Shown here: piece by piece, positions 1 to 64,000 of the stretch
Layout: every line of letters starts with the position of its first letter
Numbering within the stretch: position 1 is the first letter of the stretch
Source of the DNA: Klebsormidium nitens
Lineage: Eukaryota > Plantae > Klebsormidiophyceae
Assembly (NCBI GenBank): GCA_000708835.1
Contig: DF237279.1
Location: 1 to 64,000, forward strand
Reading direction: 5' to 3'
DNA: 64,000 nt
Notes under the pieces: generated by a model
Seen by the model: the letters and a program-made list of their open reading frames with translations, nothing else
Database searches by the model: none
What the model was told of the DNA's origin: nothing
Program-made: the position numbers and the translations under genes

Positions 1-1869
1 ACGGAAATAAGAATTAACCTAGACAGGACTAAAATAGATTTGGTCAACAATTCTAAACATAAAAGCTACTGGCATCGGATCGCATAACCAAGTTGAATCT
101 GCCCTTCTCAGCTCAACGTCGTCTTGCCCGCACAGGCCACCACTGTATTGCAAACCTGAAAGCCGGATGTATCCAGCTTGTGCGGCTTAACGTTAAAAGC
201 ATTGCGTACTGCCACGTGGCTTCATCGACCCAAGTGAACCCCAGGTGAATGATTGGCGGATCCCCAGATCGTTGGCTTCATCGCCACTAGCTCGACTCTT
301 GCAAAGATAGTAAAAAGTTGAGGGGGGCACCCTTATTGTCAGACGACCTGCTCCGGTATCTGAGTGGCCCGTGGACTGTAGACGAGCCTGTGTCCTCGTG
401 AAAACTAAGCCGTACTTTCGGCAAGAACAGCTGACCAAGAAGAAGCCGATATAGGACGTTCAAGGTTGAAGCCGTGTAACAGAGTACGGAAAAAATCTCC
501 ACAGCAGACCACTATGTCCATCCAAGAGAAAGACCTTTTATATTTTGAGGATAAGTACTGTGTACAGACCCAATCTTCACAAGCAGCACAAGAATGGGGC
601 CAGGCGCGTATTCTACCTTAGGTAGTAGACCCGCGGGGGCCTCTTGAGCGGTCGCAAAATATTGATATGGGTCTGTCACAAAGCGGAAGTTTAACAGACG
701 GGAAGAAGGTTCACGCCACTTTGAAGGGAGGCCAAGGCCGCTAGTCAAAGGCGTATACTCAGCAAGGAATGGAAGCTTGAACTACTTGCTTCGCTGGTGC
801 TTGGCCTTGTCGATAGCGCTGAGTTTGCCAAACGTGCTCGGACATAACTGACTGCAGGAGTGCACTGCAGAGGACGTCTTCTGCTTGTAAGTAACAGCAA
901 CTGAGCGGCATAACAGAGTCACGAGCAAAGCAGCTCACAAAGCAGCAGCTGATGTGTCGTCATCTGAAGCAAAGCAGCATCAGCAACCCGGTTTGCATAC
1001 ACAGATTGGGGCGGTAGCCCAGAGGACTGCTACCCTCATTTGCTGCCGAACTCCGTAAACCGTCGTTGGTGATCGCCTTTACGATTGGTGTCATACGCTA
1101 AGTGAAGATTGTATGGGAGCGCGAAAAGCGAGTCATGGAACAGGCGGAAAATGCTGTCACACGCATACAATTGCATGTTGACGTATAGGGCAACTTCGGG
1201 CGTCCACAACAGGAAACACACGTGCTATACTGCGGCTGAGATTCAAACCAACAAGCTGCCTGGAAGGGACACGCATTGTTAGCATGACCAAAAATAAGCC
1301 ATGTCAACCGCTGTTTCGAGAACGTTTGTTTGAAATCAACGTGAGATCTCACAGTGCCGGCTCTTCGAAATACCTCTGAGGCACTCTTATGCCGCCAGCC
1401 CCATAGGGCTGTCGTCGTTGCCGAGCTTTCAAGTTTGAAAGTAAGCCACTCCGAGCATGTGGCGATCGTGATAGACCGTGAAATGAGCTTTTGTTCTAAG
1501 ATCACTTCGCCACTCGCGTCCGAGTCATTCTCACCAATTCGAGGAGGAACGACCCAGGTGGAAAAAAAGAACCTCTTTTCATTCTGAGCAGACTTTACGA
1601 TCAAGAAGAGGAGTCGAGGGCATTTCAAATTAAGAGGTAAAGAGCAGCTGGGTGACCTCTGCTAACAATCACTTTGCCGCTTGCGTCAATCTCACCCAAT
1701 CGAGAAGGAACAACGCAGGTAGAAAGAGACAAACCTCTCACCATTCTGGGCAGACCTTACGATCAAGGAGAGGAGTCTAGGGCGTTCCAACTTTTACGGG
1801 TCAGAACGCGGCAGATTTTTACAAGGCGGTCACAGGGCCTGCTCCATCTTCGCTTACAATGTTTTGTCC

Positions 1870-4800
1870 GAGGACGCCTTCCGAATCCAGCCTCACCTTG
1901 ACCGGGCATGCAACGCGTCAAGCCCAAACCCATTCATTCCTACCCCGCTACGTGAACATGCAACTACTTTGTGCATGTCTGCAGGCCGCCTGTAACCTGG
2001 CTCCTGAAAAAGAGGTACCCTCATCCCTGGGCAATGAATGGCCAGGTAACAAAAATTCATGGCCGAGACCTCTACATTCCATAAACCATAGCGACCCTCA
2101 GCGTCAGGTGGCCCAACAATAACTACAGGATCGACAACGAACGAACTTCTTGGACATTGGAGGGTGCTAGACAGAGGCCTGCGCACGCTTTGCAGCCGAG
2201 TCATGCAGAATGATGAACCCAAAAATGGTGAAAGGAGTGCGGCAAGACTTGTGAAAGACTGCAAACACGCCTGTACTGCCTGTTTTTGTGGGTCCAAATG
2301 CACTCTTGCATCCTTCTTTTGGAGGGGACTCGCAGACAGACACCCCTCAAACCCGGCCCAACATGGCATTGGACATCGAGTCTCTGACGGATCAACCGAT
2401 TAAACGCAACCTTCGGACTTTCAATGAGCCCCTCACAGGCAGAAAGAACCTCAACCCTCAGAGAAGTGCGACGTGACAGTAACCGTCGGTTTCACCAAAG
2501 TGGAATCACGATGTTCTATTAAAGTCGATTAAGACCTACGCCCAGCCGAGGGCACTCTTAGCGCGAGTGGTTGTTGGATCAAGCAAACTCGATTCGCAAG
2601 ACCAGAGCTGAAGGAGCGGGCTGGCAAAAGCTTGCGAGAAGCTTGCGGAACGGGTTCACTCTGAGTTTATCGACAAGCATCTGAAGACCATCCCAGAAAA
2701 TAATTGTTAGCATGCAGTACTGCCCGACAAATCGGCTTCAATGCAAGATAGGTCGATTCGCTCGCTCAAGAAATTAGCCAGCAGCAATCAATCGGTCTTT
2801 ACATTCAGGTAAGGATACTAAATTGGATTGCAAGTGATGATCTGAGCTCCACAACTTTGCAAAGCAGCATCTGGCGTTATGGCGTCTACAGAGGACCATG
2901 CTGAGATCCAAGGTCTCTCAATCATCTCTCGTCATTGCTTAAAGATCCCACCCCTTATCCTAGAATTAACAGACACAGGGTGTGGTTGATATTCGCACAA
3001 AGGCTCTCGCCCACAGAACCAGTGCTTCCAAAGTAGGCCAAATAACGGAAACTAGATTGAGAAGACTTGTCTCAAATCAATAAAGAATCGGGTCCTAGGT
3101 CGAGCACCAGGCGTCCGGCCAGGAAAATCTTAAGTAGAGCCCTCGGACTCAATCGAGTTGATTCGGTCAGAGAGAATGAGGACAGCCCACTGAGACCCAT
3201 TCTCGTCGTGCGGGAATGCGTACATTATCATTTGAGAGCCATGCTGACGGAAAGTAATTCGATGATGGCAACAAAGCTTGGGAATCAGTCACCGGCTCCG
3301 AGTTGCTTACGCTGTACTTGTTTGGGCTGACGGCCCAATAAGATCAACCCCTCGATGAAGTCACTAGTCGTCCTGGCCGATCGAGCGACTGGGAGTTAGC
3401 ACGGGGCTTGTAGCTCATCCCTGTTTTCAGAAGAAAGACTTACATTGAGAAAGAGATGAGAGGGACAATCTTCGACAGCGAACAGCTCCGGAAAAAGCAT
3501 GGTGCAGCCTTTAGCCGCTTTCATGTGCTCTTTTGCGGCGACGAAAAGGGGAGCATACTGTTCAGCGACAAGAAGTGACGCCTCGGCGACAACGACTCGG
3601 GTGCTCGGGAGAGGAGACCGTGAGCGCACACACGACTATATCCGCTGGTGACGCTGGTGCGAATGGTGCACGAGAAAGATTGATAAGCGACGCTAAGCAA
3701 CCCGGGGAATCTGCGGGGGACGAGTTCATCAGACATCCTGGCAACGATCAATTCAGTTGGCGCGGCAATAACTTTGTTGCGCTGTGTGCCGTTGAATCTG
3801 GGACGAATACAAAGGAAGGTTTTCGAGGGCAGAAAGCGTCACAGAAAGCATCTCAAACAAAGCTCAACATCTCCGTTTCTGACACCTTGAATGTCTTCAG
3901 AATCTAAAACCTACGGCACAATTCCTAGCCGTATGATTGGTGCACGTGCCAGGTGGCTCTGTTCATCATCAAAAGATGGAACCAGACAGTGCCCGTCGAC
4001 GGACTTGAACCAGGAGGACAAGGGGAGACCTTAGGCATAAGGATGGCGTGACGACTGAAGAGCGGAAGATTCAGCAAGCGCAAGGTGCAACGACTGCCTT
4101 TTCAACTTCAAAAACCCTCAACGTTAGGTGTTAGAAAGGATATAGGAGTGACAACGAAGATCTTGGAGCTTAAAATTCGCACCCAGTGAACGGATGCGCG
4201 CGTATTCGTTGCAGCCGGGTCAATATGCAGGCACGTAACGGGGGGCATCGCAGGAGTGCGACAAGAGTTTGGCAGGGCAGCCTGAGAAACGCCTACGAAC
4301 ATGCATTCAATGACTTCGCTGTCTCTCTTGCGAAGGTCCAAATGCACTCTGCATCGTTGCTTTGGAGCTAGGGGACTCGCACTGGACATGCAATCCTCAA
4401 ATTCGGGGCAACATGACAGAACACATCAGTCTCTGACGAAGGGACTTTTGTATCAGCCACCCACGAGGAGAGAGAACCCAATTTCACAAAGAAGTGCGAC
4501 GCAACCGTGACGGTATCACCAGACCGGTATCCACCTTCTATATTGAATTTATCAAAGCTAGAGCCACCGCAGGTCCAGCCGAGTGCACTCATAGCGCGAG
4601 TGATTGCCTGATCAAGCAAACTCAACTAGCAAGACCAGAGCTAAGGCAGCGGGGCTCGCAAAAGCTTGCGACGTAGCTTGCGAGACGGGTCGCTCGTTCA
4701 CTCCATAAACGAGCATTTGGAGACCATCCTAGACATTTGACCAGTAGCTTGCACTGCCTGATCAATCAGCATTAACGTGAGAACGTCGTCTGCGCTAGCT

Positions 4801-7800
4801 CAACGGCCTGGCCGGCAGCCGCCACTTAATCTTTACAATCAACTAAGAGTACTCGAGCTGCATTGCAGTGATCTTCAGAGCGCTACATAAACTTTTCAAA
4901 GCAGCATCTGGCCTGGCGTAATCGACATCTGAGATCAATGTCTCACACATTAATACTGCTGCAAGATTCCCACCACTTGCTAGTATTGAGTTCCACGAGA
5001 TGGATCAACCCCATCCGCAAAAACGCTTTTACCGACGACCTAATAAGGAACGGGTCTAATACAGAACGCCAGGCGCCAAACAGATAAGTAGAGCCCTTGA
5101 GAACTCAATAATTCCTCATTCAAGTTGGTGCAACTCTCGCGGAAGGAGGAACCGTTTATCGGAAGCCTTCTCGTCGTACGGAGAGCATATGGGATCACAG
5201 AGCCATGCAGACCAAAACTTTGATGATGGCGACAGATTTCAATAGGAATCCAGTCACTGGCTCCAAAACGCCGGCCTATTTCTGAGGGCTGACCGCCCAG
5301 TAAGATCAGAACCCCCGTGCACACGGTCGTCCTGGCCAAGCAAGCAGGACTTGACCCGCGGGCCTTGTAGCTGAAACCTCTTTTCAAACGGAAGACATAC
5401 ACCGGGGAACAGGTTGAACGAAGAAAGCTTGAAAACGACAGCTCCGGACGAAAAAGCAGTATGCTATAAGCATTTAGCCCATTTCACGGGCTGTTTTGCG
5501 GCGACGAGTAAGGGCGCCAACTGTAGTGACGAGAATTCACGCCTTGGCGACAACGACTCGGACGCTCGGAAAAAGAAACCGACGTGAGCGCACACACGAG
5601 TTGATCCGCTGGTGTAAACGGTGCACGGGAAAGCTCCGGTCACGAGCAACGAGAAGGGATCCATCAGACTTGCAGGGACAATCTCATCGAAGATCCTGCT
5701 AACAATTGTCTCAGTTGGAGCGGCAAAAACGTGTCAAGCTGTGCGCCGCCGAAGCTCGACCAAAGAATTTAAGAGAATGTGTTCGATGGCAGAAAGCTCA
5801 CAGGAAGCCTTATATCACACAAAGCTATTTTTGTCGAGTCCGCTTCTTACACCTCAAAATTGTTTGGAAATAAGAAATCCACGGAAGGATTCCTAACCAT
5901 CTCAAATGTGCACGTGCCAGCTCGTTTTGTTCATTAACAAAACGAGGAATTAACAAAACGAGGAATCAGGCAGTGCTCGTCGAGGGAAAGACACCCGAAA
6001 GGGAGAAAGTGGGAAAGGACTAGGCAAACGGATATGAGACGAATGGAGAGCAGAACACTTAGCCCGCGCGAGGTGCAACGGTGTCAAATTTTTTACGTTT
6101 CAAGCCTGAGCCTCGCTTGGGAAAAAATATGATTCTGACCTTTATCGAAGAAGAGATTACTGCTCACAGAGTCGGCACACTTTACATGAGGAGGATCAGT
6201 GCCGGGAAGGTATCCACAATCTCGACTCTGCTACATACGAATGACATTTAGGAATAGAGTACTTCTTTTGCGGAATCAGCGGAGATGCAGGTGATTTGGA
6301 GCTTTGCAGCTGGCTTCGAGAACAGTAATCAGGCTCCCGTAGGGAGAATTGTAATTGCAAGACTCCCCTCTCGTGCGTCTTCCTCGCCAGAATGATTCCG
6401 TGTGGTGAAAAGTGTTGGTTGAATCTATCCCTTTTCAGACGGACAATCAAACAAATGGCGCATGCCGACGAATCTAGTATTTCCAAGAACATCAAAAGCA
6501 TTACTAGCGTGAGCGCCCAAACAGGAAGCTGTTCAAGGAGGCATCAGTTTGAGGATCCAGACATTGAGCGTCGCAAGGTTGCTCAGAAGCGGGTCACGTT
6601 GCCAACCATCATGGCCGAGAAAAAGTGGAAGGTCTGAAGGCCCGCTTGAGCACAATCTGACAGTCACAGAATCTGAAGTCCGTCCAGCACTATAAACCTC
6701 GGCCCATTTTGAAATTGCCGTTTTGAGATTGTGCTGATCTCAAATAGCAAGGAAAGTCAGATCACGACAATCTTATAGTTTAGCACTTTTGAGATCGCGC
6801 TGATCTCAAAAGCAGCGCCGTTTGCGATCGCGGTTTGAGTCCACAATCTCATATGCATTTTGCGTTTCTGAGATCGGCGTAATCTCAAAATGAGCGGAAA
6901 CGAGGACGGCGCAATGTCTAGACGTGCCCATTCTGAGACTGAGGTGATCTTTAAGCACCTGCAGGAGACAAAGCAACGCACGCCAACGTAGTCTGCGGAG
7001 ACGTCAAGAGGACCAACTCGGCCGAGATTCACGGCATCACAATGCTTGAATTGCATTGGCGCCAGGCACCGCTTCCGCAAGAGAACAGGCCCTAAAGGGT
7101 GTGCACGATTGAGTGTAGTTGAATGCAGGAGAGCTCAGGCTGCAACATCGCCAAGGCTAGATCATCAGCACTGATGGGAACGTCACAACGTTTGCACGCT
7201 TGGATCAGAAGATACTGGGAGAGACCCGAGTACTCAGCACCTCGCATGACGATTGCGAGCCGTACAAAATGCCTGGCTCCGTCGCATGAGCCGAAGTGCT
7301 GTGAGCTAGCTTTCCGTGCTCAATTATTTGCTCGTCCTGGCCAGCTCAGCGTGTGAGACGTGTCTGCCCAAGTTACCAGACGCGGTGCAAACCTGCCGTT
7401 TCTGAAAACGCTTGAAAGGTGAGGCGAGACTGCTTTCATAGTCAGACAATACATAGTGCCAATTTCTTCAGCCGACGTGACCCCATGGCTTAAAATGGTT
7501 GGGCCTTTTATGTCCTGATGAAAGTCCGGGGACCGCGTTTTCACCTCTATCCCTTGCAAGTCGTACCTTATACGGAGGCCAGACAAAAGACACAAACACG
7601 TCCTCTGCCAGGATTGCGGAAGACATCGAAGGTGGTCGTACAGAACAGACAAAGACGTGTATGACGTGGCGGGGACGTTTGGCATCCGAATCTGCATGGA
7701 AGTTGGGCTGGTCTGAGCTTTCTAGGGCGCTCAGAAGCCTGCCATCATTTTCTACCCAGGGGACAAGCTGAAAGCCCACGTCAATAAGAACAAGGAAAAC

Positions 7801-10800
7801 GGTACAGATTCAGCAGGATAAGGAGAGACTGTGGTTCACGCCTGTGACTCGCGTAGCTAGCAGAACGTGAGTGTCTAAACGGTGGCTGACCCGGAGGTTT
7901 GCGATTTGTCCCGGAGCTCCCTTGGCATCCACATGAGGTGGATAGAACAAAAGCTCGCGAAGACTGTGTAACGGAGCAGGAACCACGTCGGGGAATTCAG
8001 GCCGCCTTGGAAAGTCTTTATCCAGCACAACAATGTCAAAGTCAGCACTTGAGCGGGGCTGCATCAAATTCTGATCGTGCCCGGAGAGCAACCCGGTAAA
8101 ACCAGAGTTTCCAACACACAGGGGCTCCACGAACCCAGAAAAATGAGCGGGAGAATGTTTGTTTAAAGTTCGATCCTACCCCAGCAACAGTTTAACATGT
8201 ACGTGCCTTGTATAAAGCACCCCGTTGAATGAGCATACCTTGAACAAGAGCCGCACGGAGGAGTCTGCCCGGCTGTTATTGGACTCGAACTGGCATCAAA
8301 CGTAACTTAAGGATGGGACGTAAAAATGTAAGCTAAGGGCTGTTTGAAGCTCAGATTGTAGCCAATCAGAGCATGTCGTGGAACAAAATTTGAAAGATCA
8401 CCAAATTAAGGGAGCCACTGGCATCCATATCGAAGTCAGGTTTGGGAACTGGAGAGTGCGATTCCAAGTCCATGAACATCATTGCCAGCAAAGCCTGAAC
8501 ACTCCGGCCGAACCGGACCCAAGCTTGCATGTTTGAAGCCGAAGACCTGTGCCTCTCTTTCCCCACGTCGGCACTCCCGGACTCGCACGCCGCCAGTCCG
8601 TGCTGAGTTGGACTTGTTGTGAAGAGCACTGTTTTGATCTGTCCCTTGCGGAACGAGACGCAAACAAAGAGCACGAACGGTTTTCTCCTATCTGACTGCC
8701 GCTGTGGATTCGAACGTTGGATCGTCTACGGTGGCTTCAGGCAGCCGCAGGAATAGAGGCATGAGCGCCCAAGGTTGCTCAAGAGTCTGCCATCACGGCC
8801 GAAGTCAAGAGAGGCCTGAAGAGAATTCGCTCGACGAAAAGAAACCGGCAAGAAGGGGAATACACATCTCGCATCAAAAGACCAGATTCAAGCTGTTGAC
8901 TTGTGTCACTGAGAAGACCGTGTGCAGGACCGATTTAACGTGGGGGGCTGGGAAGAGCGCAAATGTAACGGATGTCTTTGCTCAATGATCATAGCAAACA
9001 GCCGGGAAACCACACAACAAAGTCCACTGAGTTTGGACGCGGAACAACAAATTGCGGGGCGGTCGGAGTAAACGATATCTGCAAACATCAAAGGGGTTTG
9101 ATGAAGGCTTTCCGGAAGCTTTTTTTGTCTACTCCTCGCTCCAAAGCTTGCGCAAAGAGCTCACCGTGATTGTTGTCAATACCCTACTGAGAAGCAATCA
9201 GCGAAAAACATGGCTTCACGAATCCCACCTCATTCACGAGTCCCACCTCAGAATCTCGACACGAATCTTTACGGTGGGATGAGCGACCAGGCGCGCCACG
9301 CCCTCTCAAAGTACCAACGAGAATGCAGAGGATACCCCTAGACGAACGAAGTTCTCTCTAACGATGTGCAGAACGTGCAACCGTAAACCCTGTACATTGC
9401 CAAACAAATAAGCTCCGACGAACTAACCACTGTCGTCCGTTCTAGATACAGCAAAAACTGATTCTGGAAGCCGTACTCATCGTTTGCGTTGGAATCCATC
9501 CCCGGAGCCTAACAATAAAGCCCGAACCGAGTCAAACAAATGCGTCACATGGCTCATTCACGATCTGGGCGGGCATAGCCATATCAAGGCCAAAATTGCA
9601 AATCATGACCACAAGTGATCCAATCATGATACTTACAGCCCAAAAGCTCAGCACGGCTCCAGTAGACAGCACGAAACGAAAGCCCGAAGCTGGACACTCC
9701 ATCACCTTCACACGAAGAAAGGACGTTGCCAGATGCTGACGGTAGTTTGCTGATAGAACGTCAATCCTTGCATTTGATCACATGCCATGATGTGTCTGGG
9801 TGGCTCCGAGTGAACGAAAAGGAGAACTGAGCCCTCAGGTACTCATGTCTTCTCCCGTCCTAGCCTGCCCTGTGACAAGTGGAGCAAGCAACCTGAAAGC
9901 CAATCCTGCAAGACGAAAACCGCAAGCTCTAGTCCAGTATTGGAACACAGTTGCTTCGCCATGCGTGTTCCGCTCCTTCAGGTGTTGCTATGTCAGCAAG
10001 TATGCGAAGAGTTCTGAACAGAGCACAGGCTGTTGAAAGCAGCATATGACGTCACTCTGTAACAGATCACCGAAAAATCAAGATCTCAGTCATCGACATC
10101 GTCATTGTTGAAAGATGCCCACCCCTTATTGTAGAGGTTACAAAGACGGAATCTGCCTAATATATACTACAACGCTTTTACCCGCGGAGCTGTTAGAGAA
10201 ACGGGTCCTAGGACACCAGGAAAATAAGCAGAGCCCTCGGACTCAACAAGTGGGTGGTCAAACGAAAGGAGGACCGCTGGTTAAAATCCCTTCTCCTTGT
10301 GCGAAGTTGCCTACAGGATCACAACGCCATGCAGACCAAAACTTCTATGATGGCAACAGATCTTGAGATTCGAGCCTACTGGCTCTGGATTGTGACACCA
10401 TACTTCTGGGGGCTGACCGCCCAATACGATCGATACCCCCCTGAAGTCAGTCGTCCTGGCCGATCGAGCGACTGGGAGTTGTGCCCGGGGCTTATAGCTG
10501 AAAGCTCTCTTCAAAAAGAACTATAGACCGGGAAGCATATTGGACTGACAAAACCTGGAAACAAACACCTCCGGACTGAGAAAGCAATGTGCATATGGGC
10601 ACAATGCCGCTTTCAAGTGCTGTCTGCGGCGAAGAAGATGGGAGCCAAATGTGCAAGCGACAAGAAGTTACACCTTTGCAACGAGTTGGCAACGACTCGG
10701 ACGCTCGGAAAAAGCGACCGTGAGCGAACACACTGGTCGAACCGCTGGTGCAAACGGTGCACGAGAAGGATTTATTAGCGACGAAAAGCTATTCATCAGA

Positions 10801-13800
10801 CTTGCTGCGGACGATTTATTAGATCTCCTGCCAACGATCCAAATGGCGCGGCAACAACGTGTCAATCTGTGCGCCGCCGAAGGCAAGGAAATGCGTTCGA
10901 GGCCAGGAAGCGTTACAGAAAGCGTATAACCTGTTAAGAACCTACACATCTCCGGCAGGTTTCTGAGCCGTTCGATTTGATTGTGCACGTGCCAGGTGGC
11001 TATGCTCATCACCACAACTTGGCATCAGGCAGAGCCCGTCGAAGCAAAAATACTTCAAACAGAAGGAGGTGAGGAACTCTCCGGCGAATGGATGTCGTAA
11101 TGATAGGAGAGCAAAGAATTCAGCGCACGCGAGGTGCAACGGTGTCAAGCATCCAAATGCGACGTAAGCCAGGGGCTCGCCTTGAAAGACGAAGCCTGGT
11201 TTCAGTTTCTTTGAAGAGAGGATATACTGCTTACGAGTCAGCACAGTAGAAGAGTAGAACATCATCAGATCAGCAAATGGCAAGGTATCCAGGATCTCGA
11301 ATCCTGGCCCTACCGGATTTCGCTTCTGAAATCCGGCCCTACCGCGACTTGGCCACGCGTCAAGCCCAAGCCCACTAATGCTTACCGACCCACGAGAACA
11401 ACTGTTCCAAATCATATACGTTAATTGGCCGGCTGTCACCTGGCTCCTAAAACAGACATGACTTTCACCCATGGCCAATTGATGACCAGGCAACGAAAAG
11501 TCACGGCCCAAAACTCTACTTTTCACAACCTTCAAAAACATTCATTGTCAGGTGGTAAATTTCGCAAGAGTCAAAAACGAGAATCTCGGAACTCGAAACC
11601 CGCACCGGCACTGAACGGAGCTGGCGGGCGCACTCTTCGCAGCCGGGTCGATATGCAGGCACGTAACGTGGGGCATCGCAGGAGTGCGGCAAGATCTTGG
11701 CAGAGGGCCTGAGAGACGCCGCCCTGCAAAGATGCATGCAATAGCGCCGTCTCTCTTGCGAAGGTCCAAATGCTCTCTGCATCTTTACTTCGGAGGCGAC
11801 TCGCCGACAGGCACTACTCAAACACGGGGTAACATGGCAATCCACGTTAGTCTCTGACGAAGCAACCATCCTTCGGAATCTCGACTCAGCCACTCACGAG
11901 GAGAGCGATTAACCGAAACGATTAGTGACGTGCGACGCGGCCGTGACGGTGTCACCAGCAGAGCGCAAGTTGAGCTTTCATTCAAAGTCCATCGAGAGCC
12001 ACGTCCAACCAAGTGCACTCGTAGCGCGAGTGGTTATCTGATCAAAGAAACTTAATTCGCACGACAGAGCTTAGGCAGCGGTCCGATTAGTGTTCCGGCC
12101 ACTCGAACACTAATCAACAGCATGCACTGCCCACTGAAGCAGTACCAATGATCAATATACGTGTTTTTAGCTCGCTTCACGGGGTGGCCAGCAGCCACCA
12201 GTTGGTTTTTACGGTCAATAATCAAGTAATTACTGTAGGCTGCATTGCAATTGATGATCGGAGCCCTGCATGAACTGTCAATCAGAGCAGCATCCGGCCT
12301 GACGGTACGAACTGCTTATGAGCTCTCTAAAGTCTCAAACGTCGATTTCGTCATTGCTGCAAGATGCCCACCTCTTATTGTAGAGTTACCAGAGACGTAA
12401 TGTCGCCAATATCTGCACGAACAAATATAGCCACGAAGCTAGTAAAGAAGGGGTTCAAAGACCGGAAACCAGAGAGCCAAGTAGAGCCCTCGGACCGTTA
12501 AGTTTGTGCGATCACGGCGGAAGGAGGGCCATTATATGAAAGCCCTCCTCGTCGTGCGGAGTTGCGTACCAAACTACAGAACCATGACTTCGATGATGGT
12601 GACAATTCTTAGGAACACAATGACTGGCTTCGATTGGACTCACAATGCCTTTGGGGGTTGACCGCCCAGTAGACTTAGGTCCAACCCCCCATGATCGAGT
12701 CAGTCGTCCTGGCCAAGCGATTCGGATCGAGTTGAGCACCCGGGGCTTGTAGCCGGAACCCCTCCTTTGAGAAGAAAGAATTTACAGCGAGATATCGATT
12801 GGGCTGACAAATCCCCGTAAAACATACAGCTCTGGACAAGAAAGCGGTGTCACCTATGAGCACTTCACCGCTTACACGTAATGGTTTGCGGCGACGGAGG
12901 AAGGGAGCCAACTGTTCAAGCGACAAGAAGTCGAACATTGGCAACAGCGACTCGGACGCTTAGGGAAGGAGACCGTCAGCGCACACGCGAGTCAAACCGC
13001 TGGTGCAAACGGTTCACGAGAAAGATTCATTCATAAGCAACGAAAGGGATTCCATCAGACTTGCAGTGGACAATTTCATCAGAGATCCTGCCAACGATCC
13101 TTTCAATTGGCGTGGCGACAACGAGTCGAGCTGTGCGCCGCCGAAGCTGAAACGAAGACATGGGATGTGTTCGAGGACAAGAAGCGTCACAGGAAACGGA
13201 TCACACAAAGCGTGAGCTGTAGTTCTGACGGCTGCATAAAGGGCCTAGATTCCTAGGGCAGAAATTGTAGCCGTCGTTTGGTGTACGTGCCAGGTGGCCG
13301 CTATAGATATTCATCATCACGACTTTGGAATGAGGCAGTGCCCGTCGAGGGTAAAACATGCACTTCAAATAGTCGGAGGTGGGGATATCTCGGACGAAAT
13401 ATCGTGGTCATTGCAGAGCAAATGATCGAGCGCGCGCGAGGTGCAACAGTGTCGAGGCTTCACGTACTTCTCACCAAGGCCAGGCCTCGTCTTGGAAAAA
13501 GACGCTTGATTTCAACTACTTATCAAAGAGGAGATGCTGCTCACGGAGTCAGCACGGTTTAAAATGAGGGGGATCAATAGAATGCGAAGGCATCCACAAT
13601 TTCAAACTTCCAAACAAAAAGACATACGCAATACAGTACAGCTTCGCGAAATCAGCAAGAATGTGAGGTTTACAGCTGGCTTCAGAGAACATTACGCTTC
13701 CTAACTGGGAGAATCTTAAGTGAACCCCTCCCGTCTCGTGCGTCTTCCCGGCCAGCATGGTTCAGCAACATCGCCAAAGGCTAGATAGTTCTTGCAGATG

Positions 13801-16800
13801 GGAACGTTGTGACGTGTGCAAACAGAGTTGCACGCCTGGAGGCTGTGAGAGACCCGAGTACTGCACCTTGCAAGACGATCGCGTCATCAATTCTGCAAAC
13901 AGCTGGCTCCGGAGCAGGCCACATATTGGTGAGCCTTTCCGTGCTCATTCCTTTGCTCGTCCTGGCAGCTTAGCGTGTGGGACGTATCTGCTCAACTGTG
14001 CTAGACTCGGTACTATGTCAATTCGGAATACCGCTTGGAAGGGTGAAGACAATATTGCTTGCATAGGCAGACGCCGTTTAGTCCCATTTCGTTTAGCCGA
14101 CTAGTCCCATGCCTTAAAAGCTTTGTGCCTTGATGAAAGTCCGCGAACCCCTTTTTCACCTCTATCCCTTGCGAAACATGTATACGGGGGGCAAACAAAA
14201 GGCATAGACGACTGCTTTCGCCAGGACTACGGAAGACAAGGTGGTCGTATAGAATAGACAAAGACGTGTACGACGTGGCATCCGAACCTGCATATGGAAG
14301 GACTCTCTGAGATTTCCAAGGGCGCTCAGAAGCCGGCCATCATTGCCTACAGAAGGGGCAAAGCTGAAAACCCACTTCAATCAGAATACGGTCACTCAAT
14401 ATAAGTTTAGCAGAATGAGAGACAAAGTGGTTCACGCGTGTGACTTGCGTAGCTAGCAGAACGTGACTGTCTAAACGGTGGCTGACTTGAAGGTTGTCGC
14501 GGCAGCTAACCTGACCCGCCTTTCTCGAAGCTCCACCTTTCTCCCCTGGCATCCACATAAGGTGGATATGAGAAAAGCTTGCAGAAACTATGTAACGAGC
14601 AGGATCCACGTCGATAGATTCATGCCACCTTCGAAAAATGCGGAAGGTCTTTGATCTGCAAAAGTGCAAACTCCGCACTCAAGCGGGGCTGCATGAGGTT
14701 CTGATGTTGCCGAGACAGCAAGCCGGAAAAAGCAGACTTTGCAGCATTCGGGGGGTTGCTGCGTACCCTGAGGTATGAGCGCGAGAATGCTCGTTAAGAC
14801 TTGAATCCTAGCCAGCAACAATCTAACATGTAGGTGTATAGAGCACACCAAAATGCGCATGCCTTCAACAACAGCCGCACGGAGGACTCTGCCCGCCTGT
14901 TATTGGACTGGAACTGGCATCAAAACGTATGTCTAGACATATGTAGGAAGAACAGAAAGCGAAGGGCTTTTCGAAGCCCCTGGATTGAAACAGGGTAGTA
15001 GAGTGTTGTGTGACAGAATTTGAGAGATCATATAACCAAGGGATCCCTGGCATCTTTGTCGGAATCAGATCTCTTGACTGGAGAGTGCGACCCCATGTCG
15101 ATAAACATCATTGCCAGCCAAACGTCTGGAGACCCCGGCCGCCCCGGAACCCAGCTTTGCAGTTTGAAAGCGCCCGAGACGTCCCGTGTGTGCATCCCCT
15201 TCGCCACATCGAAACTCCGCCGCCAATCCCAGCTGAGTTGGATTTGATGTGAACAGCTCTGCTTTTGATCTGCCCCTTGCGAGAACGAGATGCAAACAAA
15301 GAGCACCGACGGTTTCCTCTTATCTGGAGCGGGGAAACGTTGCGGTTGTGGAGTCGAAAATTGGATCGCCTATTGTGGCTTCAGGCAGTCCCAGGAAATC
15401 AGGGGTGAGCGCCCGGGGTTGCTCAAACGTCTTCCGTCATAGCCGAAGACAAAGGAGGCCTGGAAAATGCTTGGCGCGACGAACACAACCAGCCAAAAGG
15501 TGTACTACATACCTCAACGAATAGAAGAGGTTCAAGCTGGGTTGATCACCCAAAGAAACGAGTGAGTCCGATTACAGAACCAATCTAACGTGGGAGGCCG
15601 CGATGAGCGCAGCAAGTGTGATGATCTTCTTGATCAATGATCAGAGCAGAACAGTCACGTCCCGGCACAACGACGGCCACTAAAATTTAGACGTGGAACA
15701 GCTTAGTTCAGCAGCTTACATGGCGGTCGGACTGAACGAACCCTGTGACCATCAATGGAAGTCCCTGGAGGCATACGGGAGGCCTGATTGGTGTTCACAA
15801 CGGTCCAAAGCTTTCGCATAGAGCTCACTTTGATTGTGTTCAATACCCTGGTGAATGGCAACGTAGCAGAAGATCTGGCTTCACGAGTTCTGGGATTCGT
15901 GGCCACCTCAAAATAAAGCCTCGACAGAAACTTTTACGGCGGGATGAACGGCCACTGGCAGACGCTACGCGCTCCTAAAGTACCAACAAGAGTACGGAGG
16001 AAACCCCCAGACGAATCAAACTTTCCTCTAACGATATGCAGAACGGGCAACCCTCACCTCTGTACATTGCCAAACAATTGATCCTCGACGGACTAACTAT
16101 TGACATCCGTTCTAGGGCACAGCAACGATCGACTATCGACCATGCAAGCCTTTCTCTTTGTTTGCAACTAGATTTATCGTTGCTTTGACCGTAAAGCCCG
16201 GAAAATATCGTGAAATATTGCGTCACGTGGCTCAATCTTTGAGACCCACATGGCCATATCAAGGCCAAACTTGCAAATCATGGCCACAATTTGATCGAAT
16301 TTCAATGTCCTGACGGCGCAGAAACCAGCACGGCTCCGGTTGCCTGAAGCTGGGCACTCCATCGCGTTCAAAGCGTGAACAGAAAGTTGCAAGATGCTGA
16401 CGGTGACATGCTGATAGAACGTCAGTTCTTGCATTTCTTGATCACATGTGTAGCTTGATCACATCTGGGTAGCTCCGAGTGAGCGCATGGGAGAACTGAG
16501 CGCTCAAGTACTCGTGTCTTCTTCCATCCTGGCCTGAAGTGAGCAAGCATCCTGAAAACCAATTCTGAAAGACGAAAAGTGCAAAATCACCTCGTCATAG
16601 TAATGGAACACAGTTGCTCCGGTATGCCTGTTCCGCTCCTTCATGTGTTGGCGGCCATATCAGCCAGTATGCCAAGCATTTTGAACACAGCAAAAGCAGC
16701 ATACGGAATCATGGGGTAACTGATTGCTGAGATTCAAGGTCTCAGTCGTCGATCATTGCTGCAAGATGCCACCCCTTGCTAGTGCAAAGTGCCCAGAGGC

Positions 16801-19800
16801 GGAATGTCACCATTATTGGCACAAATGCTTTCACCAACGGAGCTAATGCAGAAACGGGACACCAGGCGCCAAAAATTTATGTAGAGCCCTTGGACCATCA
16901 AGCTGATGCAGTCAAGGCGGAGAGAGAACTGCTGACTGAAGCCCTTTCTCGTCGTACGGAATTGCATACAGAGTCACAGAGCCAAGCGGATCTTCGATGA
17001 GGGCGACAATCCCTTGGGAACCCAATCATTGGCTCCGAACCGACTCACCATACGTTTGGGGGCTGACCGCCAGCAATTTTGCCCCCCGGTGCAGTCAGTC
17101 GTCCTCGCCGAGCAACTAGAGACGAGCGCGGGGTTCTTAGCTGGAATCTCTTGTCCAACAGGAAAGATGACACACGAGGAAATATGATGGAGTGATAAAG
17201 CTCGAACACAACAGCTCCGGACAGGAAAGCATTTTGCAAAAGCACGTAGCCTGCTTGCACCTTTGCGGGGTCGACAGAGGTAGCCGATCGTCCAAGGGAC
17301 AAGAACTCTCGCTTTGACGATATCAGACGTTTGAAAACGGGAGTGTGAGCGCACACAAGGTTCGATTCGCTGGTGCAACCGAAGTCTCAAGGAAGACGCA
17401 ACAACGGCAATTGGCAGAGCTGTAAAGATCCGGTAGAAAGCCATGGCGCAGAGGACCTCTTCATCAGAAGTGCAGTGGACATTTTTATCAAAACATGCTG
17501 CCAGTTGGCGCGGCAATAAAGTCATGTCAAGCTGTGCGCCGCGCAAGGCAGACGAAGATACTTAAAAGTGTTCGGGGGCAGGGAGCATAACAGATAGCGG
17601 AACACTGGTCCAATCGTATGCCGGATTCTGACACCCTCAAAACCCTGACTAAGACACTTTTACTCGAAGCTCTGATTGTTTGCTCGTCAGGTGGCTGTTC
17701 ATCACCACAGCTCGTGAGTAGGCAGCGCGCTTCGAGGTCAAGAAAGGTGAGACGTCGAAGAGGAGAAGAGTATTATCTTGAGCGAAAAATCATTGTGCTT
17801 ATTGAAGGGCTACAGCACGCGCAAGGTGCGTCGGCGTCAAGGACTCGCCGTTCAAGACAGGGGCTTCGCCTTCAGACAAGAAGCACCTTTCAGATTGATA
17901 TAAGGTGAGCTACTACTTAGGGGTGTCGCACTTTTCAAATCGAGGGAAGTCAGTAGGACTGAAAGCTATCCAGAATCTTGAATCTTGCAAAAAAGGAAGA
18001 CGGCATATCAAGTAGATTACATCACTCCCGAATCACCAAGAACGTTAAGTTAGGGCTCACAAAGCTGGCTTCAAGGATGTCAGGCTCCTACTGTGGCTGA
18101 GAGAACTGTGACCGCAAGACTCCCGTCTCGTGCGTCTTCCTGACCAGCAAGCTTTCCCTTGCAAAAGGCACTGACGTTGACTGATCTGTCCCTCTGCGAT
18201 AGGAAAGCCAAACAATCGGTACCGCAGCTCAAGATCCTCCTCCTCTGCAAAGGCAACAGAGTGCGCGTCTAAGAAGCGAAGAGAGAGTTGTTCAAGGTGG
18301 CATCAGGATACTAAGGGTACTTTTTTTTCCTTCATGAGCGAAACACAAGGTTGCTCAGAACAAAGTCTGCCATCAGGGCCGACACAAGCGGGGGCTCCAC
18401 AACCAAACGAGAAGGCCGCAGAAGCTGAAGGGTGCAGATTGATAAACTGCAAGAGACAACCACCCACTTGACGTAATTGGACCTGCGGCTAAAGAGGACC
18501 GACTCGGCAAGAGAATCCGAACGTTACGGCGCGTGTTTGCATTTTCGCGCTAGGCACCGCTTTTGATAGATCAGGCTCTTAAAGGAGTGCCCAAGTGGAC
18601 GAGGCTGACTGCAGGGGAACTCACGCCGCCAAGGCTGCATTGATATCTATTGCTGATGAAAACGTCGTGACGTCTGCACAGAGTTGACACCTTGGAAAAG
18701 AGACTGTGAGAGAGAACGTATAAATGCAGCTTGGCATGACGATTGCGATGACGATTTGCCGCACCGTGATCCATAAGATGGCTCGCTCCGTAGCCAGCAG
18801 GGAGTGTGAGTTTGTCCGGTACTCATTCCTTCGCTCGTCCTGGCCAGCTCAGCGTATCAAGAAGTATCTACCCAACTGTTCCGAAGACTCGGTGCAAAAC
18901 TGTCTTATCTGGATACTGCTAAAAGGTTGGACACAGGAATACTTCTACAAGCAGACAGTTACTATGGTTCGTCCGCTTCAAATCGACTTTAACCCCATGG
19001 CGCAAAGCTGTATGCCTTCGTCACCGACTGAGAGTCCGCAAATGTGCCGTTTTTATTCGTCTAAAGGGGGCAGACAAGGGCAAGCAAGACGTCGTCATTG
19101 GGAGCGGCAGAAGAAAACGTGGGCATACCGGGTGGACATGGACTTACTTGACGTGGCATCAGAACCACCTGACAACGGCTTGAGCTTTCGAAGTTGCTCA
19201 GAAGCCTGCCGGTCATCGTGGCCCAGGGTACAAATGCGGACAAGCTGAAACTTCAACCAACAAGATACGGGAACTGGATAGACTATTTTAATACTATTGA
19301 CAACGTTTACGTCAGCGACTCGTGTACCTGGCAGATCATGACAGTCTATAAACAGCGGCGACTTGGAGGGTTGCTATTACTGCATGCACCAGCAACCTAG
19401 ACCTGCCTTCATCCGACCTCTACCTGCTCCACCAGTATAACTGCCAGGATTACCCTACGTGCTGGAAGGAAGAAGACGATGGATGCCCAAACTATGAGCG
19501 TTTTGCAACTGTTGTTCTCAAAGGCTTCTCAAGAACACCCCCGCCCTAATGAAATGCCACGATAGATTCTACGAACGTGCCGCGCATGCAGGCACGCAAG
19601 CGAGACAACGGCCCAGATGTCACGAAAAACTTCTAGAGGGAGCGAAAACTTGCCATCACGTAAGTCAAGGCAGCCCTTATCAAGATTAACACACGAAATC
19701 ACCGTATAGGTATGTGTGGCACCTCCGATCAGCGCCACACAAATCAGCCAAGCGCTCAATTGCCAACAACGGACGGGTCTCCTGCCAGTGTGCTTTCCTT

Positions 19801-22800
19801 GAGCCGACTAGACAACCTGAGAAACGACGTGTCTTTTAAGTATCCTGTGTGACTAGGAATGAGCTGGCTAATTCCGTCATCTTACAAAAGGGAAATCCGA
19901 AGAAACAGCACCAACGAATACATCTCGACGGCGCCAAAAGCGATCACAAACTCGACGGATGAGGCATCGCAGGCCGTTCACTCATTTGTGAGCGATGCAC
20001 GCTTGCTCAAAAGCTCCCTGCCAACATGGCCACTGTACACAAGTAGAGAGTTCCAAAGCTCGCCGACAAACAATTCGGCCGTTGCAGAGATTATGGGTGC
20101 AGGGAGAACCCAAAGACACTGAAACCTACGCCAACGTAGTTGGAACTGAGGTAATGGTCGTCAGGAAGACCGACTTGGCGGGACAGGTTTTGGACTACGG
20201 CACGAGGATTGCATCAGCGCTAGGCGCTGCTAGTTACGTTAAAAAGGCCCTAAGGCGTATCGTACGATTGATCAGTGAGCTGGGCTGTTTGCATAAAAGC
20301 TCAAGCCGCAGTTCAGCGAGGCTTAAGATGTTCTTCCTGACGAGAACGTCTCGAGGTCCGCAGCGCTTCGCAATGGTGCAGAGTGCGCCGTTCGAGCTGG
20401 CTACGTTCAAAAGCACTGCTGCCATGAGCGTTTCCGTCCTCAATTGGTTTGTCGTCCTGGCCAGTTTAGCATAAAAGACGTACACTCCTACCGAACGAGA
20501 CTCAATGCAATCTGTCTTTTCTGGATATCGCTTGGAAGTTGGAGGTAAGTTTGCTTCGAGAAGCAGGCAGTCGATAATGCGCATTCCCTTCATCGACGTG
20601 GCCCTATGCCTCAGAACGATGTGCCTTCGTGACCTGCTAAGAGTGCGCAAACCGCTGTTCCACAGCTGTACATTGCAAAACGTACGGACGCCAAACAAAG
20701 GGCACAAATGACCATATTTCTGGGATGGCAGAGGACAGTACGGGCGTACAAATGGACAAAACTTGTTTACCGTGGCATCAGAACCTGCATCATGCCAGCC
20801 TGAGCTTTTCGGGTCACTCTGAAGCCTGCTGCCATCGTGGCCTACAGAAGCGAACAAGCTCAAAACACACCTTTATCAAAATACAACGAAAGATTGGATC
20901 ATCCAGGATGTGAGAGAAAAGCTTATCTTTACTGTCTGCATGTGGCACCGACCGTAGAGATGGCTGATTTTGATCGTCAGTGGTCTGAAAGGCAGCCTCG
21001 AATACAACGGAAAACTCCCCTCAAAGACGCAACGCGTGATACCAGCGCCACCTTTTAACTCATAGAAGAAGAGAACGGTGTGAAAAGCAAGTGTTATAGA
21101 AAAAGTCTCTACCTCACCCAAGAACAGACTCGGATGTTCAATCGTTCCTAGCGCTCATTTGTGCACTGTGCCAAACCCAATGTCTGTGTACGCCCGAAGT
21201 GTTCCTGATTGTCCTGATCAAAACATGATGAAGCAGCCAGACAAGCGCAAATGCACTCAGAAAAGTTGATAGCCCTTGCAACCACTTCGAATACCCTTCA
21301 AGCTATGTACCGCGCCTTAATCGTCCAACAAACAAGAGAACCTGACAACTGCACGTAAGTCAAACTACCAATTCAACAAGAGTCAGCTGATATTCCCCTA
21401 GCATGGGAATTATGTCGTCAAAAAGACCTTGCGGGTAGACCATACACGAGAGCACGTCGGAGGACAATTACAATGACATCCGGCGCAAGCTTCTCTCTTG
21501 CAAGAACAAACGCGGCTAGATTCGAAGGAGCAAAGCGAGACTGAACGCCCCGCTGGCTCAGCGGCTTGTTCATCCAGGCCAGCATAAAACCATGAAACGT
21601 TTGAGCCCCGGCTCATCAACCCGACGCCTTTTCTTCCCCGCCAGACACAGCCCGAGATTCTGCACTCTTCACCAATGCGAAGAAGCCTGAACGGACCTTC
21701 TTTCCACAGCGGCTGTATTGACAGGTCCAAGATCTATTTACGCAGCAGCGTCTTTGAGCACGCTGCTAATGATCAGCAAAGAACCAGAAATGATTGTTCC
21801 GTACGTCCAACATAGTGAAGTGATAAACGAAGGCCCTCCTGTTTAAAGGCAGAAGCACGTAGGCTACGAAGCATGGAATCGAGTCACGCACGGCAGGTTA
21901 GCAGTCAACAGGTGTCTAAGCGCAGCACTGACTGAAACCGGAAACGCATGCAGTTCTCGAAGCTTGGATAAGTGAAAGGGTTCGGTGGGATGACTTGCGA
22001 AACGGCACATCATCAAAGAAGCCACTGGCAGCCTTCTCAACGAGAAAGTGAAGGTTTGGAGGGTGCAACTCCAGGTCCGTGAACATCCTTGCCAGCGAAA
22101 GGTCTGGAGGCTCCCCGCACCGAAACCCACCATGCATGGGTGAAGCACACAAGACCTGCGCCTCCCCTTTGCCACGTTGACATTCTAGACACTCAGTGAC
22201 ATGCCGCCAATCCCTGGTTGCTGCGAGAAGCGCTGTTCGTTTCCCGTCGCTTGCAAACTGAGAAATAACAAAAGGCACCAACGATATCCTCCTGTGTAGA
22301 GCGGACGCAGAAACCAAGGTTGCATCGTCCAGTGTGGCTTCAGGCAGTCGCTAGCAAAAGGCGTTGAGCGCCCAGGGGTGCTCAAACACCTGCCATCATG
22401 GCCAAAGACAACGGAGGGTTGGAAAATGCTGCGCTCCACGATCACAGCCAAGCCAGAAGATGCACAACACGTTTCATATCAAAAGACAGGTTCAAGCTGA
22501 AGACTTGTGTCACCAGAAAGAAACGTGGTAGCGATAGCAGGACCAATTCATCGTGGAAAGCTGCGATGACGCAGCAGATGTTATGATCGTCTTGCTCAAT
22601 GGTAATGGCAGAAAGACAAGGTCCCGGCACAACTAAGACCGTTGACCCCAGAGCCTATGGGAGAATTCCAATTTGGCAATCTGCGTGGCCTGAAAAGAAA
22701 TACTCCAACCTCAGCAGATCCATGGCGAGCTCCCCAAGTCTTGCGTTGCTTGTTTGCGGCCTCTACCGTGAGTCTGATTAGAGCCAACGGTCTTAGAGTA

Positions 22801-23900
22801 ACACGCGAGGGAACAGCAACCCGAGGTAAGCGACCCCTCATTGCAAATGAGGCCAAAAATATGTAAGCGCGTAACTTTGCCATTGGTTTCAAAAGTTTGG
22901 GGAGCAGGAACGAAGCAACAGATTCAAAGACGACGGCGCTTCTGGAAGCCTGCCAGAGGCTTAGTTCCTTTACTGATCGCGGCAGTCAGCATCTGTCGTA
23001 TGAAAGTCACCGTGATTCCTTTCAGTGCCCGCCGAAACCGGCCAGTACCACGCTAGGCTGAAATGTCTAGCATCCAGCAATACTTCTGGGGCTCGAGGCC
23101 AACCTCAGTGCGGAGTTTAGGGAGGGAGTGAACACGTTGTTTGTGACCGACCAGGTGACTTAAATAAGAAGCAATGAGGAGAGGGAGAACATTTACATGA
23201 ACAAAAAGGCATTGCAAATATGAAGGATTCAAGAGGACTCAAGCCGCGCAGCCAGTGACAGCCAAGGGCGAACAGCCGAGCTCATCCTATTGTTAACTGT
23301 TTACGACATAGAAGTGAACAGTAGAGGCCGAAAACTTGCTGCAACAGACGACCAAGCAGACCAATCATGCGTGGCTCATGCAGCAACGTGGTCAAATTGA
23401 AAGGCCTTATTGAGGCCAAGAGTGCAAATCATGGCCAGGGCTCGATCGCGAGTAGATGACTGCTCGCCTGAAATAACTCCATTCCAGCACGGCTCAAATT
23501 AGACACTACCTACATGAAAAAGGACACCCAGTTGGGAAGATCCTATGATATTGGGATATGGAAGAGAAGGTTGCAGATATCGGAATGATATTTACATCCT
23601 GACCAAATCCTAGTTCTTGCAGCAGTCTTCATCATCTGCAAAGCTGGCTCCGAGGCAAATGAGCGCTCGAGTACTCAGTCCCTCTCTTGTCTTGGCCGAG
23701 CCAACTAGACGCACGGAACGTGGGGACAGCAACCTTAGAGAGACAACAATGCTGAGATTATTGCGGGGTGGAAAGTGTGACATCACCTCGGCATTGCATA
23801 AAACGCGAGACAATAAGCCCAATTGCTTGTTCAACTGTTTCGTTTCTCTAAAGGATGCGGTTGTCACTATCAGCCAACTAACGTTTGAACAAACAGGGAA
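1870..23900. repeat. Degenerate nested tandem array of multi-kb units, probably decayed coding sequence of unknown family
   Basis: Ordered shared motifs recur. cattgctgcaagatgcccacc-like at ~2933, 4955, 10103, 12352, 16754; gtgcacgtgccaggtggct-like at ~3941, 5908, 10983, 13281, 17680; gagacccgagtac-like at 7221, 13849, 18709; ggagagtgcg-like at 8451, 15080, 22058; gcaaatcatggcca-like at ~9598, 16273, 23424. All frames contain stops or shifts. Confidence 0.85.
6700..6955. repeat. Cluster of four ~25-bp palindromes, TTTTGAGATC-N5-GATCTCAAAA
   Basis: A perfect copy, ttttgagatcgcgctgatctcaaaa, at ~6787 and imperfect copies at ~6721, ~6867 and ~6931. Confidence 0.7.
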
Positions 23901-24584
23901 AGCATAGCAACGTAAAAGAAGCACGACTACTCCTGGGTAGGAAAAGCAGATCCTCAACAAAGCCTAGAGGTAATCAACTCATAGAAAACCGCGCTTCTAG
24001 AAGTCACGCATGTAAAGTACCGGAGACAAGATTCAAACCCGCCTCAAGAGCATAAACCTTTTGACTTCTACTGGCGTTCAATTTGTCAACCACGGGTGAG
24101 AATCCAACCCCAAATGCTGTGTCGTCATTGCCAGCGGAGTCAATGTAAGAGATGTGATGTGCGATACATTCGGTTAAGCGTTCTTGATGACACTCACGTC
24201 GCGAGCTACACGGCTTTCACATCGTCAGCGCTTGTGTTAGCAATAGAACCAAGTCATTGGCTGCCATGCTCCTCATGCCAGCCACAGCCAATAGGCAACA
24301 ATAAAGTGAACATCAGACAATCAGCTCTTTTGGTCACAGTTCCTTTTGACAAAACCAGATACATTTGAGGTCAATGCCATGGCAAAGCTCCAGATGACAC
24401 ATGTAAATGACCCAATTCATAATGGCAACAGTTCCTTCCGGGACGAAGGTCATACCAAGAATGTTTCGACAACCCCAAACTCTGTACAAAGCGGCCGACC
24501 GGCCTACCACCAACCACCACCTTTCCAAAACGTCACCTCTCCTGACGTCACCTATTCGAACATCACCTCTCCAGAGGTCACCTG

Positions 24585-27500
24585 TCAATGCGCACTTCCG
24601 TTGGCCGACTTGACCCCATTCGCCACCGCAAGTCCCCTCCCTTCCGTCTCCTCCTCTTCCGATTGCTTGTCTTTCCGAAGACCCCAGATGCGTATCGTGT
24701 GGTCGTCGGAAGCCGACGCAAACATGTGGGGGTTGGTAGGATTCCAGCTCACGGCGTTCACGGTGCCGGAGTGGCCCGGAAGGACTTCGAGCAAGTCGCC
24801 CGTGCCGCGGTGCCATATGTACACCTGAATCGGAGACGCGTCAATGTCAACTTGGTGATATGTGTGATTTCATCGTTGTTGAGACCACGGCAGATGTAGC
24901 TATCCTCGAGAATTTCAGCTGCCCAGTGGCCCGGGAGGACTTCGCACGAGTCGCCTGGGTCGCGGTACCATATGTACACCTGAAACGGAAACGCGTAAAT
25001 GTCAGAAGAGCAATCTGGTGACGTCGTTGCTGTTGAGACCGTGCCCATGTAGCATCCTGAACAGGTCAGTTGTGCCCGAGTCGCCTGGGGAAACTTTGAA
25101 GCCAAGCGCATGTGCCGCAGTGCCATATGTACACCTGAAAAGCGAAGAGTCGTTATCAGAACCTGAATCAGAACCCAAGGCGTAAGACTCGCAAGCCTCG
25201 CCGGAAGGCCCGGAACCGTGGACTTACACTTACCGCAAATGTCGCGAGCAGGCCCACGCTGAGCAAACGGAGTTCTCAACGTGCACGATTAAGAATCCTT
25301 TTTGCCACACCCAGATTTCCAGAAACGGCCGATGAGAGTCCTCCTGAAATACTACTTTACCCAGAATGTAAACTAAGAAGACACGAGGGCTGGTTCCAAG
25401 TTCGCGGCCGGAGGCAAACGCAGCCAAATTGCGTGTCCTGCTTCACAAGTCCTAACCCTCACATCTACTAGATGGACAAACGAATCTTTCCCTGACCCCA
25501 GAGCGAGATCAGGGCACCTAGGATGTGGAAGCGCCAGTTCCTTCTCAGTCGGAGTACATCTGGTCCAAATCCGGGCTCAAAGAAGGCCCCGAACTCCTTT
25601 GCTCCTGGAACCTCACCTGAGAGTCTTCGCTCCCACTGACAATGAACTTCTGCGCGCTACCCCCAAAGCACGAGCGGATGACGTAGCGCCCCTGCTTCTG
25701 GCCCTTGTAGCGGATGGCGGGCTTCTGCGGAAGCCGGCTGGCCCCCAAGTCCCACAGATGGATCACCTGGCACAAGGGGGCAGGTGATTGGCAAAAGCCG
25801 GAACAAAGTTAGCAACTCTAAGTGATCTGGACCTCACTGTCAGCCTGAATATTGCTCGCTTCACCAAACGACGTTCTTAACGAGAGCGCCTCACTTGACA
25901 CGGTTCAGTGCTCAAGGTGGTTTCTGAAAACAAAGCAGGTCCGCAACCTGCAGGCGGACCCTCACCTTTGGCTACCTGCCAGAAACAAGAGTACTCAAAA
26001 GCTCGCACGTATTTGCAAAATATCTGAAGGTCAATGTTGCTATAAAAGGACACCTGACATGCCTTGCTGGTCAAACCTGGTCGTCTCCCTCCTAATCTTT
26101 TGACGTGAGCTGGGATTGCTGCCAAGGACTGGGCGGAGCACTGGCTTCCAAATGCACACTGAAACGACTCGTGCAGATCAGAGGCAGATACCAGTCTTCC
26201 TTACCTGGCTACTCAGGTTGACGAGCAGGTAACGGCTGTCCCCTGAGATGCACAGGCTCGTGATGCTCTCCACCTCGTCAATGGTCTGTTCCGAGCGATC
26301 AGCGAAGCGGTAGATGCGAATCTTCTTCTCGCTGCAAATGCTGATCTGCAAAACCGAACAGAAGGGGCTCAGTCGTTAAGGCAATCGGCACTTTCTCGAC
26401 GATTGCAGTGCAATTCGGACCAAAGGTCGGTGCTTCTGTTGGAGGAATAGCAATTTGATCGATGGGTCTTCTTGCTCGGTACGGAGAGAGGTTGGAGATT
26501 CACAAAAGCGTAACAAACCTTGATAAGACGCTGAGCAAATGGCTGGTTGAGGATGCAAGAAGGAAACGTATGGTTTGGCAGCGAATGCCTTCGAAAAAGC
26601 GGACAGGACATGCCGTAGGGATCAGAGAACGTGCAGTCTTGATAAAAGAAAAACCGTAAGTATCCGACGGCTGTACTTCCATACATCGCTGCCAATCTAG
26701 GCAATAGTGGCGAAGGAGACGACTCGCCAAGCGTCCAGTAAGTACGAGAATCAGGGGAGCGTAGGGGAAAGCTCTTACTGAAAACGCCAGTCCAAGAGAA
26801 GGAGCTTAGCGCGCTGGTGTTAGGACACTGCCTGAATGAAGCTTGCACCTTCATAATATCGATGAGGGCAAAAACGCACTCTAACAAAACAAACCGACGC
26901 CTCACCATCTGCGCCCCGTCGCTGCTAATTGCCAGGTCGTTGATCCTCGCGCCCGCCCACTGCTCCAGTTCGTTCCCGTCGATGTCCCACATGAACGTAC
27001 ATTTATCCACCCCCCCGGAAACGAACCGCCGCCCGTCCGGGAACCACGCGCACGCGGTCACGGGGTCCGCGTGCTTATCATAAGTGCGCCGCAGCTTGCC
27101 GGATAGCGTATCCCACAGCTTGATCTTGTTGTCGTTGCCGCACGTCAGGATGAGCGAGTCGTCGGGCGACCAGGCGACGAACGAGAGTGGCTTGGCGTGG
27201 CCTTGGAGGACGTGCAGAACTTGGACGTCGTTTGCCGCGTGCACCTGAAAGGACAAAAATAGTTACTGGGTTACTCAAGTAGGCAAGCTGAGCAACGTGC
27301 GGAGACGTTGGCGTTTCGCAGAAAGGTGTGACTTCTGGGATTCTTTTGCGGCCCGTGTCTGGAAAGAATCTGGAAGGCCAGACTTAGGAGAGCTTAAAGG
27401 AGTGCAACTAAAGGAGCTCTGCTGTCCCGCAAAGCTTGACGTACTCTGCCGCGTGCACCTGGCGAAGGGGTTGGGGGCGAGCTTTGATTAGCATCGGATG

Positions 27501-30500
27501 GGCCAGCAGAAAGTTTGTGCTTGCGTTGAATTGAGTGAAGCAGCTTGGAGTAACTTTGGAAAGTGTGCAGAACTTGAACGTCGTTTGCAGCACACCTGAG
27601 GGAACTCAGCGGCCACGTTGCAGAGAGGTTGAAAGGTGCAATCTAGACTTGGACGTCCCCACTTGGCCAGGGAGAGCTGCTTGGCGTCGCCTTGGAGCAC
27701 AACCTGGCCGTCGTTTACCGGCAATGAGATGGACGGTCAGTTTGAGCAACGTGAATCGGGCCAGCTGAAAAACCGCATTCAGCAATGAAAATGAAGAATC
27801 GACACAATTAAAGCGGCTTGCGTGGCTCGGAAGTTTAAGCAGGACGTGGACGTTGTTTGCAGCCCAGACCTGAGGTTGACTCCAAAGGTCAGGATAGAGC
27901 TTTCAACGATGCGACTAAAGGAACTTTGCTGCGCCGCTTGGTCAGCCAAGAGCAGCTTTGCATGGCCCTGGAGAACCCGGACGCTGCTTGAATGCTGTTT
28001 GAAAAGCACCTGGGGGAGGTTCAGAACGCCGGGTCTTAGATGATATTGACACCGTACAACTAAAGACAGCTCAACTCCGCTTCGCGGAAGTTCACACGGG
28101 ACTCTTTGAACGTGCGGCTTCAAAAGCTCAAAGCTCGACCAAGTGCGAGCTCCAACAGGTAACTCGAACGGGGCACCTTACCTCCCAGATAATAACTGTG
28201 TTGTCCTTCGATGCTGACGCCAGCTTCTTCCCGTCGTGCGAGAACTGCAGGTACCAGACCTCATCCGTGTGCGCCTCAAGTACCTGCGGGATCGACGAGG
28301 AATAGTAAGCTCAGTCTGAAAGGAAAACCTTCTACTCTTGTCTGCAGGAGAGGTACACCCGTGAAGACTTAGCTGCCCAAGGAGCTGCACCTACTCAACA
28401 ATTACAGGACCGAGGGATTGCAAGCGTTGATGAGGAGGCGGCGCAGATTGATCAAACAGAAAAACAGTGGGCACAGATTGAGGGGGATTCAGAACCTTCA
28501 ATTCAAACCAAGCCGAGTCATTATTGTGTACACCTCAAGAGAAGCTTGCTGGGCAAAAGAAAACGGTGGGTACGACAAAGTTGAACGTGGTCAGATGGGT
28601 ATCGAGGATGCTAGACCGGCGACATTGCCTGCCCTCAAAAAGAACCACTGCCCACTGCCAATAGTCAGCTGCATGTTGCACATGAATGCTAAGAAGATTG
28701 AACCAAAAGAGAGGTCTATGCCAACGCACTCCTTGCACCATTCCTAAAAGGAGTGAGTCTCGGGCGACTCAGACAAAGAGTTGTCTCTTGCTGCAGAATT
28801 CAATCCTCACAGGGACGTGCATTCATCCTCCATTGTGGTAAACATTACAACAGCTACAGCAGACACTTGATCAGCCAGACTCGTGGCATTTGACAGGTTG
28901 TCTGGTGAAAGAAGAGTCCTCGGAACGACAAGCATCCACAAATGACAGAGACCGTCAGAAACAGCTCATTTCGGAGAAAGGGGGCCTCTACTCCAAAACG
29001 AAGTTTCTTCATCACTGTGCAGTAATGGACCGAAAAAAGCTGCCGGCGTGTCCTAGTCGCATAAATGTGTATTACAGCAATTGTCCTGACTACGGGCCCG
29101 CACTTTGGAAGTAGAGCAGTAAGCATCTCATCCAAGGACTTGTTAATTCCAGTAGGAAAACTGTAGGGACTGTAACAAGTAACTTCCACCACTTTGCACA
29201 AGTGGCATCTGGACACACGTTCAGGCTTGGTGCCGCCTGAGCAACAAGCTCTTCGTGGTACCATCCTCGCCAAAACGAGCACTTGGAAGGCTGGTTTGGA
29301 GGCATCCGGAAACTTACACAACGACTTTGCAAGCACGTACAACAGTGATTCGATGAGTACAAGAGGCTCGCTAAAATTCACAAACGCTTGCTAAGTTCAG
29401 CGAGTCGGTCTATTAACCACATGGGGGATGCTTGGGAGGCTAACACAAAAGTAGCCAAAGGGTTCAGAAAGCGCATGGGTGTCAAGTGAGCAACATTCGT
29501 CCAGGACGTAGGCGATGGCACAATCGTATTGCTTGCAACGACACCCGTTGCCTTTGAGCAGCTTCGGGGGTGAGATCCGCAGCTTGGCTTCAGAAGCTCC
29601 CATGCTCGTCTTCATTGCTGCTGACGGGGTATGACCAGTCATCCATCAGAGCGCGCTCACCAGTGAAGCAGAGCAGAAAAGACTCATATATTGCACCTTC
29701 AAACCGGATCATCATGGCAGTAGCCTCAACAGCGTCGAAGAACTCGAAGTCGAGACACTGCAATCGTACTACAGCACTAGTTTTCGGCAGGAAGAGGCAT
29801 GACGGTTGCTTAAACGTGCATACTGCAGTGAAAAGCGAAGGGATGGAGAAAGCGAGCCCGAAACGGTAACATGGCTGGTCCTTGGCACGCAAGGTCGTTC
29901 AGCGAGTCGAGACTCGCAGCTTTACAAGATCCAATGTGCTTTTCGGCTAGCTCGTCTAATAAGCAGCGCCAGTCTGTTAAACTGATGGGCGATTAGGGAG
30001 ATGAAAGCTTAAAGAGGAGCGAAGCCTTCTTCGAAAGGGAGAAGCACCCAATGATTGCTGTCCCCTATGCAACCACTCAATCAGGCCTCACTCCTAGCAG
30101 CAGTATCTGCTGGATTTGGAGAGAGACAACAAGGACTAAGCTCTAACAAAAATCTCAAACACAGCAACAAACCCTTAATCACGACAATGACTCAATCAAA
30201 TCGGCAGACTCAGCATCAGTCCCGTTCCACCTGCACCCTTTTATGGGTATCTGGTTTGGCCCGCACTTGAAGTCCGCAAACGGGTAAACCTCGAGGACTT
30301 TTGTAAAACAAGCCTCGAAGGCATTGATCAAAGAGAGCAGAACCGAACAAGCCCAACAAGCGCTCCCCACCTGCACCGTCTCGGTGGGTATCTGGTCGCG
30401 CCCGCACTTGTGGTCCGCGAACAGGCAGAACGCCTCGTCCTGCGTGTTGTGGAACTCGCACGCCGCCTGCTGGTGCGCCAACGCCTGTTCCACCAGAACC

Positions 30501-32325
30501 TCTAGCCGTTTCTCCGGGATCAGCACGCTCGGCGGGAGCAGTCGCTGCAGATCCAGCAGCAGTTTGTTGCGGCTCTCCCCCGGAGACCAGTGGGATTGCG
30601 CGAGGAGGTCCGCGGAGTTGGTGCACATAACCCAGGCGGCAAGGCGGTGCAGCTGCGGGGCGTTGACCTTCAGGGGGGCCAGCTCGTTCCGCAGAACCTG
30701 CAAGGAAAGAAAAGAGCTTTCATTTAAGTGAAATAATTGGTCTTTGGCTCCGTTCCTTCGTTCTTGCTATGGACACTCTCGGGCTTCGTGCTGTTTCTCT
30801 AAAGATACTTAGATCGTCAGTAGAAGCATCGTAGCTGCTGCAGCAACGAGGTAACTCCTCACCTAACGCTGCTTAGAAAGATGTTGCCAGCGGTTTGGTG
30901 TCCAGTGTGCATCGGTTCGTTCTAGCTGACCAGCGGAAAGGAAATCTTCTCGTCCCTTCTGATCGGTACCATCCTGTCTTTCTTTCGTACGCTGTTGCTA
31001 AGCCTTTACAACAAGGGAATTACTCATTTGAGGAGACCCAAACAGAATCCTCAAAAAGCTGAATGAGGCGCTAACAAAAATGAATCCACATCCCTCAAGT
31101 CTTTCCTTCCTTGTGGACCGTACCTCCCAAACGCACGATGCTCATTTTTAAAAGACATGAAGCCAACAAAGAAGCGCATCTTAAGAGCAAGGCCTGTGGA
31201 TCCTTCTCAGCTTCTCCAAGCACCTGCAAAATCAAGAACGTTGGCGTTCTTATACTCGTCCTCGTTGTCGAGGCACTTTCTGTCAAAGGTAATTTTACTT
31301 TCTGATTAAGGTAGGGGGTAAAGAACGAAAGGGAGGGAAATGGGGTGGGGGTGGAGCAAAAGAACAGGGGACGCATAGGTAGAAAAGGACGCACCTTGAG
31401 CGCCAGACCCGTGGACCCTTCTTCCAGCGCCTCCAGGAACTTCTGTTGCAGGATCAAGAACTTGGCGTTCTTGTACACGTCCTGGTTGTCGAGACGCAGC
31501 TCCCGCAAGAGCGTCACGCACTCCTCCCAGCGTCCGACGAGCACGCCGTCCTGTAACCGGTTCACTGCGTCCGACTGTAACGGAATGGACGACTCCTCTT
31601 CCAGCCGCGCTGCGGTGCTGGAGTAGCCTAAGCCTCGGAGAGCCTGCAAACGAAGAAACAACCGGTTGAGCCCTATGCAATCCTGACCGGCAGCGAAGAT
31701 GACAGGAAGATGTCCCTTTGCCAAGAGAAGTGAAGGTCCAGGTGCATGATGTCTGCAAGTTTCTCTTCGGTACACTTATCAAGAACCGCAGGAGCATGTT
31801 GAATAATTCACAAGTCAAAAAAACGAATAAGAAAGCTTCAACGAAGTTGAAATCTCTAAGGGGTTTGATGAGAATGACCAACGAATCGAACTTGCTGCAG
31901 CAAAAAATAGATTTCCCGACGAATCACACAGTGTTTTATCATCGCAGTTCTTACTGCTAAAACTTGTGCCAAATCTAAAGCAACAGGAATTGCAAGGACT
32001 TTAAGCGGGATGCGTTGCAGCCAGTATTTATTCACATGACAGTCTTGGCCTCTGCACATCAACCGTCCCACGCTCGCCTCACCTGTGTAATCAGCCTGAC
32101 ATACTCGGTGCGCCGGATGATCCCCCTGGGCCCCACAAACTCGCTGGCGGGGGGCGGCTTAGGCGTCTCCTTCTTAGCCGCTAGCTGCGGCCCCATATTC
32201 AGGTCGATAAATGCGAGCGGCTTTGATAGGCTGGGGTCTCTGACGCTGATGTCAGGGGGATCAATGCTGATGTCAGATGCGCTGGAAGACAGGTCACCGA
32301 TCCGAGCGCGCTTGCTGGGTCGTGC
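24585..32325 (-). CDS. WDR26: WD40-repeat protein, WDR26/GID7 family (CTLH/GID E3 ligase subunit), 8 identified coding exons; start uncertain
   Basis: Minus-strand exons with GT-AG boundaries, all phase 0: 32083-32325, 31395-31643, 30371-30697, 28182-28283, 26906-27244, 26205-26345, 25617-25766, 24585-24824 (597 codons). LisH/CTLH-like region ([52 protein letters not shown]). WD repeats ([26 protein letters not shown]; YVIRSCFGG...[12 protein letters not shown]; [13 protein letters not shown]...[13 protein letters not shown]) match plant WDR26 from recall. The first in-frame ATG is at 32196; an upstream exon may exist. Confidence 0.93.
24812..25140 (-). repeat. 155-bp tandem triplication of the WDR26 last-exon 3' splice junction
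   Basis: tgccatatgtacacctgaa (sense ttcag|gtgtacatatgg) recurs, with the acceptor ctg at 24825, 24980 and 25135. Confidence 0.9.
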
Positions 32326-34394
32326 CTGGAGAAGGGTCGATGATGGTGTCAGGAACGGTCCTGTGATAAGGGCCTAGGAGGGGCAGTCGGGTGGGAATGC
32401 TGAAACTGACTGAGTTGGATGATTTGTGACTGGGGGCTGGATATGGTAAAATGAAAAGAAGAAAGAGTGAAAGTCTCGAAAGAGGTTTGCGGATTTGAAT
32501 GGAAGGGCATGTAGAGACTGAGTTGAGGAAGGAATGCATGGAAAGAAAGTGACATCAATTTTACTCACACTCTTACAGCAGCAATGCCTCATGCTTATGT
32601 ATGACGAACAAGCGTTGGAATGAGAACACTTGACCTCAACCGAGACCAAGTACGCGACGAAACCTCGAGTTAGATGGCTTTCACTGGAAAAGGAGGGATA
32701 GAAAAAGCACAGGAAAACACTTGTAAATATTTAAGTTCTCGAGGGCTTCATTCAAAGAGTAAAACCTGGCTTTCCAACTCCCATGTCAAGTGTATGATGT
32801 CATGGCCTATACGAACGAAACGTTTGCTGTAATCATTCCTCAAGTGTAAAAAGCCGTATCAAAAGCTAGCGGACTTTGTCAGAAGGCTTGACACGACGAT
32901 AAAGACCAAGACCTTGAAAGAGCGATCATGACACCAGACTCATTCTTTTGAAGTCCTAACCAGTGCATACTTTGGGTTGTGAAACTATCATGACCTTGCT
33001 TGCCTCAAAGCAAAGCTCAAGCACGATGTTCCGCTGGAACGAAGAGCTTGCCCTAAACGTCCTTGACAGCTCCCACCTTAACGAGCCATGCACAATCTGT
33101 TTGATATGAACACAAACTGGATCCATAATACTGTTTACTTTGTGCATCGCCCCGCTGCACTTCGTCGCACTACTTCTGTCAAAGTATCTTTTTATTTCTT
33201 TCAGTCAGGAGAAAGAATGCTTACACAGTCTGCACTTTGTAATAAACTGTCTCGGGTTCTGGTGGCCCTTGTTAGCAAAGCAAAAGGCCACAGAACAATA
33301 GACTCTGCAACCTCTGTAAACACATCACGGCTGCGCTTCACGCCCCACTTGCATGGCCTTGCGAAGGAGCTTGCTCCACGACCTGGCGGCCTCAAACTGT
33401 ACCATCTGCTTATCCTATGTGCCAACAACATGCAGCCGCTGACGGAGGGTGCAGACGAACCGAGTAAACTTGCCAACGGGTGTTGACAGGAAACTTCAAG
33501 GGACTGCCTCATTGGTGCTCGTGGCGCACCTTGCAATTGTTGGCCTTCTGGTCTATATCAATGAGCTCCGAGCCATCTTCGCAGTCAGCATATTGTACCG
33601 TCTGACTCAGCTAAAAGTGACACAACAGCAAGAGCACTGTCTCAAGCACCAAAAGCAGAAGGAACAGAAGCAGAAAGCCCCAATCCTTCCTCTGCTTTTC
33701 AACTCACCTGGTCTACGTCGTCCGGCCCGCCCATGTAACGTCGCGGCCAGAAGCCAGCTTAGCCAGGGCACATGTTTACATCCAGAGACAAGGCGCTGAC
33801 GACCACTTCGTGCGTCGTTGGCGCTGACAAATGACAGGTATGTGCAGCTTGATGGAGCTAAAACTTGCTGGAGCTCGTCACAAATATAGCACTGTAGCTT
33901 GCGCCTTTAGGCGCTCCCCTGAGGCTGCAGCGCTAGATAGGTGGCCTCTTCTACAGCTTTGTGGAGAAGAACCTGAGGGGGCCTGATCTGAAGAGGTCAC
34001 TTAGTAGCGGAGCTGGCACCATGCGGACGGTGGTTGGACGGTTGGACTCGGAGCCCTGGCAGGCGCGGCGTGGGGCTCTATAGCTGCGGACATCCGCACT
34101 TGCCTTGAACGACGAAACTCCCCAAACCTCCGCATATTTTACTTTCGCGCAGGGCGGCCGCCGGCGAGGACCGCGCGCGCCGCGGCCGTCCGGCCTTGTT
34201 GTCCGAGTCGTGCCGGTCTGCGGCCGGTCTGAACAAATACAGTATCAAAGAAGATGACAAGGAAGAGGCGTATAAGCGGAGCATCAGCGCAGTAACGTGC
34301 TGATGTGAATTAGCAGCGTCAAGTGCTATCTTGTGATCGCTTCCCACCGGTGTTGACCTTTTTCAATTCTCTGAATTGTGCGGCTCAGCGGACG

Positions 34395-35656
34395 ATGGCG
34401 CGCCAAGGCAGGAACGTAGCTTCCTTGCTTCTCTTTTTCTGGCTCTTTGCGAGCTCCCGCTCTGAAATCTCTACCGAAGTGGGCAGCGACGCCAGGTTGC
34501 CTCTGCCCGAGCCAACCCTCGTGAACAACTACCTCCAAAACTGCTCAAACTGGACCAATCCTCTGCTCGAGGGACAGCCCCGGGCACTGACTCCAGGTGG
34601 TAAAGTGTCATGCCAAGGCGGAGTATGACTTCTACCAGATAGAAACGCCTGACGGCTCCTGCGAATACCCGCCCCCTCCTATAGAGGCCCTGCAAAAGAT
34701 AAGGGTCCCGATCGTCGAGTACTGCGCATGGTTTGCGTTTGGCTTTCTAAGCGAGCTGATTTGGAACACGATCGTGACGGTGATAGGGTTGTTCTCTCTG
34801 GGCATGTGCGTGGGGAAATGCTGCGAGGATTGTATGGAGCTCAGGGCGAAGGTCCACAAGTCTATGGGCGATGCACCGGGTATTACGCCCGCGAATCAGG
34901 GACCGGTCTATGGTCAGACTCAGCCTGAACAAAACCCGTTTTCTGCGGGGGTAAAAACAGCCGCTAGTTCTGCTTGTTCTAATCTAGATGTAAATCCGGA
35001 AATTCTAGCTCAGACGGAAACGTTGACATTACTTGAGGCGGGAGGACAGGATGCTCCGGGCCGCGCTGTGAAGGATGCGGGCACTCACCCGTTAGAACTA
35101 GAGGCGGAACGTGCAGGGGAGCAAGTAATCTATACAGACCTAGAGACGGAGACAGTGAATTGCAGCCCAGCACTTCTATTTGTTATAGTCGGCCTTCCCC
35201 TGGTGCTCTTCTCCGCTTTCGTCACCCACAAGGGACTGGACGAAATGTTTTCGGGCAGCAAGAAGGTGCCGGTGGGCCCGGTTCTTCTCCCCGACCCCTC
35301 TCATGGCCTGAATCAATTCCTGACGCAAAGCAACGCCACCCTGAACCTGACGCTGTGCGTTACGGATGCGATGTGTTTCTACGTGGCCTTTCCGGACAGC
35401 TGTCCGCAGCTGGGCGACCTGTATGGCGGCCGCACTCGACCTCCGTCGCCGGAAGTCGTCTATCGGGAGCCGGGAGCTACTACGGTCCGACTACTACGCT
35501 ATTGTTGCAATAGCAATGTGGGCGACCGGAATTCCGGTGGTCTTCTTTGTGGCTGGAGCGTTTCTTTGTTTGATTCCAAGCGGCTGTTTCTATGCCGAGA
35601 AGAAGATCCGTGACGCGATTGAGATGCGTAGGGCGGCCGGTAAGCCGCGGGTGTAA
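34395..35656 (+). pseudogene. Unknown signal-peptide/multi-TM protein, copy 1, with two frameshifts
   Basis: MARQGRNVASLLLFFWLFASS signal-like start. Relative to copy 2 there is a 4-nt insertion near 34588 (gcactgactccag vs gcactccag) and a second shift at ~35445-35490. The three frames together align to copy 2 through GCFYAEKKIRDAI. No usable intron was seen at the shifts. Confidence 0.7.
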
Positions 35657-37260
35657 ACGAGGGGTTAACGGTGACAATTGGATGAGGTTGACGAGAATAG
35701 ACAAGATTTCATTGATGGCTAAACCGACGATAAGATATTCCGCAAACGACGTCGGTACGTAAGACAAACGAGATCCTCAAAGAACAGAACGAGCCCGAAT
35801 TGCGACTTCTTATAAGGTAACATAGTACGTCCCCATCAAGTCGCGCATCTGTGATACAAAGATCGCGCAAGAAGCATGTTTCATATTGACAACCTGTGGA
35901 ACAACGTGGCGCTCCATCTTACTGGCCGGGTGCGATCCAACCGATCGTCTATTTTGCTGCGATATATTACTGACAGCCTAAGCTTAATGAAAACCAGTTG
36001 TCCATGTTTCTTATCAAGCACGGAGAAGAAAGACATAGATGAACTGATCGGATGCACTATTCAGTCCGCAATATAGTGTCCAATCAAGCTCTGGCTACTG
36101 ATATAGAACTGATCGAGGGGCCCATATAAAAGGCTTCAGGCTCTGCTCTCACCATAAACCTATCATCGGGCAGTGGTCAAATCATTCGAGGGATGATCCC
36201 TCGTACTAGTTGCCATGGAAATTTGATGCATGGTGACGATCACAGCAGCTAGGGGCACGAACGTCCTATCAGCCGGCCGCGCAAATGGTTATAGTGCCAG
36301 TTTGTTTCGGTGTGTACTATTTGCTTGTAATGTTCCTTACTGAGATGCTTACAAGAATGGTACGTGGGCATTTTAAGGCTTCTGCTTGAATCTCTTGCAA
36401 TCTGCAACGTGCATGCGTAGTGCACCTCAGCGCACACAATATGCCGGCCGTAGGCGTTTTGCAACCTGGCTAAAGAGGAAAACAGTATCAGAAAATACCA
36501 TGCCTCGTCCTGCTTTTCAGCTCATCTGGTCTACTTTGTCCGTCCCGCCCATGTAACGTCGCGGCCAGTAGCCAGCAACCGGAACAATGTTCGCATCCAG
36601 AGATGATTACTGGTTAACGAGCATTCATGTGTACGTCGTTCGAGTTGGGGCTGACAATGACCGGTATGTGCACTGCTTGCATTGGGGGAGCTAAATGTTT
36701 GAAGCTCGTCACAGGTAGCATGCGCCTTTCCAAATTCCAGGCGCTCCCCAACCTCCCCTACGGCTACAGCACTTAGCATGGAGCTTCGAGACTGAGGTCT
36801 GAAGCGGGAGAGTACATGATCAGATGAAGACTACAAGACTCAAGAGGAGCTGGCACCATGCGGACGTTGTTTCGGACGCTACTTAGTATAGCAGGCTGAG
36901 GAGAATTGAGTCGGATGGGCCTCCCGGTGGATGCGGACGTCCCCGTTGTATTGAGAGTCAAACGTCCCGAACCTCCGACCGCAGCTTGCACTTGGCGCGG
37001 GGCGGCCGCCAGCGAAGTCCGCGCGAACCGCGGCCGTCCGATCCATGTTGTGCCATGGCAATTTACCAGTGCGAACAAATGCAGATGCGGCAGATTTGCA
37101 TCTAGGAAACAGGTAGTAAACAGAGCAACAGCGCCTTTACATACACCTCGGTGGATGTATCGCAGGTTCTGAGTGCTAAATATCATACTATTGGGAGGGC
37201 TCAGCTCTTGTCGCGTGATAGCGGTGTCAACGTCTTTGAACTCTTTGAATTCAGCGAACG

Positions 37261-38446
37261 ATGGCGCGCCAAGGCAGGGGCGTAATCTCCGTACTCCTTC
37301 TGTTCGGGTTGTTTGCAACAGCATGCTGTGAAGTCTCTTCTCCGTCAAACAATGACACCCAATTGCTTCTTCCTGAGCCAACCCTCGTGAACAACTACCT
37401 CCAAAAGTGCTCAAACTGGACCAATCCTCTGCTCGGGGGACAACCCCGAGCACTCCAGGTGGTAAAGTGTCACGCCAAGGCAGGGTATGACTTCTATCAA
37501 GCGGAAACGTCTGACAACTCTTGCGAATTCCCGCCCCCTATTGCGATAGAGACCATGCAAGACACAAAGGTACCAATTTTCGAGTACTGCGCCTGGTTCG
37601 CGTTTGGCTTCATAAGCGAGCTGATTTGGAACACAATCGCGACGGCGCTCGTCGGGGGCTTTTATGAAGGAATGTTGTGGGCCTGTTTTGACGAGTGTAT
37701 GAGCTTCAGGGAGAGTGCACGAGTCAATGTGCCCGGATTCTGAAGCATCGGATGATGATGAGGGACCAATCTACGGTCAGCATTCTGAACAAACCCGGGG
37801 CGCTTATTCGGAGGATGAAACGGCGGCCAGATTTGCTTGCTCCTTGGAAGCAAGCTCGTTTGAACTCGATGGGGAACGCGCGGAAAATCAAGCTGCTCCC
37901 AAAAAGCTGGCATCAGCTTGCAAGTGGTGTTGCTTGCTAGGTTTGATTGCCATGGTCGGTCTTCCCGTTGTAGGCGCCTCTGCTTTCGTCACCTACAAGG
38001 CAATGGAAGAGATGTTCCCAGTCCCTAGCAGGGAGCTGCAGTACGTAGGCCCGGTTCAGCTCCCCGACCCCTCCGAGGGCCTCAACCATTTCCTGACGCA
38101 AAGTAACGCTGCCTTGACTCTGACCCTGTGCATTACGGACGCTATGGGCTTCTACGTGGGCTTTCCGGACAGCTGTCCGCAGCTGGGCGACCCATATGGC
38201 GGACGCGTCAGAACGCCCCCGCCGATAACCTCTAATGAGGCGAAACCACTTGCAGGAGATTACTCGTTCTTTGTGACAATGGCCATGTGGGCGACCGGAA
38301 TTCCGGCTGTGTTCGTTGCCGCTTCTATGATCCTACACGGTTGTTTCTATGCGGAGAAGAAGATACGCGATGCGATCCAAAGGCGTAAGGCGGGCGCTTA
38401 CAAGCTTGTGCCGATGGAGGGAGGTTTGGAGCAGCAGCCAGTGTGA
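37261..38446 (+). pseudogene. Unknown signal-peptide/multi-TM protein, copy 2, with one frameshift (alternatively two overlapping ORFs or an assembly indel)
   Basis: ORFs 37261-37743 and ~37715-38446 are colinear with copy 1. At ~37712 copy 2 reads agggaga-gtgcacgagtcaatg where copy 1 reads agggcgaaggtccacaagtctatg, shifting the frame. Three hydrophobic segments follow the signal peptide. Confidence 0.65.
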
Positions 38447-39848
38447 GAGTGGGGTTACGAGACGATGTGTCTGTGCGTGAGGTTGACGTCGGACGAGGAC
38501 TGGCACTGGTTTCTGTGGTCTGAAGGATAGAACGACGATAAGATGGTCCGCAAACGAGGCAACATAAGGCAGTGAAATCCTCAAGAGACAGAACGAGTCC
38601 GAATTACGAATTCGTAGACGGTGGAGTAGTAAGTGGCTTTTCTTCGGTGTTGTGAATCAGTTTGTAGTTGCGTGTATCAATTTCAAGTTTGCAGTTACCG
38701 GTTTTAAGAGTTTGGCGGTTTTCGAACACAAACAGACGCATGAAGCATGCCAAGCATGCTTCTTATTGAGAAAGCTGTGGTACAAAGCAGAGCTCCATCT
38801 CAATGGCCGGCCCGATCCCGGATTTCAGATTCATCGGCCTATGTTTGCTGCATTACGTTCTAATATCCTACCTGAGTTTAAACCAGTTGGCGAGGGTATG
38901 CTACTTGTCATGCACATTCAACGACGCGGCAGTACATGTGAACGTGTCGTAGTCCAAACTCGTACAGTATTATAGTATCCGATCAAGCTCAGGCAGGCTG
39001 CCAGCGGGTTAAAATTGATCGAGGGGCCCGTTTACAGGGCTGGGCGCTCAGCTGAGCTCTGTGCATTGCAAGGTTGCCATGATATAATCAGCTGTGATGC
39101 ATCATTGATTGTGATCATTGCCAGCAGCTTTAGGGGATTAGGGGCGGCTCAAACGTCCTGCAATTGTCAGCCGTGGGTGGTTATGACTAAGAATTCAGTG
39201 TACTGCCACATGATGTACCCTGTATGAAGCAGTTGCTCAGACGCGAAGTTAGTACGCGCGGGCATTATAATAAATGGCCGGATGGCTGGCTCTCAAAAAC
39301 CTTGCATACTTGCAGATGCATGTGTTTATCGCGCCGAGTCGTACCTCTGACAGTCACTGAGTGAGGCTCAGCCTAGCGCCCGGCCATATCGGATACCAGC
39401 TAGGCCCTTTGCACGGCACGGCGTGACGTCCTACTTATTTCGTCAGTTGGCGGCCATTGATGCATCATTATTTGAAACGATGCCAATCACTTAGCCTAGT
39501 AGGCTCTATAAGAACTCAGAGGTCTCGTATGCGCACAACAGCGCGGCCGCAATACGTTCCAGCGAATGATTTCTCCGCCTGTGAAACAGGAGACACTGAT
39601 TGCGTGATGGAACGTACTGATACCGCCTGGATTCTGGTTTGGTAGAGCTCTAAGAGCACTGTTTGAGATCTTGATACAATTCGTAATGTACGAGTGCTGC
39701 GCCTAAGGAAAGCTGTTGATCAGCTACTAGTGACAGTCTATCTACATAGGGCCGATTTCATGGCGAGCCTGTCGTGTAATCGGATAACCTGGATGAAAGC
39801 AGTCCAGTGGTGCACTTTACAACGAGGTGTCCTGCATGTGTACCGCTG

Positions 39849-42800
39849 TCAATCGATTACACCCAAAGACTTGCCAACAGCTTGAAATGCTGCGATCGCT
39901 CTGTCTAGTTGTTCTCTAGAGTGACCGGCCGAGAGCTGTACTCTGATGCGAGCGGCGCCTTTTGGCACAACCGGATAACTAAAACCTATTACGTAGATTC
40001 CCTTCTCGAGCAACTTTTCGGCCATGTCGTGGGCCAGTCGGGCGTCCCCCAACATAATGGGCACGATTGGGTGGTCGCCTTTTTGCAGCTTGAACCCCGC
40101 CGCCGCCATCTTTTTCCGGAAGTACGCGGTGTTGTCCGCGAGTTTGTCCCGAAGTTCGGTGCTGCAGAGAGGACGGAAGGAGAATGTCACCTTAAGTCAC
40201 ATCCAAAGTTATATTTGCCGACTGGGCAGCGGAGAGAGGACGGGTTCTTCTGGCGCTCGAAAGCTGCTCAAACCGGTTCTGGAAAGAACGAACGACTCAG
40301 CTTTGCGCAACGCAACAGAACGCGGGACAAGTGCCTTCTGGCAAGTGCTCGGTGTAAGGATTTCTGGAGCAGCGAGAACAATTAAGAAAGCATCAAGCCG
40401 ACTTGGAAAGGCGCTTTTTTTGCGCAATGCAACCTTGAAACGAAAGCGTAGAAGCGAAAGGAAGTATCGGGCGCCATCGAGTGGGCAGAGCAGCTTCTCA
40501 GTCTCCATTTCTGAGCAGCTTAAACCGCTGGCATCCCATAATACGCAAACCAGCAGATGAGCGCACTCTGTCGACTCTGTCCCTCCCCACGAGTTCGAAA
40601 CGACACAATGAAGAACTCAATATTTCTACATTTTGTTTTGTCAAGCGCCACGAGGGAGTTCAAATTCACCGTCCGGAAACGATAACCCAAAACGGCCTTC
40701 GTGCCGCCCCCAAAGCTGCGAGTCATAAGCAGCACTCTCGAACCGCACCTGCTTATAAGAAGGTCCATCGCTGCAATGCTGGCGGCAGCCACCGACGGAG
40801 CGAGCGTGTTGGAGAATAAGTACGGCCGCGCTTTTTGACGGAGAATGTCGACAACGTCTTTCCGCCCCGTAGTGTACCCCCCGGTCGCGCCCCCGAGCGC
40901 CTTGCCGAGCGTCGAGTTGATGATATCGACCTGCGAGCAGGAAAACATGCGGATTGTTAAGACCCTGTTTTATGAAATTCCACGTCGACCGAAATGGGTG
41001 AGCGCTCATCTACGATCCTCCGGACCAATAAGAACGGTTCAATCGGTCACGTGGTACAAAAAACACAAACCTGGTGCAAGACTTGCCAGAAAGGCAGTGT
41101 ACAAAGCTGTATGCGGACCAGAGATGCGAAGCTGGTCGACGCGGAATGTAAGGACGCCCAATACCGCGTGTATGTTGCACTAACGCAAAGGTTTTGGCGA
41201 CCACAGTATCATTGCTAAAGAATAAAGACGCACTTGGTGTTTCCCACATCGAGATTTTCGAAACACAACAACGATCAGACAGGGATCGCAGTGACTTTGG
41301 CACGTTACAGAAGACCAGACAATCGAAGGGCCGACTTCTCACTCATCGCCTAAAGCAAAGAAATGCAGATAAAAGCTCGACGAAAACTGAAAACAGGCTT
41401 GTTTTGGTGCTGCCCTTGGGGCCGCCTTTTGGCTCGTCCATTGCTTTTGTGTAGGATTAAAGTAGCACGAGGTGCGCTCAGGTGTTCGACAACGTTTCTG
41501 ACACAGATAAAGTTTCAAACGTCAAGAGCACCTCATGCCTTTGGACTGCAGCCTCGACAGCAACTCTCTGATAGAGTTGAAGCGATGGTTCAACTCGTTC
41601 ATGACCGAAAGGGTCCCCTGAAGTAGTGTTCCCACAATCTGTTCCTCCATTACAAGTCGAAGCGCCGACGCACGACAACAAAGACGGCCGTGGCGAAGTT
41701 CACCTGCATAACATTGCCTAACACGGCCTGACAAAAGCGAGAGCCAGCCGTCCTCCCCAGCACTCATCCGGTAGCGCCAAAATTTACTTCCCCTTCAAAC
41801 AGACTCGACTGAATATGAGCGCTCCTTTTCCCAGGCCCGCCGGTCAAATCTCCAGGAGCGTGAATCCAATGTACACCCACCTTGCAGCCCTCCGCAGAGT
41901 TCATCCGTCCCCCGCTCTGTCGTCCCCATGAACTGCTCCCCGTCCAAACCCACAGCATGATTTGACACCAAACGCGAAGAGCCCCGCTGAATCGCAAGGA
42001 CGTCAACTAGAAATCGAGGTGCCCAATGCAGATCGTACCTTGCCCTGCACTCCGCAGTACTCATCCGTCCCCCGCCCCGTCGCCCCTAGGAACCCTGTCG
42101 CGTGGCAGTCGTCCACGAAAGTGACCGCGTCGTGCTTCTGGGCGAGGCCCACGATCTCGTCTAGTGGCGCCACGTGGCCATCCATGCTGAAGACGCCGTC
42201 GGTCGCGATCAGCCGCACGCGCGCATTTTGTGTTTCTCGCAGGTGCGTTTCGAGGTCGGCCATGTCGACGTGTTTGTACCTGGGGAGTTTTGACAACGAT
42301 TAGATTTCCCATTTGTGTTCTAGAGAGGAAGAAGTGCCTGAGTGATACCTCGAATATGCAAATCCATGTGAAACGTTTGTCGCAAGCACCTGCACGCGCG
42401 GGCCCTGACTTTTACGCAAATGCAATTCGAAGTTGGTTGTGTCGACGTGTCTGTGTCTGGAAGATTTGAGCAACCATTGTAGATTGAAACAGAGACAGAA
42501 AAGAATCCGCTTGAAAGACTGAGAAGGGTGATTTGAGTGTCCAACAGAATCCAGCTTCTAAGGTCGCCTTTTTTGGCAAACTTTACCGTTCCTAAAGGAG
42601 GGCAGCATGTCCGGCCTCGTCTCAGGTAGGACTTCTCTTTCCTGACGTCAACGGTTATGCCTGACACGTCGACGTCTTTAACTTGCTCTCACCTCCGTCG
42701 TTGGGCTTTACAGAGCCTGATGCCGTCGATGATGCTCGCATGGTTGAGCTCGTCGCTAATGACAGCATCCTCTGACGTCAGGATCGCCTCAAAGAGGCCC

Positions 42801-44718
42801 CCGTTCGCGTCGAAGCAGCTGGGGTACAGAACTGCAGACAATACAACCGGGTGAAAACAGTGTTGCAGCTTTCGGAACGGGGTCAAGGGGAGTTGTACTT
42901 TTGAGACATAGGCCAGAATTGCAGTCTTTCACTGATGACGTGGCAAGGATCGGCTTGTTTAGGGGCCTTCTCGGGCAACGATTGGTCGGACGACACCAAC
43001 GCAGGGGTTTTGCCCTTGAAGCTTGCCAGGTCATCGCTTCCAAAAACATTGCCGGTCTCGGGTTCCAAAAATTACCGACGGAATTTCACCCCGCCTGTTC
43101 GGATTATTATCTTGATTCAAATGTAATCTCAATAAAGACAGTCGCATAGGTTTTTTATCAAGGAGCGGGTCACGCAGGACTGTTGAAGGGTCCTTCAGAT
43201 GACTAAACTTTGAGTCACATCAGAGACGGGCAATCTAAAACCTACAAGAAAAGTCCGAATGACTCGAGGCATTTGAGAACCCACAGGGTTACGACGTAGA
43301 AATCACGAGAACTTGAGCTGTCACGCCCCTGCTTTGGGCATCAGGATCCAGGTCCTATCCCGAACTTCGATGACGAACAATATACGTAAACTCCGTGTTG
43401 ACTAGAGTGAGAGTGAGTCAAAAATCGAGCAAAGAGCTCCGCAGGTCCTCACTTGTGTCATCAGTCCCATGAAATTCCGACAACTTCGCCTCCAGTTCCT
43501 GCAGAGACCGGCGCCAGCTATTCAGTGTCCGTTCGAGATCCGAGCATAAAGTGACGTTTTGTATGTATCTAGACCAGCGTAATCGTTTTCTGGTATGTAG
43601 ACTTCATTCCTATTCCTACAGGCACCTCTGGAAGGTAGCTATGGGGCTCCCCTCGATTGGCTTCTCAATTAGCTTCTCAAGCAAAGGGGATCAGATAAGG
43701 AAGACGTGAAAGCAGCGAGATTGAAGCGACCAAATGTACCTTCTAAGAAGCAAAACGTGCAGGCGCAACGGCAGAGTCACCAGACAACGCTTCAACATCA
43801 GAGCATCTCACCAATGGCGTTTCCTAACATAGCTTTTCTTAGTGGCCAATCCTGGTGGTGTTTCCCAGTGTGGCTATCTCAAGAAGGAAACATACGTTGA
43901 CACAAAGCCCTGACTGCGATAGAAAGAGAGGACTTTGTGGCCTCTGGTCCTGGAACCAACGTACCTTATGCAAGTCCTGCGTTCCACAGATGAAGCGCAC
44001 AGAAGACAAGCCAAAACCGTGCGTGTCAAGCGCTTTCTTGGCGGCCGCAACTAGAGTGGGGTGGTTGCTGAGACCCAGGTAGTTGTTTGCACAGAAGTTC
44101 AGGACAGCGAAGGAACCACCGGCGACGTGTATGGACGCAGACTGGGGGGTCGTGATAACTCGCTCACCTGCGCATATCAAATTGGTTGGTAAAGCAAAAA
44201 CTGATAAGAAAAAGTAAGGCAGATAACATGGAGAATACTATGGGGCAGATGGAGTTAGAAAGTGAGAGTTGCAGCTTTCCAGAAAGAGAGGAAGAGATGA
44301 TATGGCAAACTTCCAGTAAATTCCCCCTTCCTTTTCCGACTTTGGATAAAGTGCCGGTGCCGGGAATAGTGAGGCATGCATGATCGAGCTTGAGCACGTC
44401 GCCACCCCCAGCACCGAGAGGGTTACAACCCAGAGCCTAAAACTCAACATGGAGCAGCTCAAAGTTGATGGACTTTCAGCTCTCACTCTTGAAAGTCCCG
44501 CCCTTCTTCATCTCCTCCAACTGCTGCTGCAAAGCTTTGTGAAGCGCATCCTGCTTCTCTGTTGCTTGTGTATGAGTGCCCGCGTCTGACTGGTCAGGTT
44601 CAGCACCAGGCTGCACAAACCCTTCTGAGCTGGAGAGCTGCCTAACCCAGGGCACACGAAAGGCCAGCTGCAGACCCCACAAGTTGACGGGCCGCGACGC
44701 CCTGATGGCTGCTTGCAT
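39849..44718 (-). CDS. GCAT: Glycine C-acetyltransferase (2-amino-3-ketobutyrate CoA ligase), PLP-dependent, with probable mitochondrial presequence
   Basis: Exons 44487-44718, 43965-44167, 43453-43498, 42693-42831, 42039-42279, 40749-40930, 39849-40161 join in frame (1356 nt, 451 aa). Motifs: [56 protein letters not shown] (PLP lysine), [27 protein letters not shown]. The N-terminus is Arg-rich and acid-poor, ending RQLSS. Confidence 0.95.
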
Positions 44719-45465
44719 TGTTGCGACAGGTTCTGCGCCACCCAGAAAAAGAAGGCCCGCTTACCAATGGGTCTCCTGATTCTACGCTTCAAGCATCAGT
44801 TGATGCCTGTAATTAGAATAGGAGCAAAGGGCTGACATAAATTACCAAGCTCAACAGGTGGCTAAGGCTGGCGATCGAGCGCTTTCAAGTTTCCGAAGTT
44901 CGAGTGTGGTGAACCCTAATTTAGCCGGGGCCTACATTGACTGTGACAAGATCACCTGAGTCAAGGACGCAACCCGCTTTCGACGTTAAGCTACAGTTGC
45001 TCAATAGCCTGGAGGCTGGACTGCGGATACAAACGGGTTCGGTTTAGATCAAACCCTGTTTATGCTTACGTCATCAATGGGTTCGCAGTTAGCTAGTGTA
45101 ATGGGATGGTCCAATGAACCAATCAAGCTTCCTTAATTTTCCACGTGGTATCCAACATGATGTTCTTGGTACGTACCACGAACGCAATGACACTTGTTCT
45201 GGCACGGTACCTCTTTGACCGGTACGGCTTTCGAGGGAAGGCGCTGTACACACATCAATCCCGATGCACACAGAAGGTCAAACCTGAGGCTGAGCCGTGT
45301 GAGTCGTGACTCGTGAGCTGGCTTGCATTCAACTTCGCAATTCTTTTGCCTTTCTTTTGCGTCAAGACTCAGAGGGGGCAGCTGCTGGACTCGGAGCCTT
45401 TGAGCCTTCAGTTGGGGGCAATTGGAGTCAATTGAAGCGTGAAAGGCCCAAGCAAGGAGTTGCCA
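44719..45465. promoter_or_regulatory. Probable bidirectional promoter/5' UTR region between GCAT and the glutaredoxin gene
   Basis: The two starts diverge 747 bp apart. A near telo-box (gaaccctaat) lies at ~44911. No TSS can be determined. Confidence 0.4.
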
Positions 45466-47382
45466 ATGGCGTCCTGCATCGCAAACAGGGCAGCGTCCTT
45501 CTTTACCCCCTCTGCGATCCGCGCGCCACCCCAATCGAACACCTGCAATGCAGTGCTGCTCTTCACACCCTCGTACATCTACAGCCGAGCTGTCTACTTG
45601 TCTAGGTCACCGGTGTTGCTAAACACATACCCTGCTCATCTAGAAAAGTCTTGGCTTGGATCAAAAGCCAGCACATTTGCAATGAATCCGCTGCCTTCAG
45701 TTGGCAGTATCATGTCAACAAGCCATGGCATTCTAGAGGCGCCTTCCCTGTGCCGCAGAGCCTCCTTGCACTGTAAAGCTTCTGGGAGCGGTATCGTTGA
45801 AGAAGTGAAGAAAAAGAATGAAGAGAACCCTGTGATAGTCTACTCGAAGTCATGGTGTCCGTGAGTTCCCTCCCTTGTGGTTCTTTGATTGCTCTAATAG
45901 GGGACTCCTATGACTCAATTGCATTCGGTGATTGGTTTATCTGAGTGCGCTTGTTTTGAGAAGCTGAAAGAAGCATTTCAGAGAAGAGTCAGTGATTTGC
46001 TCTTTCAAGAGTTGCTGCCACCTTTGCGGAGTTGGATGTTTGGAGAATTGAATGATGCCCATGTTGTACCGTTATTGTCCGCACTTCATTTAGTGCTTCA
46101 CCACAGCGGAATGCATGCCTAATCCAGCATTCGTTTGTTGTTGTTGTTGTCAGAGAGCATAACTAACCACATCTTTCCGCTATTGAGAAGATATGCGGAC
46201 ATCGATGCCAGAAGGAGCTAACCAAATGCAAAGTGCTTTTGTAAAAGTAATCTACCTTCTTGTGACTCCTGCAACCATTCATGCGTTTTTGGTGTGCTTC
46301 ACACGAACAAATATTCCCCTTTGCCTTTTAGGTACTGCTCTCAAGTGAAGGGCCTTTTCAGGCAATTGGGGGTGCCTGCGAAAGTGATCGAACTAGACGA
46401 AATCAGTGAGTTGCTCCTTGATAGCTTACCTAGAGCAGATGGCTTCGTTTCCTGTTCTTTGAATCTCTTTCTTTCTCCCCCGACTCTGTCCTTCCGCCCC
46501 CGAAGTCAGGCGCTGTGTTCAAGTACCACGACATTGGATAGAATGCAGCATCAAGATGTTCGAAGAAGGACAAACAATCAAGTTCTATCGATTTTGGCAT
46601 CTTGCATCTGTTGGCTGTGGTCTGAGCCACCTCAGGGTAAAAGCGCCTTTGCAGTCCCAGGTATGTGTTTGCAGTCCCCCATATTTGAGCGAGTTACCCA
46701 TCTGCAACCAGAGTAGTCTGCCGGTGACTCCCGTAGAGTTGTACTGTGTTGAGCCTGCCTAAGTGAATTCTTTCCTGCTCCATTTGCAGATGAAGAGGAG
46801 GAGGTACAGGATGCTCTCTACGAGCTCACGCGCCAGGCAACAGTTCCGAACGTGTTCATTGGCAAGTCGTCCTCACCTTCGACACCTCAGCTTTTGGATG
46901 TCTTATCGCATTATGCTCACATTGGCTGCCTGCATATGGACTGCTATTTCGCCAGCTTCGACAGCCTCTAGTACTGGTTGCTTTCGAGATGAATACAGGG
47001 TCGAGCAGCCTGTTTGGCCACATCGAAGGAGTCGGAAGTCTCCCCTGCGCACCCGCAACCAAACTGACATTCTGGCGTCTATCTGCAGGGGGAAAGCATA
47101 TTGGTGGCTGTGATGGTGAGTTGGCCTTCTTTTCTCTGCCGCTTATTGCGAGTCTCCGAAAATTCGACCAACTTCACAGCCCATCTTCTACTAGCGTAAT
47201 CACATCGTTTTTGTCGCCTCGATACTGCCCCTCAGCCTGCTCCAAAGCCCCACTTCTGGTCGTACCATTGGTTCAACAAGTCATATTGGCCGTTTGTCTT
47301 TGCAGATACGATGGCTTTGAAAAGAAGCGGTAAGCTCTTTGAGTTGCTCGCGGACGCGGGCATAAACGTGACGTCAAAATAA
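45466..47382 (+). CDS. GRX: Class I dithiol glutaredoxin (WCPYC) with a long N-terminal, probably plastid, transit peptide
   Basis: Exons 45466-45860, 46332-46405, 46790-46861, 47089-47115, 47306-47382 give YSKSWCPYCSQVK, TVPNVFIGGKHIGGCD and a stop at 47380-47382. About 100 aa of Ser/Ala-rich leader begins MASC. Intron 3 starts GCAAGT (GC-AG). The start codon choice is inferred. Confidence 0.93.
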
Positions 47383-48894
47383 TCCTGCAAGTCCTGTGTT
47401 AATGAATAAGGCCTACTGCAAAGTAGAAGAAAGCTCCCAAAGCTCGTCAAGTAGAGGGACGGAACTCGTAGACGAATTGCTTCAAGTCAAGTACGGCAAA
47501 AGAGTGCTCTGCATCTTAGGACTACTGTGTTTGACCTGGGCCGCCAACAGTGATCGATGTTGATAAAAGCCGGGGCCCAGTAACAGCGGCATACTAATGC
47601 TTGCAACTGTACTAAACTTCAAAACTAAGGATTTTTTGACGTGGTTGAAATGGCCGTACGGTATGCTCCACCGGGTTTTAGGGTCAGTTTGCCTGGCCCG
47701 CATCGCGTTTCTAGGCCACCTAGTGATCCTTTGTCACGTTGACACACAGCGTACTAGACACCGTCAATCTCAATCTCGGTTTGGCTTTGATCTTAGTCTG
47801 GCTTTAATCAATGATTAAGTTGCATGTGGACATAGCCGGTACTGGTATGCCTTGCAATGCTACGGGCCCCCCTGGTAATGGTACACCAGCAATTTCCAGT
47901 TAGGTCCATTTCATAAACATCTTATCAGATTCATTGATCGTGAGGTCCGACGGGCCTCGCCATGCACGTACTCTATCATTTGCCGCACATGATATGCCGC
48001 TGTGCACAGTGACAGCGCCTTGAGTCGATCCGACGTACCAGTACGTATAATTAGATACAGATCAAAGCTAGGATAAACGGAACCTAAGTCAATCGATCCA
48101 GTGACCATTCTAAGCAGATCCCGGTGACAGTGACTAGCTAGCTACGCTAATTTCGATGAGATGTGCGGCCCGGCGCGGGCCCAAATGGCCGCCGTGTACG
48201 TGGTCAATGGACCCCGCAGCATACTGTACTATAGACTTTGTCAATCAATGATCTATATGCGCATGCATGTAGTCACGTTGAGTCGATCAAAGCTCAGACA
48301 CGCTTCCGAAGTTCAGTACGCTTGCGATACAAACGAGGCCGGAAATGATTGGACTGCGAATATCCGACTTGTACAGCATGCAATCTGCAAGAATATGCCC
48401 AGATACTGCCAGCTGACGCGTATAGCTAGCCACTGCAATTGGCGATATCCAAGATGGCGCTGCACTGCACTTGATCATGCCAGGGCTGCACTATCTAATG
48501 CAGCACACCTATGCGCAATCGCCTGCCGTCAATCCGCTTCTCAAAGAACATCGCGGTTCCAACCGTGCACGATTTTGATTAGTAGCAGCGCGTGGCCCGC
48601 GCTCTCAGGCGGCACAATTGGCCCGAATTGAACACGTGCCACACGGGTGGCATCTCACTATCATGGTCAATCACACTTGCTCAGTTCGAAACCAATGATA
48701 ACTGACTTGCAAACGCACACTGAACCTTACGGGACGGTTGAACTCTAATGTTTTGAGATAGGTTCAAGGTACTTGACTGCACTGTGCCAGAGAGCTCTTG
48801 CCAAGTTTAAGCTAGCCATAAGGCCATTTTCTTATTTGGAATCACGAGAACACATCTAAGGGGGTACAAAAGGATCAATCGTATATTATCGTGT

Positions 48895-49342
48895 CTACAT
48901 GCCTTGCAGGCTGTTGAAGAGTGCCGTACAGCAAAGGATATGTTCTTCCTGGTTCCAGTGATCTTCCAGGACTCGTTGATTTTTGGAGACAAACTCCTCG
49001 ATCAGCACAAAGTCCCTGAACCGAATGCTCCCGGTGTTTCCGATTATCCTTGGGTTATCCTCAATCGTCACCGTGAACCACTTACCAACATCTTTCGAGT
49101 TTCCATAACCCTGCGATACTCTTAACTTCGGGACATCTGTTCGCTCGTTCTTCAGGCTGATCCAGACGGACATAGGAAGTCCAGTGACTTGACAAGACAC
49201 GTTCGTCATCGTAAAAGGATCCACTCCCTTGTCAGGAAAAGCGAAGTCGTCTTCAACGACAATATCGTCTTCGTCGTCGTAAATGGAATGACAGGGAGTC
49301 TTCGGCTGTGTCTTCATCAGATGAAGTGTCAAAATTACTCTC
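48895..49342 (-). CDS. Hypothetical protein resembling a bacterial/phage small-protein family (F-x-M-x-N...TGLP...W-I-S; DUF4160-like C-terminus)
   Basis: Open frame with ATG at 49317 and stop at 48895-48897. Core sequence: FTMTNVSCQVTGLPMSVWISLKNERTDVPKLRVSQGYGNSKDVGKWFTVTIEDNPRIIGNTGSIRFRDFVLIEEFVSKNQRVLEDHWN. The family resemblance is from recall, not from a search. A good acceptor (ctgactgcccttgcag) lies at 49343-49345. Confidence 0.65.
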
Positions 49343-51867
49343 CTGCAAGGGCAGTCAGAAACGAAACAATGTCGAAAGGGCACGGCACCAACTTTGGAAC
49401 TTTGGCTTCATATGTTAATCAGCTTCACTTGTGACGCGCGATAGTCACGCGCAGGACACAGCAAAGACTGGCTTACGCGTAACCTGCTAGCTGTTCTCGT
49501 TAAGATGTCGAGAAATCGACTACATGCGGAGTCAGGAAAGCCTGTGTTCCTCTCGGGCGCTGATTCAATTGAAGTAGGGCAGACGCGGGGATTCATAATG
49601 TCCACAAATTCTTAAACAGATTCTCAAAGTTCGAAACGAAGAGGCCGGTAATCGATGGCGACGTCGTCCAATTCTTTTTTATTGATTGATGAACACCTCT
49701 TTGTGGTGTACGGTGTCATACTACGTCCTCGACATACACGGTACGGTAGTCGTTACGTGAGTTGAGAATACACGTTTGGTTCCTAGGACCGTTGATTGCT
49801 TAGCTTCAACTTTTGAAATAGGAATCTTTGACAAGACACGGGCCTGGAGGAAGAAACTCACATCTTCGTCGTTGTATCCGTGGGTTCCACATTGGACCTC
49901 TGCTCTCGTGGCTTGCTCGCTTCTCCTCATGAGCTGCAGAAAGGCGAGGTGCTTTTGAGGTGTGTTAACGGAAGGCTATGAAGAGACACTTGAGAGTCGG
50001 CCTGCTTCGAGAGGTAAAGGGCCCAACGCTGCAAGACTCGTCTGCGATTTTGCTCAAACTTCCGAGGATTCGTTCTGGGGCAGGTGCTGGCTGACTAATG
50101 CAGACTGCAAATCAGCTTGGATCCCAGCTAATTAAACTCCTGTCACGATTGATGCATGAGTTTCACCAATATCACTAGCAAGGAGCTGACGAAAGAGTAG
50201 GCTGAAACTTAAGTTTCAGTACCTTTCGTTGCAAAAGCTAGTCTCCCATAGCCGGTTCCTTGTTGCCAAGCCGCCGGCGCTGCTGCCGACTTTCACAATC
50301 TGGTGCGGAAAGCCTAGAAGCGACCGGACAGGGAGGCTTCGACAATGCATCAAGGAGCTCCTCTTTGAAAGCTGTAGTGACCTGTGAACCAGGAGGTAAG
50401 AAAGCTCGCAGTCAGTGTTAAAGTGCTAGCGGTATTGGTCAACGGTGGAATCGATATCGGATGCAACATCACTCATCTGCAAGTTGCAGTGGTGTGCTCT
50501 GATTTTGCAGTGGCCAGTAGTGAGTGTTTTGTAGTGCTCAGTACATATATCAGATATACACAGCTACCAAACTTGGATGCATGCCCACTGTGTGCACAGA
50601 TTACTACTAGGCTGACCGGCTATATGTGACACGTTCTGCGCATGTTCGCCAGCAGTTTTTTTTGAGCTTACTCTTCACAGGCTTTTAGACAAAGCCTGCA
50701 AAAGGTACGTCCCCAGAACTCCCGGCTGGAAAAAGCACACCAGGTTCTTGGAACCCTCACTCTAGCTCAGATACAATTTTTTGAAAAGTCAGAGTATCGC
50801 GAGCTGACATTTCAGCCAGTGAATATTTGCAGTGTTCTACGACAGCTTGCTGAAAGGACTCACAATGCCGGCTCTGCCAGCTGTGCCCGCGGTGCTGCTG
50901 CCGCATACATGGGCTTTGTTCAGGAGCTGGATCAAGTGTCCTGCTATGTTGTGGTGACCGTTGCATGTATGACGGAGCAACACACTGAAGAACAAGTCTG
51001 GAAGTTTTCAGACTCCTGTAAAATGCAAGTCCCTGAGTTATTTGCTGCAGCTCGAGCTCCCCCCCTGATCAGAATGCAGTCAGAGAGCAAATATCAGCAA
51101 TGGCTCACACACGGCCATGTTAACACATGATGGCCTTGCATTACAGCATTGCTTTACAGCACCACAAAGTAGTCTCCGCGTTAATCAACGTTTGCTGAGC
51201 TTTGCATATGATCATGCTCTGAATCAAGATTGTATATACATTTCTCTGCAAACGAGAAATCAGGTTTGAAAGCAGTCTGATCAAACCGTCTGATCAACTC
51301 GAAGTGCTCCACGCGAGAGATTGGCTGATGTCAGCCAGCGGCCGCCCATCGAATGACCGTCGATAAAATGTATTGGAGCCTTTTGAGCCGTAGATAAACA
51401 GGGTGAGTTGGTTGTTAGTATGCGAGTTCGGCCGAAATGCATGTGACGAAACGCTCTGAACAAGCGTGCCTGACCCCCATGTCATTGTGAACAGACCCTA
51501 TGAGTAGTGCCATCTTCAAAGTGTGCTGACAAATGAATCTACAGTGATGGCCGCGGCCAATGAGGGCGAACGTCATTCTCACATGCGGAAATGCTCCTTC
51601 TCACAAGCTGCTAAAGTCCGATAAGAGGACGAAAAGAATAATCTGAACAAGGCCATGATCAGCTAGCTGGAGGAAACATCCCTGGAGCTGAGAAGAGGGG
51701 ACGCTTGCAGAGGGGCCGGAATGGAAAGCCCCATGTAAGAGATATCTAGCGAACGACATAAGGTATGCTTGTCTGCATGACTGACACTGCATAGCATTAA
51801 CAGATAGGCCCATAACTCCCTCGCCCGCATCCATTCACTTAGGAACCGTTGAGTTGCTCAGGTCTTA

Positions 51868-54800
51868 ATGGCGCCCGCCAATCAACGCCCGGCTTTCAAC
51901 CTCCCAGATCTCCGCTGGCTTTCTCCTCCCAAATGGAAACCCCCAGAACGAAATACACAACCGGCCCTGGACCAGGGCACCAAACCCTTAAGCGAAAATG
52001 CGACCAGAAAAATCCAGGGTGCTACGGAACCAGCGCAGTCAAGAACACCGGAGAAAGGGAGCCCGCCGCCGCGGCAAAGGAGGCTGTGGGACTCGTTTGC
52101 TGCCAGGGGGGAGAGCTTGGTGCCCTTCCGGCAGAGGAATGGGACCCCCCTGGAAAATGAAAATGGTGACGGAACAGGGAAAATGGAGCCCGCAAAAATC
52201 AATGCTGGAAACAGCATTCCTGTGCGCTGGCCAGTGCCAGCTGTCCCAATGTCGCTAGAGCCGGGGGCAGCACTGGAGGATACGATGACTGCAGCGTCTG
52301 ATGTAGCGCTTGCGAGTGCGGAGAAGAGCATGGGTCCAGCGCTCAAAGACGAGCTATGCATGCAAGCGATCGATGAGACACAGTCGTCAGCAAAACCACT
52401 GTCCCCCCCAGCTCAGCCATTTGAGGTCAAGCTCCTAGTTCGGGAAAGAAAGGTGCCAGCTGTCCAGGTTTTGCCCCCCGGAACAGCCCCATCTGTCATA
52501 GTCCCAGCCCCACTCGCGGTGCCCCCCCCCTCAGCAGAGCCTCCCCTCACCCCCCCGGAAGTTATCGCTCGCGGCCGCTTTTTTTCTCCCCCCTGCGCTG
52601 CGCGGGACAGAGTTCTCCTTTCCCCCAGCCTGCGCGTGGGGACTACTGCTCTGCGCGGGCGAGTCGCTGACCTCATCAGCCCTGGGCGGCCCTTTCGGAG
52701 CCCTCGTAGCAAGTTTTTCTCGCCCCCCAGGTAAAGTTTTATCTCCTTTCTAAATATCTCTATCATCAGTGGTATCAGCATATCAGAGAAGAGCTTGCAA
52801 CTTTTGCTTTCCTTGGATCCCCTTTTTGTGCATTAGTATTATGTTGCAGAACTTGCCTCTAGCTGGCAAACAAAAAGCTCGTTCGAATGTGATATAAGTG
52901 GTCAGCACACACGAACGCGACTATGATTTGCAATTCGAATCAATAAACAGAAGATACAGACATGAAAGTACAGCTAAGTCCAGAGAAAGATGCAAGATAC
53001 GAGGGGGCCAAGCTGGTGGTTACATGTTGCCACCTTCAAGCCCTGTTTACCGCCGCTCTCTTCTATGGATAGAAGGAGTTCTTTATCAAAAACTGATCGT
53101 TATCCTCTTCGCCCTCTGCCATCCAATCAGGTACCGTGGAAAGCTCCTTAAGAAGAATGCGGCGGGAGGCAGTGGGGAGGAAGTGGTCACCGGCAGCTTG
53201 GCTCTAGGTTGCAGCTCAGGCCCGTTCCAGGGGAGTGCAAAAACGGGCGGTCAGACAGAGGGGAATCGGGTGCGGTTTTGGTGGTTGAAGGAACGGGCAG
53301 AGTTGGGCCGTGGTTGTACAGTGGGTGAAGAGAGTTCTGGGGGCCAAGCTGAGGCGCAGAGGGAAAGTTCTGCCACGGAAAGGGAACGAGTAATTTTTTC
53401 ATGGGGGAAGGGTTCCTTCTCGCCAGACTGCCAAACAGCCAAGGATCCGGAGGGGCTGTTTGCGAGGCACGACCGCAAAGAAACAAGGACCTATGATGAG
53501 TCTAACACCGAGGTTCCTCTTGAGACTGGAGCAGAACGTGTTGGTGGGCGCATGGTGTCAAACGACGTGCCAAGCCCTGCGGCTCGTACTCAGCTTCCAA
53601 CGTCGACCCCGACCCCCCTCTTCCTTGACACAGCCACAGCTGGAGAGGCTGCTAACAGAGCTGCATCACAAAGTTGGTATCGAGCTGAGCAGGAGAGCGA
53701 GATGGAGGATGGAGACACCCAGTCTGTGGGCAGTACGGAAAGTCCCGTGAAATTTGGAGGTCTCCTCGACGGCGCTCTCGGAAAGCTCGAAACGCTGGCG
53801 CTCGCGTGTAGGCTGGAGGATCTGAAGCTGGCAGGGGGAGCCAACCGGGCAGCGGAGGAGAACGGAATGGAGGTTGGTTTAGAGACCGGGGAAAGTGGTC
53901 GGGGCGACAAAGCGGGGTGGGAGAAGGCTGACTTTAAGATTGAAAAGACTAAACGGGGCCACAATGCGGGGACAGAAGAGGCGGTGTCCGAAACTGGGGG
54001 TTTAGATGGGGATGAGGAAGTTGCTTTGAAACTCCAGGGTGTGAAAACGGACGCTGACATCAGGGTGCGTGCGAACAAGACGAGGCGACCTCGAGACAAA
54101 CAGAACGGGGTTGGTGGACGAAAAAACGGGGGTGGCGGGTCGCAAGCCGGTCCGCAAAGTCTTCCTGTTCCAGCGAAAGTTTGTAAGGACCCTCCGGGCA
54201 CAGAGGACGAGCCGATTCTTGTAAAGAATTCTCAACAGACACAGCAAAGGATAAGCGCTGCCGATCCGGCGCTCGGCCTCGGTTTTCAGCACAGACGGGG
54301 CATCGCGTTTGCTGATGCGGACGAGAAGTCGGACAGGAGTTTGGACACAGGATCAGTGGTCGCGTCCGCTGAAGCCGTGCCCCAAGACCGGGCAGCCAGT
54401 TCTGGTCGGTCGGAAGAGCTGGCGGGTTTTGAGAGCGGGGTCCCTGGGATTGCAAAAGCAGCGCCAGTGCCGCCGAACGGGCAGCTCAAGACGGCGGCTG
54501 ATGGACCGAGGAACACACAGCGGTCTGCGAATGCTACAGAAGCGTCTGTGGACGGTTCCAAAGAGTCGGCAGAGGATAAATCGGGGAATTTGGACGGCGT
54601 TTCGGACCTTATCCCAAACCCTGCAGACGGTTCAACGGACAGAGAGAGCGCACCCTCCTCTTTGTGGGGTGGTGCGAGGGGCGGGTCAGAGCCCCCCAAA
54701 CAGAAAACGGACGGCAAAGCTGAGCTCACGGACGCGTCCGAGCAGGGGATCCCTTCCGGTTCGGCTGAGGAGAGCGTTGCGGTCACTGGGGTTTCAATAA

Positions 54801-57800
54801 GTTTGTGCGGTCGGGCGGAGATGGTGAGTACGAGAGGTTTCGAACAGGCGGCAACTGATGGGCAGCTCGAAGAAACGGCACTTTTGGGTAAACAAAAGCT
54901 GTCAGCTGCAGAAGGGATGACTCAGCAGACCGCAACCCAGCTTCCAGTTTCGGGCTACCCGCTGGGCGCTGCATTGGGAGCCAGATTCGAAGGGAATCGG
55001 GATGATCCGGATGATCTGGAACGCTGTGGAGGGTTGGAAGAACAGCCGTCAGGTAGTGAGAATGCCTTCGAGGGTGACCGTTCAGTGAAAGAAAGCACGG
55101 GTCTGTGGATCGGCGATGAAGGACCAGTGGAGCAGGCGATGGCGAGCGGAGAGTTGGAGAGTGGGGAGCGGAGAGAAAACCTAGAGATGGGCGCAAGGAC
55201 GGATGGAGGGTTGGAGTTTAGAGATCAAATGGAAGGAATAGTAGAGAAGGGCAGAGGATCGGAAGTAAACCCAGCGAAGGTTGAACGGACGGAACCAGAA
55301 GTAGAGAGGGGAGAATCAAAAGGTGGAGACCGGAAGAGAGGGGAAAGGGCCGAAGGGGAGCTAGATCGAGACAAACAGAAGAGAGGACTTGAACTAGAGA
55401 GGGGAGAGCCCACGCAGCAGAGCCTGGAAGACCTTGCGCAACTAGACTGGGACAGCATTCTGTCCGGCGACGTCGACTCGTGCGTCCGGCACCTGTTGGA
55501 CAGTCCGCAGTGTCAGCGACGGTCGTGGGCCTCTGGCGAGGGGACCGCTTCGCGACCAATATCGCCCCCCTGGAAAGATCGCGTTCGGGCCTCCGCCGCC
55601 GACGGGGGCCTCGCTTCCCCGCCTGCTTCACCCCCCTGGAAAACAAATCCACCAGAGATGCGTCTTAGAGAGGGCAGTCCGGGTGCAACGAACAAGGGAC
55701 CAAGCGGGGGGTCCGATTCTCGGCCATCATCGCCCCCCCGGAAAGATCCAGACCCGACTATTGCCTCAGGCTGGGGGGCAATTTCCCGCCCCGGTTCCCC
55801 CCTCTTCAGAAGCCAAAGTCTCCCGACGGATCCTACTTCGGTCGGCAGCCCAGGCGCGGCGTCGCTGGAGCCGGGTGGGGGGCTACATTCCCTGCTTGGT
55901 TCGCCCCCCTGGAGCGTGCAAAACTTCCCGGAGGTAAACCTTTTGGTGGGGAGCCCTGGGGCGGCGAGGGACGCGTTCCGTCGGTGGACCGTTCCGGGGA
56001 GCCCTGGTGTGCCCAAACCGACGGAAACAGCAGGTAAACACCGTAATATTATGTAGCGATTAGATTCTTCCAGTGTTACAGCACTTTTGTACACCCAGTC
56101 ACTTTAGAAAAGGGAGGAAAGCTCACAATTAGTCAAAATCAGCTATCACCAGATTTGGTTGTGTTTTCCTAACTTATTCGTCTATTATACTTCAAAACCT
56201 TCTTGTCTTCCGATATCAGCAGCTTGTTCGAATATAGTTGCAATGAAGAGGACTCTTTGTATTCACCTGCACAAAAATTCTAAGCACACGACAATCTGCT
56301 CCGCACCACAACCCTCTCTAACTGCCATACTAAGCCATTCCGTCCTCGTCAATTTCCTTATTGATCTTCAACATTGTTGACATGTAGAGTTTCTTTCATT
56401 CGCAGGCGTGAGGTTTAGGGAGACGCGGGACGTTGGGTTCCTGAGGGCGGTGGCTGGTTGGGAACCGGGGCTGGGCAGAAAGGCGGGAGCGGAACGGAGC
56501 GGAAGGGCAAGAGCAGATTCCGGCGGAAATGCCAGAGCAGAGCAAGAGTTGGGGCCCGAGGCCGGCGGTGTGACAGGACCACAACAGAGCGGAACAGTTA
56601 AGGCGAATTTGGATCCGTTAGTGAAAGCGGATTACGGCGCAGAACTAGTAACTAGAAGGGCGGAAAGCTCGGCAGCAATGGATGTTCCGATGGGAAGCGA
56701 GGCGGAACGAGCGGATTCTGAGGTAGGGGCTGATTGGAGATGAAAGCTTCTTATTTAAGTCGAAGCTTTTCCTCGCTTTCTTTCTTGCTATTCTACTGAT
56801 TGCTATCTCGGAATCGGAATCTGCGCACTCTTGTATCTGCTTCTCTTTACTATTGCTTCTTCTTCCGAGTCCCAAAGGGAGCTACAGACCGCAGCTTTAG
56901 ACGGCTTCTTTGCGAACGATGCCAACGCGACATCGTTCCTCTACACGACCACAGACTTTCTGAGGGAGGCTGGCAGGAGCCGATTCTTGTACACGCCATA
57001 TCACGAGGTACTATGGCAAATCTTCTCTGAGCATCTCAGAGATGGTTCCCCAAATTGCATAAGGTCTGCGCCCTAAAACCCTGGGGTTTGCGCAAAATGG
57101 TTTACGTTGCTTCTTGGCAGGACACGTCGCCGGCGGCTCCTGAATCCGCAGAAACGGAACCGGACGTGGAGGAGTTTTCCAGCGGCGTTGAGCCGCCACG
57201 CAAGCGGCGGGACGCGGAGAGAAGAAGCTCGGTGAGCAGAGGACACGTCTCTGTACGAGTTGAGATCGGGAGTTTGAGAAGTGCCGGATCACCTTTATGT
57301 CAAAAAGCACCTCCACGGATCTGGCTCAAGGGAGCCAGTTGAAACCCGTTTTTCAGTACTTTTTGTAAGCTAACGAACATGATCACGTTTGAGTCTTCAC
57401 CATCTCAGCTTCTCATGTTGTAATCCAGTCTTGAATACCGCAACAGGATACGAGATTGGAAAAAATCTACAGAAAATCTAAGACGATTACGACCCCGTCA
57501 ACTTCGTCTCTTCGGTTCGTTTCTGAAGTCAGCCACTCACATTCGCAGACATACATGGGCGCATAAAATGGTGAGAACGCGCACATATCGCTGTTCAGGA
57601 AGCAACGAAAGGATACAAGATGGCGCCGCAAGACCTTGGCAAGAGACATGAGCCCTCTCTAATCTTTGCCTTCTAGTTTTAGAGGAGGGTTACTTCTTTC
57701 TCTGTCGGCGGCGTTTCCATCCTAAAGCGGTCTGCACCACATGAAACTTGCAGGTTTCGAACCGATCAAAGCCCCAGACCCCGCAGTTTGAAAACCTCGA

Positions 57801-60800
57801 GACCGTATCCACCCAAAACGTCGAATTGTCGACCTATTTCCTCTCCCCCTCTTACAGAACCACTTGTTCGCCTTTGGCAGCTTCAGCTCAATTTTCTCGG
57901 ACCTTCAAGCTCCAAAACCAGGAACCCAAATGCTTGAATATCTAGTCAGGCTTATTTCCACCAATATCACAGGGTCACTTGTCCCGCATCCGGCGGCTCC
58001 AGTCGCGGCCTTCTTGCACCATTCTAAATACTCGAAACCCTCAAACCCCAAACCCCAAACCACGAAAACTCAGAAAACCGAAACCCTAAATTTCTTATCA
58101 CTAAGCTTTCTCAATGACTCTAATTCACAGGATCACTTGTACCGCCCAGCCGCGGCCCTCCTGCGCCATTTCCAGAACTCCAAAAACCTCAAACCTTAAA
58201 CCACGAAAACTCAGAAAACCAAAACCCTAAATTCCTTATCACTAATCCAGGATCATTTGTCACGCCCCCGGCGGCTACAGCCGCGGCCCTCCTGCGCCGC
58301 CCTCCTCCTGCCCTGCGCGCCGTACGATGAGGACGGGTGCGCCGAAGATCACGCCACGTGGCAGCCTGAGAAAGTCGCCGCCAACCGCCTCCGCATTTTA
58401 GTCGGGCCGTACGCCGACAAGGAGGGCATTCACACCGACGGCTCGGAGGGGCTGAGCCCCGAGGTGACGCCGCGGTGTGAAACGGCGCCTGGCAGGCGGT
58501 TCTTCAGGGACACGGACGCTCCTGAGAGGGTTTCCAAGTAAGGCCGACACGATTTTGAGGGCGGGTCGGAAGCTGCTCTGCTCATCGCAGAGTAACATGT
58601 GCTTCGTCTACTTTCTACGAGGCCAAAGCATTTTCATGAGCTTACGATCGGGGCTGCAGCTATGATTACACCGTTTCAACATCCTGACACGAAGGTTTAT
58701 TTTGACCGGCTTGATTCAAGCTTTGCAAGCGAAGATTGATTGTGAAAAACACCTTAAGAAACTCCTAGTGCTGTGCTAACGTTGTTCCTTCTAGTGTTCT
58801 CAATTGGTAACAAACTGACGGCGTGATTCAGGCGATGTAAAAGCTTTCGACTCCCTTCACTTTTCCCTCAACTTGGTCTTTCCGTTCATCCTTGCGCACT
58901 CAGCCCTCATTTTTCGATAGCTGGAACCATTAGGCTCCCGTTGTTCTGACGTGACTTGCTTGTTTTCCTATCCAAACAATGTTGTATGCTTTTCGAGAAT
59001 ATTATGTTTCCAACAACTTGCTATCGTTTTTATGCCATGTTTCCTTCTTCTCAATGACAGCGCTTCACGACAAGTTAACCTCTGATGTCACCCCTCTCTT
59101 CTTCACAGGCCTTCAAAGCTGTCCTTCCCCGTCGTCTCATCCGAACCGGCAGTCTCCAACGCCCTTTCCGCAACGGAAACGGGAACTCTGCGCCCGACGG
59201 AAGTCCTGTGCTCTGCGGACTATTCCCCCTCAGTGGAAGTCCGATCCTCAAGGGACGCGGAAATCGTCCGCTCATCGGACGTCCGTTCCTCAAGGGACGC
59301 GGACACGCTCGGCCCATTGGACGTCCGTTCCTCACCGGACGCTGAGACCCGGCGCTCATCGGACCTGGGCCAGCGCTCTGCGGACGCTTTCCCTCCAGCG
59401 GACGTCCGTTCCTCAAGGGACGCGGAAACCCTTGGCTCGCCGGACGTCCGTTTCTCAACGGAATCGGAAACCAGTCGCTCGTTGGACGTCCGCTCCTTCC
59501 CTGGCCCAGATACTCGGCACTCATCGGACATCCTGCGCTCTGCGGGCGCTCTCTTCTCAGCGGACGTCAGCTCCTGTGCGGACGCAGAAACTCTAAACTC
59601 ACCGGACGCAACAACTCTGCAGTCAGCGGACGCGTTACCCGCAGAGGACCCAGCCAGTCCCGTTCTGACAGCCGCCACAACTGTGGCTCCCCCGGAGAAC
59701 TTCACCGGTCAGATTTCTGAAGCGGGGCTGTCGAGCCAAGCCTGGGGAGAGTCAACCGACCAAGATTCTACCGGAAAGAGACTAACCGAGTCAGTTACGG
59801 TAGAACCCACCGACCGGGTTTGTCTTGAGGAAGGGCCTTCTCGGCCAGTTTCTGGGGGAATGATCGACCAAAGTTCTGCCGGGAAGAAACCATTTGGGTC
59901 GGCCTCGGCGGAAAGCACCGGCCCGGACTCTGGTGAAGAGAGTCCGTTCGAGTCAACCTCGCTGAACGGCACCGCCCGAGATTCCGCCGGAATAGAGCTG
60001 CCTCGGTCTTCCTCCGCGGAAAGCACCGACCAGGACTTTGTTGAAGCGATTCCGTTCCAATCAGCATCCGTCGAACGTACCGCCGATAGTTTCGTCGAAA
60101 GTGAGCTGCTTCGTTCAGTCTCGGAAGAGTTCGTCGAGCGCTTGTCTTCGGGAGATTGGACTGGAAAGAACTGGGCGATCGGCGAAATCTTGGAGCGCTT
60201 CCGCGTTCAAAGGCGGGCGGGGAGCCGTTTCCCGGTCGCTCGACGGAACAACCGGGCATCAGAGGGATCCCTCTCGAGCTTGAGCTCTGCTGCTAACCGG
60301 GGCAGAAGCGCCCGGGTCAGTGACCCGGGCTCTGAGGACCTAGATCGAGGCGACACGGGGGCGAAAACGCACGACGAGCGAGCACGGGCGAGACAGCTTA
60401 CGGGCCAGCCGGTCGCTCAACGTAACCGGGCGGCTGAGGGATCCCTCTCTAGCTTGAGCTCTGCTCGCGACCAGGGCGAGAGTGCCCGGCTCAGTCACCC
60501 GAGCGCTTCGGAAGTGGCTGCGGGCGACTCAGAGGCAAACTTCCAGGAGGAGCGGACACCGACGGTAACGAACCAGCCCGAGAAAACTAGAGCGGGGATC
60601 AGCGACTCCTTGGGTAGTGCGGAAAAGGCCTCGGTTTGCGAGAAGCCATGCTCGGGAGGATCTCCAGCCACCAGAGAACTAGAGGGGGAAGAAGTGACTC
60701 CGAGTTTGGAACCTTCCGAAAATTTCGTCTCTCAAGTGAGCTTGGTCCTTCGGGCTGGAAGAGGAGGCGTTTTTGGTGAAGACGAACGGACGCCGAGAAG

Positions 60801-63800
60801 CCAAGAGATGGGTGAAGAAGGGGGTGCTTCTGTGCTGTCCGGAGAAACCGGAAGCGGTCCCGAATGGGTTTGCGAGGGGGAGCTGTTGGGGGCCGATGAA
60901 GGTACGCCGGAAAGCGGAAAGCGGCAAATGAAAATTGCTCATCCAGGGAGTGAAGAGATGGCAGAGCTACAAAACAGTGATGGAGAATTAGAAAGGGTGG
61001 AGATGACAACGCCACGCGGCAGAACGGGGGATCCGGAGAGAACCCTGCGCGCGCTTGGAACAGAGAGCGCGGACGAGAACGAGTTGGCCGGCGGCGATGA
61101 ACCGATGGGACACGTGGCGAGAGCGGAGCACGCTTACGTAGGTTCCATAAAGGGCCAAAATGCCAGTGGTCGGGAGGAAGAGACCGGTCACTCTGCTGCG
61201 GAGGAGAGAGACAGGGAGGTGACCGGGGGAGTGCTACCAGGGGCGGTAATGGAAGGACGGGAGGCACGACTGGGGATTGAATTGGGGAAGGCCGGGAACG
61301 GCGCGAAAGGGGCGGATCGGAGCGTTCCGGTCGCAGTAGAAAAAGCAGCGGAACTACGAAGGACGGAGGCGGCCGGGAAGAACGCGACAGCGGCGGAGCG
61401 GAGCGTTCCGGTCGCAGTAAATGCAGCGGAACTTCAAAGGGCGAAACAGGCGGAAACGGAACTGATAAAGGAGGTCTGGGTTGCGCTTTCGCCGCGAATC
61501 TGGGAACCACCCGCGGGACTGGTGCCAGGTCCAGGAGACGAACTGGAGGTGTTCGAGTTTGAGGCCTCGGACGGCGAACTGGAGGGAACGGAACGGGTTC
61601 CGGCGGAACCTGAAGTGGAAAAAGCCAGCGGAAATGGAAGCATCGTCCAGGAATCTGGTGAGGGAGCCAGGCTGGACGAACCCTGTTTGGAGATGAACGA
61701 CTTGGGCGGACTCAGTGCAAACGGTAGCAGTTTAGACGGAACGATTGTGGACGGAGTCATTGTGGGCGAAACCAGTGCGGGCGGAAGCAGTGTGGGCGGA
61801 AGCAGTGTGGACGGAACCAGTGGGGACGGTGGAGGCAGGGACGGAACGGAGCCGGACGGAATCGAGCTGGACGGACCAAGCCTAGACAGGACCAATTTGG
61901 ACCGAAAGAGGTTGGACGAACCAAAAGTGGACGGAACCGGCCTGGACGGAAACAGTCCGGACGGAACAGCTTTCGGCGGATCCGGCTTGGACGGAACCGA
62001 ACTGGACGGAACCAGTCTGAGGCAAACCAGCCTGGACAGCACCACTTTGGACGTCAGATCGGACGAAACGAGCTCAACCATAGCCAACGCGACCGGAACT
62101 GGTTTGGGCGGAACCAGTTTGGACGGAAACAGCCACGAAGAAGTCACTCGAAAAGGGAACGTGTCCAGCAGAAGCGGGCCGGTATCCGACGGAATGTCCT
62201 TGTTGCCGAAGCTGAAGTTGGGAGCGCGCGCAGAGAAAACGGCTGTGCCTGCGCGGACGGCAGAACGACGTTCCGCCGCGGAAGCGGAAGCTCCGGCCTT
62301 CGCAGGGGAGCTGCCGGAATTACGAGCAGCTCTGAAGCAGGTCAAGACGCGTGTGGCTAGCAGCCCGGAGCGCGCGAAGGTGAGACTCCTGACCGCGGTG
62401 CAGAGAAAGTCTTGAGGTTATGACATGATAAGATGTTTGTCCTATGGAGGCGTGTAGACCATTCAAAACTGCATGTCATGAGGGTTCAAAAGAAGGACAC
62501 GCAGTCACAGCTTTCGTGAAGACTAGTTTTGGTTTGGAATATGTTTATAGGAGGAATGGGAGATTGACTGAAAGTCAGGCTGTAGAATACTGGCTGGAGT
62601 CTCTGAGAGCAGCGCTTTATTGGAAGATAACAATGGGCAAAGTCTTTTCTGCAACGGCGTAAGGGATTTGGTTTGCTTGGACGATGCAAACTAGCTGAAG
62701 TCATCTCTTACCACTTTGAAGAGAGTCATCTTTTATGCCCCTTTCGGTGTCCAGGCTTAAGCATTCCGTGTAGAAAGGTTCGAAAAGCAGACATTGACTA
62801 TCTATTTCTTTGCACACGTCTCCAAACATCCCGCTTGAGAGTTCACAGCACGACAACCCGATAACCCACGAGCCAAAACACGTCGCCTATCAAACCATAA
62901 CCGATCTCTTCCCGGTATCGTTCCCCAGGTCAAGTCCCCGCGAAAGCGGAACGGCTTCGCTGCCACCTCTCTCGTCAACGGGCGCGCCGTCCTCGGCACC
63001 ACCCTCTCCCTGGCCCGGAAACAGGAGATTGCTGACGTCAGCGTGGACTCGTTTTTGAACTGGGACTTCATCGTCGGGGGCGAAGAAAGCGGCGGAGAGG
63101 GGGCTGTCGTTGCTGCTTCAGAATCGGTCTGTGGCGCTGGTTTGGAGATTGGGAATGCTGGTGCTTTAGAATCGGTCTCTGGCAGGGGTTTGGAAGTCGG
63201 TGCTTTGCAACCGGGTTCTGAAGGTGGATTGGAATTGGGTTCTGGCGGTTGTGTGGAAGGCGTCACGGAAGGCAAACCAAAGACAGTCACAGCCGATGGT
63301 TTTAGATCGGTCACAGCGGGGGTCTCAGAGGCCGACGTTACGGTCAGCGGTGGAGGATCGGTCACGGCCAGTGGTTCAGAGACGGCTTCTAAAGGAGAGG
63401 GAGAATTGGTTTTCGCCAGCGGGTTCAACTCCGCTTCAGCCCCCGGTTTAGAATCAGCCTCTGTCAATAGTGTAGATTCTGGTTTTGAGGGCGACGTAGA
63501 GCCGGGCTCTGGCAGTGGCTTCGCCGCGGCCAGCACTCCGGGGCTCCAGGAGATGTACGCGGGTGAGCTAGCTAATTCTGCCGCGTACACACCGGAACGG
63601 AAGGGAGTTGCCGACAATCGAGCGGTGCAAGGCGCGGCGGAAAAGTCTGGCGGATTCTCGCTAATGACCGAGCTCCATTGTGCACCCTTGGAGGGAAGTC
63701 CGGCGGAACCGCAACTCGGTCTAGTTGGAGACGAGGGGACGGAAAGCGGAACGGAAAGCGCGCGTGCTGGGGCCAGCTCTCACCGACCGGAATCTGCTGT

Positions 63801-64000
63801 TCCGTCGCCGGAGCCCCCGGCCGTCTCCTCAACGGAGCAGTCAGGACGGATTCAAACTCAGGAGAGGGGCGTGAAAGAGCCGCTTGGCATTCAGGAGGCT
63901 GACGTGGCACAGCCGGCTCACGTACGGGAGGATGACGCAACGGAGGCTGACGTGGCAGGGCTGGACAGGAAGTGGGAAGGTGACGTGGCGGGGCCGGAAG
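51868..64000 (+). CDS. Very large low-complexity, probably disordered protein (>2900 aa in window), 3'-incomplete
   Basis: Exons 51868-52730, 53131-56033, 56406-56722, 57121-57231, 58251-58537, 59109-62379 and 62929->64000 have GT-AG ends with compatible phases. The sequence is rich in G, E, S, P, A and R with many SP motifs, and no globular domain was recognised. It could be more than one gene. Confidence 0.75.
59233..59645 (+). repeat. Coding tandem repeat, ~42 nt (14 aa, DVRSSRDAETLGSP-like), about 10 copies
   Basis: ggacgtccgttcctca recurs; the translation reads DVRSSRDADTLGPL / DVRSSPDAETRRSS / DVRSSRDAETLGSP / DVRFSTESETSRSL. Confidence 0.85.
61720..62135 (+). repeat. Coding 15-nt (pentapeptide, x-L-D-G-T) repeat tract, roughly 25 units
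   Basis: tggacggaac recurs; the translation reads SLDGT IVDGV...ELDGP SLDRT NLDRK...GLDGT ELDGT SLRQT SLDST. Confidence 0.8.

Follow-up and report, generated by a model that had tools for sequence, protein, structure and literature searches.

The Pfam family PF13711 (DUF4160) includes DhiT, the toxin of the DhiTA pair of Dickeya dadantii 3937, as well as an effector domain of Menshen NsnC. The DUF4160 superfamily is prokaryotic and phage-borne, and its members are often paired with DUF2442 (PMC12065111, PMC8198452); growth inhibition relieved by the partner is known for DhiT only (PMC8198452). Searching the literature, we found no paper on a eukaryotic branch of the DUF4160-like superfamily. 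The locus described here reveals such a branch of this toxin-related, phage-borne superfamily, one that is unrecognised by Pfam and whose members combine introns and N-terminal leaders with tandem duplication in individual lineages and with purifying selection. It provides a concrete case for studying the role of a solo toxin-fold domain after eukaryotic domestication and, with its orthologue, a tractable pair of genes, the one intact, the other with an exon that carries a stop, for questions of gene expression. The weight of this is moderate: algae commonly carry genes from old transfers, and the role of the domain is suggested by analogy.

The window analysed is a stretch of 64,000 nucleotides of the Klebsormidium nitens genome (contig DF237279.1, positions 1 to 64,000). 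Its minus strand carries an open reading frame of 162 amino acids at 48895..49383, the translation of which contains the motif quoted in a first-pass annotation of the sequence, with the acidic leader that the annotation had placed ahead of the domain. The same annotation had proposed that host splicing joins a 72-nucleotide exon with a GTGAGT donor to an acceptor before 49342, creating an ATG across the junction. This exon (49933..49862), its donor and the acceptor are real. Two runs yielded one RNA-type Logan contig each with the 49862-49342 join, which marks a minus-strand intron with GT..AG ends; the join is absent from DNA run X1, and a DNA contig spans the gene. A49863 and T49862 together with G49342 form the predicted ATG, in frame with the domain. 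The exon is internal, with two further exons upstream (50381..50223, and 50864 to at least 50943). Exons 1-4 are joined in one RNA contig, all three GT-AG introns are RNA-confirmed and transcripts were found in three independent studies. The locus is a real nuclear gene of K. nitens, transcribed and spliced, with at least four exons and the following features:

50864..50943, minus strand: exon 1, seen part; an RNA contig (X6, record 9) spans 50862-50943, is joined to exon 2 and reaches at least 50943
50382..50863, minus strand: intron 1, GT..AG; joint 50379/50862, cut +2, CT..AC on the plus strand
50223..50381, minus strand: exon 2, 159 nt; continues the presequence-like frame and ends in phase 2
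49934..50222, minus strand: intron 2; joint 49933/50223, skips 289 nt, ends CT..AC
49862..49933, minus strand: exon 3, 72 nt; RNA contig joints on both sides, GTGAGT donor
49343..49861, minus strand: intron 3; joint 49341/49861, cut +1, in runs X5 and X6
48777..49342, minus strand: exon 4; reading frame of 448 nt, stop codon at 48897-48895, 3' UTR to at least 48777
49282..49304, minus strand: stretch that, in the alignment with the orthologue L001, has a net deficit of 2 nt
48898..49221, minus strand: DUF4160-like domain of 108 amino acids, from HMMER relatives, AlphaFold2 fold and dN/dS

The ATG of exon 1, at 50910-50908, opens a presequence-like frame rich in Ala, Arg and Ser; exons 1 and 2 encode 8-10 Arg plus Lys residues versus 1-3 Asp plus Glu. 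The domain lies wholly inside the last exon and is intronless, and an in-frame internal Met is located in exon 4 at 49317-49315. Across 48777-49341, genome and RNA contigs are identical (0 mismatches, 0 gaps).

Reading frames were worked out exon by exon, and the single-exon domain was used for searches and folding. In an exhaustive search, an HMMER profile built from the window protein and its orthologue found 322 relatives at E≤1e-3 (61 at E≤1e-10), aligned over approximately domain positions 2-95; together with the phage contexts described below, they bear out the suggestion that the core resembles small phage and bacterial proteins. The domain follows the pattern TGLPM...P-x-L/I-R/K-V...Y-G...F-x-V-T-I-E-D-x-P...G...D...N...L...W, and all the conserved columns of the family (T-G-L-P, P31, V35, P57, G61, D70, N81, L85 and W89) are present in the window protein. 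His29 of the common H-G-P-R-I-K-V motif is replaced by Asp in both the window protein and its orthologue. A two-sequence input to AlphaFold2 yielded a model of no use (pLDDT 39.6); from a deep alignment, the program predicted a compact alpha/beta domain of about 105 residues with a pLDDT of 93.1, and this model was used instead. Among predicted models, it superimposes on Atlas clusters with TM-scores of 0.84-0.86 and on BFVD phage models with TM-scores of 0.87 and 0.81, the scores for bacterial and phage models reaching 0.86-0.87. No convincing solved relative was found in the PDB by sequence, by Foldseek or by a wide VIA-align search (best Z 4.2, integron cassette protein 3fy6); no solved structure matches DUF4160 either (PMC12065111). 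The domain is a member of an unnamed small-protein family that forms a diverged branch within the DUF4160 (DhiT toxin) superfamily.

A direct search of Pfam and PHROGs, as the first-pass annotation had advised, and of NCBIfam found nothing for the window ORF, even at E≤10; PF13711 matched neither the 162-residue ORF nor the 108-residue domain at that threshold. Since the protein itself fails every curated family model, its kinship with DUF4160 is transitive. PF13711 is matched by 7 of 52 relatives, one of them above the Pfam threshold; the phage relative P0003 scores 26.9 bits against a gathering threshold of 23 bits. Matches from the eukaryotic clade number two among 31 members, at E≥0.019, and phrog_14333 is matched by four of the 52 relatives (best E 1.7e-5). 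By structure, comparison with an Atlas cluster (98% PF13711) gives a TM-score (by query) of 0.58 over 87 residues and an rmsd of 3.3, both sides being predicted models. The C-terminus noted at first pass as similar to DUF4160 thus holds as distant kinship, not as a match by the window protein itself. The order of elements is the same: a beta-strand, a strand with the P-x-x-V motif, a third strand and two helices ending in N...L...W. Compared with DUF4160, the domain of the window protein is longer by about 20 residues at its N-terminus (F-x-M-x-N...TGLPM), and the gene is spliced, monocistronic and eukaryotic, carries a presequence-like leader and lacks the DUF2442 partner of the DhiTA arrangement.

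The small proteins of jumbo phages and uncultured Caudovirales (UniProt A0A6J5LAD3 and A0A6J5LA28; phrog_14333; P0003 and P0030) are clear homologues (P0003, E 7e-23) with a fold nearly identical to that of the window domain (rmsd 1.8-2.0 for the two BFVD superpositions) and the same conserved columns. They differ in being leaderless proteins of 105-130 residues, some with two or three tandem domains, and in lacking a 2-residue insertion after W-x-Q; most keep the His of the H-G-P-R-I-K-V motif, and they fall in a different clade from the window protein. Where the genomic context of relatives outside the window's clade was checked, it was that of a jumbo phage or a phage-like contig. One contig of 252.8 kb carries gp32 and a helicase, another of 274.8 kb encodes Gp23 and a prohead protease, and a compact phage-like one has RadC, NUDIX and GIY-YIG genes. 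The phage-type member P0030 finds one 485-kb uncultured phage and nothing in a collection of bacterial and archaeal genomes; the domain itself had no tblastn match among GenBank phages or PLSDB plasmids.

In the phylogeny that the first-pass annotation had called for, phage relatives are indeed present, but the window protein groups with a separate eukaryotic clade (SH-aLRT 86 in a 160-row tree and 92 in a 74-row tree; both are unrooted, with about 120 columns and SH-aLRT support only). All 13 eukaryotic rows with checked context, about a third of the eukaryotic clade, fall inside it. The insertion after W-x-Q (spacing of at least 6), present in the window protein, is found in 23 of 27 clade rows versus 4 of 95 others. 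The clade spans a streptophyte and a chlorophyte alga, and contains the syntenic orthologue, Klebsormidium paralogues, genes of Chromochloris zofingiensis and intron-rich metagenome contigs; neighbouring genes are eukaryotic (Med22, XRN, SSRP1/DNAAF11, intron-split adaptin and ILVD, and NPC1). The four Klebsormidium copies cluster together. K. nitens KFL_000780170 (GAQ81355.1) and C. zofingiensis Cz01g09210 and Cz01g09230 share the clade and the insertion; they are hypothetical proteins of 160-207 residues with N-terminal extensions, encoded at different loci and 26-37% identical to the window protein over their whole length. Tandem duplication is common in the clade, whereas the window copy is single at its locus, with no further copies found in the window; an exon-3 stop also sets it apart from these three genes.

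A word-index search found only the orthologue, L001, which is syntenic, sharing flanking long ORFs with the window. Between the two domains, the differences at codon positions 1, 2 and 3 are 18, 15 and 42, and dN/dS is 0.17 at a dS of 0.97; the frame is therefore coding and not a chance ORF, and these rates indicate that the domain is under purifying selection. For exon 2, dN/dS is 0.32 at a dS of 1.06. Synonymous divergence in exon 3 is unusually low (pS 0.26 versus 0.54-0.57 in the other exons); conservation with L001 extends to this exon, its GTGAGT donor, the exon 1 ATG and the next 15 codons, and is poor in intron 3.

In the orthologue, an uninterrupted ORF of 47+160+72+450 nt runs from the upstream ATG across all four exons. 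Exon 2 of K. nitens measures 159 nt versus 160 nt, a 1-nt deficit at the exon end; both indels within its aligned coding part are 3 nt each. The frame from exons 1 and 2 meets a single TGA in exon 3, at 49929-49927. Because of the net 2-nt deficit at 49282..49304, neither the acidic leader nor the domain is read in the ancestral frame of exon 3, which ends in a stop at 49255-49253. The two deficits sum to 3 nt, and the exon 1 ATG and the domain share one frame; by frame reckoning, an mRNA skipping exon 3 would give an uninterrupted ORF of 217 residues. A single K. nitens mRNA form was seen; it contains exon 3 and hence the TGA, several upstream ATGs and an upstream ORF of about 70 codons. Assembly error as the source of the frame problem was ruled out, the RNA contigs matching the genome gap-free at both sites. 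As the orthologue reads through from the upstream ATG, the junction ATG is not the ancestral start but a by-product of two small lineage-specific deficits.

The inclusion of the TGA-containing exon and the several upstream ATGs make efficient translation of the domain doubtful. The reading we prefer, a shade short of an even chance, is that the K. nitens domain is made from the exon 3/4 junction ATG or from the Met nine codons later. The strongest alternative, somewhat unlikely in our view, is that the locus is a transcribed but recently inactivated pseudogene, in which the two deficits broke an ancestral ORF of 242 residues and the junction ATG is fortuitous. The stops in exon 3 and at 49255-49253, the upstream ATGs and upstream ORF of the observed mRNA, and the intact orthologue would all be expected of such a locus. 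Yet the domain ORF is intact with a pairwise dN/dS of 0.17, derived changes are not in excess on the K. nitens branch (9 in the window, 11 in the orthologue), the deficits total 3 nt, leaving exon 1 in frame with the domain, and transcripts appear in three independent studies. Translation of the domain from an mRNA skipping exon 3 is unlikely.

More speculative, and quite unlikely as a whole, is a joint reading in which exon 3 is a stop-carrying cassette: its inclusion would separate the presequence from the domain and force initiation at an AUG that exists only after splicing, its skipping would yield a 217-residue presequence-domain protein, and the product would belong to an algal clade of domesticated phage/toxin-fold proteins, imported into an organelle via the presequence-like exons 1 and 2. 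If true, splicing would decide whether and where a toxin-like domain is made. The earlier idea of an RNase-like module gained no support: the sub-threshold match of one relative to RNase_J_C (E 0.022) and a Z of 2.5 to the RNase J C-terminal domain were judged to be noise.

Taken together, the locus is a genuine spliced gene with a phage-family domain, which probably results from an old transfer from a phage or bacterium to an algal or other eukaryotic lineage and was kept by selection thereafter. A phage or bacterial gene would have entered such a lineage long ago and gained 5' exons encoding a presequence-like Arg/Ser/Ala-rich N-terminus and an acidic linker; it would then have been duplicated within lineages, purifying selection maintaining a stand-alone module without antitoxin. 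Most likely the module would act by binding a conserved, perhaps organellar (bacterial-type) partner, as presumed for DUF4160 effector domains. The transfer is considered old, and not recent, because the nearest relatives are eukaryotic, form one clade and share the 2-residue insertion. The horizontal transfer proposed at first pass therefore stands as kinship with a phage and bacterial family, but not as a recent or K. nitens-specific event. With unrooted trees of about 120 columns, the direction of transfer is read from distribution rather than from topology. The family might also be ancestrally eukaryotic, or algal, and have been acquired from eukaryotes by phages or bacteria, for many phage clades are no deeper than the eukaryotic one; we consider this improbable, given that the wider DUF4160 superfamily is prokaryotic or phage-borne, often with DUF2442 (PMC12065111, PMC8198452), that the checked non-eukaryotic members reside in bacteriophage or phage-like contigs, with little access to algal nuclear genes, and that very few named eukaryotes carry the family.

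Homology to the DhiT/DUF4160 toxin superfamily (PMC8198452) raises the question of whether the domain might still be a growth-arresting toxin in the alga, a selfish or defence module like DhiT. This seems hardly probable. In agreement with the first-pass annotation, which saw no antitoxin-like partner, none of the 8 ORFs lying on either strand within about 1.5 kb has a Pfam match at E≤0.1, to DUF2442 or otherwise. Nor does the gene adjoining phage P0003 at that threshold, the phage members being stand-alone too. PADLOC matched none of 52 family members, and the long-lasting purifying selection acting on this solo, constitutively transcribed gene speaks against simple toxicity.

Against the old transfer that we favour, a recent capture, specific to K. 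nitens, in which a toxin gene of bacterial or phage origin became wired to an exon of the host could account for the phage and bacterial homologues and for the intronless domain in the last exon. It is rendered very improbable by a syntenic orthologue at a dS of about 1, by the single clade of the four Klebsormidium copies, by nearest relatives that are all eukaryotic, a chlorophyte included, by host-like GC content and by the lack of flanking repeats (no repeats or Rfam families were found around the gene). Contamination of the assembly by prokaryotic or phage DNA, for which nothing but the homology itself would speak, is ruled out by the three RNA-confirmed GT-AG introns, the DNA contig spanning the gene, the synteny with flanking long ORFs in a second alga and a WD40 gene in the same window.

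Between 34% and 44% of the sequence words of positions 48700-50100 were found in four runs labelled as the same organism, about the contribution expected of exons in that region. Contigs of two RNA-type Logan sets (X5 and X6), placed on positions 47900-51800, contain three joints whose minus-strand ends are GT..AG, all of them missing from the DNA run (X1). The first-pass annotation had proposed that a 72-nucleotide exon is spliced to an acceptor at 49342; exon, donor and acceptor are all three correct, but the exon is internal, lying within a gene of at least four exons. A single contig connects these four:

50864, traced up to 50943, minus strand: exon 1
50382-50863, minus strand: intron 1, from an RNA-type contig joint
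50381-50223, minus strand: exon 2
49934-50222, minus strand: intron 2, from an RNA-type contig joint
49933-49862, minus strand: exon 3, 72 nucleotides
49343-49861, minus strand: intron 3, from RNA-type contigs of two runs
49342 downwards, minus strand: exon 4, with other contigs extending to 48777

Further contigs lie wholly within intron 2 (49951-50183) and intron 3 (49636-49818); being strandless, they could stem from intron retention, pre-mRNA, antisense transcription or carried-over DNA.

A 162-codon open frame spans 49383 to 48895 on the minus strand, and the sequence motif quoted in the first-pass annotation is present in its last 108 residues (48898-49221). Plus-strand open reading frames overlapping 48895-49383 are short and have no family match. 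Only one close relative, P0001, was found in an index of 5.8 billion proteins; it is 76% identical and is encoded in run SRR23617307, on a contig of 26 kb, at the syntenic locus L001, which shares with the window its neighbours, an open reading frame of about 289 residues and two of about 1000. The L001 exons, of 47 (counted from the ATG), 160, 72 and 450 nucleotides, form one unbroken open reading frame of 242 codons plus stop. Over the 324 nucleotides of the domain, the differences between window and L001 number 18, 15 and 42 at codon positions one, two and three, with a dN of 0.16, a dS of 0.97 and a dN/dS of 0.17 (0.12 for the first 92 codons). This codon-position bias and low dN/dS make the minus-strand frame a genuine coding sequence. 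The domain of K. nitens shows no sign of relaxed constraint, since a relative-rate count, with changes polarised by other members of the clade, gives nine derived changes in the window and 11 in the orthologue.

Upstream of the domain the two loci differ in frame, which we derived exon by exon by reference. The exon-1 ATG and first 15 codons are kept in both, and the aligned coding part of exon 2 contains two three-nucleotide indels, with a dN/dS of 0.32. Exon 2 is 159 nucleotides long in the window and 160 in L001, and exon 4 has a net deficit of two nucleotides within 49304-49282. RNA contigs are identical to the genome across both sites, ruling out assembly error as the source of either deficit. 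As a consequence of the two deficits, the exon-1 ATG (50910) and the domain share one frame in the spliced mRNA, exon 3 is read in a frame shifted by one base from the ancestral one, with a single TGA (49929-49927), and the ancestral frame, which opens with an ATG overlapping this TGA (ATGA), meets the two-nucleotide deficit and stops at 49255-49253. As had been predicted, the junction of exons 3 and 4 forms an in-frame ATG; it is the first beyond the TGA and starts a 149-codon open reading frame containing the entire domain, whose translation may begin there. A further in-frame methionine codon is found at 49317-49315. Skipping of exon 3, being 72 nucleotides long, would leave an unbroken 217-codon frame; this form was not seen in the Logan contigs, which drop rare variants. 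New features of this locus are an RNA-proven four-exon structure, an intact 242-codon orthologue and a pair of deficits specific to K. nitens, leading to a stop-carrying 72-nucleotide exon and a splice-created start codon. Exon 3 itself shows nucleotide conservation with no codon pattern (pS 0.26, pN 0.25, dN/dS 0.92, with pS 0.54-0.57 in the neighbouring exons) and may contain a signal for splicing or regulation.

The window protein has no match in Pfam, PHROGs or NCBIfam, even at E<=10, and falls outside PF13711 in the strict sense. A protein-language-model search indicated phage hypothetical proteins and DUF4160. An exhaustive HMMER search, with a profile of the domain and its orthologue, gave 322 relatives at E<=1e-3, of which 61 reach E<=1e-10, typically of 100-130 residues and some with two or three tandem domains; the quoted motif recurs in the family consensus. 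Among 52 members, seven match Pfam DUF4160 and four phrog_14333. The two-domain protein P0003 exceeds the DUF4160 threshold (26.9 versus 23 bits, profile positions 26-64), and P0032 aligns to positions 12-65. Phage and bacterial members with two or three domains include P0003, P0011, P0013, P0018, P0099 and P0129.

An AlphaFold2 model from 122 sequences (pLDDT 93.1) consists of four short strands and then three helices. The predicted structures nearest to it are bacterial and phage clusters of the Atlas, with TM-scores of 0.84-0.86, the uncultured Caudovirales proteins A0A6J5LAD3 and A0A6J5LA28 of BFVD, with 0.87 and 0.81, and an Atlas cluster that is 98% DUF4160 and 97% DUF2442, with 0.58. 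No solved structure matched by sequence or fold (top Z-score 4.2). In one Atlas cluster the fold is fused to the plasmid replication protein RepA_C (TM-score 0.81). These family searches and predicted-structure comparisons show that the proposal of a phage and bacterial family with a DUF4160-like C-terminus was right at the superfamily level. The family belongs to the DUF4160/DhiT superfamily, yet is separate and unnamed.

Three non-eukaryotic genomic contexts were checked. The P0003 contig (252.8 kb, 26% GC) has genes densely packed on one strand, including gp32 and a DEAD helicase; that of P0030 (274.8 kb) encodes the T4-type capsid protein Gp23 and a prohead protease; that of P0017 is compact and one-stranded, with RadC, NUDIX and GIY-YIG genes. 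On the T4-like jumbo phage contig of P0030, a HicA toxin gene (L011, 8875-9117, minus strand) lies about 500 bp away. The sole GenBank phage match is a 485-kb uncultured phage. The window protein's nearest relatives are of another kind and are eukaryotic. Those with names are P0016 (GAQ81355.1, KFL_000780170 of K. nitens), the nearest named paralogue, and P0140 and P0173 (Cz01g09210 and Cz01g09230) of the chlorophyte Chromochloris zofingiensis. The sample that yielded the orthologue also contains a paralogue, P0002, which adjoins another copy; their contig carries an HPP gene split by introns. Several metagenome members have neighbours that are fragmented and clearly eukaryotic (Med22; XRN; SSRP1 and DNAAF11; adaptin and ILVD in many pieces; NPC1). 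Eukaryotic members often occur as tandem pairs, such as Cz01g09210 with Cz01g09230, and those at L002 (8637-9146, 9923-10396) and L012 (1423-2190, 2279-2827).

In a 160-row tree, the sequences of Klebsormidium, Chromochloris and the eukaryotic contigs all fall in one 34-row group (SH-aLRT 86). In a 74-row tree, a branch with SH-aLRT 92 separates 38 rows, with all 13 context-checked eukaryotic ones, from 36 rows that include four of phages; the four Klebsormidium copies (95) and the Chromochloris pair (99) are clades. A two-residue insertion after a conserved W-x-Q is present in 23 of 27 sequences of the eukaryotic group versus four of 95 others. The window protein lies within a eukaryotic clade for which we found no description in the literature. 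Contamination is excluded by introns, RNA, synteny and host-like GC content. Both trees being short and unrooted, we infer the direction of transfer from two points: prokaryotes and phages are the carriers of the wider DUF4160 superfamily (PMC12065111, PMC8198452), and very few eukaryotes are named as carriers. The economical reading is an old transfer from a prokaryote or phage to a eukaryote, before the speciation of K. nitens and the Klebsormidium duplications. The observation in the first-pass annotation is confirmed, its interpretation supported in part: phage and bacterial kinship and host splicing hold, and with the syntenic orthologue, the Klebsormidium paralogues and the eukaryotic clade the transfer would be an old one, neither recent nor specific to K. 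nitens.

In Dickeya dadantii, DUF4160 makes up DhiT, the toxin of the pair DhiTA, and overexpression of this toxin stops growth (PMC8198452); DUF4160 is also an effector domain in Menshen NsnC proteins (PMC12065111). Compared with DUF4160, the family described here has about 20 additional N-terminal residues and, in contrast to DhiTA, its phage and algal members are solo, without a DUF2442-like neighbour. None of 52 family members matched a defence-system model. Exons 1 and 2 of both Klebsormidium loci are rich in arginine, serine and alanine and almost devoid of acidic residues (Arg plus Lys 8-10, Asp plus Glu 1-3, over 67-68 residues), and look like an organelle-targeting presequence. Many clade members have basic N-terminal extensions, some N-termini being gene-caller read-through. 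Our best guess is a binding module with weak enzymatic activity or none, kept for a host function and possibly acting in an organelle of bacterial ancestry. Homology, fold, expression, splicing and purifying selection are shown here; what we say of activity, location and translation start is inferred.

Elsewhere in the window, a 288-residue open reading frame (51868-52734, plus strand) lies upstream of an intronless one of 1052 residues (52898-56056, plus strand); another intronless frame encodes 1060 residues (59233-62415, plus strand). The two long frames (GC 0.56-0.60) are rich in glycine, glutamate, serine and alanine, mutually dissimilar and without a Pfam match; syntenic frames of corresponding size in L001 have 289, 1001 and 1054 residues. 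A WD40-repeat exon at 26369-27256 (minus strand, E 6e-22) shows that the window holds ordinary eukaryotic genes.
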